From sequence record PQ356295.1: 64,000 bases of DNA; one strand, given 5' to 3'. Under the pieces are notes generated by a model, which searched no databases, had not been told where the DNA came from, and worked only from the letters and a program-made list of their open reading frames with translations. This stretch comes from Escherichia phage KKE7M. Shown one piece after another: positions 1 to 64,000 of this stretch. The position numbers and the translations under genes are program-made. Position 1 is the first letter of the stretch. Each line of letters opens with the position of its first letter.

Positions 1-14
1 CACAAGAAAAAGTA

Positions 15-43
15 TTGACAGTCTCTGAAAAACTTGATAAAGT
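15..43 (+). promoter_or_regulatory. sigma70-like promoter (TTGACA-17 nt-TAAAGT)
   Basis: TTGACA at 15-20, 17-nt spacer, TAAAGT at 38-43, about 55 nt upstream of first ORF. Confidence 0.45.
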
Positions 44-99
44 ATCCTCTGATAATTAATCTATCATAAACCCCCTCAAGGGGGTTATTAGGAGGAGAT

Positions 100-528
100 A
101 TGTTACCAGTACCTGTAATATTTGTAGAAAAAGCCTACTACTCTTTAGAACAAAACTGTAAAAGAGCTAAAAATTTTATTGAAAGTTTAGCAGAACAACG
201 TTACACTGTATCTAAAAAGGGATGGTTTAGAAATTCACAATATTTAGTCAACCCTTTCGGAGAAGTTCGTGTGTTGTACGGCAACACAGAAAACATCTTA
301 GAAAGAATGTTAGAACTAGATAGGATCTCCTCCTGTGATTATCAACTGTTGAAATTTTACGATGTGTCAGAAAACATTAAAAACTTTCTTGACGATTTGT
401 CTAAACGAAAAACAGAAGAAGATACAATACCAGTATCTATGGAAGAATTAACGTTCTTAAGAGATATTATGGTTTTTGAAGAAAACCCTGAAATTACAAA
501 AGAGGAGATTTTAAGTAGTGGCAAATAA
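100..528 (+). CDS. hypothetical protein (142 aa)
   Basis: ORF with AGGAGG RBS 6 nt upstream of ATG; no recognisable motif. Confidence 0.6.
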   Translation: MLPVPVIFVEKAYYSLEQNCKRAKNFIESLAEQRYTVSKKGWFRNSQYLVNPFGEVRVLYGNTENILERMLELDRISSCDYQLLKFYDVSENIKNFLDDLSKRKTEEDTIPVSMEELTFLRDIMVFEENPEITKEEILSSGK

Positions 529-1027
529 GTATGATCGTCCACCAACTGATTACTATCCTACTCCACAAAAATGTATAAATGCATTATTTAGTGTAATAGA
601 TTTTAATAACCTTAAAGAAGAAGGTTTTATTTTTGCAGAACCGTGTAAAGGCGCTGCTGCTGCAATTTATCAACATTTTCCAGAAGGATCAGAATATTGT
701 GAGTTAGAAGAAGGGAAGGATTATTTTAACCACGAATGGCATACTAAGCCGGATATTATAATCACAAATCCACCATTCAGACTTGCACTTGAGTTCTTGC
801 AAAAGAGCTTAAAAGAAGCAGACGTTTGCATATACTTGTTGCGTCTTGGGTTCCTAGAGTCTATTAAACGAAGGGAATTCCATAAACAGAATCCACCAAC
901 AAATTTGATTGTTCTCTCTGAACGACCATCTTTTGTTGCAGGTGGCACTGACAAGACAGCATATGCTTGGTACGTCTACGACCCAAAAAACAGGCTGGGT
1001 TTAACTCAACCTTTCTATTTTGTTTAA
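518..1027 (+). CDS. putative phage DNA N6-adenine methyltransferase (small Dam-like)
   Basis: GTG start overlapping upstream stop with GAGGAG RBS; DYYPTP near N-terminus and IIITNPPF (motif IV-like NPPF) preceded by EPCKGAAAA. Confidence 0.5.
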   Translation: MANKYDRPPTDYYPTPQKCINALFSVIDFNNLKEEGFIFAEPCKGAAAAIYQHFPEGSEYCELEEGKDYFNHEWHTKPDIIITNPPFRLALEFLQKSLKEADVCIYLLRLGFLESIKRREFHKQNPPTNLIVLSERPSFVAGGTDKTAYAWYVYDPKNRLGLTQPFYFV

Positions 1028-1040
1028 GAGGAGCATTTTT

Positions 1041-1271
1041 ATGACCGAGAAATTTATTGTTACTATGGAACTCACCTTTGATGAAGAAGATTTTGATCTT
1101 CACGTATCAACTAAAGCAGATAACATTCACACAACACAGAGTGTTGCAATCGCTATGTTCTTTAAACAAGCAATTGCAAAACAAGCTGAAGTGTGTGCTG
1201 GTTTAGCTGTAGAGTATGCAGAAGTTGTCAAGGTTCTTGAAAATGCTCGTAACAACGATTGGGAAGAATAA
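1041..1271 (+). CDS. hypothetical protein (76 aa)
   Basis: ATG 21 nt inside listed ORF, preceded by AGAGGAG RBS. Confidence 0.55.
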   Translation: MTEKFIVTMELTFDEEDFDLHVSTKADNIHTTQSVAIAMFFKQAIAKQAEVCAGLAVEYAEVVKVLENARNNDWEE

Positions 1272-1474
1272 TGGCATACAATTACTATCTGGTATATTTT
1301 AACGAAACTAAGAAAAAAGACACAGGGACTAATGTTTATGCGGAATCCGAAGAACACGCAAAAGCTATTGGTTCAGTGCTTCTTTCTAGAATAGCAGGTG
1401 AAGAAATTCCTGTAGAAGCTATCTTTGCAGAAGTTGATCCTGGTATTCAAGAAGATGATATTACCACTACTTAA
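1271..1474 (+). CDS. hypothetical protein (67 aa)
   Basis: ATG overlapping upstream stop (TAATGG); coupled translation. Confidence 0.5.
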   Translation: MAYNYYLVYFNETKKKDTGTNVYAESEEHAKAIGSVLLSRIAGEEIPVEAIFAEVDPGIQEDDITTT

Positions 1475-1531
1475 CTGTTGACTTTAACGTTAAGGTAGTG
1501 CATACTTCCTGTAACAGAACAGGAGGGTATT

Positions 1532-2194
1532 ATGAAGTTTGTACTGTATCATCGACTTTCTAAGAAGAAACAACAAGGCAACCAGTATGGTATAGAATCA
1601 CAGGAAGCAGATATCCAACGCTTCCTGGATTCACAAGAAAATTATACTATTGTAGGTAGCTTTGCAGAGTTTTATTCTGGTAAAGGCGATTGGAAGCAAC
1701 GTAGAGAGCTTGTAAAAGCTGTTAATCTTTGCAAAGAAACAGGTGCTACACTTGTTGTTGCTAAGGTTGACCGTCTTGGACGTAACACAGCTTCTGTTGC
1801 AACCTTGTTAGAGATGATTAATGTACGAATAGCAACGATGCCCTCCGCTGAAAATATGATAATAAATATTTTAGCAGTTCTGGCAGAAGAAGAGGCTCGT
1901 GCAATATCGGATCGTGTTAAGAAGAGCCTTAAGGTAGCAAAAGCGAAGGGAACGCTTCTTGGTGCAGCAAACCCTAAATACAAAAGAACAGATTATACGA
2001 AAACGGAAGAAGCAAAACGCTCAAAAGAGTTTGCGCTTTCTTTAAAAGATTCTTTAGTTGCATACAGGGCTTGTAAAACGCCATATATGACGATTGCAAA
2101 GCATCTGAATGAATCAGGAAAGAGAACTATTCGTGGGAGTTTGTTCGATGCCAAAGCGGTACAACGTCTTTGTGCAAAATTGAATATTAAATAA
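1532..2194 (+). CDS. small serine recombinase (resolvase/invertase family)
   Basis: N-terminal YHRLSKKKQ with candidate catalytic Ser, VVAKVDRLGRN resolvase core motif, C-terminal HTH-like segment; AGGAGG RBS. Confidence 0.75.
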   Translation: MKFVLYHRLSKKKQQGNQYGIESQEADIQRFLDSQENYTIVGSFAEFYSGKGDWKQRRELVKAVNLCKETGATLVVAKVDRLGRNTASVATLLEMINVRIATMPSAENMIINILAVLAEEEARAISDRVKKSLKVAKAKGTLLGAANPKYKRTDYTKTEEAKRSKEFALSLKDSLVAYRACKTPYMTIAKHLNESGKRTIRGSLFDAKAVQRLCAKLNIK

Positions 2195-2203
2195 GGAGGA
2201 AAC

Positions 2204-2407
2204 ATGGCAGTTCAATCTTTTGAGGAGACTGTTAAAAAACAATTCCTATCGAAGCGAGCGATGGTTGAATTTTTGCATTTTCTCGAAGTAGATAGGGTAC
2301 TTATTGAGACTACACCAGATGGTAACTGGCAAGTCTCGTATATTGCCACCAGGCATATCGTAGACAGTACGAAAGAAGAAATTTCGGAAGTTACGGTTGC
2401 TAGTTAA
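2204..2407 (+). CDS. hypothetical protein (67 aa)
   Basis: AAGGAGG RBS 5 nt upstream. Confidence 0.55.
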   Translation: MAVQSFEETVKKQFLSKRAMVEFLHFLEVDRVLIETTPDGNWQVSYIATRHIVDSTKEEISEVTVAS

Positions 2408-2418
2408 AGGAGTTAAAT

Positions 2419-2991
2419 ATGCGTTTAGCTTTTAACGGGAAGATAAGCACAGCAAACATATTATCAGCAATAGGATTATTAGGTAAAAAATTCACACCTT
2501 TCAGTTTACCCGTTTGTGTAGATTTTGATCATGTATTTGATATTAATAATCCTTCACGTTGTATCGCCAGAAGTAATATTGATAACCCAAGTGAAAATCT
2601 GTTTTATATTACTAAACCATCCCAAGCAATTTTGAATCAATGGGAAGCAGGTCTGATTAAACCAGGTAAATATTTTGCATTACTACCTTGTAAATCATTG
2701 GCTATAGAGGACAGTCTAAACTATGCAAACAATCTTATTGTTACAGCATTCATTGTCTCAGAAAAAGAAGAAACTGCGGCACTTGCAAACACTGTTAAAT
2801 CTTTGTATGATTCTTTGGGTGTTACTTACACTACATTCGTTTGTGAAGATATTCCTCATTGCGTTGAATTTGTAGTAAATGGTGTAACTGTATGTCGTGT
2901 AGAAACAACGCAAGATGAGGACGTTTTTATTACTGTAGCCGATGTAATATCTGAACCTGTGTTTAGTTACGCAGTTTCATTAACACATTAA
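2419..2991 (+). CDS. hypothetical protein (190 aa)
   Basis: AAAGGAG RBS; no motif recognised. Confidence 0.6.
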   Translation: MRLAFNGKISTANILSAIGLLGKKFTPFSLPVCVDFDHVFDINNPSRCIARSNIDNPSENLFYITKPSQAILNQWEAGLIKPGKYFALLPCKSLAIEDSLNYANNLIVTAFIVSEKEETAALANTVKSLYDSLGVTYTTFVCEDIPHCVEFVVNGVTVCRVETTQDEDVFITVADVISEPVFSYAVSLTH

Positions 2992-3001
2992 GGAGAAGGG
3001 G

Positions 3002-3328
3002 ATGAAAATAACGACAGAACAGGCTTTAATAGACAAAGGAAGGGAAATCTTAGAAAGTCATTTGGAGGATATTCAAAGGACTCCAGGGTATCTCGGCTGG
3101 CGTATACAAGAAGCCGTCGATTTTCTACCCCGAAAAAATAAAGAGATTGAGGTAAGATCTCTATTCCTCCTTGTTAAAGTAGATGGTGACGCTATATACA
3201 AAGATGTAGCGTCTCACATTGAACAAATAGAAGAAAAAGCCTACAAAGAATTTGCAGATCTTGTTGTAGAACATAATATAGAAGGTAAAGTTAATATCTT
3301 TATACTTATGGATTTTGAGGAGAATTGA
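3002..3328 (+). CDS. hypothetical protein (108 aa)
   Basis: AAGGAGAAGGGG RBS directly upstream. Confidence 0.6.
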   Translation: MKITTEQALIDKGREILESHLEDIQRTPGYLGWRIQEAVDFLPRKNKEIEVRSLFLLVKVDGDAIYKDVASHIEQIEEKAYKEFADLVVEHNIEGKVNIFILMDFEEN

Positions 3329-4071
3329 TGCTAGTATATCAAGAAATTAGTGTAAAAGATGATCAAGACCTGTTTATTATTGGTGATTTACATGGTTGCT
3401 TTGATTTGTACCAGAAAGGTGTTAATACTTTAGGTATCCGAGATCAAGATGTTGTTGTATCTTTAGGAGATCTTACAGATCGCGGCAAGCAGAATTTTCG
3501 TTGTACCGTTGAATTCACCAGAAAGCTAAATCGCTATGGTATTCGTGGAAATCACGAAGATATGATGATTAAAGGGTTGCTAGAAGGTGATAGACGATAT
3601 TACGAATGTTGGTTTCAGAACGGAGGCCATACAGTTCTAAATGAGTGTGGAGAAGAAGGTGCAACTGCTCTTGCTTTGATGCTAGAAGACTTACCTGTTG
3701 TACTTGTTGTCAATTATCGTAATATGAAACTAGGCTTTATTCACGGAGGATATCCTTCAGTTTTGGAACATCTGCCAGTGACGGAAGTTTTGCCATTTTG
3801 TTCGAATATGAATAAAGAACAAGTATCTCGATTCACAGAATCTTTAATGTGGGATCGTGATATGATAGATTGCGCCCTTGAAGGGATTCTTCTTCCTAGA
3901 GTTTCAGGAGTAGATTATGTATTTCACGGGCATTCTTATGTTCCTAAACCTGTGATTAGCAGTAATAGGGTATATATGGATACAGGATCTTGCTTCAATG
4001 GTAATTTAACCTTTGCATATTTTGATGATTCAAATACGTTACAATTTTATTCTACTTTAGAGGAGGACTAA
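3328..4071 (+). CDS. calcineurin-like metallophosphoesterase (Ser/Thr phosphatase-like)
   Basis: GDLHG, GDLTDRG and GNHE motifs in canonical order; GAGGAG RBS. Confidence 0.8.
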   Translation: MLVYQEISVKDDQDLFIIGDLHGCFDLYQKGVNTLGIRDQDVVVSLGDLTDRGKQNFRCTVEFTRKLNRYGIRGNHEDMMIKGLLEGDRRYYECWFQNGGHTVLNECGEEGATALALMLEDLPVVLVVNYRNMKLGFIHGGYPSVLEHLPVTEVLPFCSNMNKEQVSRFTESLMWDRDMIDCALEGILLPRVSGVDYVFHGHSYVPKPVISSNRVYMDTGSCFNGNLTFAYFDDSNTLQFYSTLEED

Positions 4072-4391
4072 TGTATAAAGTCACAATTAAAGAGACGGTA
4101 GGGAATATTACGAAAGAAACTACTATTGAAACAGAAGATGTTGAGTTAGTCAAAGAGCTTTTATTTCCAAAACCAGAAATAAAAGATAATGACGAACAGT
4201 TGGATGAAGATAATGAGACAGCAAGGGATAAATGGAAGAAACAACTAGCGGAGATTTGGAAAAAGCCTCAAGTAACGCCTCCATTTGATCCTCGTACACC
4301 TTATAATCCCTGGGAAATTGGAAGCCCTTGGTATACGTATCCTATTACTCCAATTGTTACTCCTAATATTATTCCCAATATTACTTGTTAA
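4071..4391 (+). CDS. hypothetical protein, Pro-rich C-terminus (106 aa)
   Basis: ATG overlaps upstream stop (TAATG); GGAGGA RBS. Confidence 0.55.
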   Translation: MYKVTIKETVGNITKETTIETEDVELVKELLFPKPEIKDNDEQLDEDNETARDKWKKQLAEIWKKPQVTPPFDPRTPYNPWEIGSPWYTYPITPIVTPNIIPNITC

Positions 4392-4401
4392 GGAGAAAAC
4401 C

Positions 4402-4980
4402 ATGAGCGATTTATTCTACACAGGTGTTGGTAGCAGAGACATTACAGACGAAGAATGGGACACTATGGTAGCTGTTGCAAAATGGTTATCTACATGGTTC
4501 ATTTTGCGATCTGGTAAAGCAGAAGGTGCAGATTCCGCATTTGAATGCGGGGTATATGATAGTGGAAACAATACAAAGAAAGAAATATACATTCCTTGGC
4601 CTTCGTTTAAAGGTAATGAGATAGAGGGAGAGGTTATTGTTCTTGACAGACCCGATAGTGTAAACTATGCTCTAACTTTGCAATATGCAAAAGAATTGCA
4701 TCCAGCTTGGGACAGATTATCTCAAGGTGCTAAAAAATTACATCAAAGAAATATCCACCAAGTTCTTGGCAGAGATCTTGAGAATCCAAAACCATCTTGT
4801 TTTCTTTTAGCTTGTGCAAATACAGATAAGAATGGAGATCCTTTAGGTGGTACAAGAACAGCTTGGATGTTGGCTAAAAAGTTTAATGTTCCTTGTTTTA
4901 ATATTCGAGGTAAAAGTAAAAAACAAATCTTCGAATTTATTAAACCTATTTTAGAGGAGAATGGTCTTGTCCAGAAATAA
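4402..4980 (+). CDS. SLOG-superfamily (DprA/Smf-like Rossmann fold) protein
   Basis: GVGSRDIT ... LRSGKAEGADSAFE resembles the DprA/SLOG nucleotide-binding motif; AAGGAGAA RBS; start trimmed from listed ORF to internal ATG. Confidence 0.5.
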   Translation: MSDLFYTGVGSRDITDEEWDTMVAVAKWLSTWFILRSGKAEGADSAFECGVYDSGNNTKKEIYIPWPSFKGNEIEGEVIVLDRPDSVNYALTLQYAKELHPAWDRLSQGAKKLHQRNIHQVLGRDLENPKPSCFLLACANTDKNGDPLGGTRTAWMLAKKFNVPCFNIRGKSKKQIFEFIKPILEENGLVQK

Positions 4981-5485
4981 TATAAGTGTCATTAAAGATA
5001 GCTTTATTGATGTAACAAACGATATTGTACCTACAATACAATATATAGTTGAGGCACAAGGTTTAAACTTCATACGTGATAAAGTTAAGATTGTTTTTCA
5101 TAACACTCCAGGTTTTGTAATAGTAGGTTCAACAGAAACGATGTATCCTACAGATCTGATCACTTTAGACAAAAACTTAACACAAGAAGAAGTAGAAATT
5201 CTTAACCTCTATTGGTTAGGTTTTAAAAGATATGAGGATACAGCTTTATCCCGAATGTCAACTATTTTAGCTAATATTCTGGTGCGGAAAATTTCTAAAA
5301 TATGGGATGAAGAAAACCCAGATGAAATAATTTTACACTTTGCTAAACCGGAAGACGGGGCATATGATATAGACACATCTGAAATGGCTTATGGGTTTAT
5401 TATTTCTGGTAATGTATTACAGATGGAATCTTTATTGTATGTTGAGACAGTAAAACACAATAACAATTACGAGGAGGTTGTATGA
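4961..5485 (+). CDS. hypothetical protein (174 aa)
   Basis: ORF overlapping upstream 3-prime end; GAGGAGAA upstream. Confidence 0.55.
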   Translation: MVLSRNNISVIKDSFIDVTNDIVPTIQYIVEAQGLNFIRDKVKIVFHNTPGFVIVGSTETMYPTDLITLDKNLTQEEVEILNLYWLGFKRYEDTALSRMSTILANILVRKISKIWDEENPDEIILHFAKPEDGAYDIDTSEMAYGFIISGNVLQMESLLYVETVKHNNNYEEVV

Positions 5486-5739
5486 AAGGTTTAGAGTTTA
5501 ACTTTGTAGATGCGTGGGAAGGATGGGATGAACTAGGAGTAGGGGATTTATGTTTTTATGATGTTACCTTGAAGGAAGAATACAAACATCTAGCTCCTAG
5601 TGAAGATTGCGATGTGATTCTATCTATTCTATTAAGTCAGTCTATAGTGCAATTCGATTTCTTAAAAGGTAGTGAATGTATTGAAAGTAAAGCATTCCGT
5701 TTGGAAGTTTCTCTTGGTGAAGAAATTCCTGTAGAATAA
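5482..5739 (+). CDS. hypothetical protein (85 aa)
   Basis: GAGGAGG RBS; ATGA overlap with upstream gene. Confidence 0.55.
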   Translation: MKGLEFNFVDAWEGWDELGVGDLCFYDVTLKEEYKHLAPSEDCDVILSILLSQSIVQFDFLKGSECIESKAFRLEVSLGEEIPVE

Positions 5740-5743
5740 TATA

Positions 5744-5766
5744 AACCCGCTTCGGCGGGTTTTTTG
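5744..5766 (+). terminator. rho-independent terminator
   Basis: ACCCGC-TTCG-GCGGGT hairpin followed by TTTTTG. Confidence 0.7.
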
Positions 5767-5795
5767 TTGACAACACCAGTTTTTTCGAATAAACT
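5767..5795 (+). promoter_or_regulatory. sigma70-like promoter (TTGACA-17-TAAACT)
   Basis: TTGACA immediately after terminator, 17-nt spacer, TAAACT; 26 nt upstream of next RBS. Confidence 0.5.
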
Positions 5796-5821
5796 ACAGA
5801 AAAACAGAAGAGGAGATTAGC

Positions 5822-6235
5822 ATGTACTATAGTGACTATTTTGTAAACCCAACAAAAGAACAACTTCAATCGGCAGTGGATAAGATGCAGATTGTAGTTA
5901 AAGAATGTGAGAAAATAAGAAAACAACTACAAGAAGAAACTGTTGTTGTTAATAAATGGTTTGGTCTTAGAAAGAAGGTTGTTAGTAAACACAATATCAT
6001 CCTTGAAAAAGCAAAAACGACAGGGACTAGTTACGCCTTACAAGGCTTGTTGCTAAATTACATTGATATAGAACAACATTCTCTTCTGCACTGTTGGCTT
6101 CACAGTCCTAGTATTGAGGATCTCTTGTTCTGGTTGTCGTGTGAATCTGTACTTTTAAACGAAAATGAGGCTTACCGTTTAAACTTCTGCCTTAAGGCAG
6201 AGTTACCAGCTAGTGTTAAGGAGAAGAAGCAATAA
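5822..6235 (+). CDS. hypothetical protein (137 aa)
   Basis: AGAGGAG RBS 6 nt upstream. Confidence 0.6.
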   Translation: MYYSDYFVNPTKEQLQSAVDKMQIVVKECEKIRKQLQEETVVVNKWFGLRKKVVSKHNIILEKAKTTGTSYALQGLLLNYIDIEQHSLLHCWLHSPSIEDLLFWLSCESVLLNENEAYRLNFCLKAELPASVKEKKQ

Positions 6236-7224
6236 TGAAAGTTTTAAGTCTTTTTGATGGTATGTCAGGAGGAATGCTTGCACTAAAAAGCGCAGGTATT
6301 GAAGTAGATAAGTATTATGCCTCAGAATTGGACAAATTTGCCATAGCTGAAAGCCAAGCCAATTTTCCAGATATTATTCAATTAGGTGATGTTACAAAAT
6401 GGAGAGAATGGGATATCCCGTGGGGAGAAATTGATCTTTTGTTAGGTGGTAGCCCGTGCCAAGGCTTCTCTTCTTCTGGTAAGGGTTTGAACTTTCAAGA
6501 TCCGCGATCTAAACTGTTCTTTGAATATGTTGAAATTCTTGAACATATTAAAAAGTTTAACCCTAATGTTAAGTTCATGCTTGAAAACGTTAAGATGAAG
6601 GTGGAGTGGGAAAACGTGATCACAAGTTACTTAGGTGTTGATCCCGTATTCATTAACTCCGCAGATTTCACGGCACAGAATAGGCAACGTTTATACTGGT
6701 GCAATTGGGAAATAAAACCTTGGGATATTACCAATGAAGTGTTGCAAGATATCATTGAAGATGATAGTATCGTAGACAGAGATAAGGCTTATTGCATAGA
6801 TGCAAATTATGCCAAAGGTGGTAATATAGAACAGTATTTTGAAAAGAGTCGCAGACAACTGGTTTTTTATCCGGCAGCAATATATGGGCGTAGAATTAAT
6901 GAAAATGGCAAACGTAGTACATCTAAAACTGATCGTTTGGTACATTGTTTGGAAGTTCAGGACAGTGAAAAAACTCGTTGCCTCACGACTGTGCCTAAAG
7001 ACGTACTACTAGCTTACATTCCACCTGGAAGATATCTAGATGCCTTTGAAAAATTGAGTGAAGGCGTACATTATAGAAAGTTAACGGTTAAAGAGTGTTG
7101 CCGCTTACAAGGTGTTCCAGATGATTACTTTAAAGTGAGTAGTAACACACAAGCATATAAGATGTTAGGCAATGGTTGGACTATACCTGTCATTGCGCAT
7201 ATTCTTAAATCTATGGAGGAATAA
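6235..7224 (+). CDS. DNA (cytosine-5)-methyltransferase
   Basis: Motif I LFDGMSGG, motif IV GGSPCQGFS, motif VI FMLENVK in canonical order; AAGGAGAAG RBS. Confidence 0.9.
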   Translation: MKVLSLFDGMSGGMLALKSAGIEVDKYYASELDKFAIAESQANFPDIIQLGDVTKWREWDIPWGEIDLLLGGSPCQGFSSSGKGLNFQDPRSKLFFEYVEILEHIKKFNPNVKFMLENVKMKVEWENVITSYLGVDPVFINSADFTAQNRQRLYWCNWEIKPWDITNEVLQDIIEDDSIVDRDKAYCIDANYAKGGNIEQYFEKSRRQLVFYPAAIYGRRINENGKRSTSKTDRLVHCLEVQDSEKTRCLTTVPKDVLLAYIPPGRYLDAFEKLSEGVHYRKLTVKECCRLQGVPDDYFKVSSNTQAYKMLGNGWTIPVIAHILKSMEE

Positions 7225-7346
7225 TGGAAACATTGTGGAAAGGCTGGAAGACTGCTCTGATAGCTTTTATAATTCCATTAACTTTTCTTGGTTGGTGTTT
7301 TTGGGAATTTATCTTTTGGGTAATTTCCCATATACATTGGGGGTAA
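7224..7346 (+). CDS. small hydrophobic protein (40 aa)
   Basis: ATG overlapping the methyltransferase stop (TAATGG), single predicted TM helix, stop 1 nt before next ATG; not in ORF track (<60 aa). Confidence 0.35.
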   Translation: METLWKGWKTALIAFIIPLTFLGWCFWEFIFWVISHIHWG

Positions 7347-7347
7347 T

Positions 7348-7959
7348 ATGACTCAAAAAGTTGCATATCAAGTAGATCGTGAAGATGGTGAAGGTAGCGT
7401 TGTAGTTTTTGATACACATGGTCTTGCAGCAAGACGCAGAGGCGCTTGTCTATTGGACATTGGTGGTGAAGATGAATACTGCACTGTACGTAGAGTAAAA
7501 GAATTTGATCAATACGCTGAAAAAGGTTTTGTACCTGCAAAAGCACTATTAGAAGCTGGATGGTGGATACCTAGTGCACATGATTATGATATTTTGGAAT
7601 CAGATACAGACGAGTTTAACAGTGAAAATTTTGTTTTCTCTCTGGATGAAAAATGCGTTTGGAAAGATTGGGATGAAATGGAACGCCATGCTTATTTTAT
7701 AAACGAAGCATTAGATCGTAAAACTTGGTTTGAAAATACAGTTAAAGCAGCGTATCCTCAATTTACTTTTACAGAGTTTTGGGGTGGCCCACACCATATT
7801 ACTCATGTGGCATACTTCGAGTTCCCAGGCTCACGCTATAAAGGTACTGTCTACTGGGATTGGGACGAGGACAAAGAACCTTCTGCTCAAGACTTCCGTT
7901 GCTATGTTTGTCAAGGTGATCAAGAAGCCCTTGACAAGTACCTTAAAAGTCTGGTATAA
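7348..7959 (+). CDS. hypothetical protein (203 aa)
   Basis: ORF tightly packed after upstream gene; no motif recognised. Confidence 0.6.
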   Translation: MTQKVAYQVDREDGEGSVVVFDTHGLAARRRGACLLDIGGEDEYCTVRRVKEFDQYAEKGFVPAKALLEAGWWIPSAHDYDILESDTDEFNSENFVFSLDEKCVWKDWDEMERHAYFINEALDRKTWFENTVKAAYPQFTFTEFWGGPHHITHVAYFEFPGSRYKGTVYWDWDEDKEPSAQDFRCYVCQGDQEALDKYLKSLV

Positions 7960-7976
7960 TCCGTAAAACTTAACCA

Positions 7977-8000
7977 AAGCCCCAAGCAGGGGCTTTATTT
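7977..8000 (+). terminator. rho-independent terminator
   Basis: AGCCCC-AAGC-AGGGGCT hairpin followed by TTATTT. Confidence 0.65.
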
Positions 8001-8013
8001 GTCTGGAGGATAT

Positions 8014-8547
8014 ATGGGTTTTGATGACATGTTATTATATGAGGAGGCTTGTGTGAAAGAAGCTATGGCTTTACCAGTTTTATCTATTGATATTACAACA
8101 GTAGACACTTTTTCAGATTGTGAAACGTGTGGATCGTATTCATCTATTGTACATGAAGTCAGTGGGGATTTAGGCACTTACGAAGATGGAGATTATGCAA
8201 GTTGTTTAGGTGATAATCGAGATGGTGAAGTGGCGAATGTTGCAAACTGGATCGCTTCTAAGTTAAAAGAAAGAAATCGTCCGTTCCCTAATCTTCTTAC
8301 ACCAGAATCTATGCTTAAAGCTGAACAAGAGATGGATGACTATGGTTATAAAGTAGATTATGACTATAATGATCCTACTTATAAAAAATTGAGTGACAAG
8401 TATTGGGAACTAGCTAATGCTTATGATAAATACTACTCTACAGAAAACATTGTTAAATTATTTTTAGATTTTGGAGTAGAAATTAATTGGGATTTCGAAG
8501 AGGAAGAGCGTTACGATGCATCTTATTGGGAGGACGAGGGTGAATGA
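8014..8547 (+). CDS. hypothetical acidic protein (177 aa)
   Basis: GGAGGA RBS before internal ATG of listed ORF. Confidence 0.55.
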   Translation: MGFDDMLLYEEACVKEAMALPVLSIDITTVDTFSDCETCGSYSSIVHEVSGDLGTYEDGDYASCLGDNRDGEVANVANWIASKLKERNRPFPNLLTPESMLKAEQEMDDYGYKVDYDYNDPTYKKLSDKYWELANAYDKYYSTENIVKLFLDFGVEINWDFEEEERYDASYWEDEGE

Positions 8548-9284
8548 TAGAACGAAAACCCTTACCAGATAGAGATTACTTGTTATCAAGGTTTAGTGTG
8601 GAGAATGGTCGTCTTGTTTGGAAACCTAAACCTTCTACAACAAAAGAGAACAAAAGGTGGAATAGCAGATACGCAGGGAAGATTGCAGGGACTATTGATA
8701 AAGTTGGTTACTCTCATGTCAAAATAGATGGTATTGTATATTTGGAGCACAGAATTTGTTTTAAAATGTATCATAATTACTGTCCAGATGTTATAGACCA
8801 TGACGACGGCAATAAACTTAATAATGCGGAAAGTAATTTATTGGATAGTAACTATTTATTAAATAATAACAATAGACACGTAGATGGGTTAGAAGGTATT
8901 TATGAAAAGGATGGTGTTTTTCTTTGGGTTATAAACTACAACCAAGAAACTTTCTCTGTTTCAGGTTTCAAAACTAAAGAGGAAGCTACTGTAGCTAGAG
9001 CTTTAGCAAAACAAGAAATTTTGAAAGGATCTTATATCAAAAAAGAAAAGAAGCGTATAGATAACACTTCAGGATTAAGTTGTGTGTTTGTGGCAACAAG
9101 AGAGAGAACATTCTTTTTCAAGTTTGTGTTTGACAAGACCGCTTATTGCAAATATGGTTTCAACGATCCAGAGAGATGTGCTATAGCTCTGGAGAAGTTA
9201 AGGTTGAAGGTGATGAAAGAAAAATATAAACCTGCAAATAAAAGCATTTGCGAAAAATATAAGGAGGAGATTTATGCCGCGTAG
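8544..9284 (+). CDS. HNH homing endonuclease-like protein
   Basis: YLEHRICFKMYHNYCPDVIDHDDGNKLNN matches the HNH_3-type motif (H..DH.DGNK.NN) typical of phage homing endonucleases. Confidence 0.7.
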   Translation: MIERKPLPDRDYLLSRFSVENGRLVWKPKPSTTKENKRWNSRYAGKIAGTIDKVGYSHVKIDGIVYLEHRICFKMYHNYCPDVIDHDDGNKLNNAESNLLDSNYLLNNNNRHVDGLEGIYEKDGVFLWVINYNQETFSVSGFKTKEEATVARALAKQEILKGSYIKKEKKRIDNTSGLSCVFVATRERTFFFKFVFDKTAYCKYGFNDPERCAIALEKLRLKVMKEKYKPANKSICEKYKEEIYAA

Positions 9285-10089
9285 AGTCATATTCATAACT
9301 GGCGCAGGACTATCTGTGGATAGCGGTATCCCAGCTTTTAGAACAGATACTTCTTCAGGGGAGGCGTTATGGTCTTCTTATGATCTTTCTGAGGTCTGTG
9401 ACATTTTCAACTTCCGTGATGGTTATCAGCAAGAACAAGGTGTTCTTGATGCTATGGGTGGTTTAGATGCGGAAGGATATAACCTCTACCGTAAAACTCA
9501 CGACTTTTACAATAAACGTCGCGTGGAATTAGCGAAAGTTGACCCGAATCCAGCACATCTTCAGATTGGAGAATGGTTCAAAAAATATGGCCCAGAACGA
9601 ATTCTTAACATTACTACTAACGTGGATGACCTCCTTGAACGAGCAGGAGTAAATAGGGAAGAAGTGCTACATGTGCACGGTTTTCTTCCTGAAATTACTT
9701 TTCAAAGAAAAGCTGGACAACCTACAATTGTAAAAGATGTTGGTTATCAAGCCATAGATGTAGATGACTACCATTATGTAAAACCTAATGTAATTTTCTT
9801 TGGAGAAGCTGCTCCACTTTACACAGATATGTATCATATTCTTGATACACTAACGGCTCAAGATATGGTTGTAGTAGTAGGATGTTCAAACCAAGTTATC
9901 AATTTTAATTGGGAATTATTCCCTGCACTTAATATGGGTACAAAAATGATCGTTGTTAACCCAGGAATTAATTACGAAGAAACTCTTCTTTACGAAGATA
10001 GAGGAGTCTTTGTTTATCGAGAAAAGGCCGCAGATGCTTTTAGCAATCCTGCTTTCATAAAAATGATAGAAGATCATTTGACTAAATAA
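9274..10089 (+). CDS. Sir2-family NAD-binding protein
   Basis: FITGAGLSVDSGIPAFR Rossmann motif (GAGxSxxSGIPxFR) and downstream HVHG catalytic His; AAGGAGGAG RBS. Confidence 0.8.
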   Translation: MPRRVIFITGAGLSVDSGIPAFRTDTSSGEALWSSYDLSEVCDIFNFRDGYQQEQGVLDAMGGLDAEGYNLYRKTHDFYNKRRVELAKVDPNPAHLQIGEWFKKYGPERILNITTNVDDLLERAGVNREEVLHVHGFLPEITFQRKAGQPTIVKDVGYQAIDVDDYHYVKPNVIFFGEAAPLYTDMYHILDTLTAQDMVVVVGCSNQVINFNWELFPALNMGTKMIVVNPGINYEETLLYEDRGVFVYREKAADAFSNPAFIKMIEDHLTK

Positions 10090-10097
10090 CTTAACCA

Positions 10098-10121
10098 AGG
10101 GGGCGAAAGCCCCTTTTCTTA
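10098..10121 (+). terminator. rho-independent terminator
   Basis: GGGGGC-GAAA-GCCCC hairpin followed by TTTTCTT. Confidence 0.65.
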
Positions 10122-10133
10122 TAGGAGAATATT

Positions 10134-10391
10134 ATGACCACAGAACAAATCGTTAAAGACCATTTTATGATGCACTACGTTTATTACTTCAATAATAATC
10201 AGCAGAAAGGTGAGGGATTTTGTTATCTATCCGCACAACAAGGTTTTGGTATCCGTCAAGCAGATATTAACGGGGCAGTAGCTGGGATTACAAAAGGCTT
10301 GGTTGCAAACCTTAAAGATAATGTTGTTGTTGTCCCAACGTGCATTTCTTATCTCTCAACCTGTCCTGAAGAAGATTTTATGCATTCCTAA
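10134..10391 (+). CDS. hypothetical protein (85 aa)
   Basis: AGGAGAA RBS; last gene of forward block. Confidence 0.5.
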   Translation: MTTEQIVKDHFMMHYVYYFNNNQQKGEGFCYLSAQQGFGIRQADINGAVAGITKGLVANLKDNVVVVPTCISYLSTCPEEDFMHS

Positions 10392-10461
10392 AACCTCCTG
10401 TAACGCATTCTAACGCACTTTTTATTTTAGTAATACGTTTCCCTACCTTATGCAAACAAAA

Positions 10462-10493
10462 GCCCCTAGAAGCGATTCTAGGGGCTTTATTTT
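10462..10493. terminator. bidirectional rho-independent terminator at convergent junction
   Basis: GCCCCTAGA-AGCGAT-TCTAGGGGC hairpin flanked by A-run and T-run, between converging blocks. Confidence 0.7.
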
Positions 10494-10566
10494 AGTCTTC
10501 TGTAAAATATCCTATGACAACAATGATAAAGATGATTAACACTACAATACTCTCTAATAAAGTCAT

Positions 10567-10788
10567 CTATAGATCTCGTTCATATAGTTCAATTATCAAT
10601 TCATCCTCTGCTGTTATCGTACCAATTTGCCAAGTGTGAAGATAAACCTCTGTATAAGAGTGTATCTTACTATCTAACAAGCACAGCCACGTATTGTTGC
10701 TTACCTTTTCTTGAATATGAACCTTAACCACGAAAGGGTGAGGGTTATCTACTAAGAAACCAATACTACCTTCTACAACTACAGACAT
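10567..10788 (-). CDS. hypothetical protein (73 aa)
   Basis: GGAGG RBS upstream on minus strand. Confidence 0.55.
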   Translation of the reverse strand: MSVVVEGSIGFLVDNPHPFVVKVHIQEKVSNNTWLCLLDSKIHSYTEVYLHTWQIGTITAEDELIIELYERDL

Positions 10789-10848
10789 AATACCTCCTAT
10801 TGTTTATGCTAAAAGTGTTTATAACATATAAAGAGCATATATACAAGA

Positions 10849-10872
10849 AAACCCGCCGAAGCGGGTTTATGC
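10849..10872 (-). terminator. rho-independent terminator (minus strand)
   Basis: ACCCGC-TTCG-GCGGGT hairpin with T-run on minus strand after upstream gene stop. Confidence 0.6.
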
Positions 10873-10873
10873 G

Positions 10874-11197
10874 TCATACAATGTGTTTTGTTTTAACGTG
10901 CGAAGATTTAAAAATCTTGTTATGTAATGAAATACGATTATCACGGAACACATAATAGTTAGCAACATCTGGTTTATCAACACAGAGTGTAGCCACAACT
11001 TTCATAGGTATAGATACATTCTCACGAAGAGTAACACTACCTTTCAAACGTTCAGATGAAATGTGAATCAAACCTTCTTTTTCATCAATGATGACTTCTT
11101 TAACATTTTTGAAATTATAACAAGAGTTATCAATATAAGACACCCTTGCTTTTGTTTGCTTCTGTTTAGGACGAGAACCAGTGTTTATTTTTTGCAT
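10874..11197 (-). CDS. hypothetical protein (107 aa)
   Basis: AAGGAAAA RBS upstream. Confidence 0.55.
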   Translation of the reverse strand: MQKINTGSRPKQKQTKARVSYIDNSCYNFKNVKEVIIDEKEGLIHISSERLKGSVTLRENVSIPMKVVATLCVDKPDVANYYVFRDNRISLHNKIFKSSHVKTKHIV

Positions 11198-11205
11198 AGT
11201 TTTCC

Positions 11206-11493
11206 TTATTTGCTTTCACGAGCAAAATAATAATTTTCATATTCATTACGTGTAACGATTTCTGGATGATCAGGTTCACCGTAACTAAGTTTAACTTCAG
11301 GATACACTTTGGTGTTGAATAGACACGTAACACCTCTCATATAATATCCTGTAGGACTTAAAACAACATCATCTTCACTTACACTTGAGAATTTTATTTC
11401 ACCATTAGTATCTTTGACGACAATAAGAGCATGTTCAGGCCAATCAAGATTCTCTTCTTTTAGTTTTTCATAAACTTCTTGTACTAGTTCCAT
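11206..11493 (-). CDS. hypothetical protein (95 aa)
   Basis: GAGGAGG RBS upstream. Confidence 0.6.
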   Translation of the reverse strand: MELVQEVYEKLKEENLDWPEHALIVVKDTNGEIKFSSVSEDDVVLSPTGYYMRGVTCLFNTKVYPEVKLSYGEPDHPEIVTRNEYENYYFARESK

Positions 11494-11503
11494 ATTGCCT
11501 CCT

Positions 11504-11675
11504 CAGATTACAAATTTTTCTTCTTCTGGTTTCTCGTAGTTGGGAGAATAAACGTGGGATGGATTAAAACCTTTAAAGCTACCTCGCCCTTTTCGTGGAC
11601 AATTGAACGTCTTAGCTTGGTGATCACCAAAAGATTTACCACAATGTACACATTTATAATTGGTATCTTTGAACA
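11504..11675 (-). CDS. small Cys-containing (zinc-ribbon-like) protein, about 57 aa
   Basis: Alternative frame to listed ORF 11508..11705; AAAGGAGAG RBS, CVHC...C...C pattern; coordinates approximate. Confidence 0.4.
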
Positions 11676-11724
11676 TTTTACTCTCCTTTGAAAGATAGGC
11701 TGCACAATAGTACAGCCTTTTAGA

Positions 11725-11832
11725 AAATTAGTGTTTAAATTTTTCGATTACTTCGTCAACTTTAGCGATGATAACATCCTGATACTTGTGACCAAAATAA
11801 CCAACAACAACACCAACAATAAACGTCATCAT
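11725..11832 (-). CDS. tiny hydrophobic protein, about 35 aa
   Basis: AAAAGGAGAAG RBS then ATGATG; not in ORF track; coordinates approximate. Confidence 0.3.
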
Positions 11833-12432
11833 TTACTTCTCCTTTTTAACTATAATGGCTTCTTCATTCAGAGTAAACAGCAAGGAAGATGTATCACCAA
11901 CACACCTTGCACCTGGAATGAGTTCTAAAATTTTAGAGGATATAGCAATAGTAGTGTCATCCAGTACGTATTCCCCAGGTAACAATCTTAATGTTATTGG
12001 AAAATCTACAGATGCCAGACCAGAGAACATCCCATCATTCAGAAGAATAACTTCTAAACCGCTATCTTCTTGTTGTGCATTATGCACTTTTTCAGGTAAG
12101 AAGTCAATACATTGATTTAAAATTTCTACATCTAATTCTACACCAGTCCTAGCCTTATAAACTCTAGCCAAATCTATGATCCGAGAATCAATGCTGGCGT
12201 AAGGAGATTCCAAGTGTTTTGGGTCAATAGGAGCAACGCGTAATTTACTATCGAGAGATATCCACGTTACAATCCACATTTCACCAACCCCAGGTTGATC
12301 TCGCGCAGTAAGGAATTCTACTAATGCTCCAGGATTAGGCATTATGTAATCTTGTGTGATCAACATGTTCTTTACTCGCAAAAGCATTCCTGGCTTTAGC
12401 AAGCCCTTCTCACCACTCCAATATTCTTTCAT
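11833..12432 (-). CDS. hypothetical protein (about 199 aa)
   Basis: Internal ATG preceded by AGGAGTAAAA RBS chosen over upstream alternative start. Confidence 0.6.
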   Translation of the reverse strand: MKEYWSGEKGLLKPGMLLRVKNMLITQDYIMPNPGALVEFLTARDQPGVGEMWIVTWISLDSKLRVAPIDPKHLESPYASIDSRIIDLARVYKARTGVELDVEILNQCIDFLPEKVHNAQQEDSGLEVILLNDGMFSGLASVDFPITLRLLPGEYVLDDTTIAISSKILELIPGARCVGDTSSLLFTLNEEAIIVKKEK

Positions 12433-12445
12433 TTTTACTCCTGAT

Positions 12446-12718
12446 TTAATGTCGTAGTTCACTAAACTTACAAACAAAGTGAACGTTAAGAAAAGTTAGT
12501 TTTCGATCTGGTGTAAACTCTGTTACTGTTTTATACACCTGTGCAATACCGAACCTGTTGACAGCAGGTACTGACAATTGGCTTATACACTTTATAGCTG
12601 ATAGTTTTGCCTCTTCTTCAGATGCAAAATAAGTAAACATACCTTCTTCGTCAACTATAATTTCTTGTGTAACGCAATCTACAAAACAAAAGAAAACGTT
12701 AGGTAATTTTTCCGACAT
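12446..12718 (-). CDS. hypothetical protein (about 90 aa)
   Basis: Start trimmed to internal ATG adjacent to upstream gene stop. Confidence 0.5.
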   Translation of the reverse strand: MSEKLPNVFFCFVDCVTQEIIVDEEGMFTYFASEEEAKLSAIKCISQLSVPAVNRFGIAQVYKTVTEFTPDRKLTFLNVHFVCKFSELRH

Positions 12719-12719
12719 A

Positions 12720-12932
12720 TTAGTTGTTCCTGTACTTAGAGAACAAAGTATTGACCAACCAATCAGCAAACAGTAGTCCAAGTGTACCAATACCGTAACC
12801 AATAAGCATAATGTAAGGCACGGCTTTATTTTCATTACCTGTCATTACTTCAGGAAAAATCAAAAATACGATACCGTTACCAACGATAATCCAGAACATA
12901 AGAAACACAAAAATACGAAGCAACATTGTCAT
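12720..12932 (-). CDS. small membrane protein (70 aa, 2 predicted TM)
   Basis: GGAGGAAG RBS; hydrophobic segments. Confidence 0.55.
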   Translation of the reverse strand: MTMLLRIFVFLMFWIIVGNGIVFLIFPEVMTGNENKAVPYIMLIGYGIGTLGLLFADWLVNTLFSKYRNN

Positions 12933-12933
12933 A

Positions 12934-13116
12934 TTATTCTTCCTCCTTCACTTCTTCAACTTTACGAAGCATACGTTTATCAAATGTAGCTTTCTGTAGT
13001 TGCTCATTAACATCAAACCACACTACTTCGCAAGTATCATAAGTAGATACCATTACAGTCATTAACATTTCTTCACTGGCAAGACGTACAATATCACCTG
13101 TTTTAATATTTACCAT
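12934..13116 (-). CDS. hypothetical protein (60 aa)
   Basis: GGAGGAG RBS upstream. Confidence 0.5.
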   Translation of the reverse strand: MVNIKTGDIVRLASEEMLMTVMVSTYDTCEVVWFDVNEQLQKATFDKRMLRKVEEVKEEE

Positions 13117-13520
13117 AACTCCTCCAGAAGTTTACCAAGTTTAGTTTTAAATTCATTATCCCACGCTGTGCTAACTATGTCAAGATTACCTTGTGAATTA
13201 CGTTTTGTCTCTAAATAGTAACCACCACGCTCATAGCGATGTTTTATATGCTCGATCAGACGTTCTTTATCACTCTTAGATAAATAATCATCAAACTCCC
13301 CATTGAAAAGATCTAAGATTGTTTGTCTATTATCTCCTAATTGAGTGATTCTAAAACTAATCAAACATCCCTGTAAACCTATATCTGTTTGTTTAAGGGA
13401 AAACCCATGACCAAAGCCGCCTGTAACTATAACAAGCGGTTTTCCTGTGATAGAGCTTTTAATAACATCTTGCTTAGGTTCTGCCAAAGATGTTAGAAAC
13501 CCTTTTAACCATTTGAACAT
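13110..13520 (-). CDS. hypothetical protein (136 aa)
   Basis: AGGAGAG RBS upstream. Confidence 0.6.
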   Translation of the reverse strand: MFKWLKGFLTSLAEPKQDVIKSSITGKPLVIVTGGFGHGFSLKQTDIGLQGCLISFRITQLGDNRQTILDLFNGEFDDYLSKSDKERLIEHIKHRYERGGYYLETKRNSQGNLDIVSTAWDNEFKTKLGKLLEELW

Positions 13521-13625
13521 AAACTCTCCTATGTGGCGTGGCTTTGCCTAAGCGCCGAAGGCGCGGATCAAATATAAGCTGAATTTATTACGCCCAGGTA
13601 GCCAGGGCGCATAAATATCAGAAAT

Positions 13626-13874
13626 TTACCATCGAATAACTATTCGAGTAAAGTTTTCATCGTAGTGGGATGTTTCTGTATCAATAAAAGTTGAAAAACC
13701 TTCAGCATCCAAGCTAACTTTTACAAAAGTTGGATAAAGCGTGTAGATAGCAACTTCTCTGTCCCCGTCTTTAGCTGCTCTCTCAATATACGCGTAGATA
13801 TTTTGTAAACTCTCCTTTGCTTTGTTAAGTTCTGCGTTTTCTGCCAGTTCTCTCATTTTATCTGCTACAGTCAT
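13626..13874 (-). CDS. hypothetical protein (82 aa)
   Basis: ATGA overlap with upstream gene; AAAGGATA upstream. Confidence 0.55.
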   Translation of the reverse strand: MTVADKMRELAENAELNKAKESLQNIYAYIERAAKDGDREVAIYTLYPTFVKVSLDAEGFSTFIDTETSHYDENFTRIVIRW

Positions 13875-14134
13875 TTGTCAGTATCCTTTTCAATAAAGCC
13901 TGTGGTTTTACAAGGTACACATTCATACATTTGTCCAACATCTGCAACCACCCAACCCATTCCACTGCAATAAGGACATATTGTTTTGTTCTCTTTAGCA
14001 TACACAGCCAGAAGTCTTTCTTCTAGCTTATTGTAATCAGCAAGAAGAACATAATCCCCTTCTGGATCTGGTACAATATCACATTGACCAGCAGCACCTT
14101 GGCTGTACACCTCTAAACCATATCGTGTAACCAT
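13871..14134 (-). CDS. hypothetical Cys-containing protein (about 87 aa)
   Basis: Start trimmed to ATG with GGAGTGGGAATA upstream; CPYC...CVPC pairs suggest a zinc ribbon. Confidence 0.55.
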   Translation of the reverse strand: MVTRYGLEVYSQGAAGQCDIVPDPEGDYVLLADYNKLEERLLAVYAKENKTICPYCSGMGWVVADVGQMYECVPCKTTGFIEKDTDK

Positions 14135-14352
14135 TATTCCCACTCCGCAATCAGTTTTGGATTTTCTGCACGAGAATAGAATGTTGTAATGTCACCGTAA
14201 GTGTACTCTTGTTCTGACAGCTTTACAAGAGAGATCATTTCACGATCTGGAGTACCAGAGATCCAATCAAATACAGCAACACCTCGTGGTGTTACATAGA
14301 AACCAGATGTATTACCCGTAAACTTATCTTTTGCTTTATATAATTTGTACAC
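14134..14352 (-). CDS. hypothetical protein (72 aa), GTG start
   Basis: GAGGAGTAGAAA RBS then GTG. Confidence 0.5.
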   Translation of the reverse strand: MYKLYKAKDKFTGNTSGFYVTPRGVAVFDWISGTPDREMISLVKLSEQEYTYGDITTFYSRAENPKLIAEWE

Positions 14353-14410
14353 TTTCTACTCCTCATAGATAAAATCTATTAAAAACCTGCTATCAATCAG
14401 TATAAACAGT

Positions 14411-14478
14411 TTTACTTTTCGTAAAAAACATGCTACCCTAATCTTATATACCGAGCGATAGCGAGGTAGAGAATATTC
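14411..14478 (+). repeat. copy A of a ~65-bp element (AAAAACATGCTACCCTAA ... GAGCGA-AGCGAG-TAG)
   Basis: Near-identical to copy B at 42238..42306; lies in a 200-bp gene-free gap. Confidence 0.4.
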
Positions 14479-14559
14479 CATGTTATACATGGAAAGAGTA
14501 TATGTAATGTTACTAACTCTATAACTAACTATATACTCTTTATATCTTACTTACTACTC

Positions 14560-14802
14560 TTATTGCAGTTCAAAGATATCCCCATCTCCATCATATCCAT
14601 ACTCTAACTCTCCTGTATCATATAATACAATAAAGTCTGTATCATCTTCAATAAAAGATTTAGCATAATCTACTAACTCTTCATTATCTTCATAACCTTC
14701 CAGGTACTCAATACGACCATTGATACACTTAGCTGCAACAATTCCTGGGCCATTGCTTGGAGTCCACTCACTGTATACTCGCATCCCTAATTCTTTAATC
14801 AT
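14560..14802 (-). CDS. hypothetical protein (about 80 aa)
   Basis: Start trimmed to ATG with GAGGAGACAAACA RBS. Confidence 0.55.
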   Translation of the reverse strand: MIKELGMRVYSEWTPSNGPGIVAAKCINGRIEYLEGYEDNEELVDYAKSFIEDDTDFIVLYDTGELEYGYDGDGDIFELQ

Positions 14803-15019
14803 TGTTTGTCTCCTCATAATCAATGTAATTGTAACACTTATTCTTTAAGAAATCTTCTGCTTGTTTATTGTGTTTTAGAATGGTGCACTTCTCTATATTG
14901 TGTTCTACATTATTATGTAGCTTGTATAAGTTAGATGCACCATACAGAATACCAATTAACAAAAGCAAAAAGATTGCTGTTGATAACAAAAATTGTTGCA
15001 ACTTGTTTACAGACTTCAT
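14795..15019 (-). CDS. small membrane-anchored protein (74 aa), paralog family B
   Basis: AAGGAGGG RBS; N-terminal TM helix; C-terminal motif shared with 19514..19732. Confidence 0.55.
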   Translation of the reverse strand: MKSVNKLQQFLLSTAIFLLLLIGILYGASNLYKLHNNVEHNIEKCTILKHNKQAEDFLKNKCYNYIDYEETNND

Positions 15020-15072
15020 AAACCCTCCTTATCGTTAGTACATACTGATACTAACAAGAAGTTAAGATCGTG

Positions 15073-15246
15073 TCAACATCTTTGTGTTAATTTTATCCAC
15101 TGTTCACATTCCTCTTTTGTGTCATACTCTACAGGCTTCCCTGTATCATTTCCACAACCATCTCCGAACGTAGCCCACCAGGAGAATAGAAAACAAGTTT
15201 CTCTTACTCTCCACTTATTGGCATAGGGTACAACATAATAACTCAT
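15073..15246 (-). CDS. small Cys-rich protein, about 57 aa
   Basis: ATGA overlap with upstream stop; not in ORF track; coordinates approximate. Confidence 0.4.
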   Translation of the reverse strand: MSYYVVPYANKWRVRETCFLFSWWATFGDGCGNDTGKPVEYDTKEECEQWIKLTQRC

Positions 15247-15494
15247 AAGATTGTGATCCTTAGCTCATTTTCTAAGGTATGTCTCACACACTCTTTGAAA
15301 TTGTTATCAATATACACCACACGTACTCCATGAGGTGTGTCTTTACATTCAAACACATTATATACAGTATCAGATAAGACATGTTGTACGTTTACTTGTC
15401 CAATGCCATCTTTAACCACAACCATTACTTTCAGTAAACTTGTATGGTTTTTAACTTCATCTTCTACGTATGCTACAACATCTTTGATATTCAT
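15243..15494 (-). CDS. hypothetical protein (83 aa)
   Basis: CAGGAGAA RBS upstream. Confidence 0.6.
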   Translation of the reverse strand: MNIKDVVAYVEDEVKNHTSLLKVMVVVKDGIGQVNVQHVLSDTVYNVFECKDTPHGVRVVYIDNNFKECVRHTLENELRITIL

Positions 15495-15790
15495 GGTTTC
15501 TCCTGTTTAAGTACGATATAAGATTGACGAGATTTCCATCGCCCTATCTTAACAAGGCAAATAATGCCTCTCTTTAACAAATATTTCATATCTTCGTCAT
15601 AAGCTGTTTGCAATTGCCACTTACTGTTAACAGGAAGCGAACCATGTACCCTTAAATGAGCTAACAAATACTTTCTTCGCTCTTTTCCATAAGGCAGGTA
15701 TTGCCATTCTTTCTTTGATACAGGTTCATGTACTTTGCGATGCCAGTAAGTAAGGTGTCTTCTTTTATGTAAACCCCTATTCCTTACCAT
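15491..15790 (-). CDS. basic His-rich protein (99 aa)
   Basis: GGAGGTAGAGG RBS; highly basic, His/Arg rich. Confidence 0.55.
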   Translation of the reverse strand: MVRNRGLHKRRHLTYWHRKVHEPVSKKEWQYLPYGKERRKYLLAHLRVHGSLPVNSKWQLQTAYDEDMKYLLKRGIICLVKIGRWKSRQSYIVLKQEKP

Positions 15791-16029
15791 TATACCTCTA
15801 CCTCCGTTACCCCAGGATCTCTAGTCCAGGTGTAGTAGAGCATACCATCTTCTTTCAGTGCAATGCGATCACTTTCGTCTCGAAGATATAGGTCACAAAC
15901 CACACGCAGTTGCGGATCTGATCCTAGTAGTTCGGAAACAATAAAGTCATCACCACTCATACGAGCAACAATCACTGCATATTGACCAGTATCTTCATCA
16001 AAAATTGGTTGTCCGATGTTTAATTGCAT
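15790..16029 (-). CDS. hypothetical protein (79 aa)
   Basis: AAGGAGACAA RBS upstream. Confidence 0.6.
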   Translation of the reverse strand: MQLNIGQPIFDEDTGQYAVIVARMSGDDFIVSELLGSDPQLRVVCDLYLRDESDRIALKEDGMLYYTWTRDPGVTEVEV

Positions 16030-16077
16030 TGTGTTGTCTCCTTATTCAGTACGTTGTTTTGTGCTGCGCACCAGCAC

Positions 16078-16215
16078 TCATAAAAACCTTGGGTTAATGG
16101 CATAGTGTAGTTTCCAGAAGGATCTCTTTCGAGATCCCCCATCTGCATAACAACCACTACCTAAGAACCATTTTTCAAAATCGGATAAATCATCCCAATC
16201 TACACTATGTTTCAT
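16078..16215 (-). CDS. small protein, about 45 aa
   Basis: Internal ATG 1 nt after upstream stop; weak RBS. Confidence 0.3.
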   Translation of the reverse strand: MKHSVDWDDLSDFEKWFLGSGCYADGGSRKRSFWKLHYAINPRFL

Positions 16216-16216
16216 A

Positions 16217-16675
16217 TTATACAGTCTTATACCCGACAATAGCAACCTGATTCGTAGGCTTCCAACGACCAATAATCTCACCAGAAATCTCTGTGCTACT
16301 GTTTATGTATTGGTAATGGGTATCATCATGATTAACCCACGCCATAATGTCAAGGGTAGGGGTTTTCACGTGTACCAGTAGTGTAGCCCATTCTGGGGCT
16401 TCTTTAATATCCACAGAATCTTGCCAATCTTCTTCGATGTGCCAAGTAGGTTCACCATCAACATCTGTAACGAAGAAACGAGCTTTCATACGTTTAAAGA
16501 ACATTGGTGTATACCCATGATCGCACTCTGGGATAAAATCATCCATCGTCTCGTCATAGGTGAAATATTGTCCATCTTTGTAATGAAAAGATGCACAAAA
16601 CAGTTCATTACGAGCAGGAACATGCCATACAGCTACAAAACTACGACCATGTGGATAATGTTTAACCTCTTGCAT
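16217..16675 (-). CDS. hypothetical protein (about 152 aa)
   Basis: Start trimmed to ATG with AAGGAGAAAA RBS. Confidence 0.6.
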   Translation of the reverse strand: MQEVKHYPHGRSFVAVWHVPARNELFCASFHYKDGQYFTYDETMDDFIPECDHGYTPMFFKRMKARFFVTDVDGEPTWHIEEDWQDSVDIKEAPEWATLLVHVKTPTLDIMAWVNHDDTHYQYINSSTEISGEIIGRWKPTNQVAIVGYKTV

Positions 16676-16691
16676 AGTTTTCTCCTTATTT

Positions 16692-17036
16692 TTATTCAAA
16701 AGAATCAATTCGATTTTGTTCTATGTCAATTGCAGCATCTAGGATAAGTTTTAATGCTTCAAATTGCAAGTGTTCTTCTAAAGAGAAGACATATAAAACA
16801 ACGGATTCCAAGTAAGACAGCACCCCAAGACTAAGAGTTGCAATTTCTACTCCTGCATCGGAGAAGCCTGTTTGCAAAACTTCTTTGAAGAAACGTTGTT
16901 TATCAACAATAGCAGATAAAATAAGCGTTTTACGCTCCTCTGCTGATCGTACTGTGCAGTATATGTTGCTAAAAGAGTCCAGCCACATTTTGATCATACC
17001 TTGTCGGTACATAAGGATTTCAATATCAGCCAACAT
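16692..17036 (-). CDS. hypothetical protein (about 114 aa)
   Basis: Start trimmed to ATG with GAGGAGAAATAAT RBS. Confidence 0.55.
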   Translation of the reverse strand: MLADIEILMYRQGMIKMWLDSFSNIYCTVRSAEERKTLILSAIVDKQRFFKEVLQTGFSDAGVEIATLSLGVLSYLESVVLYVFSLEEHLQFEALKLILDAAIDIEQNRIDSFE

Positions 17037-17037
17037 A

Positions 17038-17205
17038 TTATTTCTCCTCTGGAGAGAGATTCGAATTGATTTGATAGTAAAAATCAAAATCCTTGTGTTG
17101 ATTGCACCATTCTTGAGCTTCTTTAAACGACGCAAATTGCATAGTGAATGTTGCCATCCACGTGTTCATATTTTTATTGAACTTGTCGATAAAAAATGTT
17201 TGCAT
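17038..17205 (-). CDS. small protein, about 55 aa
   Basis: GGGAGGAATA RBS before internal ATG. Confidence 0.45.
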   Translation of the reverse strand: MQTFFIDKFNKNMNTWMATFTMQFASFKEAQEWCNQHKDFDFYYQINSNLSPEEK

Positions 17206-17423
17206 TATTCCTCCCATTTTATCCAAAGGCAGTATTCTGGAACATAAACCTCTTTCCCTTTGTTATTCACAAAGGTGTACTCCACAAATTCTGCTTTATA
17301 TGTTTTGTTATATTCCTGTGCTGCTGGCACAGGACATTTTGTAATGCGCGTTTCAGTCCAACGGCGGTGTATAACCGCCTTGTTCTTTGGATCAAACGGA
17401 TGTATAAAGTGTGTTTTACTCAT
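17205..17423 (-). CDS. hypothetical protein (about 72 aa)
   Basis: Internal ATG overlapping upstream gene end by 8 nt. Confidence 0.45.
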   Translation of the reverse strand: MSKTHFIHPFDPKNKAVIHRRWTETRITKCPVPAAQEYNKTYKAEFVEYTFVNNKGKEVYVPEYCLWIKWEE

Positions 17424-17820
17424 GTGCCATTTCCACAAGATTTTTAATCATAGTTTCTCGACAGAGATTCCACATATCTGAAGCAACCATAGAGGCATAT
17501 TCATCGGGGTTGGATTCTGGTAAAATCTCTTTGACTGCTTCTGGTGTCGGATTGCACATAGCAGGTAGTGCTTTAAGTGCATCTTCAATAGAGAGCTTCT
17601 TACCTTCACTGTAAATAATCTCGTAATCATAGTCATTTACATCTTCCGAAATATCCCGATCCAGGTAACGTACAGTGGAGTTATGCATTTTGTTCATAGA
17701 TTCACTAACACCAGCACCACAAAGCTGTGCAACTTCTTTAGAGATACAGTCACAAATAACAACTTCGTAAGGCTTTCCACCATAATACTGCGCATTATAT
17801 TTGATTTTAACAGACCACAT
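17416..17820 (-). CDS. hypothetical protein (134 aa)
   Basis: AAGGAGAG RBS upstream. Confidence 0.6.
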   Translation of the reverse strand: MWSVKIKYNAQYYGGKPYEVVICDCISKEVAQLCGAGVSESMNKMHNSTVRYLDRDISEDVNDYDYEIIYSEGKKLSIEDALKALPAMCNPTPEAVKEILPESNPDEYASMVASDMWNLCRETMIKNLVEMAHE

Positions 17821-17830
17821 ATTACTCTCC

Positions 17831-18517
17831 TTATTTAACGTGTTTTAGCAATTCAATGTTAGCAGAATAGTTTTCACCACAATTAGTAACGCTCAACAGT
17901 GACCATTTACAAGAGAATACACCTTTTAGATGATCTGGAATACACATCAACGGAACATAAACTGTTTCTGAATCTTCTGTTTGCTCTGTTTTGTTAACAT
18001 TGCAACAAAATGGCAATACATCATCATGAATCATTTTACATTCACTCAAATTGTCTAACATATGTGAAACTTGTTCTGAAGTTTCAAACATTTCTGCTTC
18101 ACAAGCCAGTGCACCAACCACTTGATAAGCCTCTCCACACAAATCTTCTAGTTCTAAAATACGTTCAGACATAGTTTCGATGATTGCTGATCGTGCTTTC
18201 ACTTTAGTTTCTGCTTCTTTAATTTTATTCTCAAGTTCGGCAATGTACTTCAGTAGTGCACTAACAACATCTTGAGTATTTTCTTGATCATCTTGGGAAA
18301 TTTTTACCAAAGAAGAAGCTGCTTTGCAGCGCACTTTAGGCTCTACGTAGCCAAAAGTCATATTTTCCGAAGAAGATTGTTGTGAAAACCAGTGTTTGTT
18401 CGAAGAAAACACAGGTTCATCTTCAAACCAGAACACATCCCCAGTAATATCACGAGCCATGAAGTTTGCATTATCTGGAACTTCGTAACGATGCCCTTCA
18501 AACATAATCTCTTTCAT
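17831..18517 (-). CDS. hypothetical protein with coiled-coil segment (228 aa)
   Basis: GGAGGATG RBS upstream. Confidence 0.65.
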   Translation of the reverse strand: MKEIMFEGHRYEVPDNANFMARDITGDVFWFEDEPVFSSNKHWFSQQSSSENMTFGYVEPKVRCKAASSLVKISQDDQENTQDVVSALLKYIAELENKIKEAETKVKARSAIIETMSERILELEDLCGEAYQVVGALACEAEMFETSEQVSHMLDNLSECKMIHDDVLPFCCNVNKTEQTEDSETVYVPLMCIPDHLKGVFSCKWSLLSVTNCGENYSANIELLKHVK

Positions 18518-19101
18518 TACACATCCTCCATTTGGAACATCTCTTTGTGGTTAGAATAGATCTGTTTGAAAATCTTGTCAAGGCGTTCATATGATTCTTT
18601 ATGCTCTTGTTTCCATCCGTGATTTCGGATTTTATCTGCCAGGTCATAAACCTCGCATAAAACTTTGGCAAAGTTGGTATTATTTATAGCACAAGCCTCA
18701 AAACCTTGAACTAAACCCTCTACATCGTACCACGTATAGTCAGAGTCACTAGGAGGCTTTCCTGCATCGGCTAAACGTTGCCTTACCCATTCAATACGTT
18801 TTTCATTCAAATGGCACTTACCTTCTCTGCACTCTTGTTCTAATTCTTCTTTAGATTCATTGAATGGGTGAAGGACAGGAAGTTCTGCTTTTTGCAATTG
18901 CTCCAGGTATTCACCTACAATGCGCATAGCTTCACTGTGTGTACACTTTCTGCCTGTGTGCCAGTAACGGAAGATACTTTCTGTTAAACAGATGTTTTTA
19001 CTAAACATCGCATTGTCTTTAACATTCGATCTAGTAACCCAGTCTATATAATATACATAAAACTGCAATAATTCATAACTGCTTGGTATAATTTTACTCA
19101 T
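18517..19101 (-). CDS. hypothetical protein (194 aa), paralog family A
   Basis: AAGGAGAAG RBS; shares LLQFY ... LHPFN ... motif set with 19725..20093 and 22021..22386. Confidence 0.65.
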   Translation of the reverse strand: MSKIIPSSYELLQFYVYYIDWVTRSNVKDNAMFSKNICLTESIFRYWHTGRKCTHSEAMRIVGEYLEQLQKAELPVLHPFNESKEELEQECREGKCHLNEKRIEWVRQRLADAGKPPSDSDYTWYDVEGLVQGFEACAINNTNFAKVLCEVYDLADKIRNHGWKQEHKESYERLDKIFKQIYSNHKEMFQMEDV

Positions 19102-19110
19102 GACTTCTCC

Positions 19111-19278
19111 TTAGTTGTGCAAAATGTTATCGATCAGTATGACTAGTAGTACGAGGATAGAAGGGAGCAGGAATAGAAATCTTAACATTATGTGATGCGT
19201 GTGAGAAGCGGCTTTAGCTCCAGCCGCCAATAAGCCTACTAGTCCTACAATAAAGAGGAGTTGTTCAGGGACACCCAT
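19111..19278 (-). CDS. small membrane protein, about 55 aa
   Basis: ATG adjacent to upstream stop; hydrophobic; not in ORF track; coordinates approximate. Confidence 0.35.
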   Translation of the reverse strand: MGVPEQLLFIVGLVGLLAAGAKAASHTHHIMLRFLFLLPSILVLLVILIDNILHN

Positions 19279-19279
19279 A

Positions 19280-19504
19280 TTATGGAACACTTGGATACTC
19301 CGTAAGTTTAGCTAACAGTTGAATATGTGGACACGTAAATTGTTGTCCTGGATAGCGTGAGCTAATATCCTCCAGTAAAGCGATCACAGCATTGTGCAAT
19401 GCTTCGTAATCTTCATAATACACCATTTCTCCATTAGGATCTTCAACAATATCGCAGTGACAAGCGTGAGCAGTACACGCATCCCATTCCAGACGTTTTA
19501 CCAT
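19280..19504 (-). CDS. hypothetical Cys/His-containing protein (74 aa)
   Basis: AAGGAGGA RBS upstream. Confidence 0.55.
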   Translation of the reverse strand: MVKRLEWDACTAHACHCDIVEDPNGEMVYYEDYEALHNAVIALLEDISSRYPGQQFTCPHIQLLAKLTEYPSVP

Positions 19505-19513
19505 AAATCCTCC

Positions 19514-19732
19514 TTACTTATACATTTGATATGATACATAACGATTGCAATCAAGTGCGAGAAACTTTTCAGCATCCCTTTGATGCTTGAACACAATACA
19601 CTGTTCTTTTTTAGCTTCACTTTCACGAGCTTCTCTTGCCATATAATCACCTAAACGAACGATATTAGAGAACAATACGTATGCAAGAATAAGACAAACA
19701 GTAATTGCACAGAAAATTTTAAACTTAACCAT
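19514..19732 (-). CDS. small membrane-anchored protein (about 72 aa), paralog family B
   Basis: Start trimmed to ATG with GGAGGGATACA RBS; TM helix plus C...FKH..AE.FL...C..Y motif shared with 14795..15019. Confidence 0.5.
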   Translation of the reverse strand: MVKFKIFCAITVCLILAYVLFSNIVRLGDYMAREARESEAKKEQCIVFKHQRDAEKFLALDCNRYVSYQMYK

Positions 19733-20093
19733 TGTATCCCTCCATATCACGAATACGATCAATCACCCATTGTACACGTTCTTTGTTAAGGTGTGCAGTG
19801 CCTAGCTCTGTTTCCGTAAAGTAATGTGAGAAATCTGTATTAAATGGATGTAAATGGTTCAAACCCGCTTTCTTAAACTGTTCCTTCATTTCCTCTCGTA
19901 CAGAGGATTGGAGTTTTGATACATTTTCAACATCTTTTATCCAAGCGATGTTATATAAGAAGTCTACAAGACACGTGCAAAGACCATAGTGCTTTTTGCT
20001 AAAGTTTGTATCTTCTTGTTCCAACCACCACTCATAAAATTGTAGCAAATAGGGGCTGCTTTTCATGTTACACACTTTATTATTCTCTTGCAT
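19725..20093 (-). CDS. hypothetical protein (122 aa), paralog family A
   Basis: AAGGAGAAG RBS; LLQFYEWW ... GLCTCL ... LHPFN ... QWVIDRI motifs. Confidence 0.6.
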   Translation of the reverse strand: MQENNKVCNMKSSPYLLQFYEWWLEQEDTNFSKKHYGLCTCLVDFLYNIAWIKDVENVSKLQSSVREEMKEQFKKAGLNHLHPFNTDFSHYFTETELGTAHLNKERVQWVIDRIRDMEGYNG

Positions 20094-20102
20094 GGCTTCT
20101 CC

Positions 20103-20402
20103 TTAATGCCAGTCTACGATCACTGAATCTACAAAACCCTCTTTGGTGTTTAAAGCATACACCTTACTAAGTCCACGCTCTCGTAGTGCTTCCATAGCAA
20201 GATCAATCAAATCAACTTGGCGTTTCCTTGCTTGTTCATTTGTCGGGTAGTCATCCAAACCGAAAACAGATGGTTTAAATGCTTTGGAGTATTTACCAGT
20301 CTTAGCCTGATCATAACAGTCCTGAATGACTTCATCAATAGGAAACCACAAGCCTTCTCCACTTTGTTTTGCAATACAACGCAGTTTTTCTGTAACAGTC
20401 AT
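20103..20402 (-). CDS. hypothetical protein (99 aa)
   Basis: AAAGGAGAGGAAG RBS. Confidence 0.6.
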   Translation of the reverse strand: MTVTEKLRCIAKQSGEGLWFPIDEVIQDCYDQAKTGKYSKAFKPSVFGLDDYPTNEQARKRQVDLIDLAMEALRERGLSKVYALNTKEGFVDSVIVDWH

Positions 20403-20611
20403 TCTTCCTCTCCTTTCAATTTACACTCAAAGATACCATTCTTAATGTTATCTGTCAAATAAAGGCTATCTTCTATCTCTTCTTTTGTATACACATAAGC
20501 CTCCTTTTCCACGTCAGTCAGACCTTGCATCGGAGCTAGTAGCCACCAGCCCCGCCAGTCAAACATAGGAGACTTATCAGATACACGAAGAATGTATCTG
20601 TCATTACACAT
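20399..20611 (-). CDS. hypothetical protein (about 70 aa)
   Basis: ATG close to upstream stop; weak RBS. Confidence 0.45.
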   Translation of the reverse strand: MCNDRYILRVSDKSPMFDWRGWWLLAPMQGLTDVEKEAYVYTKEEIEDSLYLTDNIKNGIFECKLKGEEE

Positions 20612-20612
20612 A

Positions 20613-21065
20613 TTATACAATGTTCACATGAACATCTGCAACACCAATAAGAGAATAGACTTCAACTACACTCTGTGTACGATCCAGCTTGTAACGTTTT
20701 GCCTCTTTTTCAACTTCCTCACGGTAGATGGTTTCCACGATTGGAACTCCATCCACTACAAGCAGGTATTTCTCTTCATGCTTACTTTTTGGTGCTTCTT
20801 CTAATACCTCTACAAAGTATTCAAACTCACTCTCTACAAGCAATGTGTAACACTGAAGAAAATCTCCTTCATTTTGAGTGATAATTTCTTGCTCTCCTGC
20901 TAAGGATTGCAAAGAAGTGACACCATACCAGTCATCAATATCTAATACACGAAAATAGGAATCACCTAAGAAAGAAGCAATCCTGCTATTGAACTCAGAC
21001 ACATTAGCAAACTTACGGATATAAGATTCGTTCTTAAAACGATACACTTTACCAATTTCAAACAT
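20613..21065 (-). CDS. hypothetical protein (150 aa)
   Basis: AAGGAG RBS upstream. Confidence 0.6.
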   Translation of the reverse strand: MFEIGKVYRFKNESYIRKFANVSEFNSRIASFLGDSYFRVLDIDDWYGVTSLQSLAGEQEIITQNEGDFLQCYTLLVESEFEYFVEVLEEAPKSKHEEKYLLVVDGVPIVETIYREEVEKEAKRYKLDRTQSVVEVYSLIGVADVHVNIV

Positions 21066-21076
21066 TACACAACTCC

Positions 21077-21259
21077 TTATTGTTCAATAGTAAAAGGAAT
21101 GATTTCACCATAACTGTGTTGCATTTGCATGGCATCCACTTCTGCTTCTGCGCGTTGTGCTAGTTCTAATGTTGCACAGATCTTGTAAGGGACAGTGCTG
21201 CATTGGTTCCAGTCTAGGGTATTCTTTGTTACTAAGTACACAGTAGTTTGTTTATCCAT
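21077..21259 (-). CDS. hypothetical protein (60 aa)
   Basis: AGAGAGGAAAAG RBS. Confidence 0.5.
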   Translation of the reverse strand: MDKQTTVYLVTKNTLDWNQCSTVPYKICATLELAQRAEAEVDAMQMQHSYGEIIPFTIEQ

Positions 21260-21274
21260 CTTCTTTTCCTCTCT

Positions 21275-21490
21275 TTAAACAGTATATTCGTGTGGAAGGA
21301 AAACATAGTCTTCTCCTTCAACAACATCAACTACTTCCCAATTCCAGCCAGGTACTTGGCTCATTGTCTTGAATGACACATAAGCAACTCCGCTGTAAGC
21401 TATATCGGCATCCAATATAAGAGGGAAAGCAACGTGTGTCAACCCCAGATAGCCACAATTATTCTCGATACACACCCTAATGCTTTTCAT
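21275..21490 (-). CDS. hypothetical protein (about 71 aa)
   Basis: Start trimmed to ATG with GGAGCATAAC RBS, 1 nt after upstream stop. Confidence 0.5.
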   Translation of the reverse strand: MKSIRVCIENNCGYLGLTHVAFPLILDADIAYSGVAYVSFKTMSQVPGWNWEVVDVVEGEDYVFLPHEYTV

Positions 21491-21491
21491 G

Positions 21492-21950
21492 TTATGCTCC
21501 ATTAAAGACGGGGCGTGTAGCGTTACGTTCATCATTCACTGTAATAAGGTTTTTCATAACCATAACACCCTGAATATAGCCTAGCCAACGATGGCGTTTG
21601 GTTTCAGACATACCATTACACCCATCCTGAATTTCATTCAACATCCACAGCAAGTGGGAAGCACCTGTTTCACTAGTATCTGGATCTTCTACAGAACTAA
21701 GAATCGTTTCATAGCGTTCACAAATTTCTGGGTAGAATTCATAATCCTGTAGTACATCTCGCATTTCTTGAATGAAGTGACGAGCAATAGGTTTTCCACG
21801 AAAATATTCATTGAGGAAATCAATAACACACATCTCACTGCCTGTCACCACGGAAGGCTTTCCTATGTTAAATTGAACACTCACACCGCATTCTTTTACA
21901 AGATTATGTACACGCTCCGTGTTAGCAAGATACAAAGATACAGTTTTCAT
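21492..21950 (-). CDS. hypothetical protein (152 aa)
   Basis: GAGAGGTG RBS upstream. Confidence 0.6.
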   Translation of the reverse strand: MKTVSLYLANTERVHNLVKECGVSVQFNIGKPSVVTGSEMCVIDFLNEYFRGKPIARHFIQEMRDVLQDYEFYPEICERYETILSSVEDPDTSETGASHLLWMLNEIQDGCNGMSETKRHRWLGYIQGVMVMKNLITVNDERNATRPVFNGA

Positions 21951-22020
21951 TTACACCTCTCATTAGTAGTTTGTTATGCGCGATATTGTATATCTTATGG
22001 AACACAGTGTACAGACATTT

Positions 22021-22386
22021 CTATTCAATGCAAGCATTATTTGCATCTTCGATTCTGTCTTTCACCCACTGCAATCTCTTTGGGTTGGTATGGCAAGAAT
22101 GTGTCTTACCTTCATCTTCATAACACAGAAGATCATAATTAAAGGGTAGGAAGGAGGATAGCCCAGCACACGTGAATTGCAGTTTCATCTCTTCCAGTGT
22201 TTTACTACGAACCATCTTGAAATATTCTATATCTTCTTCCGTAGGTTTTTTCTTTGACATAGTGGTTGCCAGGTAATCCATAAGGCAATTACACAAACCA
22301 ACATTCTCACGATGCATTGAGGAATGATCTTCCATCCATGCTTTGTAAAATTCTAACAGCAGAGGACTGCTAAGAGGAACACACAT
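22021..22386 (-). CDS. hypothetical protein (about 121 aa), paralog family A
   Basis: Start trimmed to ATG with AAAGGAGTC RBS; LLLEFY ... GLCNCL ... LPFN ... LQWVKDRI motifs. Confidence 0.55.
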   Translation of the reverse strand: MCVPLSSPLLLEFYKAWMEDHSSMHRENVGLCNCLMDYLATTMSKKKPTEEDIEYFKMVRSKTLEEMKLQFTCAGLSSFLPFNYDLLCYEDEGKTHSCHTNPKRLQWVKDRIEDANNACIE

Positions 22387-22747
22387 ATCAGACTCCTTTA
22401 TAAATTTACGTTTCATGCTACACATCATACAGCGTCTTTTCATCTATTACAAGAACAGCAACCTAGAAACATCATTAATAGAGGAATTAGTATAGGATTT
22501 CCCTATCAATTATTCTATATATACCTAATATTTTTAACACACCCCTTTGTACATAATATAGACAAATAAATATCTATGCCACAAAAATTTTCCGGTATAC
22601 CCGATTTATTTCGACACACCCCCTTTTCATAAGCGTAAAGCCAATAATATCAATAACTTGCCGCAAAATACTGCTCGCTTGCGAGAGGTGCTTAACGCGA
22701 TTTTTAGCGCCCCCGATTTCTGCCGACCGTCCCCCTCAAATATCAAT

Positions 22748-22776
22748 GAGAATTATTATCATTTGCATTATCATTC
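22748..22776. promoter_or_regulatory. Fur-box-like AT-rich palindrome
   Basis: GAGAATTATTATCATTTGCATTATCATTC resembles GATAATGATAATCATTATC. Confidence 0.3.
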
Positions 22777-22942
22777 AATGACTTATAAGACTTTTGATTA
22801 TTTTCTGAGCAAGAAAGGCACTACTCACAACAAAACAGATAAATTATAAGTAAATCAATGACTTGGCAAGTCTAAACATCTATATACACCTTGCCAAATG
22901 AAATGATCCTGCGTGAAATAGTGCTACCCGTGGAAGATAGCT

Positions 22943-22963
22943 GATAATGATTATCATTTGCAT
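22943..22963. promoter_or_regulatory. Fur-box-like AT-rich palindrome
   Basis: GATAATGATTATCATTTGCAT. Confidence 0.3.
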
Positions 22964-23272
22964 ATTTTCTATACTATAAAACTACCTAAAAATCAAGATA
23001 ATTCTGATTTATTGCGCTTTTAAGAGAATAGGCTCAACAAATAGGCTATAACTATGCTCAACAAATGATAGGTTATATGGGGCAATAGTATGAAAAACCA
23101 TCTATTCAGATATAAATAATTTTGCGCAATAATGGTGATATTTTTCTTGACAAGAAAGATTTCTTTGTGTTCACATAGCGTCCCCTGGAAGGTGGCGCAT
23201 TATGATCATCAATGTCATTGTTCACGATGTTTATTATTGAATAGCTTATTATATGTAGCTTATATTATAGCC

Positions 23273-23456
23273 AATGTTCCAAACATTAGCTAATAATAAC
23301 GCACCGCAACAATGTAAGGGATACAATATACCATGTATATTGTTGCGCTTGCAATTGTTGCAAGCTACATAAGCACAAATAATAACTATCGGTGATGGTT
23401 ATTATGTGGGGTGTGTAGTTGCGTTATTATTAGCCGCCTATGTGTCCGGCATAGGC
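23273..23456. other. nested inverted-repeat (multi-hairpin) structure in gene-free region
   Basis: 15-bp perfect inverted repeat GCTAATAATAACGCA / TGCGTTATTATTAGC encloses three internal hairpins; a fourth GCCTATG / CATAGGC hairpin follows. Confidence 0.5.
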
Positions 23457-23499
23457 TGCTAATGATACGCTTGCTAATTATATTTCTTGTTATAATTAT

Positions 23500-23826
23500 T
23501 GTATGAAATGATTACGGTATGAAATGATTATTTAGGTAATAGATAGTAAGGTAAAGATTAGATCATAAATAGATAGGATATTAATTATTTAGTAATGTTA
23601 CTAACAATTTAATAGTTACTTTGTGCAACAATTCGATAGATTATAGTTATAGTTTTAAAGGTTAGATAGATTATATTTAGCTTGGTAATGATTTATATTA
23701 GTTATTGTTGTTTAATATAAGGTTATCAATGAGATAGTAACAGTAAGTTATAAATAAAGGTGAAATAATTAGCTTTAATTTAGTTAGATAACTTATTATT
23801 TTATAGGTTAGATGGTCATAAGTTAA
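23500..23826. repeat. AT-rich iteron-like short repeats
   Basis: Dense reiteration of TAGATAG / GGTTAGAT / GATTATA words in about 330 bp without ORFs. Confidence 0.35.
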
Positions 23827-23899
23827 GAATGATTATCATTATTGCATTATGCAGTTTATTGCATAAATAATCAGCTATAAATGAGAATGATTATTATTT
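23827..23899. promoter_or_regulatory. pair of Fur-box-like palindromes
   Basis: GAATGATTATCATTATTGCATTATGC and GAGAATGATTATTATTT. Confidence 0.3.
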
Positions 23900-24104
23900 A
23901 AGAGGAAAGACAAGAAAAAGGCTGTTTTTGCCAGATAGTTACATGGAGAAATTAAAAATAAGCGGTCTAAAACACGTTGTAAGCGCCTTATGATCTTCAT
24001 GGTATGGTTGTTCATCTGCTCCTTGATTAGCTCGATACCGCGATCTATTCACTTTTTTCGGTGAACGTTTTTGATAGGTAAAAGCTATCATCTTTATTTA
24101 GGTA

Positions 24105-24130
24105 AAAAGAAAGGGCGCTTTGTGCGCCCT
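24105..24130 (-). terminator. rho-independent terminator (minus strand)
   Basis: GGGCGC-ACAAA-GCGCCC hairpin followed by TTTCTTTTT on minus strand after gene stop. Confidence 0.6.
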
Positions 24131-24145
24131 GGTGTGAAATGTTAT

Positions 24146-24529
24146 TTACTGATAAGCTGGATCGTTTGTTATATCAATCCAATGAGCTAAATTAATTTTA
24201 TTTTTTGCTTTCATTTTCTCGATCAAACGTTCGGCTAATGTCTCGGAACGAATATAAACATGCTCGCTAAAATCTTGCCCCGTTTCCTCGTCGATCATCT
24301 CGCGATATTCAATTTTCCCGATAAACGCATGATTCAGCGCATAAGTTTTACCCGTGTACCAGTTGTGCAAATGAATCTCACATTTATAATCATCGCTATA
24401 ACCTTCGGTTGTTCTAACTTCAACCAGATCGCCTTTAAACACTGATAAGCACCACATAGGATCACGATCTACAGCGCCGTTAAAGTCTTTACCGTTTACA
24501 GTAGCCGCCAGGTTGATGATATTGCTCAT
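24146..24529 (-). CDS. hypothetical protein (about 127 aa)
   Basis: Start trimmed to ATG with CGAGGAAT RBS downstream of a sigma70-like promoter. Confidence 0.6.
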   Translation of the reverse strand: MSNIINLAATVNGKDFNGAVDRDPMWCLSVFKGDLVEVRTTEGYSDDYKCEIHLHNWYTGKTYALNHAFIGKIEYREMIDEETGQDFSEHVYIRSETLAERLIEKMKAKNKINLAHWIDITNDPAYQ

Positions 24530-24575
24530 GGTGATTCCTCGTTTACCGTTTAAAATGATTTGCCCTACGTGATAA

Positions 24576-24604
24576 ATAATAATGTAAGCGCGATCCGGTG
24601 TCAA
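24576..24604 (-). promoter_or_regulatory. sigma70-like promoter (TTGACA-17-TATTAT), minus strand
   Basis: Consensus -35 and good -10 about 45 nt upstream of start codon. Confidence 0.5.
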
Positions 24605-24616
24605 TAAGAAAGTTAA

Positions 24617-24853
24617 TTATTTTGCATAATCAATAACAGCGCAGATTTTATCATTTACATCTTGTAAATCAAAAGCATAGGCGATCTTACCTTGCAATTT
24701 CCCACGGGTGAAACAGATACGATAAACGCCGTTTTTACTATCCTCTTCTGATTTTAGTATTTTTGCAACCGTTGCAATTAACAGATCATCAGAGTAAGCG
24801 ATAAAGCCACCACGTAAAATAGGTGATTTTTTGAGGATCATGACTTCTTTCAT
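24617..24853 (-). CDS. hypothetical protein (78 aa)
   Basis: AGGAAAAAG RBS upstream. Confidence 0.55.
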   Translation of the reverse strand: MKEVMILKKSPILRGGFIAYSDDLLIATVAKILKSEEDSKNGVYRICFTRGKLQGKIAYAFDLQDVNDKICAVIDYAK

Positions 24854-24901
24854 TTTCTTTTTCCTGTTTTCGTTTTGGGTATGTTCTACCCTCTAAAAAC
24901 A

Positions 24902-24930
24902 ATATTAAACTGCTATGATTTATCGGTCAA
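24902..24930 (-). promoter_or_regulatory. sigma70-like promoter (TTGACC-17-TAATAT), minus strand
   Basis: -35/-10 pair about 50 nt upstream of 24853 start. Confidence 0.45.
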
Positions 24931-25275
24931 TAGATGAGATTGTAAAGATTTGATAGTTTATTCCTTTGATGTTTTGTTGTTTGATAGTTATTAGCTATCA
25001 ATATATAGCGGGATCTTCCGGTGATTATCTTCCCCTGTCCCCAGGTGCCGCCCGTTCCATAATAATAATCAAAAGCAGGGTAAAAGGCAAGATAAAAAGC
25101 AAATTATTTCCTATGTGCTTTAAACGCTCTAAACAGCTTTATAACAGCTTTTTCATCCTGGTAAGGGGATTAATCATCCCTACCTTGTTTAAGCGGTTAC
25201 AGTCGGTTTTAGATGGTTTTACGCCACCTTTACGCCTATTCTTTACGTGTTGTTTCCATCGTGAAAAAAGAATAC

Positions 25276-25308
25276 AAAAAAGGGCGCTTAGTGCGCCCCT
25301 TTCTTTTA
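25276..25308. terminator. bidirectional rho-independent terminator
   Basis: GGGCGC-TTAGT-GCGCCC hairpin flanked by A-run and T-run. Confidence 0.6.
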
Positions 25309-25315
25309 CCGTGTA

Positions 25316-25705
25316 TTAATATTCGTTATAATACATCGCTAATTTTTCATCAAAAGCCGATTGACGATCAGCATACTCCCAAAACATTTCCTGATCCTGT
25401 TGGTCATCTTCATCCATCATGTTAAACTGTGCTACTTCCTGGTAAGTGATCGCCATATTATAACGATAGGTGATCTCTTCTGCGATGTTTTCCGGTAAAG
25501 ATGATTCTACACTGTCTAACAGCATATTTAACATCATTTCAGCCGCTTTTTCATCATTATCAAAGCAGTAAGCAGACCATGCCGCATGATGCTTATTCTT
25601 CATCTTTGCAATCAAGCCATTGACTAAAAAAGGCGCTACGTTGTTAACGATACCCTGTAAAGATTGGAATTTTTCAACGTTAGAAACAGAAACCAGGTTG
25701 CGCAT
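25316..25705 (-). CDS. hypothetical protein (about 129 aa)
   Basis: Start trimmed to ATG downstream of promoter-hairpin cassette; AAAAAGG RBS. Confidence 0.6.
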   Translation of the reverse strand: MRNLVSVSNVEKFQSLQGIVNNVAPFLVNGLIAKMKNKHHAAWSAYCFDNDEKAAEMMLNMLLDSVESSLPENIAEEITYRYNMAITYQEVAQFNMMDEDDQQDQEMFWEYADRQSAFDEKLAMYYNEY

Positions 25706-25728
25706 AGTATTTACCTTTTTGATTACCT

Positions 25729-25787
25729 GGCGGGAAACCATTTCCCGCCTACGTGGTAAATAATACCATACTGGGGATCGGTGTCAA
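25729..25787 (-). promoter_or_regulatory. promoter + leader-hairpin cassette 1 (TTGACA-17-ATTATT then GGCGGGAAA-TGG-TTTCCCGCC)
   Basis: On minus strand: consensus -35, -10, then perfect 9-bp GC-rich hairpin, then RBS and ATG. Confidence 0.6.
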
Positions 25788-25793
25788 TACTTT

Positions 25794-26180
25794 TTATTCA
25801 ATATAAATCAAATTATCTTCACCAATGTAAGCATGCACCGATGGCATTAATTTAGCGGCATTTGTTAGGCGGTTCGCCGTGTTAGTGGTGTATATTTCAG
25901 GGCGATCCCAAAAGCCTACGCCGTGACCGTTACGGGTAAAATGTAAATCATTCCCGATCTGGTTTGCTGTAGCGCCGTCGCTCATTGCCTCAGAGATAGC
26001 TGCAACATTGGCATTACAAAAGGCGGTCACATCGCTGGTAATACGTTTCAGGGCGCTAGAAGAAAAATCATAATCGTCTAGATTCTCAATATATTCCCCA
26101 TTGTGATCCGTCGCTGGTTCGGCAAAAATAAAGGCTTCTTTATAGCCGTTGATCATTTCGTTAATGATTTCTGTTTTCAT
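25794..26180 (-). CDS. hypothetical protein (128 aa)
   Basis: ATGA overlap with upstream gene. Confidence 0.6.
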   Translation of the reverse strand: MKTEIINEMINGYKEAFIFAEPATDHNGEYIENLDDYDFSSSALKRITSDVTAFCNANVAAISEAMSDGATANQIGNDLHFTRNGHGVGFWDRPEIYTTNTANRLTNAAKLMPSVHAYIGEDNLIYIE

Positions 26181-26392
26181 GCTGTACGCTCAACAATAAT
26201 AATGGTTTGCGGGATCTCGTTTTCTACTACTATCAAGGCTTTTTTCTGCGTGATAGATATCTTTACCCGCTTCAGCGTGGCGGTAAAGTCTTTCATTTCG
26301 TCACGTGGTGTTTTAGTGCAATACCAGATCTCAGGTTTACCTATTTGCAAGCCGCGTAAAAATTCCGTTTTACCTGTCTTATTCGTGATCAT
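26177..26392 (-). CDS. hypothetical protein (about 71 aa)
   Basis: ATG with AAGGTGA RBS. Confidence 0.5.
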   Translation of the reverse strand: MITNKTGKTEFLRGLQIGKPEIWYCTKTPRDEMKDFTATLKRVKISITQKKALIVVENEIPQTIIIVERTA

Positions 26393-26402
26393 TTGTTTCA
26401 CC

Positions 26403-26507
26403 TTATCCAATACCGTGGGAAGATAGGATCATGTTAGCCATAGTTGCAATCACTCCAACCGATAACGCCAGGCCCACTATTACAACCGTGAAAATTTTCT
26501 CTAACAT
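26403..26507 (-). CDS. tiny hydrophobic peptide, about 34 aa
   Basis: GAGGGTAGC RBS directly downstream of cassette 2; one TM helix; not in ORF track. Confidence 0.35.
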   Translation of the reverse strand: MLEKIFTVVIVGLALSVGVIATMANMILSSHGIG

Positions 26508-26525
26508 GATGCTACCCTCATTAGT

Positions 26526-26587
26526 GGGCGTTGCCTTATTGCCCCGCCCTATGTGATACATATTATCAGCTTATTAGCCGTTGTCAA
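26526..26587 (-). promoter_or_regulatory. promoter + leader-hairpin cassette 2 (TTGACA-16-TAATAT, variant hairpin)
   Basis: Same architecture as cassette 1; hairpin variant GGGCGGGGCAA...GCAACGCCC. Confidence 0.55.
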
Positions 26588-26692
26588 TTACTTTTTTAAA
26601 CTTCTTTCAAAGAGAAGATCATCGATCTCAGAAACAATAAGCGTTATCAAAGGAATAATAACCGCCGCGCACATCATGGTAAGAATAATCAT
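26588..26692 (-). CDS. tiny hydrophobic peptide, about 34 aa
   Basis: ATG downstream of cassette 3; AGAGAGAA ribosome site; not in ORF track. Confidence 0.35.
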   Translation of the reverse strand: MIILTMMCAAVIIPLITLIVSEIDDLLFERSLKK

Positions 26693-26709
26693 TTTAGTTC
26701 TCTCTATTC

Positions 26710-26769
26710 TGGCGGGAAACCATTTCCCGCCCTACGTGGTACACTTTACCAGATAACCGCATATTGTCA
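26710..26769 (-). promoter_or_regulatory. promoter + leader-hairpin cassette 3 (TTGACA-16-TAAAGT + GGCGGGAAA-TGG-TTTCCCGCC)
   Basis: Identical hairpin to cassette 1. Confidence 0.6.
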
Positions 26770-26771
26770 AA

Positions 26772-26966
26772 CTATTTTTTACAAGGGATCAGTAAACTTC
26801 TCGCTACTGCTTCACGAAAACCTTTACTTTTTATTAGATCTATTGTTGCAGGGTGACAAGTAAAAGCCTTTGACCATTTTTGATCACCTGGTTTACGGGC
26901 GAAAATGTATACTTCCCCGTCAATTTCATCCCAACGAGTATTGCTTGTTAGTTTTTTAAGCGCCAT
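26772..26966 (-). CDS. hypothetical protein (about 64 aa)
   Basis: Start trimmed to ATG preceded by AAAGAGAAATC leader downstream of cassette 4. Confidence 0.5.
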   Translation of the reverse strand: MALKKLTSNTRWDEIDGEVYIFARKPGDQKWSKAFTCHPATIDLIKSKGFREAVARSLLIPCKK

Positions 26967-26987
26967 GATGATTTCTCTTTTAGTTGT

Positions 26988-27045
26988 GAGCGGCACTATT
27001 GCCGCCCTACGCAATACATTCTACCCTATTTATAATTGTTGTCAA
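26988..27045 (-). promoter_or_regulatory. promoter + leader-hairpin cassette 4 (TTGACA-16-TAGAAT + GCGGCA-ATAG-TGCCGC)
   Basis: Hairpin variant retains pairing via compensatory changes. Confidence 0.55.
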
Positions 27046-27046
27046 A

Positions 27047-27316
27047 CTATTTTTTCAAGCTCGCCCAGTCAAAACACGGCGGGATCTCGTTAAAACTTGT
27101 GCCCTGTAAAGCACATAATTTTTTAGCAATAGCCGCCGTGACCTGGCGCTGTACGCGCGGATCTGCTACTGATTGGAGAAAGTAGGCGGCTTTATATGTG
27201 ATCATGCTTTCGCCTGTTTCCTTGTTAACATGATGCACTATTTTAGCCTTATCATCTTTTACCAGGGTGTAACCGGATTCGATGGCCTTGATTGCAACGT
27301 CCAATGATATTTTCAT
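27047..27316 (-). CDS. hypothetical protein (89 aa)
   Basis: AAAGAGATAAATC leader then ATG, directly after hairpin. Confidence 0.6.
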   Translation of the reverse strand: MKISLDVAIKAIESGYTLVKDDKAKIVHHVNKETGESMITYKAAYFLQSVADPRVQRQVTAAIAKKLCALQGTSFNEIPPCFDWASLKK

Positions 27317-27335
27317 GATTTATCTCTTTATTGAT

Positions 27336-27355
27336 GGCGGGGAATACTCCCCGCC
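27336..27355 (-). promoter_or_regulatory. intergenic leader hairpin without own promoter (GGCGGGG-AGTATT-CCCCGCC)
   Basis: GC-rich hairpin between two same-operon genes; no U-tract. Confidence 0.4.
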
Positions 27356-27362
27356 TTATTAA

Positions 27363-27533
27363 TTACTCTTCATCGTCGCCGTTGTAGTATTCAATGCCGT
27401 TTTCATCGGTTACGGTAATATTAACGCCACCGATAGCAACACGATCACGGGCAAACGTCATGGCTTCATTTAAATCTTCAGACCAAAAAATATTGTGACC
27501 TTTGCGCGATACGTAAAACATAGTCGGGATCAT
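27363..27533 (-). CDS. small protein, about 56 aa
   Basis: AGAAGAGAAACAAATC leader then ATG downstream of cassette 6; not in ORF track. Confidence 0.5.
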   Translation of the reverse strand: MIPTMFYVSRKGHNIFWSEDLNEAMTFARDRVAIGGVNITVTDENGIEYYNGDDEE

Positions 27534-27557
27534 GATTTGTTTCTCTTCTGCTGTGAG

Positions 27558-27616
27558 CGGGAAACCATTTCCCGCCCTATGTGATAAACTTTACTACGTT
27601 GTTTGCCTACTGTCAA
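27558..27616 (-). promoter_or_regulatory. promoter + leader-hairpin cassette 6 (TTGACA-17-TAAAGT + GCGGGAAA-TGG-TTTCCCGC)
   Basis: Same architecture. Confidence 0.6.
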
Positions 27617-27617
27617 A

Positions 27618-27902
27618 TTATTTTTTAATGTTTTGCCCTACAAAATTGATCACATCTTTAAGCTGTTTCTCAGTCATGATCGTGCCTGGTAGTTCCTCTT
27701 TGATTTCTTGCGGTAAATAGATATTACCGCGCCAGGTTAATAAACAACCGTTTTGATCTTCGCAGATAGAATAAGAGAAGATCCACTCATTATCATTCTC
27801 AAGCTCCCAAAAGCACAAAAAATCTTCTTTCCCTAAGTTTTCAACGGTTAAGCATAAGCCGCGACGTGCTGCATAGTTGGAAAGTGCTTTTGTGATCTTC
27901 AT
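27618..27902 (-). CDS. hypothetical protein (94 aa)
   Basis: AGAAGAGATAAGAT leader then ATG downstream of cassette 7. Confidence 0.6.
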   Translation of the reverse strand: MKITKALSNYAARRGLCLTVENLGKEDFLCFWELENDNEWIFSYSICEDQNGCLLTWRGNIYLPQEIKEELPGTIMTEKQLKDVINFVGQNIKK

Positions 27903-27921
27903 ATCTTATCTCTTCTGTTAA

Positions 27922-27985
27922 GGCGGGAAAACCATTTCCCCGCTCTATGAGATACAATATACCCCTTATCAGGTGTGCTGTCAAT
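27922..27985 (-). promoter_or_regulatory. promoter + leader-hairpin cassette 7 (TTGACA-17-TATATT + GCGGGGAAA-TGG-TTTTCCCGCC)
   Basis: Same architecture, 1-nt hairpin variant. Confidence 0.6.
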
Positions 27986-28308
27986 CAATAATCTTTAATA
28001 TTTTCCACATTTACAAAAGTGTGTTTATTTTCTAAGTTTTCGCCGTACCATTGCCCAATGTTGATTTCTGCGGTGCGCAACCAGGACATGCCGCGTTCTA
28101 TCTTTTTGCTTGCAATGTCGATCCGGCTTTTACATAGTGCTTTCGCTTGCAATGTAAAAACACTATTGCCCTGTAATGCTTCCAGGTCATCATGTGCAAG
28201 GCGATACTCTTTAAAGCCTGATTCTATCATTTCAATAGCATCAAGTAAACGCGCGCGATGATAGAAAAAATCAGAGTTATCCAAATAAACACCGATCACA
28301 GATTTCAT
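27985..28308 (-). CDS. hypothetical protein (about 107 aa)
   Basis: Start trimmed to ATG with AAAAGGG RBS. Confidence 0.6.
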   Translation of the reverse strand: MKSVIGVYLDNSDFFYHRARLLDAIEMIESGFKEYRLAHDDLEALQGNSVFTLQAKALCKSRIDIASKKIERGMSWLRTAEINIGQWYGENLENKHTFVNVENIKDY

Positions 28309-28329
28309 AATTTTACCCTTTTGTTTGCG

Positions 28330-28379
28330 GCCTTTGCCGTTTTCAAGATATAGTTTAAAGCATAACAAAAAATTGTCAA
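28330..28379 (-). promoter_or_regulatory. sigma70-like promoter (TTGACA ... TAAACT), minus strand
   Basis: Consensus -35 with plausible -10 upstream of 28308 start; no GGCGGG hairpin. Confidence 0.4.
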
Positions 28380-28408
28380 GCCTTTAAAGCGTACAACTAT
28401 AAAACCTA

Positions 28409-28528
28409 TTAAAACACAATGTATAACAACATGGCTATAGTAGCAATACAACATAAAGCCATGCTTGTTTTCCTTCCTTCCTCGTATGCTGGATTTATTA
28501 CGCTATATTGTACGGGAATAATTTTCAT
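28409..28528 (-). CDS. tiny hydrophobic peptide, about 39 aa
   Basis: AAGGAAACAGC RBS; not in ORF track. Confidence 0.3.
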   Translation of the reverse strand: MKIIPVQYSVINPAYEEGRKTSMALCCIATIAMLLYIVF

Positions 28529-28537
28529 GCTGTTTCC

Positions 28538-28633
28538 TTAATGTCTTAAAACGTGGTTTACAATAGAAACAAGTATACAGAAGAAAAAAGATCCTGACAA
28601 TAAGATCCCGAAAAATAAATGTAAATAGGGCAT
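28538..28633 (-). CDS. tiny hydrophobic peptide, 31 aa
   Basis: AAGGAGTAAAACC RBS 2 nt after upstream stop; codon-by-codon check gives MPYLHLFFGILLSGSFFFCILVSIVNHVLRH. Confidence 0.35.
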   Translation of the reverse strand: MPYLHLFFGILLSGSFFFCILVSIVNHVLRH

Positions 28634-28637
28634 GGTT

Positions 28638-28940
28638 TTACTCCTTAAAAAAATCATTGACAATTAAACTGATAACGCCCAGCACCAGATCACCAGGTAG
28701 CGCCGCGCTTTCGTTGTTGCTTGTTTGCACTTCCTCACTAGTACCAGCATGATAGATTGCATGGTAAGCAATAGTATAATAACCTTTCGTTATTTCTTTA
28801 AGATTAATGATTAGCACGTTATTTGTTTCATCTTGAAACAATTTAGCGGTGATAGTATTGTTTTCTTTTACACTATCGACTTTTATTGATGGATCATTTA
28901 CACCAGAAAAAAGAAAAAACGTTTTAGCTATGCCGTTCAT
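28638..28940 (-). CDS. hypothetical protein (100 aa)
   Basis: AAAGGAGAAC RBS. Confidence 0.6.
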   Translation of the reverse strand: MNGIAKTFFLFSGVNDPSIKVDSVKENNTITAKLFQDETNNVLIINLKEITKGYYTIAYHAIYHAGTSEEVQTSNNESAALPGDLVLGVISLIVNDFFKE

Positions 28941-28962
28941 GTAGTTCTCCTTTGTTGTGTGT

Positions 28963-28991
28963 ATCTTATAACGTGCTTTCTATGTTGTCAA
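28963..28991 (-). promoter_or_regulatory. sigma70-like promoter (TTGACA-17-TAAGAT), minus strand
   Basis: -35 overlaps stop codon of upstream gene. Confidence 0.45.
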
Positions 28992-29389
28992 TCTTTTATT
29001 TCGGTGCATTTTGCTAGGGTATACGTTGCAAGTGCTGACACTAGTTTTTCATTGTTACGATCTGCGGCTGTACTGTGTACTTTTTGGATACTTTTTAACC
29101 ACGGTGTAAAATTTTGAGTAGTGAGCACACTGGTAATAATTTCACATGGCACGTTTTCATTTAAGCCATTAACAATAGATTTATCTATTTTTGCCGTTAA
29201 TTGTGTAACAGCACCATAAGCGATCATGTGTGAATCCTCCATGATTTCATCGGGGATCGCATTATTAATGATCATGACGTTTTCCATTGCATCAACGGCG
29301 CTTAATTCTGCTACTGTGGAGGATATCGCCGCGTGAGATGTTCCAACCATGCCAAAAGAGATTAAACCAGCGATCAATAATTTTTTCAT
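28988..29389 (-). CDS. putative secreted/periplasmic protein with signal peptide (about 133 aa)
   Basis: MKKLLIAGLISFGMVGTSHA signal-peptide-like N-terminus; GAGGCAAGAA RBS. Confidence 0.6.
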   Translation of the reverse strand: MKKLLIAGLISFGMVGTSHAAISSTVAELSAVDAMENVMIINNAIPDEIMEDSHMIAYGAVTQLTAKIDKSIVNGLNENVPCEIITSVLTTQNFTPWLKSIQKVHSTAADRNNEKLVSALATYTLAKCTEIKD

Positions 29390-29397
29390 TTCTTGCC

Positions 29398-29580
29398 TCA
29401 TATATGTTTTATTGAGATTATATTGTCACTATATACAACGTTTTTCAACGTGTCAATAAAAATTTTATTGTCTTCAATCCCCAGGATCACGCCGCTAGTT
29501 ATAAAGCCATATTGATCACGATATCTGGCGCATAACCTTTGCCCCTGGGCTAGTGCCTTGCTTATTTCGTCTAATTTCAT
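29398..29580 (-). CDS. hypothetical protein (about 60 aa)
   Basis: Internal ATG preceded by CAGGAGC RBS. Confidence 0.5.
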   Translation of the reverse strand: MKLDEISKALAQGQRLCARYRDQYGFITSGVILGIEDNKIFIDTLKNVVYSDNIISIKHI

Positions 29581-29667
29581 TTTTAAAGCTCCTGTAAAGC
29601 CGTCTAACGTTGATTTATAGGCTTGCCCTGGCGTTACCATTGCCTATGGGTAACAAGCCTCTATATA

Positions 29668-29700
29668 AGCTAAAAGGGCGCTTATTGCGCCCTTTTTGTT
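29668..29700. terminator. bidirectional rho-independent terminator
   Basis: AGGGCGC-TTATT-GCGCCCT hairpin flanked by A-run and T-run. Confidence 0.55.
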
Positions 29701-29836
29701 ATTCGTTCCAGTGTCTTTTTGTGCTGCGATCTCTTTTTGTTTTGTTCCGCTTATCGCCTTTCTTGGTAATCTCTTCGTTCCAATTTTTACGCGCCTTGCT
29801 GCGGTTGAATTTTTCGATCTGCTGTGATGCGTTCAT
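29699..29836 (-). CDS. small highly basic protein, about 45 aa
   Basis: AAGAGGAAAAAAC RBS; K/R-rich; not in ORF track. Confidence 0.4.
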   Translation of the reverse strand: MNASQQIEKFNRSKARKNWNEEITKKGDKRNKTKRDRSTKRHWNE

Positions 29837-29851
29837 GTTTTTTCCTCTTAA

Positions 29852-30211
29852 TTACGCAACGTTATGCTGTTTTGCCAGGGTTACAATCATGCTTGCAATA
29901 TATAACCAATAATTTTCCCTCTCACGGGTAACGGTTGTTTCTTTGCTTGTTTCTTTTATGTACTTCCATTCAATTAACAAGTGATCGATCTCGTTATAAT
30001 CAAAAGCAATATTGACTTCTGACGGTAAACCTTGTAACCATGAGGCTATTGCCTTGATCACGTTATAATTGTAACGTTTTTGATTATCGGGATACCAGTA
30101 TTCAGAGTTAAAACGGCGCATCAGTTCGGTGATCTTTTCTTTTTCGGTTGTAGTACCATCAAAAGAAATAGCCGACACAATGTAAGTTTTAATTGCTTTT
30201 ACTGATTTCAT
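29852..30211 (-). CDS. hypothetical protein (119 aa)
   Basis: AAAGAGATAAGATT leader then ATG downstream of cassette 8. Confidence 0.6.
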   Translation of the reverse strand: MKSVKAIKTYIVSAISFDGTTTEKEKITELMRRFNSEYWYPDNQKRYNYNVIKAIASWLQGLPSEVNIAFDYNEIDHLLIEWKYIKETSKETTVTRERENYWLYIASMIVTLAKQHNVA

Positions 30212-30231
30212 AATCTTATCTCTTTATTGAT

Positions 30232-30290
30232 GGCGGGAAACCATTTCCCGCCGTTGTTGTTACTTTACTTATAAATGATGCTACTGTCAA
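30232..30290 (-). promoter_or_regulatory. promoter + leader-hairpin cassette 8 (TTGACA-17-TAAAGT + GGCGGGAAA-TGG-TTTCCCGCC)
   Basis: Identical hairpin. Confidence 0.6.
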
Positions 30291-30297
30291 GCGAATA

Positions 30298-30468
30298 TTA
30301 TTTATTTTTTAACGTTAATGTTCCCAGCTTATCAGCGTGACGCAGACCAGGAAAGATCCATTTTCCTGATTCATCTTTCACCGGGGCTTTAAGCGTAGCG
30401 CCCAGGTTGGCGGCGTTAACTTTACGTGCAACGTTGCGAGCGGCTTCACGGGTGGCGAAAGTGATCAT
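30298..30468 (-). CDS. small protein, about 56 aa
   Basis: AGAAGAGGAAACATC leader then ATG downstream of cassette 9; not in ORF track. Confidence 0.45.
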   Translation of the reverse strand: MITFATREAARNVARKVNAANLGATLKAPVKDESGKWIFPGLRHADKLGTLTLKNK

Positions 30469-30491
30469 GATGTTTCCTCTTCTCTTTGTTA

Positions 30492-30554
30492 GGCGGTGGG
30501 CTATTCCACCGCCTTAATGAATATAATTTACTTTATTGATGGCCCTGGAGTCAA
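30492..30554 (-). promoter_or_regulatory. promoter + leader-hairpin cassette 9 (TTGACT-18-TAAATT + GGCGGTGG-AATAGC-CCACCGCC)
   Basis: Variant hairpin with compensatory substitutions; -35 embedded in a second short palindrome. Confidence 0.5.
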
Positions 30555-30572
30555 GGCCATCTAAAAATAAAT

Positions 30573-30914
30573 TTACTCGTTTTCTTCCAGCTCTGAAAGA
30601 TCTTCTTTCACTTCTTCGAGCTCTGTCTGCAATTCTTGGTACTCTTCATCGTCCTCAATATCCAGGCTGCCGATGTAGTCGCTAAATCCGCAGCGGTAAG
30701 CGATAGGATCTAACTCCTTGAGGATACGCGACGGAAGAAAAGAAATGTCTCCGATCATAATTTCGCCGTAGATCTCGTCTAACCATTCATCATAGTTTTC
30801 GTCGTACTTGTCCTCGTCGATTTCAAAGTTATCGATCTTGTTCTCAAGGTCTGCGATCTGTTTTTTCAGCGCGGCGATCTGCATAGCTTTTTCTGCGGCG
30901 GTCATAGTAGTCAT
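30573..30914 (-). CDS. acidic coiled-coil protein (113 aa)
   Basis: AAAGGAGAAAAC RBS; Asp/Glu-rich with heptad-like pattern. Confidence 0.6.
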   Translation of the reverse strand: MTTMTAAEKAMQIAALKKQIADLENKIDNFEIDEDKYDENYDEWLDEIYGEIMIGDISFLPSRILKELDPIAYRCGFSDYIGSLDIEDDEEYQELQTELEEVKEDLSELEENE

Positions 30915-30939
30915 GGTGTTTTCTCCTTTTGTGTATTCT

Positions 30940-30994
30940 GGGAAGTTTTCCCGTTTACGTGTTTAAGTATATCGATTTTAGTTATCTTGTCAAT
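30940..30994 (-). promoter_or_regulatory. sigma70-like promoter (TTGACA-16-TATACT) with degenerate leader hairpin
   Basis: GGGAA-AAC-TTCCC mini-hairpin downstream of -10. Confidence 0.45.
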
Positions 30995-31001
30995 ATTATT
31001 T

Positions 31002-31229
31002 TTAGTTTAACTGATCCAGGCACAACAAGCGATCAACATTTAGATCGGTTAGGCTAATCGTTGGCACTTGGTAGGCTTCGATGTACTCAACGCTCGACCA
31101 TTGCCCAAAGTTAGCGACCGCCCAGCTATTCAAGGAGGAGTGAAGATCATCCCCTTTCTTCTCGGTGATAACTGCTACTACCTGGGATATTCCAACCGTG
31201 CCGGATACGCGAACAATAACGATAGCCAT
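31002..31229 (-). CDS. hypothetical protein (75 aa)
   Basis: AAAGAAAGG leader then ATG downstream of cassette 10. Confidence 0.55.
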   Translation of the reverse strand: MAIVIVRVSGTVGISQVVAVITEKKGDDLHSSLNSWAVANFGQWSSVEYIEAYQVPTISLTDLNVDRLLCLDQLN

Positions 31230-31251
31230 AATGTTAACCTTTCTTTGATTT

Positions 31252-31311
31252 GGCGGGAAACCATTTCCCGCCCTATGCGATAAACTATACCAGATTAAAA
31301 AACGTTGTCAA
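31252..31311 (-). promoter_or_regulatory. promoter + leader-hairpin cassette 10 (TTGACA-16-TATAGT + GGCGGGAAA-TGG-TTTCCCGCC)
   Basis: Identical hairpin. Confidence 0.6.
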
Positions 31312-31320
31312 CTGCTTTTA

Positions 31321-31560
31321 TTACATTCCTACCATAGCGGCGCGGATACTGGTTTTACTGAATTTATAGCCATCTGGCGTAGTATTTTGGCCCATTTCGT
31401 TAAGTAGTGACATCATTTCACGCGCGGCGTTATCTTTATTGTTGTTCACGGCTATAAATTCTTTTGCCATATTATAAAAACCTGGATCGTTATTAATCCA
31501 AAGGCTTACATTCCAATGAGTTTTATTTTTGTGACCGTTGTACATTTTAGATTTAGCCAT
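31321..31560 (-). CDS. hypothetical protein (79 aa)
   Basis: AAAAGAGATTAACATC leader then ATG downstream of cassette 11. Confidence 0.6.
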   Translation of the reverse strand: MAKSKMYNGHKNKTHWNVSLWINNDPGFYNMAKEFIAVNNNKDNAAREMMSLLNEMGQNTTPDGYKFSKTSIRAAMVGM

Positions 31561-31585
31561 GATGTTAATCTCTTTTTCAGTGAGG

Positions 31586-31642
31586 CGGGAACTATTCCCG
31601 CTCTCGATATAAGTATTATATGCTTTTTATTCGTGCTGTCAA
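31586..31642 (-). promoter_or_regulatory. promoter + leader-hairpin cassette 11 (TTGACA-16-TATAAT + GCGGGAA-TAGT-TCCCGC)
   Basis: Perfect consensus -35/-10; variant hairpin. Confidence 0.6.
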
Positions 31643-31648
31643 TGCTTT

Positions 31649-32014
31649 TTATAAATCTTTTTTGCGTTTAACATCGCTTGCATGACTGTATACAGCGATC
31701 CCATTGTCACGGCAAAAACGGGAAAGGTAAGCATAATTTGAAAAGTCTTTACCTTCCAGGTTGATAACCTTGCTAAACTCTTCCAGGGCAACGGTATCAA
31801 AATGATCACCATAACCATATTGAAACGGAACGTTAACGACTTCAATCAGTTTACCGCCGATCTCAACGTCAACCATCAAAGAGAAATAAGTATTACCATA
31901 CGACTTTTGAAACCAGCGACGGGCGCTAATATGTACCGCTTCAATGCTGGATAGCTCAATTTTAGCAGTGTTAGCCAGGGTAGCATAAGCAGAAACATTG
32001 ATATTTTTAGCCAT
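31649..32014 (-). CDS. hypothetical protein (121 aa)
   Basis: AAAAGAGATTAAAGAC leader then ATG. Confidence 0.6.
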   Translation of the reverse strand: MAKNINVSAYATLANTAKIELSSIEAVHISARRWFQKSYGNTYFSLMVDVEIGGKLIEVVNVPFQYGYGDHFDTVALEEFSKVINLEGKDFSNYAYLSRFCRDNGIAVYSHASDVKRKKDL

Positions 32015-32040
32015 AGTCTTTAATCTCTTTTGATTAGTTA

Positions 32041-32090
32041 GGAGTATTCCCGATAAAAGTTATTATGCTTGTGCTATCGTTCGTTGTCAA
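32041..32090 (-). promoter_or_regulatory. sigma70-like promoter (TTGACA-17-CATAAT)
   Basis: -35/-10 upstream of 32014 start; hairpin degenerate. Confidence 0.45.
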
Positions 32091-32109
32091 TAGCACAAGA
32101 CTAAAACTT

Positions 32110-32289
32110 TTAACGATAATCATCATAGGCTTTATTGACCTGGCGAATATAGCATTCAAAAGCTAGATCAATAGATTTATATTCACGGATATAATCACCA
32201 TAGGAAACCACATACATTTCTATAGCTTCCTCATATGCCAGGATGATAGAATCTAAACCTACGATCTCAGTCTTTGCAATAATAGCCAT
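32110..32289 (-). CDS. small protein, about 59 aa
   Basis: CTAAGGAATAAAAGC RBS; not in ORF track; coordinates approximate. Confidence 0.45.
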   Translation of the reverse strand: MAIIAKTEIVGLDSIILAYEEAIEMYVVSYGDYIREYKSIDLAFECYIRQVNKAYDDYR

Positions 32290-32348
32290 GCTTTTATTCC
32301 TTAGTAATGTTTCAATCTATATAAGCATTATAGCTTACTGATTTCAGG

Positions 32349-32432
32349 TGTCAAGTGATTTTTTATTTCACCTTATGGGGCGTTGCCCCGCTTTATGTGG
32401 TACATATTACGGGGCTTATTTGCATATGTCAA
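32349..32432 (-). promoter_or_regulatory. tandem promoters (TTGACA-17-TAATAT and TTGACA-16-TATAAT) flanking a GGGGC-AAC-GCCCC hairpin
   Basis: Two consensus promoters 70 bp apart on minus strand upstream of 32289 start. Confidence 0.5.
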
Positions 32433-32435
32433 GCC

Positions 32436-32990
32436 TTACACAATGCAATTTTCATAATTTTTTAGGGCTTGTCTTTTTTCCTCTTCTGTCGGCATGTATG
32501 GCTGGATCTCTTCCTCTTCCAGAGTAGGCATGATTTCTTCCTCTTCCTCCTGGTCGCCCTGGTCTTCCTCTTGCGCTATGGTAACAAGTTTATTGATCTT
32601 CTCCTGGGCTTTAATCAATTTTGCATCTAGCACCATTTTAGCGGTGTTGTATACAGTCCAGGCCATGCGCTTTTCTTCGTATGCCTTATCTAGTGCGGCT
32701 AATTTAGCGGGATACTCTTCCAACACCTTAAAAGCCGGATCAATGTTGTACAAGGGATTATTTTTAGCGTCATCGCTTGGATCTGCGGCGCTTGCAATGT
32801 CAGCGTTACCATTCGCCAGCCATCCAGGACGAACGGATCGCGTCCTGGTGTTGCCGTTGCTCTTTGCCGCTCGATTTCCTATCTGCTCCCCGCTATACCC
32901 TACCATGTGATCGATCATGTCATCTGGTATTATGCGCGGATCATTTGCGTCATGCTTTACCCAGGACTGGATCACATATTCACGCCCCAT
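32436..32990 (-). CDS. hypothetical protein with acidic C-terminal region (184 aa)
   Basis: AGAAGAGG RBS upstream. Confidence 0.6.
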   Translation of the reverse strand: MGREYVIQSWVKHDANDPRIIPDDMIDHMVGYSGEQIGNRAAKSNGNTRTRSVRPGWLANGNADIASAADPSDDAKNNPLYNIDPAFKVLEEYPAKLAALDKAYEEKRMAWTVYNTAKMVLDAKLIKAQEKINKLVTIAQEEDQGDQEEEEEIMPTLEEEEIQPYMPTEEEKRQALKNYENCIV

Positions 32991-32991
32991 G

Positions 32992-33252
32992 CTAGTTCGC
33001 CTCTTCTGTTAGTAGTTTACATACCTTAAACATGCTTGCAGCGTCTTTTGACGGTAGCCAGCCTATTCGATACACTCCAGGATCTGGATTAGTTACATCA
33101 GTCAGTTGCGCGTTGCGATGATTAAAAATAGTGTAACCGCCGCCAGCACGGGGATAAACATTATCTTTAAACCTGATAGCGTATCTCGCCAGGTCGAACG
33201 TTGTAGCATGTTCAAAAGCGATCACATTATCAAAAACTTTTAGAAAAAACAA
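32992..33252 (-). CDS. hypothetical protein (86 aa), TTG start
   Basis: GGGGAGGA RBS 5 nt before TTG. Confidence 0.5.
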   Translation of the reverse strand: MFFLKVFDNVIAFEHATTFDLARYAIRFKDNVYPRAGGGYTIFNHRNAQLTDVTNPDPGVYRIGWLPSKDAASMFKVCKLLTEEAN

Positions 33253-33254
33253 GA

Positions 33255-33401
33255 TTATCCTCCCCAGCGTTTAAAGCCCGTTGCACGGTTATTTTTTAGC
33301 TCTCGTTTTAGTCTCTTGCAACGGTTTACAAGTGCAAACCGTGCCGGAGTCGTAACAGTAGCGCCGTTTTTGGTATGAATACTCATTACATATTGTTTCA
33401 T
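33255..33401 (-). CDS. small basic protein, about 48 aa
   Basis: AGGATAAAACTTT then ATG downstream of cassette 13; not in ORF track. Confidence 0.4.
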   Translation of the reverse strand: MKQYVMSIHTKNGATVTTPARFALVNRCKRLKRELKNNRATGFKRWGG

Positions 33402-33420
33402 AAAGTTTTATCCTATATAA

Positions 33421-33473
33421 GCGGGAACAATTCCCGCTTTAAGATAGCTTATCAGGTTTTAGTGCAATGTCAA
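33421..33473 (-). promoter_or_regulatory. promoter + leader-hairpin cassette 13 (TTGACA-16-TAAGCT + GCGGGAA-TTGT-TCCCGC)
   Basis: Same architecture, variant loop. Confidence 0.55.
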
Positions 33474-33479
33474 CCGTTT

Positions 33480-33842
33480 TTATTCGTAAATTTTACCGCT
33501 TTCTACCCATACCATAACACGGCGCATGTTATCCCATGCATCTTGTTGCAGATTTAAGGCATGCAATTCTTCCGTGGTGCTCATACCTAGAACGGGCTTG
33601 CTATATGTTACAAAGAGATCGCCAGCATATTCATAAGCCAGGGTAAGATCACATTGAATCATCTTTTTAATCATAGCATCAAGCATCATATTAGCGGCAT
33701 GTTGATCACGTTTCAGCGGTAACGTTGCGATCTGTGTGCGATAGCTTTCGATCCGTGCATCCACTGCATCACGCGAAAGGTTTTTCACGTCATCGCGGAA
33801 AGATACCAGATTAAACATGATAGTATTGATTTGCTTGCTCAT
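33480..33842 (-). CDS. hypothetical protein (120 aa)
   Basis: AAAGAAAGGGTAACACA leader then ATG downstream of cassette 14. Confidence 0.6.
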   Translation of the reverse strand: MSKQINTIMFNLVSFRDDVKNLSRDAVDARIESYRTQIATLPLKRDQHAANMMLDAMIKKMIQCDLTLAYEYAGDLFVTYSKPVLGMSTTEELHALNLQQDAWDNMRRVMVWVESGKIYE

Positions 33843-33864
33843 TGTGTTACCCTTTCTTTGATTT

Positions 33865-33924
33865 GGCGGGAAACCATTTCCCGCCTTATGTGGTATATAT
33901 TACCAGATTATTTTTCAGTGTCAA
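33865..33924 (-). promoter_or_regulatory. promoter + leader-hairpin cassette 14 (TTGACA-16-TAATAT + GGCGGGAAA-TGG-TTTCCCGCC)
   Basis: Identical hairpin. Confidence 0.6.
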
Positions 33925-33927
33925 GCC

Positions 33928-34200
33928 TTAAAACAAAAATGCTATATCTTGCGCTTTTAGTGTAGTGTCGATCATTTTCGGGCTTTTATAATCGACAAAG
34001 CGCGCGGTTTTTTCAATAACGAAGCCGAGGTAATCTTGTTTATTGAAATCACATTCTTTTTTAAATGTTTCCCGTGCCACTGTGATCGCTGCGTCCAGGG
34101 ATAAACGTCCATCAATATTGATGTTAGCGAAAGATCCGCCACCGCGCATAGGTTTACCAGTGATACCCTTTACGATCATTGATGCGCTATATGATGCCAT
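33928..34200 (-). CDS. hypothetical protein (90 aa)
   Basis: AGAAGAGAGAAATAATC leader then ATG downstream of cassette 15. Confidence 0.6.
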   Translation of the reverse strand: MASYSASMIVKGITGKPMRGGGSFANINIDGRLSLDAAITVARETFKKECDFNKQDYLGFVIEKTARFVDYKSPKMIDTTLKAQDIAFLF

Positions 34201-34224
34201 GATTATTTCTCTCTTCTGTTATGA

Positions 34225-34280
34225 GCGGCACTATTGCCGCCCTATGTGATACATCTTATCAGATTAAAAAACGTTGTCAA
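34225..34280 (-). promoter_or_regulatory. promoter + leader-hairpin cassette 15 (TTGACA + GCGGCA-ATAG-TGCCGC)
   Basis: Same variant hairpin as cassette 4. Confidence 0.55.
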
Positions 34281-34289
34281 GAATATTTT

Positions 34290-34385
34290 TTAGAAAATAA
34301 CAACCGCTACTACAATCCAAAATGGAACGGCTAGAATGATAGCGTTAATCGTTCCAACCGTCAAGCTGTTTTCTTTCTTGATCAT
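34290..34385 (-). CDS. tiny hydrophobic peptide, 31 aa
   Basis: First ORF after the outermost promoter of the array; weak RBS; not in ORF track. Confidence 0.25.
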   Translation of the reverse strand: MIKKENSLTVGTINAIILAVPFWIVVAVVIF

Positions 34386-34512
34386 CGTTATCAACCTTTT
34401 ATAAGTAATGTTATTGTGACGGTGGATTGTGGAGATCCTCACCTTTGCCCGTCCTGCATTGCACCCGCCTTTTATTTATTGTCGTTGTGCCTTGCCCCCC
34501 TCGACAAGATGA

Positions 34513-34541
34513 ATAATATGTTATTACCCTGGTAACGTCAA
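34513..34541 (-). promoter_or_regulatory. sigma70-like promoter (TTGACG-17-TATTAT), outermost promoter of reverse array
   Basis: -35/-10 pair followed by about 120-nt GC-rich leader. Confidence 0.4.
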
Positions 34542-34651
34542 CCATTTTTTTAATCTTTTTTCATTTCTTTTTTGCTTGCTATCTATAAAGGAAACGGCTA
34601 TTATCTTTCTACCGCGCCAACCAGGGCGCACATCAAAGAAAGGGCGATACC

Positions 34652-34918
34652 ATGACAAATACTCCTTTACATCTCATGCACTCATTGGGCTGGCAAGGCG
34701 GCACGGTGCACCAGGTAGCAAGCGCAACGGGCTTAAAGGTTGAAACCGTTCTCAACCTGGGCGATCATAAGGTGGAAGAGATAGATCATTTTGATACGTT
34801 CGCAAATGGTTATCTATGGGCTTGCAGTGGCGGCGGGGAAAGCAAGATCCCACCAGGGGCGCGGGGCGACATGTATTTTTGGTTAGGTGTCCTATCCTGG
34901 CAAGAAAACAAAAAATAA
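34652..34918 (+). CDS. hypothetical protein (88 aa), GC-rich codon usage
   Basis: Forward ORF in otherwise gene-free region; weak RBS; composition differs from neighbours. Confidence 0.4.
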   Translation: MTNTPLHLMHSLGWQGGTVHQVASATGLKVETVLNLGDHKVEEIDHFDTFANGYLWACSGGGESKIPPGARGDMYFWLGVLSWQENKK

Positions 34919-34921
34919 TCT

Positions 34922-34950
34922 TGACAAGCCCAGGGATCGGGCTTATACTG
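34922..34950 (+). promoter_or_regulatory. sigma70-like promoter (TTGACA-17-TATACT) driving GC-rich non-coding transcript
   Basis: Consensus -35/-10 with no credible ORF downstream for more than 700 nt. Confidence 0.45.
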
Positions 34951-35180
34951 TTTTACATACAGAAGAGGAAGCGCCACCCCCACGGCGTAAAGGCGGGGCT
35001 AACATACCAGGGGGGCACTGGTTGGAAGGTTGATCGCCGGTAGCTCGTCTAAAATAAATTTGTAAAGAAATGTAAAGATAAAAATAATCGCTTGCTTTTG
35101 TTGTTGGTTATGCTATTCTTATTGTATGGCGAGGGGACACGGGAGCGCGAGACAAACACCACCCCTGCGCGTTATTCTCT

Positions 35181-35292
35181 AAATGAGAAAAATTCTCATT
35201 TGCTAACGATTCTCATTCTCTTACTGAGAATGATTATCACTTACATAATTAAATGATAATGATTCTCATTTACAAATGAGAATGATTATCAT
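35181..35292. promoter_or_regulatory. cluster of Fur-box-like palindromes
   Basis: AAATGAGAAAAATTCTCATTT, GAGAATGATTATCAC and AAATGATAATGATTCTCATTTACAAATGAGAATGATTATCAT. Confidence 0.35.
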
Positions 35293-35313
35293 ACGCACAC
35301 CTATAAAAACACG

Positions 35314-35520
35314 AAATTGAACTTTTCATTTTTGATTTTTCTACGGAAAAAGGCAAAAAAACTTTAAATAAACTGGGGAATTTTTAAAAAATTGAAGTTT
35401 TCATTTTCAAAATCTGGATAGAAATACATACAAAAACTTTAAATAATTTTGACCAAACTTGAACTTTTCATTTTCTAAATTTGTACCCAAAAATCTGTAA
35501 AAACTTTAAATAATTTTGTA
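35314..35520. repeat. three tandem direct repeats of about 67 bp
   Basis: Units start at about 35314, 35387 and 35455; each is AAAtTGAAcTTTTCATTTT ... AAAAACTTTAAATAA. Confidence 0.6.
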
Positions 35521-35732
35521 CTTTTTATAAAAATGATTTTACTGTTCTGTTATAAGTAGTAGTTAAGAGATAGTATGTCTTTTAAAGATCAGATACCATA
35601 GTCCAACAAACAAATTAAATACTTTATTAACAGGGTATAGAATACTACTTACTCTGGATATATTATTCAGAGGGTGAATTTCCGTACATGAAACCCACAC
35701 CCCTTTTTATAAAAATAAAAATTTTCAAAATA

Positions 35733-36284
35733 TCAGGAAATATCAGATTGTGCTTTTAGATAAACAGCAAGGTCTGTATGCCATTTTCCTAAAAGATTTT
35801 GTCCTTTCCAACAATCCTTATTTTCCACGTCACGATCCCACATCCCCATTTTGATACCATAAATAGAATCATAAGGGCTTGCCTCTACGAACTCCTTATC
35901 TGCGTAAGCGATAAGTTTATTTTTGAGATCTTCATTTTGTGTGTATTTAAGATACAAACCACGCTTGACAATCTTCTCCCGTAAAGAAGCCCAAGTATCT
36001 TCATCGTAATCTTTAACTAATCTACCTAGTCGCTTATAATATGCCTGTTCTTTTTCTCCTGTATATCTTAGATCTCCGGTTAAAATAGAAGATGCAATGT
36101 TGTAATCATAAAACAAACATGCTTTTCTCCACATCATATATTGTTCCACACAAGTAAATTCAACAGAACTTGTAATAGAATTATTATACTTGGGTGCTAA
36201 AGGTTCAATAAAAGATGATAGATACCAGTTGCTAAATTCATCTTTTGCTGAAAAGAAGAACACATACTTATCAGTAATCCGCAT
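35733..36284 (-). CDS. NADAR (YbiA-like, DUF1768) domain protein
   Basis: FFF...FSNWY.S.F ... EQYMMWRKA.LFYD pattern of the NADAR family; AAGGAG RBS. Confidence 0.7.
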   Translation of the reverse strand: MRITDKYVFFFSAKDEFSNWYLSSFIEPLAPKYNNSITSSVEFTCVEQYMMWRKACLFYDYNIASSILTGDLRYTGEKEQAYYKRLGRLVKDYDEDTWASLREKIVKRGLYLKYTQNEDLKNKLIAYADKEFVEASPYDSIYGIKMGMWDRDVENKDCWKGQNLLGKWHTDLAVYLKAQSDIS

Positions 36285-37274
36285 TTACATCTCCTTACTG
36301 TATACTAATTTGCCACCATATTGTGTAATAATTTTTTGAAGATTTTCCAAATCAGAAACACTTACTGTTTCTGTATAACCGTCTTTCAACTCTCTTTCCG
36401 TTAAAATACCAGTTTTTAATTTTTTCTTTATAGCTCTTTCAGCAGCCTTACATTGTTTTACTGTGCTAAAATCATATAAACAAATACGCTCCATAGGAAA
36501 CATATTACGGCTATTTTGAATTTTTAATCGTCTATCACTATCTTTAGCTATACCAAACTTAAGAGCAACTATAATATTATCATCCTTAACAATATTAATA
36601 TATAACTGCTGCTGACTATGACCAGCACACATAGGACAACCTCGACCGAGGCTTAATAAATTATGAGCACTCCCTATCTGCTCACCATGCACAAGACAAA
36701 AATATTTAAACTTACCTATAGAAGAGGGTTTGGTAATCCAATCTACCCAGACATACCCTTTCCCTTCTACTTCCTTTTTTACCCTATAGGTGATCTGGTC
36801 TTCTGTATACCGATAGTTCCCACAACGACACGGAATATACCCTCGTTTAAGGTTATCTCCTTCAGAGTAAAATTTACCATCACAAACACCTGCTTGAACA
36901 TATTCATCATGAGAGCAAACAGGACATTCAACCATCCAGATAATATTCCTACATCCTTTACCCCGTGTTCCTGTGTTAGTGAAGATAGTGCCTTCCTTAA
37001 ATTCCCCTGTAGAAAAGAAATCTGCAATATGTTGATCGTCGGACATTGTTTGTGACTTCCTTATATTCTTCCTCCTACATTGTGGACAACCGCTACCACA
37101 TTTAAAACTGTTAATACTTGTAGTATCCCATTTATAACCACAATGGCACAACAAATCAAGTTTTGTGTGGACCCCTTTCCATTGTCCCGTCCATCCTAAG
37201 ATTTGGATTTGCTTACTCTCTGCTATTGGTATACACTCTTCTTTATATTGTTCCCATGATTTTGGTGCTGCCAT
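36285..37274 (-). CDS. Cys-rich zinc-ribbon repeat protein with C-terminal T5orf172/GIY-YIG-like domain
   Basis: Four or more CxxC pairs (GSGCPQC, ECPVCSHDEY, IPCRCGNY, GRGCPMCAG) then KFGIAKDSDRRLKIQNS ... AERAIKKKL ... DGYTETV; AAGAGGAG RBS. Confidence 0.55.
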   Translation of the reverse strand: MAAPKSWEQYKEECIPIAESKQIQILGWTGQWKGVHTKLDLLCHCGYKWDTTSINSFKCGSGCPQCRRKNIRKSQTMSDDQHIADFFSTGEFKEGTIFTNTGTRGKGCRNIIWMVECPVCSHDEYVQAGVCDGKFYSEGDNLKRGYIPCRCGNYRYTEDQITYRVKKEVEGKGYVWVDWITKPSSIGKFKYFCLVHGEQIGSAHNLLSLGRGCPMCAGHSQQQLYINIVKDDNIIVALKFGIAKDSDRRLKIQNSRNMFPMERICLYDFSTVKQCKAAERAIKKKLKTGILTERELKDGYTETVSVSDLENLQKIITQYGGKLVYSKEM

Positions 37275-37313
37275 CTACTACTCCTCTTATTAAATCTGGC
37301 ATTAATGCAAGAA

Positions 37314-37337
37314 AACCCGCCGAAGCGGGTTTTTATT
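37314..37337 (-). terminator. rho-independent terminator (bidirectional-capable)
   Basis: ACCCGC-CGAA-GCGGGT hairpin with flanking T/A runs after AAA ATPase gene. Confidence 0.65.
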
Positions 37338-37348
37338 TGCTGGCTTAC

Positions 37349-38476
37349 TTAAAACACACTTGCCAAAGTTGCACCATTGGTGATAGTTGGTTCCAGAACA
37401 ATACGGAAAGAATCTTCTGGATCATCACTAAACACAACGATTTTACCGCCTGTGATAAGATCTGCTTTCATTTTTGTCGCATTCAATGGAATTCGAGCAT
37501 CGCCTTCATCATCAAAAACCACGTAAGAGCTATTAGCAAGGGCTTCTTTAGAGTCTGCATCACTTGGAGATGACAAGTACACGTCTAGTGTGCACGAACC
37601 ACCTAAAAAGATTGCAGGTGTAAAGTTATGCCAACTAGATACCCAGCTAACTTTCTGAAGTTTTCCATTAATAACAACGCTGCTGATATCCCATTTATTA
37701 CCACCACCTAAAGAAACGCCCATCATAGAGATGCATTCTTTAAAGGATAAATCAGGGTAGAAATTAAGTTCTTCTACTATACCTTGGATCACATCAAAGG
37801 ACAACTCTAAACTTACATCCCAAAGTCTTTGGAAATTATCAAAGTGTGCTTTGTTATCCAGGTTTTTATCTAAATAGTCAATCATAGTTTCTAGTGAGAT
37901 TTTATCATAATTAAAATTATAAAACACACGACTAGGACGATTTAAAAAGAATTCAGAGATAAAACCACTGTTTTTAGTCAGAATAAACAGTTTATTACCA
38001 CTGCCAGTACCATCTAACAAAGTGAGAAGTGCTTCTTGATCTTGTTTCTTCTCATATACTTTATCAAACTCGTCAAAAATAATCACTGCTTTGTCGGTGA
38101 TCTTGCTAATAAGTTCAATGAAATTAGCATCACTGTAGGCTTGAGTAACCATAATAGTTGGAATACCTTCTTCTACAAGATCACGACTAATGAGTTTGGC
38201 TAACATAGTTTTACCACTACCCTTAGTTCCTGTCAGAAGCAAGCCTGTATTTTTACCTTGTGCACTCCGGCGATGGAATGTACGGATAACGTGATTTGCT
38301 CGTTTTTCTGTTTCACCATACAGAACATCCGGTACACCTGTTAGATTACCACGGCTTAAAAAATAATTGCCAAGGGGATCACGACTAACAGTATAGAATC
38401 CAGGTGGAAGATAGTTAGATTCCACGCCCATATCTTTATTTACACTTACAATATCACCATAAATCGTGTATTTCAT
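37349..38476 (-). CDS. AAA-family ATPase (paralog 1)
   Basis: Walker A GTKGSGKT, Walker B IIFDEFDK, downstream LLTLLDG ... LFILTKN; about 45 percent identical to 52455..53615. Confidence 0.8.
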   Translation of the reverse strand: MKYTIYGDIVSVNKDMGVESNYLPPGFYTVSRDPLGNYFLSRGNLTGVPDVLYGETEKRANHVIRTFHRRSAQGKNTGLLLTGTKGSGKTMLAKLISRDLVEEGIPTIMVTQAYSDANFIELISKITDKAVIIFDEFDKVYEKKQDQEALLTLLDGTGSGNKLFILTKNSGFISEFFLNRPSRVFYNFNYDKISLETMIDYLDKNLDNKAHFDNFQRLWDVSLELSFDVIQGIVEELNFYPDLSFKECISMMGVSLGGGNKWDISSVVINGKLQKVSWVSSWHNFTPAIFLGGSCTLDVYLSSPSDADSKEALANSSYVVFDDEGDARIPLNATKMKADLITGGKIVVFSDDPEDSFRIVLEPTITNGATLASVF

Positions 38477-38487
38477 TTTAACCCCTT

Positions 38488-38925
38488 TTATTTTTGTTGA
38501 GATGAACGAATTAAATCAGCAGCAAATTCAATCAGATACACTTTTGGTGCAATAATGATTTTTAGCCAATCAAAATTCGAAAAGAAAATAACAAATCCTA
38601 AAAAGAAAAAGAAAGCACAGACAACAAGACCAACAATAGGTAAAGCAGATACTTCACCATAACGATCTCGTGACCACAGGCATTCTTTATCTTTAATTGC
38701 TTTTACGATGTTCCGCACAGCAATAAAAGTAATAAACATAAAGCAAATACTAAAAAGTTGCCATAAACCTGCGGATACTGCTTTCCACACTAATAATTGA
38801 TGGATTACTTCTGGAATTTGTTGTTTTCCAAACTCTACAACATCACTCATTGTTTGAATAGTGACGTTAACCATGTTCAGAAGTACATCCGTTGCTTTAT
38901 CTGCGATTACGTTTGTTTTACTCAT
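38488..38925 (-). CDS. membrane protein (145 aa)
   Basis: GAGGAATAAAGA RBS; several hydrophobic helices. Confidence 0.6.
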   Translation of the reverse strand: MSKTNVIADKATDVLLNMVNVTIQTMSDVVEFGKQQIPEVIHQLLVWKAVSAGLWQLFSICFMFITFIAVRNIVKAIKDKECLWSRDRYGEVSALPIVGLVVCAFFFFLGFVIFFSNFDWLKIIIAPKVYLIEFAADLIRSSQQK

Positions 38926-38940
38926 TCTTTATTCCTCACT

Positions 38941-39113
38941 TACCTTTTAAGGAAACCAATCATAATGAAGAACCACATCCAGGCAGGAGAGATAATAAAG
39001 CCAAAGAAACCGCAAATAACCGCTTTCTTAATCTCTTCCAGACAACCCACTAGGAAAAGAACGAGTGAGACTACAATCCAAATAGCCATAAATACTGTAA
39101 CAAAGAAACTCAT
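38941..39113 (-). CDS. small membrane protein, about 57 aa
   Basis: ACGGGAGAAAGGT RBS; hydrophobic; not in ORF track; coordinates approximate. Confidence 0.35.
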
Positions 39114-39133
39114 ACCTTTCTCCCGTCTGTATT

Positions 39134-39385
39134 TTAAAATTCAACCACCACTTTATCGAGGTGCTCTGCTTCAACTTGATCTAATGTTAACACCTCAACT
39201 AAACCCTTGTCAATACCTAATTTAATAACATCAACATATTGTCCAAACAGATCCTGGATAGATATCTTGTGTTCGACAACAACAACCACTTCATTCCCTT
39301 TTGTGAATTCTCTCCATACACGTCCACATTTGAAAATAAAGTCTGCTTCATCTGCTGTTATCATTTTAGGTTTGATACTTAACAT
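39134..39385 (-). CDS. hypothetical protein (83 aa)
   Basis: ATGA overlap with upstream gene. Confidence 0.55.
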   Translation of the reverse strand: MLSIKPKMITADEADFIFKCGRVWREFTKGNEVVVVVEHKISIQDLFGQYVDVIKLGIDKGLVEVLTLDQVEAEHLDKVVVEF

Positions 39386-39936
39386 TATAAAACTCCGTAT
39401 TCCGGCTCAAAATCATATTTTTCACAAATCATGTCCCAGCGTTCGTTACCGAAGCTGCGACCACAAATTGCATCGTAAGCATAATGCTCTGCTAACCATT
39501 TTACAACAGTGTCTACATCATTATCAAGTGGTAATCTGAATTCTTTGCCATAGCGCATACGAAGAACAAATTCACCCCCTTCTTCAAACAAGTGCATATG
39601 GCTTTTTGCATAAGAAGCCAGGTTGAAAAAAGATACCTCTTCCCAGCATTCTTTTTCCACTGCAATCCCGTGATCAACAACTAAAGCACCGATGACGCGA
39701 TACATAATAGGGCTAAACAGTGCGCTTGAGTTAGGCTGATCTTCAACTATAGACCAACCTGTTCCCTGCCAAATTTCATTTTTGAACCATTGTTCCATGT
39801 TATTTCCTTTTTCGTCTACAAGGGATTGGTTACGCATTTCAAACCATTCCCCTTCGCAAAAGTATGTATGTTTAACACGTTTGCCTTTTAACATTGCTTC
39901 TTTGGCTTCTACCCAAGTCAGATCGGTGTTTTGCAT
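39385..39936 (-). CDS. hypothetical protein (about 183 aa)
   Basis: Start trimmed to ATG with GAGGAGATAAACGA RBS downstream of promoter. Confidence 0.6.
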   Translation of the reverse strand: MQNTDLTWVEAKEAMLKGKRVKHTYFCEGEWFEMRNQSLVDEKGNNMEQWFKNEIWQGTGWSIVEDQPNSSALFSPIMYRVIGALVVDHGIAVEKECWEEVSFFNLASYAKSHMHLFEEGGEFVLRMRYGKEFRLPLDNDVDTVVKWLAEHYAYDAICGRSFGNERWDMICEKYDFEPEYGVL

Positions 39937-39968
39937 TCGTTTATCTCCTCTCATTTGTGTATGCATTA

Positions 39969-39996
39969 AGATTAGCACAATAAAACAGTATGTCAA
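39969..39996 (-). promoter_or_regulatory. sigma70-like promoter (TTGACA-16-TAATCT) at divergent junction
   Basis: -35/-10 pair about 30 nt upstream of first gene of reverse operon. Confidence 0.45.
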
Positions 39997-40052
39997 TACT
40001 TGATCTGAAATTAGTTTCTGGTACTCTGTGTGTATCGTAACAAAAGAGGTAG

Positions 40053-40346
40053 ATGATGAACATTACTTTAGCAACTAAGAATATTTCTGAAACAATTAAC
40101 GGTTTTGGTGTGATTGTAGCCTTGCACGGTAACAATGAGAAATGGTTGGCTTCTTTTGAAGAGGATCGTCAGCACAACATCATTTTAGATGCTCCTATAA
40201 AAGTTATGCATATTGTTGGTGAAAGCAAAGTGCTCACTTCCTCCCGTTCAAGGGAACAAATTACAAATGAATTAGTAAAACTGCTTGACAATGTTCTTAA
40301 CATGTTTGATGATGCTCCCATCAACACAAAACGTGTCTTAATGTGA
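40053..40346 (+). CDS. hypothetical protein (97 aa)
   Basis: AAAGAGGTAGATG RBS; first gene of forward block. Confidence 0.6.
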   Translation: MMNITLATKNISETINGFGVIVALHGNNEKWLASFEEDRQHNIILDAPIKVMHIVGESKVLTSSRSREQITNELVKLLDNVLNMFDDAPINTKRVLM

Positions 40347-40358
40347 GAGGAGAACCAA

Positions 40359-40646
40359 ATGTATTATTCACAAGACGAAGTAGCAAACATTAAACTGGCA
40401 GTGGGCGATCTTATTGTGTCACCTAACTACTATTGGGATAACACAGACTTGGTTGAAGTAGTAACCTATGTTGGAGTTGAAGGTATTGTGCTCTACACAC
40501 TAGGTGGAGGTGTTGTTGGGGAAATGGAACGTTATACGACAACGAAGAAACTGGTAAGCTCTTATCACATGTTTTTACACCAAGGTTCGGAAGAGTATAC
40601 AGATTTCTTGTTGAAATTAGATGCAGATCGGGAGAAGGCACGATGA
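40359..40646 (+). CDS. hypothetical protein (95 aa)
   Basis: GAGAGGAGAACC RBS. Confidence 0.6.
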   Translation: MYYSQDEVANIKLAVGDLIVSPNYYWDNTDLVEVVTYVGVEGIVLYTLGGGVVGEMERYTTTKKLVSSYHMFLHQGSEEYTDFLLKLDADREKAR

Positions 40647-40996
40647 AAATTGTACACGATGAAATTCAATTTGAAGAGAGTGATCTTCTTGATCTGGATG
40701 TGACACTAAGTAAACTGATCTACAATGCACTTTCTGCGTATCGTGCAAAAGTGATAGCCACAAACAATGTTAAAATTCCTAGTGGGTTACTTCGTCGGAT
40801 GTACCCACACGCTAAAGGTGACTATCTACCTTATATGGAAGAACGAGCAGCAGAACACTGGTTAGAAATTCTTGAAAAAATGGAGTCTTCTTTTAAGGAC
40901 TCAACTCCACCAGAAGAAGTTAATGAAAAACAACGGCAAGATCGTTTAGAAGGTCGTATTTTGTTTGCTAAGTATTTTCATAACCTGTGGATGTAA
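40643..40996 (+). CDS. hypothetical protein (117 aa)
   Basis: ATGA overlap; GGAGAAGG upstream. Confidence 0.6.
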   Translation: MKIVHDEIQFEESDLLDLDVTLSKLIYNALSAYRAKVIATNNVKIPSGLLRRMYPHAKGDYLPYMEERAAEHWLEILEKMESSFKDSTPPEEVNEKQRQDRLEGRILFAKYFHNLWM

Positions 40997-41008
40997 CAAG
41001 GAGTAAAG

Positions 41009-41164
41009 ATGGTTATCTACAAAAATAAGTTCACTGGCTGTCTGCGTAAATTTATTGACAAAAAAGGGTATGTTTCTGTTGACAATGGTGTTACGTGGGT
41101 GCAAAATGGCACTTCAGAACAACTGATCAGGGCTTTACCTTACTACGAGGAGTCTACAAAATGA
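41009..41164 (+). CDS. small protein, 51 aa
   Basis: ACAAGGAGTAAAG RBS; stop overlaps next ATG; not in ORF track. Confidence 0.5.
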   Translation: MVIYKNKFTGCLRKFIDKKGYVSVDNGVTWVQNGTSEQLIRALPYYEESTK

Positions 41165-41361
41165 CAGAATGGGTAAAAGTAGAAGATCCATACGATATCC
41201 CACTAGGTGAGTATGTGGTGGTAATGGAAGATGGTGGAAAAGGGTATTGTGAAGTGCATAAAAGTATGTCTGGTAAGATTATTGTGGTGAACCATCATTT
41301 TCACTTTGATTACCCTCCCATTGTGGCATATATGCCTTTACCTAAATATGAAGGGGATTAA
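41161..41361 (+). CDS. hypothetical protein (66 aa)
   Basis: CGAGGAG RBS before internal ATG of listed ORF. Confidence 0.55.
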   Translation: MTEWVKVEDPYDIPLGEYVVVMEDGGKGYCEVHKSMSGKIIVVNHHFHFDYPPIVAYMPLPKYEGD

Positions 41362-41508
41362 ATGTTATTCTTTAGACTTAATATTGCTTTTTGTTTGTTT
41401 GCAAATATTGCATTCTGGGTATTGGGTAGTGTAAAATTAGGCTACTTCTTTATTGTACTACAAGCTATTTGTTTAGCTGGTCAAATAATCACTAAGGGGC
41501 GAGTATGA
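41362..41508 (+). CDS. small membrane peptide, 48 aa
   Basis: AAGGGGATTAA then ATG; hydrophobic; stop overlaps next start; not in ORF track. Confidence 0.4.
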   Translation: MLFFRLNIAFCLFANIAFWVLGSVKLGYFFIVLQAICLAGQIITKGRV

Positions 41509-41933
41509 CACAACAAATCCAAGACAAGTTTAATGAACTCTATCCAGCAAGCGAAAGCGGCACTCATAACGTGCGTAAATCGCTCTATAACGTCTTTAAA
41601 GCAGGATGGGAGGCTTGCCTTCAGGCTCAAGAGGAACCAGCGTCAGGGACGCGTAACGGCTTTTATATCCCGATTGTTGAAAGTGAGGAAGGATGGGGTA
41701 GCAAACATGATGGTTATATGGTAGGATTCACCATAGAAGATCTTGAAGAACGCCGTAAAGTCTTTGAGGCAGCTAATACAGAAAAGTATGGCTACTATTA
41801 TGAACGACCTGTTCGTTACATTCCTGTTGTGCTTAGTCCTAAAGCTGTTGAAACAATGTCTGCAACAGAAAAAGAAAGGACTCGCCATTGTGTATGGTTT
41901 GATGATATTGACGATTTTCGATTTGGAGAATAA
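41505..41933 (+). CDS. hypothetical protein (142 aa)
   Basis: AAGGGGCGAGT RBS. Confidence 0.6.
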   Translation: MTQQIQDKFNELYPASESGTHNVRKSLYNVFKAGWEACLQAQEEPASGTRNGFYIPIVESEEGWGSKHDGYMVGFTIEDLEERRKVFEAANTEKYGYYYERPVRYIPVVLSPKAVETMSATEKERTRHCVWFDDIDDFRFGE

Positions 41934-41936
41934 ATT

Positions 41937-42209
41937 ATGAAAAATAAACACCCTTACTATAAATTATTGCATGTACTGCGCCGATTGCGCAATAAACAGA
42001 TTGAAGATTTCCGTCACTTCAAGCGTGATCGTGTGAATCGTCAATGGATGGATCATCGTTTCTTCTCTCTAACTATACGTAAGTTCCGTGAAGAGATTAA
42101 GAAGACAGACCAGGTAATTGCAGGTGCTAAACGTGCAATCTCTATGTCAAAGATCACAGGTGTAAATCATATGTACGACTTCAAAACAGACTCTGTTGTA
42201 CCTATGTAA
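41937..42209 (+). CDS. hypothetical basic protein (90 aa)
   Basis: GGAGAATAAATT upstream. Confidence 0.55.
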   Translation: MKNKHPYYKLLHVLRRLRNKQIEDFRHFKRDRVNRQWMDHRFFSLTIRKFREEIKKTDQVIAGAKRAISMSKITGVNHMYDFKTDSVVPM

Positions 42210-42237
42210 AAGTATTTTGTAAAGTTTTGTGGAGAGT

Positions 42238-42306
42238 ATTGACTTTTTCAGAAAAACATGCTACCCTAAACCTGAAAGGTGACGAGCGAAGCGAGTTAGT
42301 ATTCTC
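42238..42306 (+). repeat. copy B of the ~65-bp element (TTGACTTTTTCAGAAAAACATGCTACCCTAA ... GAGCGAAGCGAGTTAG)
   Basis: Matches copy A at 14411..14478; here begins with TTGACT and precedes a forward gene. Confidence 0.4.
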
Positions 42307-42373
42307 TATAGATATTGTTCCTGTCACTCATGGAGGGGCAGGAACAGAGTATATTACTGTATAGGAGAATACT

Positions 42374-42640
42374 ATGGATGTTACTACACTAAGGTTTATA
42401 CTTCTCTTCTTACTTATAGTTATAGGATTAATTGTTATACCCTATCTATATGTCTACATGTTATCTTGTAAGTATGGTTATGATCGTATACCATTTTACT
42501 ATTTAATACCTGTCTTAATTATCTATCTATTTCTCTTTTGTAGATATTGCCCTGAATTAGTCCCTGAACACTGGAAGTTAGAACCTGTTGAAGTTTACTA
42601 TTGTGAATGGAAGACAGAATACAGATCTAACAGTAATTAG
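42374..42640 (+). CDS. membrane protein (88 aa)
   Basis: ATAGGAGAATACT RBS; two hydrophobic helices. Confidence 0.55.
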   Translation: MDVTTLRFILLFLLIVIGLIVIPYLYVYMLSCKYGYDRIPFYYLIPVLIIYLFLFCRYCPELVPEHWKLEPVEVYYCEWKTEYRSNSN

Positions 42641-42700
42641 TTATTGACTCTATCTACTAAATAATCTAGACTCTATGTAAAATTTACTAAGGAGACTACT

Positions 42701-42865
42701 ATGCAAAACATTTCTATCACTAAAACAAAAAGATCTGTACCTAAACTTACTCACTCTACATATCCTGTTATCATCCGTAAAGGAAAAGAATGGATTAAAG
42801 ATGATCATGGTGGTTATGTAGAAGTGTCAAAGCTGAAAGAAGCAGAAGTTAACTTTGTACGCTAA
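42701..42865 (+). CDS. small protein, 54 aa
   Basis: CTAAGGAGACTACT RBS; not in ORF track. Confidence 0.5.
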   Translation: MQNISITKTKRSVPKLTHSTYPVIIRKGKEWIKDDHGGYVEVSKLKEAEVNFVR

Positions 42866-42875
42866 GGAGTAGACT

Positions 42876-43157
42876 ATGACTGAAGAATTTAAGCAATGGT
42901 TTGATAAAACCTTCCCACCACATATGTGGCCTAACGAAGAAGAACGTCAAGAAGTGATGATCTACACTTGGCTTGCCTGGCGGGATGGTATCCGTAGCAA
43001 AGAAGCACAGGAAGAGGAACCTATTGCCTACATCTTTAAACATCCAGCAGGTAAGTTGTTTTGGGCTTTAACAGATGAAAGTAATAAAGATCAACACGAT
43101 GTTATTCCTGTGTATACCAAGAGCAATGTAAAGGATCAATCAGATGACAAGGTATAG
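42876..43157 (+). CDS. hypothetical protein (93 aa)
   Basis: GCTAAGGAGTAGACT RBS. Confidence 0.6.
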   Translation: MTEEFKQWFDKTFPPHMWPNEEERQEVMIYTWLAWRDGIRSKEAQEEEPIAYIFKHPAGKLFWALTDESNKDQHDVIPVYTKSNVKDQSDDKV

Positions 43158-43626
43158 CATATGGGGTAGAATGGGCGAAGACCATGATTACTATTGCTTG
43201 AAAAGTAATGTTGAACAGGCAGATGTTGATAAAATTATAAAGCACTACCTAAAAACATGGCGTGAAGTGGAGTTTAGAGAGTTCGCTATCCTCCATAGTC
43301 AAGAAGGAGAAAAGGAGATAGACATGAGTACACTAACTAAAGCAGTACAAACGCATAAGGAGTATGAGGAAGCAGTTAAAGATGAAGTGAACCCTACTTC
43401 ACTGACGTTCGAAAACCTCACCCCTTTGTTTTGGTCATATGATGGTAATGAAATTTTTACACATGATACACCAGAGGCTGTTAAAAATTGGGAAGGCTGT
43501 TGTAATTCCTATGAGGTGTTATATGTTGTAGAAGAAGATGATACGTACATTATGTTCCGCATAGATAACGGTTGTGGTGATCAGTGGGATATTGTTCTTT
43601 CTAAACATTTGCAATTGGGTGGTTAA
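43144..43626 (+). CDS. hypothetical protein (160 aa)
   Basis: ORF overlapping upstream gene end. Confidence 0.6.
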   Translation: MTRYSIWGRMGEDHDYYCLKSNVEQADVDKIIKHYLKTWREVEFREFAILHSQEGEKEIDMSTLTKAVQTHKEYEEAVKDEVNPTSLTFENLTPLFWSYDGNEIFTHDTPEAVKNWEGCCNSYEVLYVVEEDDTYIMFRIDNGCGDQWDIVLSKHLQLGG

Positions 43627-43627
43627 A

Positions 43628-43990
43628 ATGCTAAAGTACCTGATGATCACTTGGTTATGTTTACTTTCATTTGCGGGGCATGCAACAGAAGGTTTTAAAC
43701 TTGGTGCTGACGGTACTAAATTCTTTACATATTGGGGTGGGAAAGCCTTATACCAAGAAGAAAAGAATAGCATAGAATGTACGGTTAGTAAGAAGATTAA
43801 ATCAGTAGATCAATATGGGGATGCCTATACTGGTGTAGGTTTTAACTGTGGAAAAGATTTATTTCTATTTGTTAAGAAGTATTTAGATGTTAACCTTGTA
43901 TTGCTTATTGTTATAGATCCTGCTAAGTTTGAAGAGCGTAAAGCATATCGTGCAGATATGTTCCTAGAATATGATGATAAGGAGAAATAA
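43628..43990 (+). CDS. putative secreted protein with signal peptide (about 120 aa)
   Basis: Start trimmed to MLKYLMITWLCLLSFAGHA signal-peptide-like N-terminus. Confidence 0.55.
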   Translation: MLKYLMITWLCLLSFAGHATEGFKLGADGTKFFTYWGGKALYQEEKNSIECTVSKKIKSVDQYGDAYTGVGFNCGKDLFLFVKKYLDVNLVLLIVIDPAKFEERKAYRADMFLEYDDKEK

Positions 43991-44341
43991 ATGCTTGATG
44001 TAACTATTAATGGTGTTAAATATATTCCTTATGTAGAGAAAAGCAATCCTGATGCCCTGGATGTTATGTTTGAGGATTCAGACCTTGGTACTGTCACTGT
44101 ACGGGAATATTTCCGACAACTACTCTCTACGTTATGGAGAGAAGAAGAGTGTTTTAATGGTAAACGTCCATTTGGTAATTCATGCTGGCAATTTGATATG
44201 ATCCGTGCCTTAATTGAGGCAGGGTATATTGAAGGTACAGTTGTGTACGATGAAGATGGATATCCAGAAGAAACTGATTACGACAGTAAAGAAGCTAATA
44301 AATTTATACAGGGCTTGATTGCACAGATGTGTTTGGGTTAA
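43991..44341 (+). CDS. hypothetical protein (116 aa)
   Basis: AAGGAGAAATAA RBS. Confidence 0.6.
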   Translation: MLDVTINGVKYIPYVEKSNPDALDVMFEDSDLGTVTVREYFRQLLSTLWREEECFNGKRPFGNSCWQFDMIRALIEAGYIEGTVVYDEDGYPEETDYDSKEANKFIQGLIAQMCLG

Positions 44342-44342
44342 T

Positions 44343-44729
44343 ATGAAAGTATTAAATTTCTACCATTTAGGTAAAGTAATACCTGAAGGTGCAGTGTACA
44401 TTGGCAGAGCTATGCCTCATATGGGGTTAAAAGCCTCAAAGTTTGCAAATCCTTTTAAGTTAAAGGATGATGAGCCACGAGGATCAACTATACAAAGATA
44501 TAAAGAGTGGTTGTGGGAGCAAATTCGTTGTGGTAAAATCACTCTTGAAGATTTGTTAGAATTAGAAGGGAAAGACTTAGTTTGCTTCTGCTCACCTCAA
44601 CCTTGTCATGGTGATGTGTTGGTAGCAGCGGTTGCTTGGGCTAGAACAGAGTGGGATAAAAGGCATCCTACTTACACAGATGATTATTGGATTTGGGAGG
44701 ATATTTATGAAGACTACACAAGAAATTAA
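44343..44729 (+). CDS. DUF4326-like protein
   Basis: GRAMPHMGLKASKFANPF ... YKEWLWEQI ... LVCFCSPQPCHGDVL pattern. Confidence 0.5.
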   Translation: MKVLNFYHLGKVIPEGAVYIGRAMPHMGLKASKFANPFKLKDDEPRGSTIQRYKEWLWEQIRCGKITLEDLLELEGKDLVCFCSPQPCHGDVLVAAVAWARTEWDKRHPTYTDDYWIWEDIYEDYTRN

Positions 44730-45072
44730 CGTATTTGATCTGTCAGGTTTAGATATGGAAAAAGCAACCCTGTATCATCACGATAAAGATAACATTACGT
44801 ACATCTACATCGGAGCAGATAAATATAACATTCCTGAAAACTCCCTGGCAGTAATGAAGGAAGGGGATATGCCTTTGCAAGAGAAGATGATTGGTTTTTC
44901 CTTTCGTCAAGATGTTAAGATGGATGGTGTTATTGCTGTCTTCCAGGTGGACGAGTTTTATATGGTTACTTTTGTCACACCAAATTTCACCAATATTAAT
45001 GGGGAAGAGGCAGCAAACGATGTTATTGTTTTAACGTTGGGTAATGCCTTAAAAGATTTAGAAAACGTTTAA
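44707..45072 (+). CDS. hypothetical protein (about 121 aa)
   Basis: GGAGGATATTT RBS before internal ATG. Confidence 0.5.
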   Translation: MKTTQEINVFDLSGLDMEKATLYHHDKDNITYIYIGADKYNIPENSLAVMKEGDMPLQEKMIGFSFRQDVKMDGVIAVFQVDEFYMVTFVTPNFTNINGEEAANDVIVLTLGNALKDLENV

Positions 45073-45093
45073 CAAACCAATAAGGAAAATATA

Positions 45094-45609
45094 ATGTTTT
45101 TTGATGCTCAATCTCCACTTGTTGACTCTGTAAGCAGGGCGGTAATATATCCAGACTTTGATGAAAGAGAAATATGGCTTAAGGAACACCACTATGATCC
45201 AGAAAATGTCAACTGGTGCAATCTGGATGTTGGTAAATATCCGCGAGATAAGGGCATCTTGAAATATTATGCTTGCTATACGGTGGATAACATCTATGAA
45301 TATTATGTGTTTCGTAGTTTGATTATCCATCTAAATAAATTGGGTGCTCTAACAGGGGATTCTCAATTCACTCTAGGCCACTATAAACCATTTAAGAAAG
45401 GTGGAGAGCACTTTCCAAGTAATTGGATTATACAAACATTAAAAGATAATTCTCGTGCTAGTGATGTTATCCCGGACAAAAAAGAAAAGTGGACATGGCA
45501 TGAGCAAATGGAGTATATTATACAACATATGCCACAACGTGTATTGTACGATGAAAAGTTGGTCAACCGTTGTGCCGAGTTAATACAAATTGTTAAGGGG
45601 TTTTACTAG
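45094..45609 (+). CDS. hypothetical protein (171 aa)
   Basis: ATAAGGAAAATATA RBS. Confidence 0.6.
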   Translation: MFFDAQSPLVDSVSRAVIYPDFDEREIWLKEHHYDPENVNWCNLDVGKYPRDKGILKYYACYTVDNIYEYYVFRSLIIHLNKLGALTGDSQFTLGHYKPFKKGGEHFPSNWIIQTLKDNSRASDVIPDKKEKWTWHEQMEYIIQHMPQRVLYDEKLVNRCAELIQIVKGFY

Positions 45610-45617
45610 GGGGAAAT

Positions 45618-46094
45618 ATGTCTAAACGTTTTGGTCGTAATCAAAAAAGAAAGTTAAGTGCTCAACTAGCAGCTTTGCAAAAAGAGGTTAACACTTTACA
45701 AAAAAGTGTTTGTGAACTCAAGGAACAAAACCAGCTTGAAAAAGAGTGTATTCAGCTTACACAGGAAGTTATTGGGGAGTATTTCCCTTCATTAGTGCCT
45801 AAGAAGGTGGCTCTTAGGGAAAATCTACCTTTTGCCTTATCCTTGATGCAAACAAGGGATAGATTCCAAACTGAAACTGATGATTTGATGTTTGCAATGC
45901 ATCAATTACGTGGTTTAGAATATACAGCACGAGTGGATAAACTTCGTAACATGTTATATGTGCGGGTAGAAACACCTAAAGGTGAGACAGTAGCATTTAA
46001 TTATAATTTCCAACAGCTACCTGATCACATTATTGAACAAATTTTAAAACGAGATTTTGTTCCTATGCTTGTTAAACAAATTAAGAGAGGTTGA
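45618..46094 (+). CDS. hypothetical protein (158 aa)
   Basis: GGGGGAAAT RBS. Confidence 0.6.
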   Translation: MSKRFGRNQKRKLSAQLAALQKEVNTLQKSVCELKEQNQLEKECIQLTQEVIGEYFPSLVPKKVALRENLPFALSLMQTRDRFQTETDDLMFAMHQLRGLEYTARVDKLRNMLYVRVETPKGETVAFNYNFQQLPDHIIEQILKRDFVPMLVKQIKRG

Positions 46095-46095
46095 A

Positions 46096-47832
46096 ATGGC
46101 TAAGAAAGAGTTGAGTTTTACTCCAACAGAAGAGCAAACAGCTATTAAGGAGGCTTTTCCAGATCATCGGTTTTTAACTATCCAAGCTAAATCTGGATCA
46201 GGAAAAACGTCAACACTTTATTTGCTGGCTAACAGTACAGAAGATCGCATTCTTTACTTAGCTTTCAATAAAAGCATGGCAGAAGAAGCACGGCGTAAGA
46301 TGCCACCAAATGTAGAATGCCGTACATTGCATTCCATTTGCTATCAATTCCTGGATCATCGTTTACGTGCAAAACTGTCACGACCAGAAGGACAGTATGT
46401 TAACGTTGCAGGTACAGGTAGTGAGATAGCAAAGAAATTTAAGATTAATAATCTTATTGATAAACGAGGGAAAACACTTTTAACTCGTGCTATGATTGGT
46501 TTAATGATCAAGCAAACCGTAGGTAAGTTTGAATTTTCGGATGATCCTTTTATCAGCCGTAAACATTTTCCTGGTGTACATCTTGCAGATATTAAAAGAA
46601 AAGGTATTAACGAACACAAACTAATTACAGAAGTAGTTAAGTATGCAAAACAATTGTGGCGAGAGCGCATTGACCCTAACACAGATACTTTGATGACGCA
46701 CGACACCTATGTAAAATTGTTTGAATTGTCTGGTGCTGACCTTGGTTATGACATTATTTTTGGGGATGAATTCCAGGATGTTAACCCTGCATTCTTGTCT
46801 ATTCTGCGGAATGCTAAATCTGCAAAACAAGTAGTGGTGGTGGGAGATGAATATCAGAGCATCTACCAGTTCCGTGGAAGCCAAAATATGATGAAGGAAA
46901 CCTCTACATATGGGGCAGAGCTTCCATTAACTGCTTGCTTCCGTTTTGGCCCCAAAGTGGCAAATATTGCGAATATGATTTTAAGTGATAAAGAACCTTT
47001 GCGTCATCCTTTGGTTGGTAAAGGCTTTGATACTGTAGTAGGTAGCTACAAATCAGATGTTGTAGACTATACAAAACCTTACACTATCATCTTTCGCAAG
47101 AATTTAACCTTGCTTATGGAGGCAATGGATCGTATTGCAGATGGGGAAGAAATTATTATTAACGTAGATACCAGGGATTTTATCTCTATGGTAGATAGTG
47201 TTAATGCTCTTCGGAGAGGAGATATTGAGAAAGTAAAACATGAAACTGTATTACCTTACGCAGACTGGAATGAATTTGTTGAGTGTGCAGAGGCTGATCC
47301 AGATGCTAAACGCTTGTTAAACATTGTAGTTTCTGGTAAGGCAAACACTATAGCACATACACTTAGAACGCATAGAAATTCTCCTACAGCAAAAGTCACA
47401 CTGACTACAGCACATAAGTCTAAAGGTTTGGAGTGGGATCAGGTTATTGTTGCTAATGATTTTCCTTCCAACTATGATAAAAAGACTGGTGAATGGGTAG
47501 GACTAGAAGAGGCAGAGCGAAACCTACTGTATGTAGCGCATACCCGTTGTGTTAAATGCTTACAATGGAACACAACCGTACAGGAGATTATAGATATCAA
47601 CCGTGTTGCAACAGAGAAAGTACCAACAAGCCCTACTTTACCGATCAATGGTATTAAACTTGGTGTATTTGGCGCTGGCACATCTCGAAAAACTGTAGAA
47701 AAATTTGTTGCAGATTCTTTTGATGGTAACTATAATCATGCACAAGCATATGAGAGTTGGCTAGAGGAAGGTGAAGGTGATTTCTTAGGTGAAATAAATC
47801 TTTTACCAGATATAAATAAACTGGTAAACTAA
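46096..47832 (+). CDS. UvrD/Rep-like superfamily 1 DNA helicase
   Basis: TEEQ then Walker A AKSGSGKTST, Walker B IIFGDEFQD, VVVVGDEYQSIYQFRG helicase motif; AAGAGAGG RBS. Confidence 0.8.
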   Translation: MAKKELSFTPTEEQTAIKEAFPDHRFLTIQAKSGSGKTSTLYLLANSTEDRILYLAFNKSMAEEARRKMPPNVECRTLHSICYQFLDHRLRAKLSRPEGQYVNVAGTGSEIAKKFKINNLIDKRGKTLLTRAMIGLMIKQTVGKFEFSDDPFISRKHFPGVHLADIKRKGINEHKLITEVVKYAKQLWRERIDPNTDTLMTHDTYVKLFELSGADLGYDIIFGDEFQDVNPAFLSILRNAKSAKQVVVVGDEYQSIYQFRGSQNMMKETSTYGAELPLTACFRFGPKVANIANMILSDKEPLRHPLVGKGFDTVVGSYKSDVVDYTKPYTIIFRKNLTLLMEAMDRIADGEEIIINVDTRDFISMVDSVNALRRGDIEKVKHETVLPYADWNEFVECAEADPDAKRLLNIVVSGKANTIAHTLRTHRNSPTAKVTLTTAHKSKGLEWDQVIVANDFPSNYDKKTGEWVGLEEAERNLLYVAHTRCVKCLQWNTTVQEIIDINRVATEKVPTSPTLPINGIKLGVFGAGTSRKTVEKFVADSFDGNYNHAQAYESWLEEGEGDFLGEINLLPDINKLVN

Positions 47833-47842
47833 GGGGGTTAAA

Positions 47843-48094
47843 GTGGCAGGGTATCATTTGAAGGAGATTAGCAAAGAGGAATATGGTTCTGTTGCTAAGA
47901 TTCAAGAAGAGCTTTATGAACTTCAAGATGCTATTGATCAAGATTGCAAGCTGATGCAACTTATTGAGTTATCAGATATTGTAGGCGCTGTTGAAGGTGT
48001 TCTTGAACAGCATTTTCCTGAGATGACGCTTCAAGATTTGATCACTATGTCAAACATTACTAAACGTGCATTCCGCAGCGGAGGTCGATCATGA
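47843..48094 (+). CDS. hypothetical protein (83 aa), GTG start
   Basis: AAGGGGGTTAAA then GTG. Confidence 0.5.
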   Translation: MAGYHLKEISKEEYGSVAKIQEELYELQDAIDQDCKLMQLIELSDIVGAVEGVLEQHFPEMTLQDLITMSNITKRAFRSGGRS

Positions 48095-48663
48095 ATGTTG
48101 CAGTAATAGCTCAAGCTATTGCTTACTATGGTCGGTTTGCACAAATGTTGGAAGTTCCATATCTCGTGGATGCTGATATACTGGCGTACACACTACCAGA
48201 AAATAAAGAGGATCGCCCGTTAGGGCATCCTAACGGTAAATACTATGTAGCTAGTGCAGAACAATCTTTCCTGCAAATGGAGAAGGATGGTTTTGAATTT
48301 GCAGCAGGTAATCCATATATGGCACTAACGCCATGTTACCGTACAGAAGAAAATTTAGATGATACCCATTTTAATATTTTCTTGAAATTGGAGTTGATTG
48401 AGTTCTACCCTGATGCTACAATTGAAGAGTATGCTAACGCTATGCGTTGTTTCTTCTCTACTTATTATGGAGTTAAAACATATTTAGTACCCACTAATAT
48501 TGGGGTTGACGTAGAGGATGAATATGGTTTAGAATTAGGTTCATTCGGTATGAGGGAGTCTCCAAAAGGTCATCCTTATATCTATGCAACAGGTATTGCA
48601 GAGCCTAGGGCTTCACTGGCAATAAACCGTGTTGTAAATAACATTCAAAGCATTAGCAAATAA
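48091..48663 (+). CDS. hypothetical protein (190 aa)
   Basis: GGAGGTCGATC RBS; no confident family assignment. Confidence 0.6.
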   Translation: MNVAVIAQAIAYYGRFAQMLEVPYLVDADILAYTLPENKEDRPLGHPNGKYYVASAEQSFLQMEKDGFEFAAGNPYMALTPCYRTEENLDDTHFNIFLKLELIEFYPDATIEEYANAMRCFFSTYYGVKTYLVPTNIGVDVEDEYGLELGSFGMRESPKGHPYIYATGIAEPRASLAINRVVNNIQSISK

Positions 48664-48675
48664 GAGGAGAATAGA

Positions 48676-49110
48676 ATGTCTATTGTGACACAAATGAAAG
48701 CAGATCGTATCTTAGCACGTACAACCGATAAAGGTGCTTTTGCTTTGTTAACTAATATTATTGGTGAGTTTGACCTTGCTCGTACTCAAAAGGCAAATCT
48801 AAACAAATCAGAAGACGATATTATGATTAACATTGTTAAGATTGGTATTGCACACGCTAAAGAGGAACTAGACTCGCTTAAGAAAGTTAATGCCTCCATT
48901 AGCAAATGTGAGCGAGCTATGCGTGATATCACCACTCTGGAAAAATATTTACCAGAAATGCTATCTGAAGATGATCTTCGCGCTATTGCTGAAGAATTTG
49001 CCTTGACAGGCAAGAAAATGCCAGATATGATGAAACACCTTAAAGCAGAGTATCCGAATCAATATGATGGAAAACTTGCTTCTACCATTGCAAAAGAAAT
49101 TTTAAACTAA
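48676..49110 (+). CDS. GatB/YqeY-domain protein
   Basis: Length and pattern (KADRIL ... EKYLPEMLSEDDLRAIAEE ... MMKHLK) match YqeY-like helical domain. Confidence 0.55.
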   Translation: MSIVTQMKADRILARTTDKGAFALLTNIIGEFDLARTQKANLNKSEDDIMINIVKIGIAHAKEELDSLKKVNASISKCERAMRDITTLEKYLPEMLSEDDLRAIAEEFALTGKKMPDMMKHLKAEYPNQYDGKLASTIAKEILN

Positions 49111-49127
49111 TTTAGAAGGAGAACATA

Positions 49128-50078
49128 ATGATTGCATTTTACGCTAATAAACTGGAAGTTAAAAAAGCAGCAGAAGAGATGGGTATCCTGCATATTCTTA
49201 ACGAAGCAATTCACAAAAGTTTTGGTTACACGTCTGAAGCAGAAATCAATGATCTGATTCACAGTGTTAATGACTTGTTCTTCTACCCTAACTTTCTACA
49301 GCAATTAGATGGTTGTGGATTTGAATATATGGAGCTTCATCCTGAATATACATTTATGGAAGTAACACCTGAAAATTTTCTGGAGATTATTCGTACTGAA
49401 TATCTTGCTAAAGAGGATAAAGAAAAAGATATGGCTGAAAAAGTACAACTGACTGTGCATAATACGTGTTTCCTGGATACTGATGCCACGGAAGAAGATA
49501 TTAGTTATCTGCTTTCCGTTTGTAATCCTCGTTGTCCACAACCACATTGGAAAAATGCAGATCATTATCTAATGTATTCAACTGAAGAAAACATTACTTT
49601 CTTCGATGAAAACAGTGGTATTAATGGTGCACATAAGAATTCTCCATATCGGAAAGATCGGTTTGTAGTTGATGTAAAAACATTTACTAAACTGTTTGAG
49701 GAGTATTATTCAAAAGATGAAAGTAAAACTGAATCTTCACCAAAACCACGTTTTCGCCGACCGCGTAAACCTGTGCCTACTCGTTCTGTAAGTTATGTTC
49801 GTATCATTTACACTACACAGCAGGTATATACTCTTAAGAACGTAAGTGTTCTTACTGTACAAGAAGATGCAATTAATATTGTGCGCAATAATGTTATTAC
49901 AGAGGGTATTGAGGAAAAGATTATGTCTGTTATCGATCCTAAACTTGTTATGGCAATCATTATTAATGAACCAAAAGGTGTAACAACATTGTTCCGAAAT
50001 ATTCACGGTACTTGGGAAACTCAAGTTGACGGTTTGACTTCTGACGGTTGTACACGTATTACCAAAAACCTTGACTAA
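49128..50078 (+). CDS. hypothetical protein (316 aa)
   Basis: GAAGGAGAACATA RBS. Confidence 0.6.
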   Translation: MIAFYANKLEVKKAAEEMGILHILNEAIHKSFGYTSEAEINDLIHSVNDLFFYPNFLQQLDGCGFEYMELHPEYTFMEVTPENFLEIIRTEYLAKEDKEKDMAEKVQLTVHNTCFLDTDATEEDISYLLSVCNPRCPQPHWKNADHYLMYSTEENITFFDENSGINGAHKNSPYRKDRFVVDVKTFTKLFEEYYSKDESKTESSPKPRFRRPRKPVPTRSVSYVRIIYTTQQVYTLKNVSVLTVQEDAINIVRNNVITEGIEEKIMSVIDPKLVMAIIINEPKGVTTLFRNIHGTWETQVDGLTSDGCTRITKNLD

Positions 50079-50126
50079 GATCAAGGACAATCTTACGAAA
50101 AAGATTTAAAATAAAGATCCACCCTA

Positions 50127-50155
50127 AAGCCAGCTTAATGCTGGCTTTTATTTTC
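50127..50155 (+). terminator. rho-independent terminator
   Basis: AAGCCAGC-TTAAT-GCTGGCTT hairpin followed by TTATTTT. Confidence 0.65.
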
Positions 50156-50167
50156 CACGGAGGATTA

Positions 50168-51967
50168 ATGACCCAAAAACTATATGAGGATGTAATCGGA
50201 TTCCTCGAACAAACATCCGAAGAATTTACTCGTGAAAATGCAAACAAACCTGCAATGATTGTTAATACTCACCGAGACTTACTAGCAGGTATCCTAAGCA
50301 AGCACATGGCAATGACCCATATTTTACCGGAAGATCTGGCAGAATGGCATAAAAGTGGGTATGGTCACATTCACGATTTAGATTATTTACTCTCACCTCT
50401 AACTAATTGTTGCCTGGTAAATTACCAAGATATGCTTGAGAATGGTTTCCGTATTGGTAATGCACATATTGAAAAACCAAAATCTATTGGTGTAGCAACT
50501 ACTGTTCTAACTCAAATTATTCAAGCAGTAGCTTCTAGCCAATATGGTGGACAAACTTGTGCACATATTGATACTGGGCTTAGTCAATACGTTAAAGCAA
50601 GTTTTAATAAAATATATGCCGATGTTGGCGATTATGATATTGCTATGCGTATGGTAGATAAACAGGTTTACGATGCAATGCAAACTTTAATCTACCAGGT
50701 GAACACCCTAATGAGTGTAAATGGTCAGTCACCTTTTATAACAATTAGTTTAGGTTTGGATACCTCTGCTTTTGGTAGAATGATCACTAAAAACTACCTA
50801 ATGGTGCACAAACAAGGATTAGGAAAAGATAGGGTAACTCCTGTGTTTCCTAAAGTTATCTTCTTCTTAGAAGATGGTGTTAACATGAAAGCTGGCGATC
50901 CAAACTATGATTTGAAGCAACTGGCAATGGAGTGTTGTGCTGAACGCATTTATCCTGATTTTATCTCTGTACCTTTAAACAAAGAAGTTACAGGATCTTC
51001 AGATGGTCGCGTCACAAGCATGGGTTGCCGTAGTTTCTTGTCATACTATGCAACAGAGCAAGGTGAAAAATATGATGGTCGTTTCAACTTAGGCGTAGTT
51101 TCTTTAAACTTACCTATCATTGCAGCGGAGTCCCGTGAAAAGGGCATCTTATTTACTGAACTGTTGGAACAACATATGGAGATGGCGTATAAGGCACATA
51201 TGCTACGTGTTAACCGTATTAGACATACCAAAGCATCTCAAAACCCTACATTGTTTATGGAAGGGGCTTTAGCTCGACTAGAAGCTAATGAAGAGATTGG
51301 TAAACTATTTGAAGGTGGTTATGCCTCTATTAGTATCGGTTATGTAGGTTTAGCAGAAGCTATGGAGATTTTATACCCAAATAACACCAATCCAAAAGCT
51401 ATGGGTAAAAACATCCTTCAATATATGAAGGATATCTGTTGCACATTTAAAGAACGTTCTGGTTTAGCTTTTAGTTTGTATGGCACACCAGCAGAATCCT
51501 TGTGTTATAAATTTGCCAAAGCATTAAATGATCGCTATCCTGGTTCTATTGATCGTGACTACTTGACAAACTCTTTCCATCAACCTGTATGGATGCACAC
51601 TACCCCGTTCCAAAAGTGGGATTATGAGGAAGGTTTTGCACAAATTAGTAATGGTGGGAACATAGGTTATGTAGAAACACCAAACCTTAAAAATAACTTG
51701 CAAGCACTGGAAACTCTTGTAGATTATGCCTACAATAAAATTCCTTATTTTGGCGTGAACCAACCTGTAGATCAGTGTTTCAAATGTGGTTTTCATGGTG
51801 AATTTAAAGCAACGGCTAAAGGCTTCGAGTGTCCAAGTTGCGGTAATCATGAAGAAGAATCCATATCTGTGATCAGAAGAGTGTCAGGATACCTTTCTGC
51901 CCCTAACTCTCGCCCTTATAATAAAGGTAAAATGCAAGAGGTACTAGAAAGGGAGAAACATTTTTGA
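50168..51967 (+). CDS. nrdD: anaerobic ribonucleoside-triphosphate reductase NrdD
   Basis: Length about 600 aa, C-terminal CxxC ... CPSC zinc site and glycyl-radical motif RRVSGYLS; immediately followed by NrdG. Confidence 0.9.
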   Translation: MTQKLYEDVIGFLEQTSEEFTRENANKPAMIVNTHRDLLAGILSKHMAMTHILPEDLAEWHKSGYGHIHDLDYLLSPLTNCCLVNYQDMLENGFRIGNAHIEKPKSIGVATTVLTQIIQAVASSQYGGQTCAHIDTGLSQYVKASFNKIYADVGDYDIAMRMVDKQVYDAMQTLIYQVNTLMSVNGQSPFITISLGLDTSAFGRMITKNYLMVHKQGLGKDRVTPVFPKVIFFLEDGVNMKAGDPNYDLKQLAMECCAERIYPDFISVPLNKEVTGSSDGRVTSMGCRSFLSYYATEQGEKYDGRFNLGVVSLNLPIIAAESREKGILFTELLEQHMEMAYKAHMLRVNRIRHTKASQNPTLFMEGALARLEANEEIGKLFEGGYASISIGYVGLAEAMEILYPNNTNPKAMGKNILQYMKDICCTFKERSGLAFSLYGTPAESLCYKFAKALNDRYPGSIDRDYLTNSFHQPVWMHTTPFQKWDYEEGFAQISNGGNIGYVETPNLKNNLQALETLVDYAYNKIPYFGVNQPVDQCFKCGFHGEFKATAKGFECPSCGNHEEESISVIRRVSGYLSAPNSRPYNKGKMQEVLEREKHF

Positions 51968-52434
51968 ATTACGCCGGATATGAACCTGTTGACATGCTCA
52001 ACGGTGACGGTGTAAGATGCTCTTTGTGGGTGAGCGGTTGTAGCCACGGCTGTCGTGGCTGCTTTAACCAGAAAGCCTGGTCGTATAACTACGGACAAGA
52101 GTTCACTGCTGAAACATTAGATCTTATCTTGGAAGATTTATCTCGACCTTTCATTAAAGGATTAACAGTTTTAGGTGGTGAACCTCTTGACAAAGAGAAC
52201 ATTGATACTGTAGAGTATGTTCTTGAGAAGGTAAGAGATTGTTTTGGAAACAAAAAAGATATTGTCTTATATACAGGATATCTTTTTGAAGAAATTCCAG
52301 ATAAAATTAAAAAACTGGTTGACATAGTGATAGATGGTAAGTATGATATGAATCAACCAACAACGAAACGTTATAGAGGTTCAGATAATCAACGAATGTG
52401 GGTTAAGAAAGACAACATTTGGGAATCTGACTAA
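51964..52434 (+). CDS. nrdG: anaerobic ribonucleotide reductase activating protein NrdG (radical SAM)
   Basis: MNYAGYEPVDMLNGDGVRCSLWVSGCSHGCRGCFN parallels the NrdG N-terminus including the radical-SAM Cys cluster; TTG start overlapping nrdD stop. Confidence 0.85.
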   Translation: MNYAGYEPVDMLNGDGVRCSLWVSGCSHGCRGCFNQKAWSYNYGQEFTAETLDLILEDLSRPFIKGLTVLGGEPLDKENIDTVEYVLEKVRDCFGNKKDIVLYTGYLFEEIPDKIKKLVDIVIDGKYDMNQPTTKRYRGSDNQRMWVKKDNIWESD

Positions 52435-52454
52435 ATTAAATAGAGGAGAAAACT

Positions 52455-53615
52455 ATGTTTACAGTATTCGGCAATCAAATCTTCCTGCGTCAGAAATCTG
52501 GTACAGATATTGAAGAAATTCCAGCAGGAACTTTTGGTGTAGGTGTTACTCAAAGTGGTGAGTTCTTCTTGTATCCTAAAAACGATATGGAAGTCCCTTC
52601 AGTAACATACGGTGATACTGATGATAAATCAGAACGTATTATCAAAACGTTCCTTAGCCGCAAAGGTAAAAACACAGGTGTTCTCCTTGAAGGTACGAAA
52701 GGTAGCGGTAAAACTTTGCAAGCTAAAATGCTGTCTTCTGCTCTTCGTGAAATGGGTATTCCTACTATTTCTATCGGTAGTGCTTTTAATGGTGAAGGCT
52801 TTATCAATTTTATGTCTAAAACCACACAACCTGTGATGATTATGATCGATGAATTTGATAAACTGTATGCTGAAAAAGATGCACAAGATGGTTTGCTTAC
52901 CCTGCTGGATGGTGTTGGTGGCTACGACAAACTGTTTGTATTGACTAAAAATGATGGTTATGTATCAGAATTTTTGCGTAATCGTCCTAGCCGTATTTTC
53001 TACAGTTTTAGCTATAAGAAACTACCTAAAGCTACTATGGATGATTATCTGGCTAAAAATCTGGAGAACAAAGCCTTCTTACCAGATTTTGAAACGCTTT
53101 ATAATCTCTCCGTGGATTTGAACTTTGATATTGTTCAGTCATTAGTAGAAGAACTTAACCGTTACCCTAATGACAAATTCTCTGATGCACTTGCATTGAT
53201 GGGTATCAGTATTACTGAACACCGCTATGCTGCAAAAGAGGTTAAACTTCTGAAAGTTAACGGTGTAGATCGTACAGGAGATGTTTCGGCAGATACCGAT
53301 ATTGACGGTATGACAGCACAAGGTTTGTTTAGCGGTAATCGTTATGTTGTAGCTGTAGACCATAAACTAGGTGAAGAGCATCTTCCTGAAATGGAAGGGA
53401 TCGTTACCGTAGAAGATAAAGATGAAGAAGGTGACTACTACTGGGGTGTAGACCGTATCTTGCTGACGTATGATGAAAAACACATTCGTACAATGGGTGG
53501 TGACGGTTATCACTTTATGTTCACCGATGATAAAGGTAACAACATTGAAGTTGTTATTAAAAACAAAGAACGTAAAAATTACACAGAGTATGTGTTTGGT
53601 GGTCGTTCTTACTAA
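52455..53615 (+). CDS. AAA-family ATPase (paralog 2)
   Basis: Walker A GTKGSGKT, Walker B IMIDEFDK, LLTLLDG ... LFVLTKN; paralog of 37349..38476. Confidence 0.8.
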   Translation: MFTVFGNQIFLRQKSGTDIEEIPAGTFGVGVTQSGEFFLYPKNDMEVPSVTYGDTDDKSERIIKTFLSRKGKNTGVLLEGTKGSGKTLQAKMLSSALREMGIPTISIGSAFNGEGFINFMSKTTQPVMIMIDEFDKLYAEKDAQDGLLTLLDGVGGYDKLFVLTKNDGYVSEFLRNRPSRIFYSFSYKKLPKATMDDYLAKNLENKAFLPDFETLYNLSVDLNFDIVQSLVEELNRYPNDKFSDALALMGISITEHRYAAKEVKLLKVNGVDRTGDVSADTDIDGMTAQGLFSGNRYVVAVDHKLGEEHLPEMEGIVTVEDKDEEGDYYWGVDRILLTYDEKHIRTMGGDGYHFMFTDDKGNNIEVVIKNKERKNYTEYVFGGRSY

Positions 53616-53623
53616 GTGATAAA

Positions 53624-53650
53624 AGGAGGCGAAAGCCTCCTTTATTTATA
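53624..53650 (+). terminator. rho-independent terminator
   Basis: GGAGGC-GAAA-GCCTCC hairpin followed by TTTATTT. Confidence 0.65.
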
Positions 53651-53661
53651 TGGAGGGTATT

Positions 53662-53853
53662 ATGGATCATTATTTTGTTTTTAAAGATAAAGTTGATACC
53701 GCAGGTGGTCACGTTGCTAAAAATGATCGTGACATTAAAGAAGTATTAGGAGATCTGATTAACATTTTAGAACAAAAAGAGTTGCTTTTAGATAAGGATA
53801 TTGCTAGACTTCTTGGTGTGGGGATAAGTGACATACAAAGATTACCATTCTAA
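53662..53853 (+). CDS. hypothetical protein (63 aa)
   Basis: TGGAGGGTATT RBS before internal ATG. Confidence 0.5.
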   Translation: MDHYFVFKDKVDTAGGHVAKNDRDIKEVLGDLINILEQKELLLDKDIARLLGVGISDIQRLPF

Positions 53854-53864
53854 AGGGGAAGAAA

Positions 53865-54020
53865 ATGCTTACAGATGATGAATATAAAGCTATCCAAGAA
53901 AAACTGACGGAGCTTGAAATTCTTGCTGTCAATATTAAAGATCAATCACATGCTGGAAAGTTACTACGTCAAGAGATTAATAAAATTAAGCAGATGATAT
54001 TCTTTTGGACGGAGGATTAA
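53865..54020 (+). CDS. small protein, 51 aa
   Basis: AAAGGGGAAGAAA RBS; stop 1 nt before next ATG; not in ORF track. Confidence 0.45.
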   Translation: MLTDDEYKAIQEKLTELEILAVNIKDQSHAGKLLRQEINKIKQMIFFWTED

Positions 54021-54021
54021 A

Positions 54022-54678
54022 ATGACTGTTAAGCATATTTCTTTTGATGTATGGAATACTCTTATTACTGCTAACCCTTTGTATGCAGAAGAGCGCAACA
54101 AGGTTATTGCCGAGTATGCCTCTTGTTCTGAGGTAGAAGCAGCTACCGTATATAAAGAGGTAAAAACTCTCCTGGATTTAAAAGCAGAAAAAGGCATTTG
54201 TGGAACATCTAGAAATGCTTGGGAAACACTTTCTGCTCATTTGAACATTGAGCTTGATAAAGTAGATGGGTTAAAAAGAGACTGTTTAGCAATGTTTATA
54301 AAACATCCTCCAACATTAAACCCTGAACTTTGCAAGAAGTTGGAAGAGCTAAGTTCAACCTATTCTTTGAGTATTAAGAGCAATACTAATTTTGTACCAG
54401 GTAGCTTCTTAGCTGTCTATTCTGGCTTGACAAAATTACCATTTGACTTTATGCATTTTTCTGATGAGTTTTGCTTGTGTAAACCAGATCCTAGGTTTTT
54501 TAAACTCTCTTTTGATGAAATGGTAACGTTTGATCTCGCACCAGAGGAGATCTTACACGTTGGAGATAGTTTGATTTATGATGGAAAAGCTGTTGACATA
54601 GGAATGAAGTTCTGTCATATTATTAATCCAGAAGACTTGTTGGCTAAACTTAAAAAAGAGGAACTTATTAATGCGTAA
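54022..54678 (+). CDS. HAD-superfamily hydrolase
   Basis: N-terminal ISFDVWNTLI (motif I with nucleophile Asp) and C-terminal HVGDSLIYDGKAVD (motif IV); GGAGGATTAAA RBS. Confidence 0.7.
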   Translation: MTVKHISFDVWNTLITANPLYAEERNKVIAEYASCSEVEAATVYKEVKTLLDLKAEKGICGTSRNAWETLSAHLNIELDKVDGLKRDCLAMFIKHPPTLNPELCKKLEELSSTYSLSIKSNTNFVPGSFLAVYSGLTKLPFDFMHFSDEFCLCKPDPRFFKLSFDEMVTFDLAPEEILHVGDSLIYDGKAVDIGMKFCHIINPEDLLAKLKKEELINA

Positions 54679-55528
54679 TCAAATTCAACATTTTGCTAAT
54701 ACTTTTACTAACCTGAAGGAAGCAAAATTTAACATTGCAGATTATTCCAAGCTAAAGTTTGGTAGTAACCAGGCAGCAAAAAGAATGGGGCGCATTCTGG
54801 CTGAAAGTTTCTTTTCTAAGTATGAAGAACGACTGGTAAATGAAAGTTTTGTTGTTATTCCATCTCCATATAACTATGTGAAAAATGCAGCTACAGTGTT
54901 ATCTGAACATTTTGTAGATCACCTCAACTACCTAATCTCTATCAAAGGAGGTAAAGCAGTGGAGTGGGATATCGTTCATCGTAAAGTGAGCTACATTAAT
55001 GATTATGGATTTCTTAGCAAAGAAGATCGTAAGGCTTTGATCGATGGTGACACTTTCTCTATCAATCGTGATTTCTGGGGTAATAAAACTCTGATTTTCA
55101 TTGATGATGTTAATATTACAGGAACACACGAAGAAAAACTTATTGAAATTTTAGACAAAGAAGGTGTTGAAAACGATACGTTTTTCCTGTACTTTGCAAA
55201 GTATGAAGGTACAGAAGCCAATACCGAAGCTGCACTTAACTTCAACTATATCAACAATCTGGCAGCTTTTATTAAAATGATTAAGCAAGAAACTGATGCT
55301 AAATGTTTGGTTCGTCCTATTAAGTATCTAATGAGTCAAAGCGAAGTTGATTTTAAAATTGCACTTTCACAACTTCCTTTGTATTATGTAGAACAACTGT
55401 TCTTTGGTTGCCTTGCAGAAGGTTACAATAACGTTGAAAAATACAAAGAGAACTTTGATTTCCTACGTCAATTTTTTGAAAGCAACATTATCAACAAATC
55501 TAATGTTAAAGGGGATTATTATGTCTAA
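54671..55528 (+). CDS. phosphoribosyltransferase (type I PRT fold) domain protein
   Basis: PRPP-binding loop TLIFIDDVNITGTHEEK; overlaps both neighbours. Confidence 0.7.
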   Translation: MRNQIQHFANTFTNLKEAKFNIADYSKLKFGSNQAAKRMGRILAESFFSKYEERLVNESFVVIPSPYNYVKNAATVLSEHFVDHLNYLISIKGGKAVEWDIVHRKVSYINDYGFLSKEDRKALIDGDTFSINRDFWGNKTLIFIDDVNITGTHEEKLIEILDKEGVENDTFFLYFAKYEGTEANTEAALNFNYINNLAAFIKMIKQETDAKCLVRPIKYLMSQSEVDFKIALSQLPLYYVEQLFFGCLAEGYNNVEKYKENFDFLRQFFESNIINKSNVKGDYYV

Positions 55529-56237
55529 TAAAGTAATGACTTTCGGAGATCCTATCACCAATATTACAGAAAAAGATTTTGGGCGTGTAGCAACAGATAA
55601 AGATGGTGTCTTAAGAATTCGTGTGCAAGGTATTACAGCACAGGATGAATACGCTGTGTATGTTTCAGGTCTTAACTATATTGATGATCGCATTACACAA
55701 AACTTTGCACTGATCGGTGGTGTAGAGAAAATGTACTGGGAAGATGAAATTGTAATAAGTTATCCAGCAGGTATCGTTGAGGTATACGGTGATCTTTTAG
55801 CAGCAGCCGAGAGAGGCGATATAGACGCTATAGCACACTGCTGTAACTGTTTTTGCACTATGGGTAGTGGTATTGCACCAAAAATTAAAAGCAAGTGGCC
55901 TGGTGCGTTTAAAGCAGATTGTGCCACTAAACGTGGTGATTATAAAAAATTAGGTACGTTTACCAAATATACAGAAAACAATTTGACAATTTATAATTTA
56001 TATGGACAATATGGTTATAGTAGTCGTGAGGAAGGTAAGCGTGACCTGAATTATGAAGCTATCTACAATGCGCTAGATAGTATGGGAGACGATGTTGTAT
56101 CTTCAGGCGGTAAAATTGTAGGTTTACCAATGCTTGGTTGTGGTTTGGCTGGAGGTTCTTGGAATATTGTAAAACTTATGATCGAAGAAACTCTAGTAAA
56201 CAAAGGTTTAAATGTAATTGTTTACAAACTGAAATAA
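55521..56237 (+). CDS. macro-domain-like (ADP-ribose binding/processing) protein
   Basis: DAIAHCCNCFCTMGSGIAPKI and later GLPMLGCGLAGGSW resemble the two glycine-rich macro-domain loops; about 80-aa N-terminal extension. Confidence 0.55.
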   Translation: MSNKVMTFGDPITNITEKDFGRVATDKDGVLRIRVQGITAQDEYAVYVSGLNYIDDRITQNFALIGGVEKMYWEDEIVISYPAGIVEVYGDLLAAAERGDIDAIAHCCNCFCTMGSGIAPKIKSKWPGAFKADCATKRGDYKKLGTFTKYTENNLTIYNLYGQYGYSSREEGKRDLNYEAIYNALDSMGDDVVSSGGKIVGLPMLGCGLAGGSWNIVKLMIEETLVNKGLNVIVYKLK

Positions 56238-56246
56238 GGAGAAAGT

Positions 56247-56453
56247 ATGGCAGGTGTTTTAGCAGTATTAGGTTGTTTTATTGTTGTGTTCTTGATTGTG
56301 TTAATCCCTAGTTGGCTACTGCTTTTAGCATACAATTATATGATTGACATTATCGGCTTAGACTGGCATCATGTTCCTGTAACGTTTTGGAGTGTAGTCT
56401 GTGTGACGTTCATTCTTGCGGTACTCCGTGGTATCTTTCAATCTAACAAATAA
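56247..56453 (+). CDS. small membrane protein (68 aa)
   Basis: AAGGAGAAAGT RBS; two TM helices. Confidence 0.55.
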   Translation: MAGVLAVLGCFIVVFLIVLIPSWLLLLAYNYMIDIIGLDWHHVPVTFWSVVCVTFILAVLRGIFQSNK

Positions 56454-56467
56454 GAGAGGATCTTTAT

Positions 56468-56716
56468 ATGCGTAAAGTAAATGTTGAAGTGCTTGAAAAA
56501 TTTATAAACACTCGTGATTGTACTATCGGCAAGGTTTACGAGGCTATTCTCATTGAAGATGGAGATGAAGTTCCTGCTCCGTATCATGCCTTTAATGGTC
56601 AGGTTAGCAAAGTGGAAGGTGGTCTTGCTATTTGCTTTATTGATGATGTAGGTGATGCTGTAGCTTTCCCTATCATTAACAAAGAAGATAAACTTAAAAT
56701 TACAGAACTGAACTAG
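56468..56716 (+). CDS. hypothetical protein (82 aa)
   Basis: AGAGAGGATC RBS. Confidence 0.55.
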   Translation: MRKVNVEVLEKFINTRDCTIGKVYEAILIEDGDEVPAPYHAFNGQVSKVEGGLAICFIDDVGDAVAFPIINKEDKLKITELN

Positions 56717-56793
56717 TTGACTTTCTTTAAAAACAGTTTATAGTATAAGACATAGAGCGGAGGATTGTCCTCCGCATTAAAGAGGAGAAGAGA

Positions 56794-57771
56794 ATGCAAC
56801 TGGGTTTCCCAATTATTGATGTGGTTGTTTTAGTGGGTATTTTAGTGTTGTCGATTTGTATTGATTTCTTTGGACACAGAGAAAACAAAGAGATTTCATT
56901 TAAATCGGCAGTTGGTTGGTCAATTTTCTGGATTGGGGTATCATTAGCCTACTATGGTTTTGTATACTTCCAACACGGTGCTGATTTTGCGAGCTTGTTC
57001 TTGAGTGGATATGTGTTGGAGAAATCTCTTTCTGTAGATAACTTAGTAGTATTTGTGGCAGTATTCGCAAGTTTTGGTATTAAAAGCACACACTTGCAAC
57101 ACAAGATTCTACTTTGGGGTATTGCAGGTGCGATTGTCTTCCGAGGTGTGTTTGTAGCAGTAGGCACTTACTTGTTGAGTTTGGGCTGGTATGTTAATAT
57201 CTTCTTCGGTGCGGTCATCCTTTTCTGTGCAGCTAAAATGGTATTCGCGGGAGATAATGACGCAGAAGTTGATTACTCTAAACACTGGGCTACTCGCATT
57301 GTTCGTAAGCTGTTCCCTGTATCTGATCAGATGGATGGTGAGAAGTTCTTCACAATCAAAAATGGTGTTCGTGTACCAACTCCGGCTCTGGTTTGTGTGT
57401 TTGTAATGGAAATGGTTGACGTAATCTTTGCAGTAGACTCTGTTCCAGCAGTAATTGCAGTGACACAAGAACCTCTGCTTGTATTTTCTTCAATGCTGTG
57501 TGCAATTTTAGGTCTACGTGCTCTGTTCTTTGTCCTTAGTGTTGCACTGAAGTATTTGGTTCATCTGGAGAAAGCAGTTATCGTAGTCCTGGTGTTTGTG
57601 GGTGTAAAACTGATGTATCACCCGTTTGCAGAAACTCTGCACGCAAAAGTCAGTTTCCTGCCAGCACACATTGATCCGACGATCAGTATGTATATTGTGT
57701 TAGGTACTCTTGGGCTGGGTGTTATTGCAAGTTTAATCTTCCCTGAAAAAGAAGACCAGACTGTTGCTTAA
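56794..57771 (+). CDS. terC: TerC-family integral membrane protein
   Basis: Multi-pass membrane protein with EKSLSVDNLVVF and AVDSVPAVIAVTQEPLLVFSSMLCAILGLRALFF TerC signatures; AGAGGAGAAG RBS. Confidence 0.8.
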   Translation: MQLGFPIIDVVVLVGILVLSICIDFFGHRENKEISFKSAVGWSIFWIGVSLAYYGFVYFQHGADFASLFLSGYVLEKSLSVDNLVVFVAVFASFGIKSTHLQHKILLWGIAGAIVFRGVFVAVGTYLLSLGWYVNIFFGAVILFCAAKMVFAGDNDAEVDYSKHWATRIVRKLFPVSDQMDGEKFFTIKNGVRVPTPALVCVFVMEMVDVIFAVDSVPAVIAVTQEPLLVFSSMLCAILGLRALFFVLSVALKYLVHLEKAVIVVLVFVGVKLMYHPFAETLHAKVSFLPAHIDPTISMYIVLGTLGLGVIASLIFPEKEDQTVA

Positions 57772-57777
57772 TTCATT

Positions 57778-57800
57778 AAGCCCCTTCGGGGGCTTTGTTG
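57778..57800 (+). terminator. rho-independent terminator
   Basis: AGCCCC-TTCG-GGGGCT hairpin followed by TTGTTG. Confidence 0.6.
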
Positions 57801-57810
57801 AGGTGATCTG

Positions 57811-58017
57811 ATGGTGGTTTTACGTGTTCTTTGGATTCTGTTTGAAAATATTTGTTTTGCTTTAGGGTTATTTTGTTTGATTTTTATCTTGACAACATAT
57901 ATTGATAACCATACAATTACTATCAACAGGAACGGAGAACAGATGTATTGTTTCTCTAGGGATTTTAAAAATTGTGTTGAGACTTTAAATGAGAGGGTTA
58001 CAAATGAAAAACATTAA
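57811..58017 (+). CDS. small membrane protein (68 aa)
   Basis: GAGGTGATCTG then ATG; hydrophobic N-terminus. Confidence 0.45.
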   Translation: MVVLRVLWILFENICFALGLFCLIFILTTYIDNHTITINRNGEQMYCFSRDFKNCVETLNERVTNEKH

Positions 58018-58594
58018 ATCTTTTATTGTTGCAGTTGTATTAGGTAGTGCATTGCTGGTAGGTTGTGATGATTCTGAAAATGTACAAAATCAACGTTACC
58101 AACAAACACCAAATCAGATGGTAGATGAACAATATGTGAATCAGCCTGCACCTCAAGTTGTTCAAGCAGCACCTGCACAACCTTCAACAGTTGTTGTGCA
58201 AGGAGGCGGCAGTGGTTCTTCTGGTGTAGGTGACTTTGCTACAGGTATGCTTCTTGGTCATATGTTGAGTGGTAACAGTGGCGGTGGTGGTTATAGAGAT
58301 GGTGGTAGCAATACAACCATTATTAATAACAATGCTGCCCCTACAACTAACAGTAAATCATATACAACACAAAAGCGTAGTTTTTATGATAAACCTGTAA
58401 ATACATATACAACCACTAAACAAAACACAATTAAGCAGCAAAGTGTACAAACGTATTCACGCCCATCAACAACAAAAGTGAATAGTGATTACTCTGCTCG
58501 TAAGTCTTACTCAAGTCCTATTAGCTCTTATAGTAAGTCTTCGAAAAGTTATTCTTCGTCGAAACGTAGTTTTAGTAGCTCACGTCGTCGTTAA
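58004..58594 (+). CDS. lipoprotein with glycine-zipper and Ser/Tyr/Lys-rich tail
   Basis: Signal peptide ending in lipobox LLVGC; GGGSGSSGVGDFATGMLLGHMLSGNSGGGG glycine zipper; low-complexity C-terminus. Confidence 0.6.
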   Translation: MKNIKSFIVAVVLGSALLVGCDDSENVQNQRYQQTPNQMVDEQYVNQPAPQVVQAAPAQPSTVVVQGGGSGSSGVGDFATGMLLGHMLSGNSGGGGYRDGGSNTTIINNNAAPTTNSKSYTTQKRSFYDKPVNTYTTTKQNTIKQQSVQTYSRPSTTKVNSDYSARKSYSSPISSYSKSSKSYSSSKRSFSSSRRR

Positions 58595-58629
58595 TAATTT
58601 AATACAGATTAAATAAGAAGGAGAAACAG

Positions 58630-59481
58630 ATGAAACTAGAAGTTGGTAAAGTGTATCGCCTGGAAGGTTGGATCTTTAATCAAGAAATTCTTGAGAAGAA
58701 TAAAGATGGTTTTGAGTTTGTTGGTACTACCAAAGAAAGTATGCACGATGACGAATATTGTAAATTCGTTGGTAAAAATACAGGTCAAGAACAATTTTGC
58801 TTTAAAAGCGCAATCGGTGATTATGCTTCTGTAATGCCAACACCAGAAAAAACTTCGAAGCCATATACTGTCTTTGGTGTAAAACTTGAAGAACTGGTAG
58901 AACACCCACGTTTTGAAGAGTTTAAGGTTGCTGCAATGTGCAAGCATTCTGAAATTAAGATACATAATTTGTTTGATTTAGAAGATCGTTTTGATATCTT
59001 TATGTATGATCGCAGGGGAAAGCATTTTGATGCAACGACTTCAAAATTTGCTGCAACAGAGGATATTAAAATCCTTGATGTTGATACCTTTCTTGATAGT
59101 GTATCGTTTGTATTCATTCCTAAGTACAAAAAACGTAGTGATCATAAACGTGTGAAAGGAACTCCTCGTAAGAAACGTACTGTAAACAAAGCAACTTTGC
59201 ATTTCACTTCTGGTGATAAGTATACTCTCAAAGGGTTTGAAAGTGTTTTGTATGATGCTGGAACGGGTAATATCAAGTTTATTATTAAGGCAACCTACAA
59301 AGGTACGGTATTGCACGAAGAGGCTGTTACACTGCCTGTATTCGATATCTCTCGTGTTGAGGTACGGGGTGTTAAAGAGTCCTTCGATCTGGATTTCTTA
59401 ACCACTAATGCTACTGGTTATGTTAATCTGGAAGCAGATGGAGCATTTATTACTACAAATTATTTAGATATGTTTGTTTAA
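58630..59481 (+). CDS. hypothetical protein (283 aa)
   Basis: AAGAAGGAGAAACAG RBS. Confidence 0.6.
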   Translation: MKLEVGKVYRLEGWIFNQEILEKNKDGFEFVGTTKESMHDDEYCKFVGKNTGQEQFCFKSAIGDYASVMPTPEKTSKPYTVFGVKLEELVEHPRFEEFKVAAMCKHSEIKIHNLFDLEDRFDIFMYDRRGKHFDATTSKFAATEDIKILDVDTFLDSVSFVFIPKYKKRSDHKRVKGTPRKKRTVNKATLHFTSGDKYTLKGFESVLYDAGTGNIKFIIKATYKGTVLHEEAVTLPVFDISRVEVRGVKESFDLDFLTTNATGYVNLEADGAFITTNYLDMFV

Positions 59482-59549
59482 TACTTAATTTGTGTTATGA
59501 TGGTGGTACAGAGGTATCACCATCTACTAAAGAATATGGAGGAAATTGA

Positions 59550-60653
59550 ATGTCCAGTCCTTTTATCAGTGCCGTAAAAAGCAAACCGTCTGAAATGAGT
59601 GTATTCACGGCAACAACAGAAAAAAGTAAGTCTTTGTTTGCTCCAAGTGCTATGGATGCAAGTCCTGTATATGCCCCTGCTGTTGCACGACCTGTACAAA
59701 TGCTGCCTCCAATGTCTCGTGAAGAGATTGAACAGGTTGGTGCTGATGCAGGACTTACTCTTCGTAACCTTAATGCTGAAGTGCTTAAACACCAGCGTTC
59801 ATCTCAGGGAGATGAAATGAGTGAACGTTTAACTGCACTTATTAAGCAAGCAAAGCAACTTGATCCTAATTCTATTAAACAATCTAAAGGTTTAGGTAAG
59901 TTAGTTAAGAAAGTATTAGGTATGAAAGAAGATTTGTTTGGAGAATTTGACACCATCAATAATCGTATTGAAGGTTTGGTAAAGACACTACAAACAGACT
60001 TGAAAAAAGAAGAAGATTCTTTACGATATCTGCAACGTTTAGAAGAGGCTATTGCAAAATATGCTCTTAGCTTAAACAGGGATATAGAGCTTCTAACAGC
60101 TACTTATGAAAAAGAAGAAGTTCGCCTTAATACACTACCTGAAAATGAAGTAGAAGAGCGTCAACGTACTCGTGATACTATGGATCTGCTTGAAATTCGT
60201 ATTGCAGACCTGAAAGCCTTGCGTTTACTGTGTGTTCAGATGGGGCCACGTGTACAAAGTATGCAGAAAGTATCTGCAAGTTTGATGCGATCAGCACGTA
60301 ACATTGTGAATAATGTTATCCCTGCTTACTCTGCAAACTTTTCTATGTATATTGAAAGTCTACGCCAGAAGAAAGCAGCCGATACGCAGAACAATGTACT
60401 GAATGAGTTTAATGCTGCTATTGCAATGGGTAGTGATCTGGCTGCACAAAACCAAATTGAAGCTACGCAACTTGCTAATCGTCAAGTATTGGATATTGAA
60501 ACATTACGTCGCGATCAAGAAAACTTAGTTAAAATGTTGGAAGAAACTAACCGAATCAACACTGAAGCCCGTGCTGCTCGTATTGATTACATTCAAGAAG
60601 TGCAATCTCTTGAAGATGGTATGATTCAAACTGTTAAACGTGGTCTACTTTAA
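59550..60653 (+). CDS. telA: TelA-like (toxic anion resistance family) coiled-coil protein
   Basis: About 370 aa, largely alpha-helical/coiled-coil, length and pattern consistent with TelA/KlaA; sits between TerC and TerD. Confidence 0.55.
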   Translation: MSSPFISAVKSKPSEMSVFTATTEKSKSLFAPSAMDASPVYAPAVARPVQMLPPMSREEIEQVGADAGLTLRNLNAEVLKHQRSSQGDEMSERLTALIKQAKQLDPNSIKQSKGLGKLVKKVLGMKEDLFGEFDTINNRIEGLVKTLQTDLKKEEDSLRYLQRLEEAIAKYALSLNRDIELLTATYEKEEVRLNTLPENEVEERQRTRDTMDLLEIRIADLKALRLLCVQMGPRVQSMQKVSASLMRSARNIVNNVIPAYSANFSMYIESLRQKKAADTQNNVLNEFNAAIAMGSDLAAQNQIEATQLANRQVLDIETLRRDQENLVKMLEETNRINTEARAARIDYIQEVQSLEDGMIQTVKRGLL

Positions 60654-60666
60654 GGAGAAATATATT

Positions 60667-60873
60667 ATGAATATTAAAATTTACAAACTGTCTGGTTCTA
60701 TGATCGCTGTCCAGTACGACAATGAAGATCGTTATGTTCTCCTCCAGGATGCTTGGTTAGATGATCCTAATGTATTTACTGTCCTGCGAGAACTACGTTC
60801 TGTCTATACCTATTCTTCTAAAGATGGTTTTGATAGTTCAACGATGGAATTGGTAAAAGAGGAGAATGTGTAA
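60667..60873 (+). CDS. hypothetical protein (68 aa)
   Basis: TAAGGAGAAATATATT RBS. Confidence 0.5.
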   Translation: MNIKIYKLSGSMIAVQYDNEDRYVLLQDAWLDDPNVFTVLRELRSVYTYSSKDGFDSSTMELVKEENV

Positions 60874-61073
60874 TGAGTAAAGATATTCACTTAACTCGTG
60901 AAGAGTTACAAACCATTATGGAAGATGCTTTCATTGATGGTTGGAAACAAGGTCAAGAGTCAGATTGGTATGATGCCGAAGATTTTTTGTATTATCATAT
61001 GACTGCACCTGTAGATGAGCAAACACACTCTGAAACAACTTTGGCTATAATTGATCTTAAGGCTGGTGTATAA
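60873..61073 (+). CDS. hypothetical acidic protein (66 aa)
   Basis: ATG overlaps upstream stop; GGAGAATG upstream. Confidence 0.5.
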   Translation: MSKDIHLTREELQTIMEDAFIDGWKQGQESDWYDAEDFLYYHMTAPVDEQTHSETTLAIIDLKAGV

Positions 61074-61636
61074 TGGGATGTTTTAGTTTCTTGTGCAAAG
61101 AATCTGGTCATGCTGCTCTTTCTACCTCTTTCGATGGCTCTCCTTGCTACCTATTTCTTTTGAAAGGTGGTAAAGTTGTTGAAGAGATGTATGGCAATTA
61201 TGATAGCTATGGTAGTGTTTTCTCTAACGAAGAAGATAAACATGGCAATCGTAAAAGATTCAAGTGGTCTATGCCTTGGGAAGAAGTTTGTAATTTGATG
61301 TTCTCTTCCGATCTTGGGGATGGTATTGCTATGGTGTTAGAAGAGCACTTTACAGGTGAGATCCCAACAGAAAGATCTGAAGAAGACCCTAACCAGGGCT
61401 GGGGTGATGGAGAAGAAGATCCAGATTGCTTCTTCAGCACTGAAAATAATAAATTTAAACGTGTTGACAATCCTTACCACAAAGTGCATAATACTTGCAT
61501 TGAGACAGAAGAAGACTCAAAGCTAGAAATTGAAGATGATTTAGTTGTAACTATCTCTTTAAACGAGTTGCAAAAGATCACCAGAGAGGCTTTCTATTTA
61601 GGCTTGAGAGCAGGTAAAGGAGAAGACAGTGCTTAA
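61073..61636 (+). CDS. hypothetical acidic protein (187 aa)
   Basis: TAATGG overlap with upstream gene. Confidence 0.55.
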   Translation: MGCFSFLCKESGHAALSTSFDGSPCYLFLLKGGKVVEEMYGNYDSYGSVFSNEEDKHGNRKRFKWSMPWEEVCNLMFSSDLGDGIAMVLEEHFTGEIPTERSEEDPNQGWGDGEEDPDCFFSTENNKFKRVDNPYHKVHNTCIETEEDSKLEIEDDLVVTISLNELQKITREAFYLGLRAGKGEDSA

Positions 61637-61898
61637 ATTTAATATCAAAGACGACAAATCAGATGAACCTAAATGTTTTGGAGAACTTGACGCAGGTGAT
61701 ACATTCGTATATTATGTTGCCTATCAAGATGCTGGTTTAGATACGTTCAGAAACTTAGTGTTTATTAAGGTTAATACAAACCAAGCAATGTGTCTGAATG
61801 GTTCACAAAGAGGTCAACTTAACTGTATTTTATATGATACAGAAGTAGTAGAAGTGGATTTAGAAGTTACTAACATTACACTCAGAAAGGAGAAATAA
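61629..61898 (+). CDS. hypothetical protein (89 aa), GTG start
   Basis: AAAGGAGAAGACA then GTG. Confidence 0.5.
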   Translation: MLKFNIKDDKSDEPKCFGELDAGDTFVYYVAYQDAGLDTFRNLVFIKVNTNQAMCLNGSQRGQLNCILYDTEVVEVDLEVTNITLRKEK

Positions 61899-61899
61899 T

Positions 61900-62694
61900 A
61901 TGTCCAATAAAATCAGTCTTAAAAAACGTCAAGAAACTCTTACTGTATCTCTGCGTAAGAAAAAGATTAACGATGTTGTTCTTCGTGTCGGTAGCGCCTT
62001 AGATATTTCGGGCAGTATGTGTGAACTGTATCGTGATGGCACTGTTAGTGATTTTGTAGGTAAACTGCTGCCGTTTGGTATGAAGTTTGATGATAATGCA
62101 CAGATTGACATGTGGGCTTTCAATAGTTCTTCTTTTGAACTGCCTCCTGCAACGGCTGATGTGTATGATGATTATGTCGGCTCTTGCATGTCTAATGTTT
62201 GCATCAACGGTGGTACAGCTTATGCTCCAGTAATGCAAGAGATTTATGATACATACTTCGGCAGTGTACCTATGAAAAATATTACACGCGAAGTCGTTGA
62301 GTATGAAGAAGTCCCAGCTAAGGGTTTCCTTGCTAAACTAACTGGTAAAAAAGAACTTGTAGAAGTAACACGTACTGTTGTAGAACAGGTTGTAGATACT
62401 GATGCACAAGTTGATCGTACTCCTGCAATGATTTTCTTCCAAACTGACGGGGAAAACATGGATACTTCAGCAGTACGTAGCTTACTGAACAAACACCGCA
62501 ATACGCCTGTTTACTGGTTTATGGTTGGTGTAGGTAATGCAAACTTTAAATTCCTGAAAGACTTGGCAAAAGAATACGATAATGTTGATTTTATCGGTAT
62601 TGCAGATTTGTCCTTGTCTGATGAAGAACTTTACGATAAACTGTTATCCGAAGAGTTTGGCGAGTGGGTTAAAAAATTTGGAGCAAAAGCGTAA
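61900..62694 (+). CDS. von Willebrand factor A (vWA) domain protein, TerY-like
   Basis: MIDAS motif LDISGSM after a TerD-like ISLKK ... VSL N-terminal segment; AGAAAGGAGAAATAAT RBS. Confidence 0.65.
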   Translation: MSNKISLKKRQETLTVSLRKKKINDVVLRVGSALDISGSMCELYRDGTVSDFVGKLLPFGMKFDDNAQIDMWAFNSSSFELPPATADVYDDYVGSCMSNVCINGGTAYAPVMQEIYDTYFGSVPMKNITREVVEYEEVPAKGFLAKLTGKKELVEVTRTVVEQVVDTDAQVDRTPAMIFFQTDGENMDTSAVRSLLNKHRNTPVYWFMVGVGNANFKFLKDLAKEYDNVDFIGIADLSLSDEELYDKLLSEEFGEWVKKFGAKA

Positions 62695-62766
62695 AAAACG
62701 CTTGACTTTGTAGAAAAGATTAGTAAAATAGACAACGTAAATTAACAACAAAGGAGATAATAAATT

Positions 62767-63363
62767 ATGACTCAGAAAATTTCCCTGAAAAAAGGTTCTA
62801 GCGAAAAAGTTTCTCTGAAAAAGATTGCACCAGCACTGAAACGCATTCGTCTGGAATTCTCTTGGAAATCTAACGAAAAACTGGATCTGGATGTTAGTGC
62901 TCTGATTTGCCGACACAACGCATCTGGTCTGCCGGAACTGTTGTCTCCTCGCCACCTGGTGTGCTACGCACAGAAATTTGATCCTGAACGTTCTACTTTT
63001 GCAGGTGAAGATGTTCGTGACGGTGTAGGACAAATGGAGCAGATTGATGTTACACTGGATAATATCTCTGCTGAAGCACAGGAAATTGCATTCGTAATTA
63101 CTATTGATGACGAAACGGGTAAGAAACGCCTTGGTCACGCTACCGAAGGTTTCCTTAAAATCTTCGATGATGAACGTAATGTTGAACTGCTGGACTTTGA
63201 CTTCTTGGCTCCAGAACTTGCAGGTAACACCATTTGCCACGTTGCCTCCCTGGTACGGGAAGATAGTGAATGGAAACTGAAAGCATATGGTGTAGGTAAA
63301 GCTGGGCTTGACATTTACGATGTAGTTAAAGCGTTTGGCGCTGGCGACGATTGGTTCGAGTAA
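62767..63363 (+). CDS. terD: TerD-family stress protein
   Basis: ISLKKG ... VSLKK start, LDLDVSALI, GEDVRDGVGQMEQIDV, LLDFDFL and WKLKAYGVG match TerD domain blocks; AAAGGAGATAATAAATT RBS. Confidence 0.8.
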   Translation: MTQKISLKKGSSEKVSLKKIAPALKRIRLEFSWKSNEKLDLDVSALICRHNASGLPELLSPRHLVCYAQKFDPERSTFAGEDVRDGVGQMEQIDVTLDNISAEAQEIAFVITIDDETGKKRLGHATEGFLKIFDDERNVELLDFDFLAPELAGNTICHVASLVREDSEWKLKAYGVGKAGLDIYDVVKAFGAGDDWFE

Positions 63364-63371
63364 TAAATCAT

Positions 63372-63395
63372 AGCGCCCTTCGGGGCGCATATTTA
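63372..63395 (+). terminator. possible terminator (weak T-tract)
   Basis: GCGCCC-TTCG-GGGCGC hairpin followed by ATATTTAAAA. Confidence 0.4.
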
Positions 63396-63415
63396 AAATA
63401 AAAGAGGAGAAAACA

Positions 63416-64000
63416 ATGAGTATTACTTTAGAAGGTCAAAAACTTATTCGTAGCGGCAATTTTCTTGTAGATATTGACAACAATGAAGATTATGCTTTAG
63501 AAGTTAGTGATGTGCTGTTTGATGCTTTGCAGTCTGGTTTCAATTTTGAAGTTTATGAAGTAATCCGTGGAACTAAACTCAGAGAAACCCTTGGATCATC
63601 TAGTGATGTTTATTCGGCAATCTGGCAATATTTCGGGTTAATGGAGGGTAAGACATATCTTACTGATAGTTATTCTGAAGATGTTGTTTATCTTGATATG
63701 GAAGAGTTTCGTCGTCTGTTCAAAAGTGAAGAAAATGAAGAAGAGGGCGAACTTTTTGAAGGAATTACTCTTGAAGGTAATGTTGAAATTGTGTATAAAG
63801 CAGGGAAAACATTCCATTTGCGCGAAAACGGTAAAGCAAAAGTTGATTTTGTAAACAAGACAGTGACAACTGAACATAATTATCTTAAAGATGGTCAACC
63901 AGCTTTTGAACGTGTAAAAATTAAATTTAAAGTGTTGTCTGCACTAGTTACGGATCAAGAACGTATTGATTTTGTAGAAGATGGTGTAGTAACTCATACA
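63416..64000 (+). CDS. hypothetical protein, 3-prime truncated by window end
   Basis: AAAAGAGGAGAAAACA RBS, ATG at 63416, open to end of window. Confidence 0.5.
   Translation, partial: MSITLEGQKLIRSGNFLVDIDNNEDYALEVSDVLFDALQSGFNFEVYEVIRGTKLRETLGSSSDVYSAIWQYFGLMEGKTYLTDSYSEDVVYLDMEEFRRLFKSEENEEEGELFEGITLEGNVEIVYKAGKTFHLRENGKAKVDFVNKTVTTEHNYLKDGQPAFERVKIKFKVLSALVTDQERIDFVEDGVVTHT

What the first reader, a model, noticed from the sequence alone, without database searches (positions are those of the whole stretch)
58004..58594. Lipoprotein with glycine zipper and Ser/Tyr/Lys-rich tail embedded in the Ter-like cluster
The protein has a signal peptide with lipobox LLVGC, a glycine-zipper segment (GDFATGMLLGHMLSGNSGGGG) and a low-complexity C-terminus (SYSKSSKSYSSSKRSFSSSRRR). 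Phage lipoproteins commonly mediate superinfection exclusion by blocking the receptor. Its position between TerC and TelA suggests it may be part of the membrane complex.
Basis: partly seen in the sequence, partly recalled or inferred. Interest (0 to 1): 0.4.

Follow-up and report, generated by a model that had tools for sequence, protein, structure and literature searches.

The report
Phage inner-membrane lipoprotein, unknown family
The gene is real and encodes a mostly disordered phage lipoprotein (phi92 gp180) probably held in the inner membrane; it belongs to a widespread, uncurated family of phage lipoproteins that usually has no tellurite-resistance (Ter) genes nearby, and its function is still untested.

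Summary
ORF 58004-58594 (+) encodes a 196-aa protein with a Shine-Dalgarno site, a signal peptide, lipobox LVGC (Cys21), an invariant G81xxxG85xxxS89 glycine-zipper helix and a basic Ser/Tyr/Lys/Arg tail ending in RRR. It is Phi92_gp180 and the window is a phi92-like coliphage. The gene is under purifying selection (dN/dS 0.16).

New points:
- Asp at +2 and +3 after the lipidated Cys predicts inner-membrane retention. This argues against masking of an outer-membrane receptor.
- AlphaFold2 finds only the signal helix and helix 74-89; the rest is disordered.
- The 70-residue core defines about 125 clusters of small lipoproteins with no Pfam or NCBIfam model. Every readable context is a phage or prophage early or replication block.
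- 22 of 23 family-bearing loci from the two collection scans have no Ter genes nearby.
- TerC…TelA synteny holds in four lineages of the phi92-like group and is broken in a fifth.
- A canonical spanin pair lies elsewhere in the genome.
- A small membrane-protein gene (gp181) overlaps the start of the lipoprotein gene and is conserved with it.

Function is unknown. My best guess, at low confidence, is an envelope-acting factor that blocks secondary infection at the inner membrane or periplasm. A role in the Ter complex is not supported beyond synteny.

The parts
58004..58594 (+). Gene for the 196-aa lipoprotein precursor (homolog of Phi92_gp180; phrog_21570), stop codon included
   Evidence: ORF list and sequence. 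phrog_21570 E=2e-120. 98% identical proteins on ~140-kb phage contigs. 54 Justusliebigvirus records. dN/dS 0.16.
57991..57997 (+). Shine-Dalgarno-like GAGAGGG, 6 nt before the ATG
   Evidence: Read directly from the sequence. The phi92 record annotates an RBS at the same place.
58004..58066 (+). Signal peptide with lipobox L18-V-G-C21. Cys21 is the predicted lipidated first residue of the mature protein
   Evidence: Pattern match and hydrophobicity. Cys is invariant in 26 homologs. SignalP annotation in phi92. AF2 helix 2-19.
58067..58072 (+). Asp22-Asp23 (+2/+3): predicted Lol-avoidance (inner-membrane retention) signal
   Evidence: D22 and D23 are nearly invariant in the phi92 clade. Family-wide, +2 is D in 47 members and DD in 35. 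The sorting rule itself is established knowledge and was not tested here.
58067..58213 (+). Acidic Gln/Pro/Val-rich linker (residues 22-70; pI 4.05)
   Evidence: Composition. Predicted disordered. dN/dS 0.06.
58118..58339 (+). Conserved core (residues 39-112): PxVVVQ, Gly/Ser loop, GVGDFATGMLLGHMLSG helix, Gly loop, TTIINNN
   Evidence: Alignments A1 and A2. A profile of this core recovers 130 cluster representatives at E<=1e-3, three of them false positives. dN/dS 0.08 for residues 71-112.
58223..58270 (+). Glycine-zipper helix, residues 74-89, with invariant G81-x3-G85-x3-S89
   Evidence: Invariant columns. AF2 helix 76-89 in the full-length model, and residues 74-89 at pLDDT about 83 in the core-only model. 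It is not hydrophobic enough for a classical TM segment: additive Hessa dG +9.4 kcal/mol.
58340..58591 (+). Basic, disordered Ser/Thr/Tyr/Lys/Arg tail (residues 113-196) ending in SSSRRR-COOH. Residues 97-196 have 18 K+R against 3 D+E and pI 10.4; the 85 residues after the core (112-196) carry net charge +15
   Evidence: Composition and tail-charge table. pLDDT <50. A terminal dibasic or tribasic end occurs in almost all family members. dN/dS 0.43. No DNA tandem repeat.
57811..58017 (+). Possible partner gene (Phi92_gp181 homolog): 68-aa protein with an N-terminal TM helix and two invariant C-terminal Cys. It overlaps the lipoprotein start by 14 nt
   Evidence: ORF. Annotated in phage records. 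Conserved at 37-44% identity and overlapping the lipoprotein start in L005 and L048; the homologous ORF sits directly upstream in L004. Absent upstream of the gene in L002.
57889..57917 (+). Sigma-70-like promoter match TTGACA-17-TACAAT (11/12), about 87 nt upstream of the lipoprotein ATG and inside the gp181 ORF. Status uncertain
   Evidence: Consensus scan; the total number of matches in the region is no higher than in shuffles. The exact pattern is present in alia and BME3. The -35 is conserved in L004, L005 and L048 but the -10 is weaker, and the -35 overlaps conserved Leu-Thr codons. L002 has an intergenic TTGACC-18-TAGTAT.

Best explanation
What it is (shown, or directly predicted from sequence):
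- A real, selected phage gene, the phi92 gp180 homolog.
- The product is exported and has a lipobox, so it is predicted to be lipidated at Cys21.
- Asp at +2/+3 predicts that it stays on the periplasmic face of the inner membrane.
- The mature protein is almost entirely disordered: an acidic Gln/Pro linker, one conserved amphipathic helix carrying a GxxxGxxxS stripe, and a strongly basic Ser/Tyr/Lys/Arg tail ending in RRR.
- It is a member of a large, uncurated family of phage-borne small lipoproteins. These sit among early and DNA-metabolism genes of many unrelated phages of Proteobacteria.

How it most likely works (inferred, not shown):
- It is made during lytic growth and changes the infected cell's envelope from the periplasmic side of the inner membrane.
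- The glycine-zipper helix packs against itself or against a membrane protein at the membrane surface. In the phi92 group that partner may be the co-transcribed small membrane protein gp181.
- The basic tail binds an anionic envelope component such as phospholipid head groups, peptidoglycan or LPS precursors, or incoming DNA.
- The most probable outcome is exclusion of, or protection against, secondary infection at the DNA-entry or periplasmic step. This would be functionally like T4 Imm/Sp or HK97 gp15, not like receptor-masking Llp/Cor.
- This action does not depend on the Ter proteins.
For: - Real gene: RBS, ORF and conservation; dN/dS 0.16.
- Lipoprotein: lipobox with invariant Cys; SignalP annotation in phi92.
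- Inner-membrane retention: conserved C-D-D.
- Disorder plus a single helix: AF2 runs.
- Glycine zipper: G81, G85 and S89 invariant.
- Family: 127 true hits in 1.84 billion representatives, with no Pfam, NCBIfam or PADLOC model.
- Phage-borne: 27 IMG/VR loci against 2 loci in 185,579 species genomes, both of them phage-like.
- Contexts: helicase-[gene]-ligase-PolA, nrdB-[gene]-thyX, near nrdD, and upstream of holin-lysozyme-Rz/Rz1.
- Ter-independent: 22 of 23 family-bearing loci lack Ter genes nearby, and the gene has moved away from TerC/TelA in L002.
- Possible own promoter.
- Literature: phage Ter systems and neighbouring genes have been proposed to act against superinfecting phages (PMC7824862). 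An early lipoprotein conferring lytic conversion has precedent in T5 Llp (reference cited in PMC11990801).
Against: - No experiment or homology links this family to any function.
- Lipidation and localisation are predictions. The +2 rule is established for Enterobacteriaceae only, and many family members from other hosts have G/S/N at +2.
- Expression timing is inferred from gene neighbourhood and a consensus promoter match that lies inside a coding region.
- A core conserved across phages of many hosts could equally serve a phage-beneficial housekeeping role in the envelope rather than exclusion.
- The Pantoea prophage copy next to a lysis cassette and the L002 copy about 2 kb from the endolysin hint at a lysis-related role.
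- The four-lineage synteny with TerC/TelA is not fully explained away.
Confidence: 0.3

Rival explanations
1. Accessory subunit of the phage Ter system. The lipoprotein, perhaps together with gp181, docks on the periplasmic face of TerC and/or links to TelA. The Met/His-containing helix might handle a metal or help assemble the membrane complex.
For: - The gene sits between TerC and TelA in four lineages of the phi92-like group whose proteins are about 40-55% identical, while the other genes in that interval vary (window, L004, L005, L048).
- The helix consensus TGMxLGHMMSGG is rich in Met and His.
- TerC is an integral membrane protein.
Against: - In L002 the gene lies about 7 kb from TelA and beyond the endolysin.
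- 22 of 23 other family-bearing loci have no TerC, TelA, TerD or vWA gene within 5-7 kb (contexts).
- The protein matches no Ter family in Pfam or NCBIfam.
- His86 and Met82 are replaced in many family members.
- Synteny within one group of collinear genomes is weak evidence for function.
Confidence: 0.15
2. One reading: an outer-membrane receptor-masking exclusion lipoprotein like T5 Llp or phi80/N15 Cor, which binds the phage's receptor from the periplasmic side.
For: - It is a phage lipoprotein in an early-type region.
- T5 Llp is a precedent (reference cited in PMC11990801).
Against: - Asp+2/Asp+3 predicts inner-membrane retention.
- The protein lacks a folded domain.
- The same core is conserved in phages of very different hosts (Escherichia, Yersinia, Pantoea, Burkholderia, Robbsia). 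A receptor-specific blocker would be expected to vary with the receptor.
- phi92-like phages use several glycan receptors through multiple tailspikes (PMC11990801). A single protein blocker fits that poorly.
- No similarity to any named exclusion protein in Pfam, PHROGs, NCBIfam or PADLOC.
Confidence: 0.08
3. Lysis-related protein: a non-canonical spanin-like pair (gp181 plus gp180), or a periplasmic regulator of lysis timing such as an antiholin or a lysis-inhibition sensor.
For: - A small membrane-protein gene overlapping a downstream lipoprotein gene resembles i-/o-spanin gene architecture.
- The Pantoea prophage copy lies immediately upstream of holin-like, GH24 lysozyme and Rz/Rz1 genes.
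- The L002 copy is about 2 kb downstream of the endolysin.
- Six clade members give weak hits to the Rz1-like LysC model (best E=0.021).
Against: - phi92-like phage BME3 has a canonical overlapped i-spanin (138 aa) and o-spanin (94 aa) next to the terminase (supplement of PMC12210895).
- The Pantoea prophage has its own Rz/Rz1.
- An o-spanin must reach the outer membrane, and Asp+2 argues against that.
- gp181 is too short (68 aa) for a coiled-coil i-spanin.
- The LysC hits are below threshold and cover the signal-peptide and Pro/Gln region.
- Most family members sit in replication modules, far from lysis genes.
Confidence: 0.12
4. Membrane-inserting glycine-zipper protein. The conserved helix oligomerises and enters or crosses the inner membrane, so that the basic tail ends up in the cytoplasm. 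This would form a leak or pore, or a trans-membrane signalling device.
For: - Tail charge tracks architecture. Members with an N-terminal signal peptide or lipobox almost all have basic tails; among full-length ones the net charge is +3 to +29. The five members in which the core follows a signal peptide, a TPR region and a TM helix with a basic cytoplasmic flank have acidic Ser/Asp/Trp tails of -6 to -22 (P0059, P0060, P0079, P0116, P0125). This is what the positive-inside rule predicts if the helix spans the membrane.
- The glycine-zipper pattern is invariant.
Against: - The helix is far too polar for autonomous insertion (+9.4 kcal/mol for the target, family median +6.7 for 17-mers).
- The basic residues begin about 30 residues after the helix.
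- P0067 and P0104 have the core followed by a genuine C-terminal TM with a basic end. That fits a periplasmic, non-spanning core.
- AF2 gives no oligomer information.
Confidence: 0.1

Closest known systems
Phi92_gp180 / PHROG phrog_21570 (hypothetical protein of Justusliebigvirus phages)
   Same: It is the same gene: full-length match at E=2e-120, 94-100% protein identity in 54 phage records, and the same neighbours gp181, gp179, TerC and TelA.
   Different: Nothing differs. The family carries no functional annotation beyond a SignalP signal-peptide note.
DUF1190 / YgiB (PF06693), a predicted lipoprotein encoded in the E. coli tolC-ygiBC operon, function unknown
   Same: - Both are lipoprotein-type precursors that are largely disordered.
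- They share a Gly/Met-rich helix: YgiB LMAGYMMGRLMGGGAG against the target FATGMLLGHMLSGNSG.
- One true DUF1190 protein (P0147, 78 bits) is also a significant hit of the core profile.
- A T4-like phage (Moon) is reported to carry a 'YgiB-like lipoprotein' of unknown role (PMC4319498).
   Different: - The target does not reach the Pfam threshold. Only 3 clade members hit, with best E=0.38.
- It lacks the Cys-rich N-terminal DUF1190 region.
- YgiB ends in ...SMGG rather than RRR, and it is chromosomal.
- A profile-profile match to YgiB orthologs alone gives 62% probability over only 16 columns. The 97.5% result used bridging sequences and is circular.
T5 Llp and Cor (phi80, N15): phage lipoproteins that mask FhuA
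   Same: They are phage-encoded lipoproteins. Llp is made early and causes lytic conversion (reference cited in PMC11990801; otherwise my own knowledge).
   Different: - They are outer-membrane lipoproteins; Llp is a small folded protein (my own knowledge).
- The target has an inner-membrane sorting signal, is disordered, and shows no detectable sequence similarity to them.
T4 Imm/Sp and HK97 gp15: inner-membrane or periplasmic superinfection-exclusion proteins
   Same: The proposed site (inner membrane or periplasm) and timing of action are the same.
   Different: - There is no sequence relationship.
- Those proteins are TM or secreted proteins, not lipoproteins (my own knowledge).
- The resemblance is a functional analogy only and is untested.
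Rz1 / LysC o-spanins
   Same: Both are small phage lipoproteins with a Pro/Gln-rich periplasmic part. The gene overlaps an upstream membrane-protein gene.
   Different: - The target is longer than is usual for an o-spanin (196 aa; the annotated o-spanin of BME3 is 94 aa).
- It has Asp+2 and a basic tail.
- The conserved periplasmic Cys typical of many o-spanins (my own knowledge) is absent.
- A canonical spanin pair exists elsewhere in the genome.
- The LysC hits are sub-threshold.
Glycine-zipper lipoprotein families (Pfam Gly-zipper_Omp, Gly-zipper_YMGG, Rick_17kDa_Anti/SlyB-Pcp type)
   Same: Both combine a lipoprotein signal with a (G/A/S)xxxGxxx(G/S/T) motif.
   Different: - No Pfam hit to any of these models, even at E<=10.
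- The target has a single short helix rather than a two-helix glycine-zipper hairpin.

Membership tests
Bacterial lipoprotein precursor (SPase II substrate) | Positively charged n-region, hydrophobic h-region and a lipobox [LVI][ASTVI][GAS]C within about the first 35 residues | tested here: met
   K2 and K5, h-region IVAVVLGSALL, LVGC with Cys21. Cys is invariant in 26 homologs. Most of about 125 family members have a lipobox.
Bacterial lipoprotein precursor (SPase II substrate) | Actual diacylglyceryl modification and globomycin-sensitive cleavage | not testable with these tools
   Needs labelling or mass spectrometry.
Inner-membrane-retained lipoprotein (Lol avoidance, Enterobacteriaceae) | Asp at +2, with a permissive +3 residue (Asp, Glu, Gln, Asn strongest) | tested here: met
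   C21-D22-D23 in the target. C-D-D is nearly invariant in the phi92 clade. The rule itself comes from established knowledge; localisation was not measured.
Glycine-zipper motif (Kim et al. 2005 pattern) | (G,A,S)xxxGxxxG or GxxxGxxx(G,S,T) on a helix | tested here: met
   G81xxxG85xxxS89, all three invariant in A1, on a predicted helix.
Glycine-zipper motif (Kim et al. 2005 pattern) | Motif located in a transmembrane helix | tested here: not met
   The best 19-mer in the mature protein has an additive Hessa dG of +9.4 kcal/mol. This is a crude scale, and no dedicated TM predictor was available.
Pfam glycine-zipper lipoprotein families (Gly-zipper_Omp, Gly-zipper_YMGG, Rick_17kDa_Anti) | Match to the family HMM at or near the gathering score | tested here: not met
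   No hit among 26 clade members at E<=10, or among 40 wider family members at E<=0.1.
DUF1190 / YgiB (PF06693) | Match to PF06693 at or above 22 bits, including the Cys-containing N-terminal region | tested here: not met
   The target gives no hit. Three clade members reach best E=0.38. E. coli YgiB scores 187 bits and P0147 scores 78 bits.
DUF1190 / YgiB (PF06693) | Remote homology of the Gly/Met helix region | tested here: inconclusive
   hhalign of A4 against YgiB orthologs gives 62% probability over 16 columns. A2 against single YgiB gives 7.8%. With bridging sequences the value is 97.5%, but that test is circular.
o-spanin (Rz1/LysC type) | Outer-membrane lipoprotein sorting (no Asp at +2) | tested here: not met
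   Asp at +2 and +3.
o-spanin (Rz1/LysC type) | Paired with an i-spanin (type II membrane protein with a long coiled-coil periplasmic domain) and serving as the phage's only such pair | tested here: not met
   The upstream gp181 is only 68 aa. BME3 has an annotated i-spanin (138 aa) and o-spanin (94 aa) elsewhere. LysC Pfam hits reach E=0.021 at best.
Ter (tellurite-resistance/stress) system component | Homology to a known Ter family (TerA-F/Z, TerY vWA, TelA, TerB, associated enzymes) | tested here: not met
   No Pfam or NCBIfam match, whereas the neighbours match TerC, TelA, vWA-TerF-like, TerD and PRTase_3 strongly.
Ter (tellurite-resistance/stress) system component | Consistent genomic co-occurrence with Ter genes across unrelated genomes | tested here: not met
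   Co-located in the window, L004, L005, L048 and L039, all from the phi92-like group. Relocated in L002. Ter genes are absent from 22 of 23 other family-bearing loci.
Known superinfection-exclusion / entry-exclusion lipoproteins (Llp, Cor, TrbK, TraT) | Sequence similarity to a characterised exclusion protein | tested here: not met
   No match for the target in Pfam, PHROGs (only families of unknown function), NCBIfam or PADLOC. Four wider family members give weak TrbK hits (best E=0.0063).
Known superinfection-exclusion / entry-exclusion lipoproteins (Llp, Cor, TrbK, TraT) | Exclusion phenotype on expression | not testable with these tools
   Needs plating and adsorption assays.

The most novel reading that the evidence does not exclude
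gp180 represents a large, unrecognised family of phage-encoded lipoproteins, about 125 clusters at 50% identity. Its single glycine-zipper helix would oligomerise in, or cross, the inner membrane. The sign of the tail's charge (basic in lipoprotein forms, acidic in forms that follow a TM helix) would then report which side of the membrane the tail is on. On this reading the family is a new class of small membrane-active phage effectors used by many unrelated phages of Proteobacteria during early or middle infection, for example to block DNA entry or to modulate proton-motive force. It would also be distantly related to the enigmatic host protein YgiB (DUF1190).
Probability: 0.12. Interest if true: 0.7.

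Novelty: new variant of a known kind. Interest (0 to 1): 0.35.

Why it matters
Phage lipoproteins that remodel the infected envelope affect phage-phage competition and the design of phage cocktails. phi92-like phages are broad-host-range therapy candidates.

This work turns an isolated hypothetical protein into a defined family with clear sequence hallmarks: a lipobox, a PxVVVQ strand, a GxxxGxxxS helix, a TTVVN strand and a basic tail ending in RRR. The family occurs across many phages and has no curated model, so one experiment on gp180 would annotate hundreds of genes.

It also warns against reading every gene inside a phage Ter-like cluster as a Ter component.

The possible link to YgiB/DUF1190, a long-standing unknown in the tolC operon, would add interest if confirmed.

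Tried and rejected
- Known-family assignment. Pfam, NCBIfam, PHROGs and PADLOC scans of the target and of 26 and 40 relatives gave only sub-threshold low-complexity or signal-peptide hits: DUF2076, LysC, YjbE, SARAF, LpoB, TrbK.
- Solved structures. A profile search of PDB sequences matched only the signal-peptide and linker region of a thioredoxin-family lipoprotein (E=0.0095). I rejected it.
- Structure. Two AlphaFold2 runs (full length with 52 sequences, core with 69 sequences) gave one helix and no fold, so I ran no fold search.
- Spanin. Rejected on the sorting signal, protein size, and the canonical pair elsewhere in the genome.
- Tail generated by DNA tandem repeats. TRF found none.
- Host copy. 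No E. coli chromosomal or prophage homolog at the DNA level.
- tblastn of two bacterial-type family members against cultured phages found nothing, probably because the query is short and the low-complexity filter is on. It was uninformative.
- The first genome-contig scan, with the diverse alignment A4, failed because no stretch was conserved enough. The narrower alignment A5 found only two loci.
- Three WD40-repeat proteins in the profile search were discarded as false positives.
- The hhalign result of 97.5% to DUF1190 was discounted because that alignment contained bridging family members.
Full report
**Where the window comes from.** The 4-kb stretch around the finding is 98-99% identical to phi92-like Escherichia myophages (Justusliebigvirus, Stephanstirmvirinae; best hit phage JohannJBalmer). 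In phage alia, BME3 and phi92 the corresponding gene is annotated only as 'hypothetical protein'. In phi92 it is Phi92_gp180, with a SignalP signal-peptide note.

**Observation.** The ORF 58004-58594 (+) is present and is preceded by GAGAGGG 6 nt upstream of the ATG.
- The N-terminus (MKNIKSFIVAVVLGSALLVGC) has a basic n-region, a hydrophobic core and a lipobox, LVGC. It is the only ORF in the whole 64-kb window that passes a strict lipobox pattern.
- The mature part divides into four segments: an acidic Gln/Pro/Val-rich linker (residues 22-70, pI 4.05); a Gly-rich segment with GVGDFATGMLLGHMLSG; a short TTIINNN stretch; and a basic tail. Residues 97-196 hold 18 K+R against 3 D+E (pI 10.4).
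- Pfam confirms the flanking TerC (56794-57771) and TelA (59550-60653). It also confirms vWA-TerF-like, TerD, PRTase_3, macro-domain and AAA ATPase genes nearby.
- Two further ORFs lie between TerC and TelA: 57811-58017 (gp181) and 58630-59481 (gp179).

**It is a real, constrained gene.**
- A search of 5.8 billion proteins found 29 homologs, all unnamed and all from phage-sized contigs or metagenomes.
- In their alignment Cys21, G74, G76, G81, G85 and S89 are invariant. D22, D23, the FAT-GM-L-H residues, TT-IN and the terminal RR are nearly invariant.
- Among seven phi92-like copies dN/dS is 0.16 overall: 0.06 in the linker, 0.08 in the core and 0.43 in the tail.
- The tail is not a DNA tandem repeat.

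**Sorting.** The mature N-terminus is Cys-Asp-Asp. In E. coli, Asp at +2 with Asp/Glu/Gln/Asn at +3 is the Lol-avoidance signal that keeps a lipoprotein in the inner membrane (established knowledge, not tested here). C-D-D is conserved in nearly every phi92-clade copy. Across the wider family, D is the commonest +2 residue (47 members, 35 of them DD), followed by G (29) and S (21).

**Structure.** AlphaFold2 with a 52-sequence alignment gave mean pLDDT 53.9 and only two helices, the signal peptide (2-19) and residues 76-89.
- A core-only run with 69 sequences gave the same single helix (residues 74-89, pLDDT about 83) and coil elsewhere.
- The helix carries G81-x3-G85-x3-S89. This fits the published glycine-zipper pattern GxxxGxxx(G,S,T), and those three positions are invariant, so the 'glycine zipper' is real as a motif.
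- The helix is too polar to be a classical transmembrane segment (additive Hessa scale +9.4 kcal/mol for the best 19-mer).
- No Pfam glycine-zipper family matches.

**A wider family.** A profile of the core (residues 39-112, alignment A2) was searched against 1.84 billion cluster representatives. It returned 130 proteins at E<=1e-3. Three are WD40 false positives. The rest are small proteins (95-270 aa, a few longer) with the same plan:
- a lipobox, in most members;
- a Gln/Pro linker;
- PxVVVQ;
- SGxGDxxTGMxLGHMMSGG;
- HTTVVNKT;
- a Ser/Arg/Tyr/Pro-rich basic tail (net +3 to +29) ending in RRR, GRR, FKR or KR.

No Pfam, NCBIfam, PHROG-with-function or PADLOC model covers the family.

The nearest curated family is DUF1190 (E. 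coli YgiB), which shares the Gly/Met helix.
- One true DUF1190 protein (P0147, 78 bits) is also a significant core hit.
- Against YgiB orthologs alone, the profile-profile match is 62% probability over 16 columns.
- The 97.5% value obtained with bridging sequences is circular.
- I therefore treat DUF1190 as a plausible distant relative, not as the family.
- YgiB itself has no known function (PMC11762307). A 'YgiB-like lipoprotein' of unknown role has been noted in a T4-like phage (PMC4319498).

**The family is phage-borne.** Every context I could read is a phage or a prophage:
- Robbsia andropogonis prophage, a Burkholderia cenocepacia contig and several ~47-kb viral contigs: primase, helicase, [gene], DNA ligase, PolA.
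- A 450-kb contig binned as Paraburkholderia: between nrdB and thyX.
- Yersinia phage vB_YenM_P778: near nrdD.
- A Pantoea prophage: immediately upstream of holin-like, GH24 lysozyme and Rz/Rz1 genes.
- Two other phage contigs: blocks of small early-type ORFs.

One narrow peptide pattern found 27 loci in IMG/VR but only two, both phage-like, in 185,579 species genomes. No copy exists in E. coli genomes at the DNA level.

**Relation to Ter.**
- Within the phi92-like group the gene lies between TerC and TelA in the window, L004, L005 and L048, whose proteins are about 40-55% identical. The other genes in the interval (HNH, SprT-like, unknowns) vary.
- In a more distant member of the group (L002) the gene has moved to about 2 kb beyond the endolysin.
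- phmmer with the window's TerC, TelA, TerD and vWA proteins against all ORFs of 23 further family-bearing loci hit only L039, which is itself a phi92-clade contig.
- The association is therefore synteny within one phage group and not a property of the family.
- Iyer et al. proposed that phage Ter systems serve competition with superinfecting phages (PMC7824862). That makes the neighbourhood compatible with an exclusion theme but does not make gp180 a Ter subunit.

**Not a spanin.**
- The ORFs after the SleB-type endolysin in phage alia have no TM or lipobox.
- BME3 has an annotated overlapped i-spanin (138 aa) and o-spanin (94 aa) next to the terminase (supplement of PMC12210895).
- The Pantoea prophage has its own Rz/Rz1.
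- Together with Asp+2 and the size, this rules out an o-spanin. A lysis-regulatory role is not excluded.

**A likely partner.** The 68-aa ORF 57811-58017 (gp181) overlaps the lipoprotein start by 14 nt.
- Homologs at 37-44% identity lie immediately upstream of the lipoprotein gene in L004, L005 and L048. The called homologs overlap its start by 14 nt in L005 and L048.
- They share an N-terminal TM helix and invariant C15, C47 and C55.
- L002 lacks this ORF upstream of the gene.
- The two C-terminal cysteines suggest a periplasmic domain (inference).

**Expression.** A near-consensus sigma-70 site, TTGACA-17-TACAAT, lies at 57889-57917, inside gp181 and about 87 nt before the lipoprotein ATG.
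- It is exact in alia and BME3.
- In L004, L005 and L048 the -35 is kept but the -10 is weaker, and the -35 coincides with conserved Leu-Thr codons.
- L002 has an intergenic TTGACC-18-TAGTAT.
- I regard an own promoter as possible, not shown.
- No transcriptome for phi92-like phages turned up in the literature search.

**An unexplained pattern.** In five members the core follows a signal peptide, a TPR region and a TM helix whose downstream flank is basic. These are P0059, P0060, P0125, the truncated P0116 and the related P0079. In these the tail is acidic Ser/Asp/Trp-rich (net -6 to -22) instead of basic.
- If the glycine-zipper helix crossed the membrane, both arrangements would obey the positive-inside rule.
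- The polarity of the helix argues against this. So do two members with a genuine C-terminal TM after the core (P0067, P0104).
- The question is open, and PhoA/GFP fusions would answer it.

**Verdict.**
- Confirmed: this is a real phage gene for a lipoprotein-type precursor with a glycine-zipper helix and a basic low-complexity tail.
- Corrected or added: predicted inner-membrane retention, intrinsic disorder, membership of a large uncurated phage lipoprotein family, a co-conserved small membrane partner, and independence from Ter genes at the family level.
- Function is unknown. I rank an envelope-acting exclusion or protection role at the inner membrane or periplasm first (about 0.3). The rivals are Ter accessory (0.15), lysis-related (0.12), membrane-inserting effector (0.1) and outer-membrane receptor mask (0.08).
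- The gene itself is already in databases as a hypothetical protein. What is new is the definition of the family. Interest is moderate to low (0.35) until a phenotype is found.

Noticed in passing
window 57811-58017 (+): A small ORF (68 aa, gp181 homolog) with an N-terminal TM helix and invariant Cys15, Cys47 and Cys55. It overlaps the lipoprotein start by 14 nt. It is conserved with the lipoprotein gene in four phi92-like lineages and missing in L002.
   Followed up: partly
window 57889-57917 (+): A near-consensus sigma-70 promoter match (TTGACA-17-TACAAT, 11/12) lies inside the gp181 coding sequence. A comparable intergenic TTGACC-18-TAGTAT precedes the relocated gene in L002 (7915-7950).
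   Followed up: partly
proteins P0059, P0060, P0079, P0116, P0125 (profile-search hits): These variants place the same glycine-zipper core after a signal peptide, a TPR region and a TM helix. Their tails are acidic Ser/Asp/Trp-rich instead of basic and RRR-terminated, so tail charge flips with architecture.
   Followed up: partly
family-wide; target residues 194-196 (window 58583-58591): Almost all lipoprotein-type members end in two to four basic residues (RRR, GRR, FKR, KR). I found no known sorting or attachment signal that matches. Lpp-type Lys cross-linking seems unlikely, since most members end in Arg.
   Followed up: no
window 52455-63363 (+): An extended Ter-like block on one strand contains an AAA ATPase, a HAD-type hydrolase (named in phage annotations), PRTase_3 (ComF-like), a macro-domain protein, TerC, TelA, vWA-TerF-like and TerD. 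It follows the anaerobic ribonucleotide reductase genes. The layout matches the 'nucleoside-like metabolite plus membrane' Ter architecture discussed in PMC7824862.
   Followed up: partly
window 58630-59481 (+): The gp179 homolog (283 aa) has no Pfam match and hits only PHROG families of unknown function. Weak Cas12g hits in PADLOC (E about 0.005) look spurious. A homolog is present in the phi92-clade locus L039 (phmmer E=2.9e-25).
   Followed up: no
window 56247-56453 (+): A 68-aa hydrophobic ORF is annotated as 'holin' in phage BME3. It sits far from the endolysin and just upstream of TerC.
   Followed up: no
L001 13413-13922 (phage alia; about 110 bases beyond the window's 3' end): The SleB-type endolysin has an N-terminal signal or SAR-like sequence (MSIKTFVAIALLSLTAFTFTPVVAQAEA). 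The three ORFs after it have no TM or lipobox, so the lysis genes of this phage group are scattered.
   Followed up: partly
phage records MG065639, MG065645, MG065656, MG065689: Four records labelled 'Campylobacter phage' (at least one marked UNVERIFIED) match in this region. The one listed in full, A150 (MG065639), is 98% identical in DNA to E. coli phi92-like phages. Mislabelling or contamination is likely.
   Followed up: no
L010 (NZ_JASGFN010000003.1, 450-kb contig binned as Paraburkholderia): A family member sits between nrdA/nrdB and thyX in a compact, same-strand arrangement that looks phage-like. The contig may be a very large phage or a prophage region inside a MAG.
   Followed up: no
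L009 1050-3095 (Pantoea scaffold; same protein in IMG/VR loci L024, L027, L028, L031, L032): A family member lies immediately upstream of a complete lysis cassette: holin-like 81 aa, GH24 lysozyme, and Rz with embedded Rz1. This is the only context that links the family to lysis genes.
   Followed up: partly
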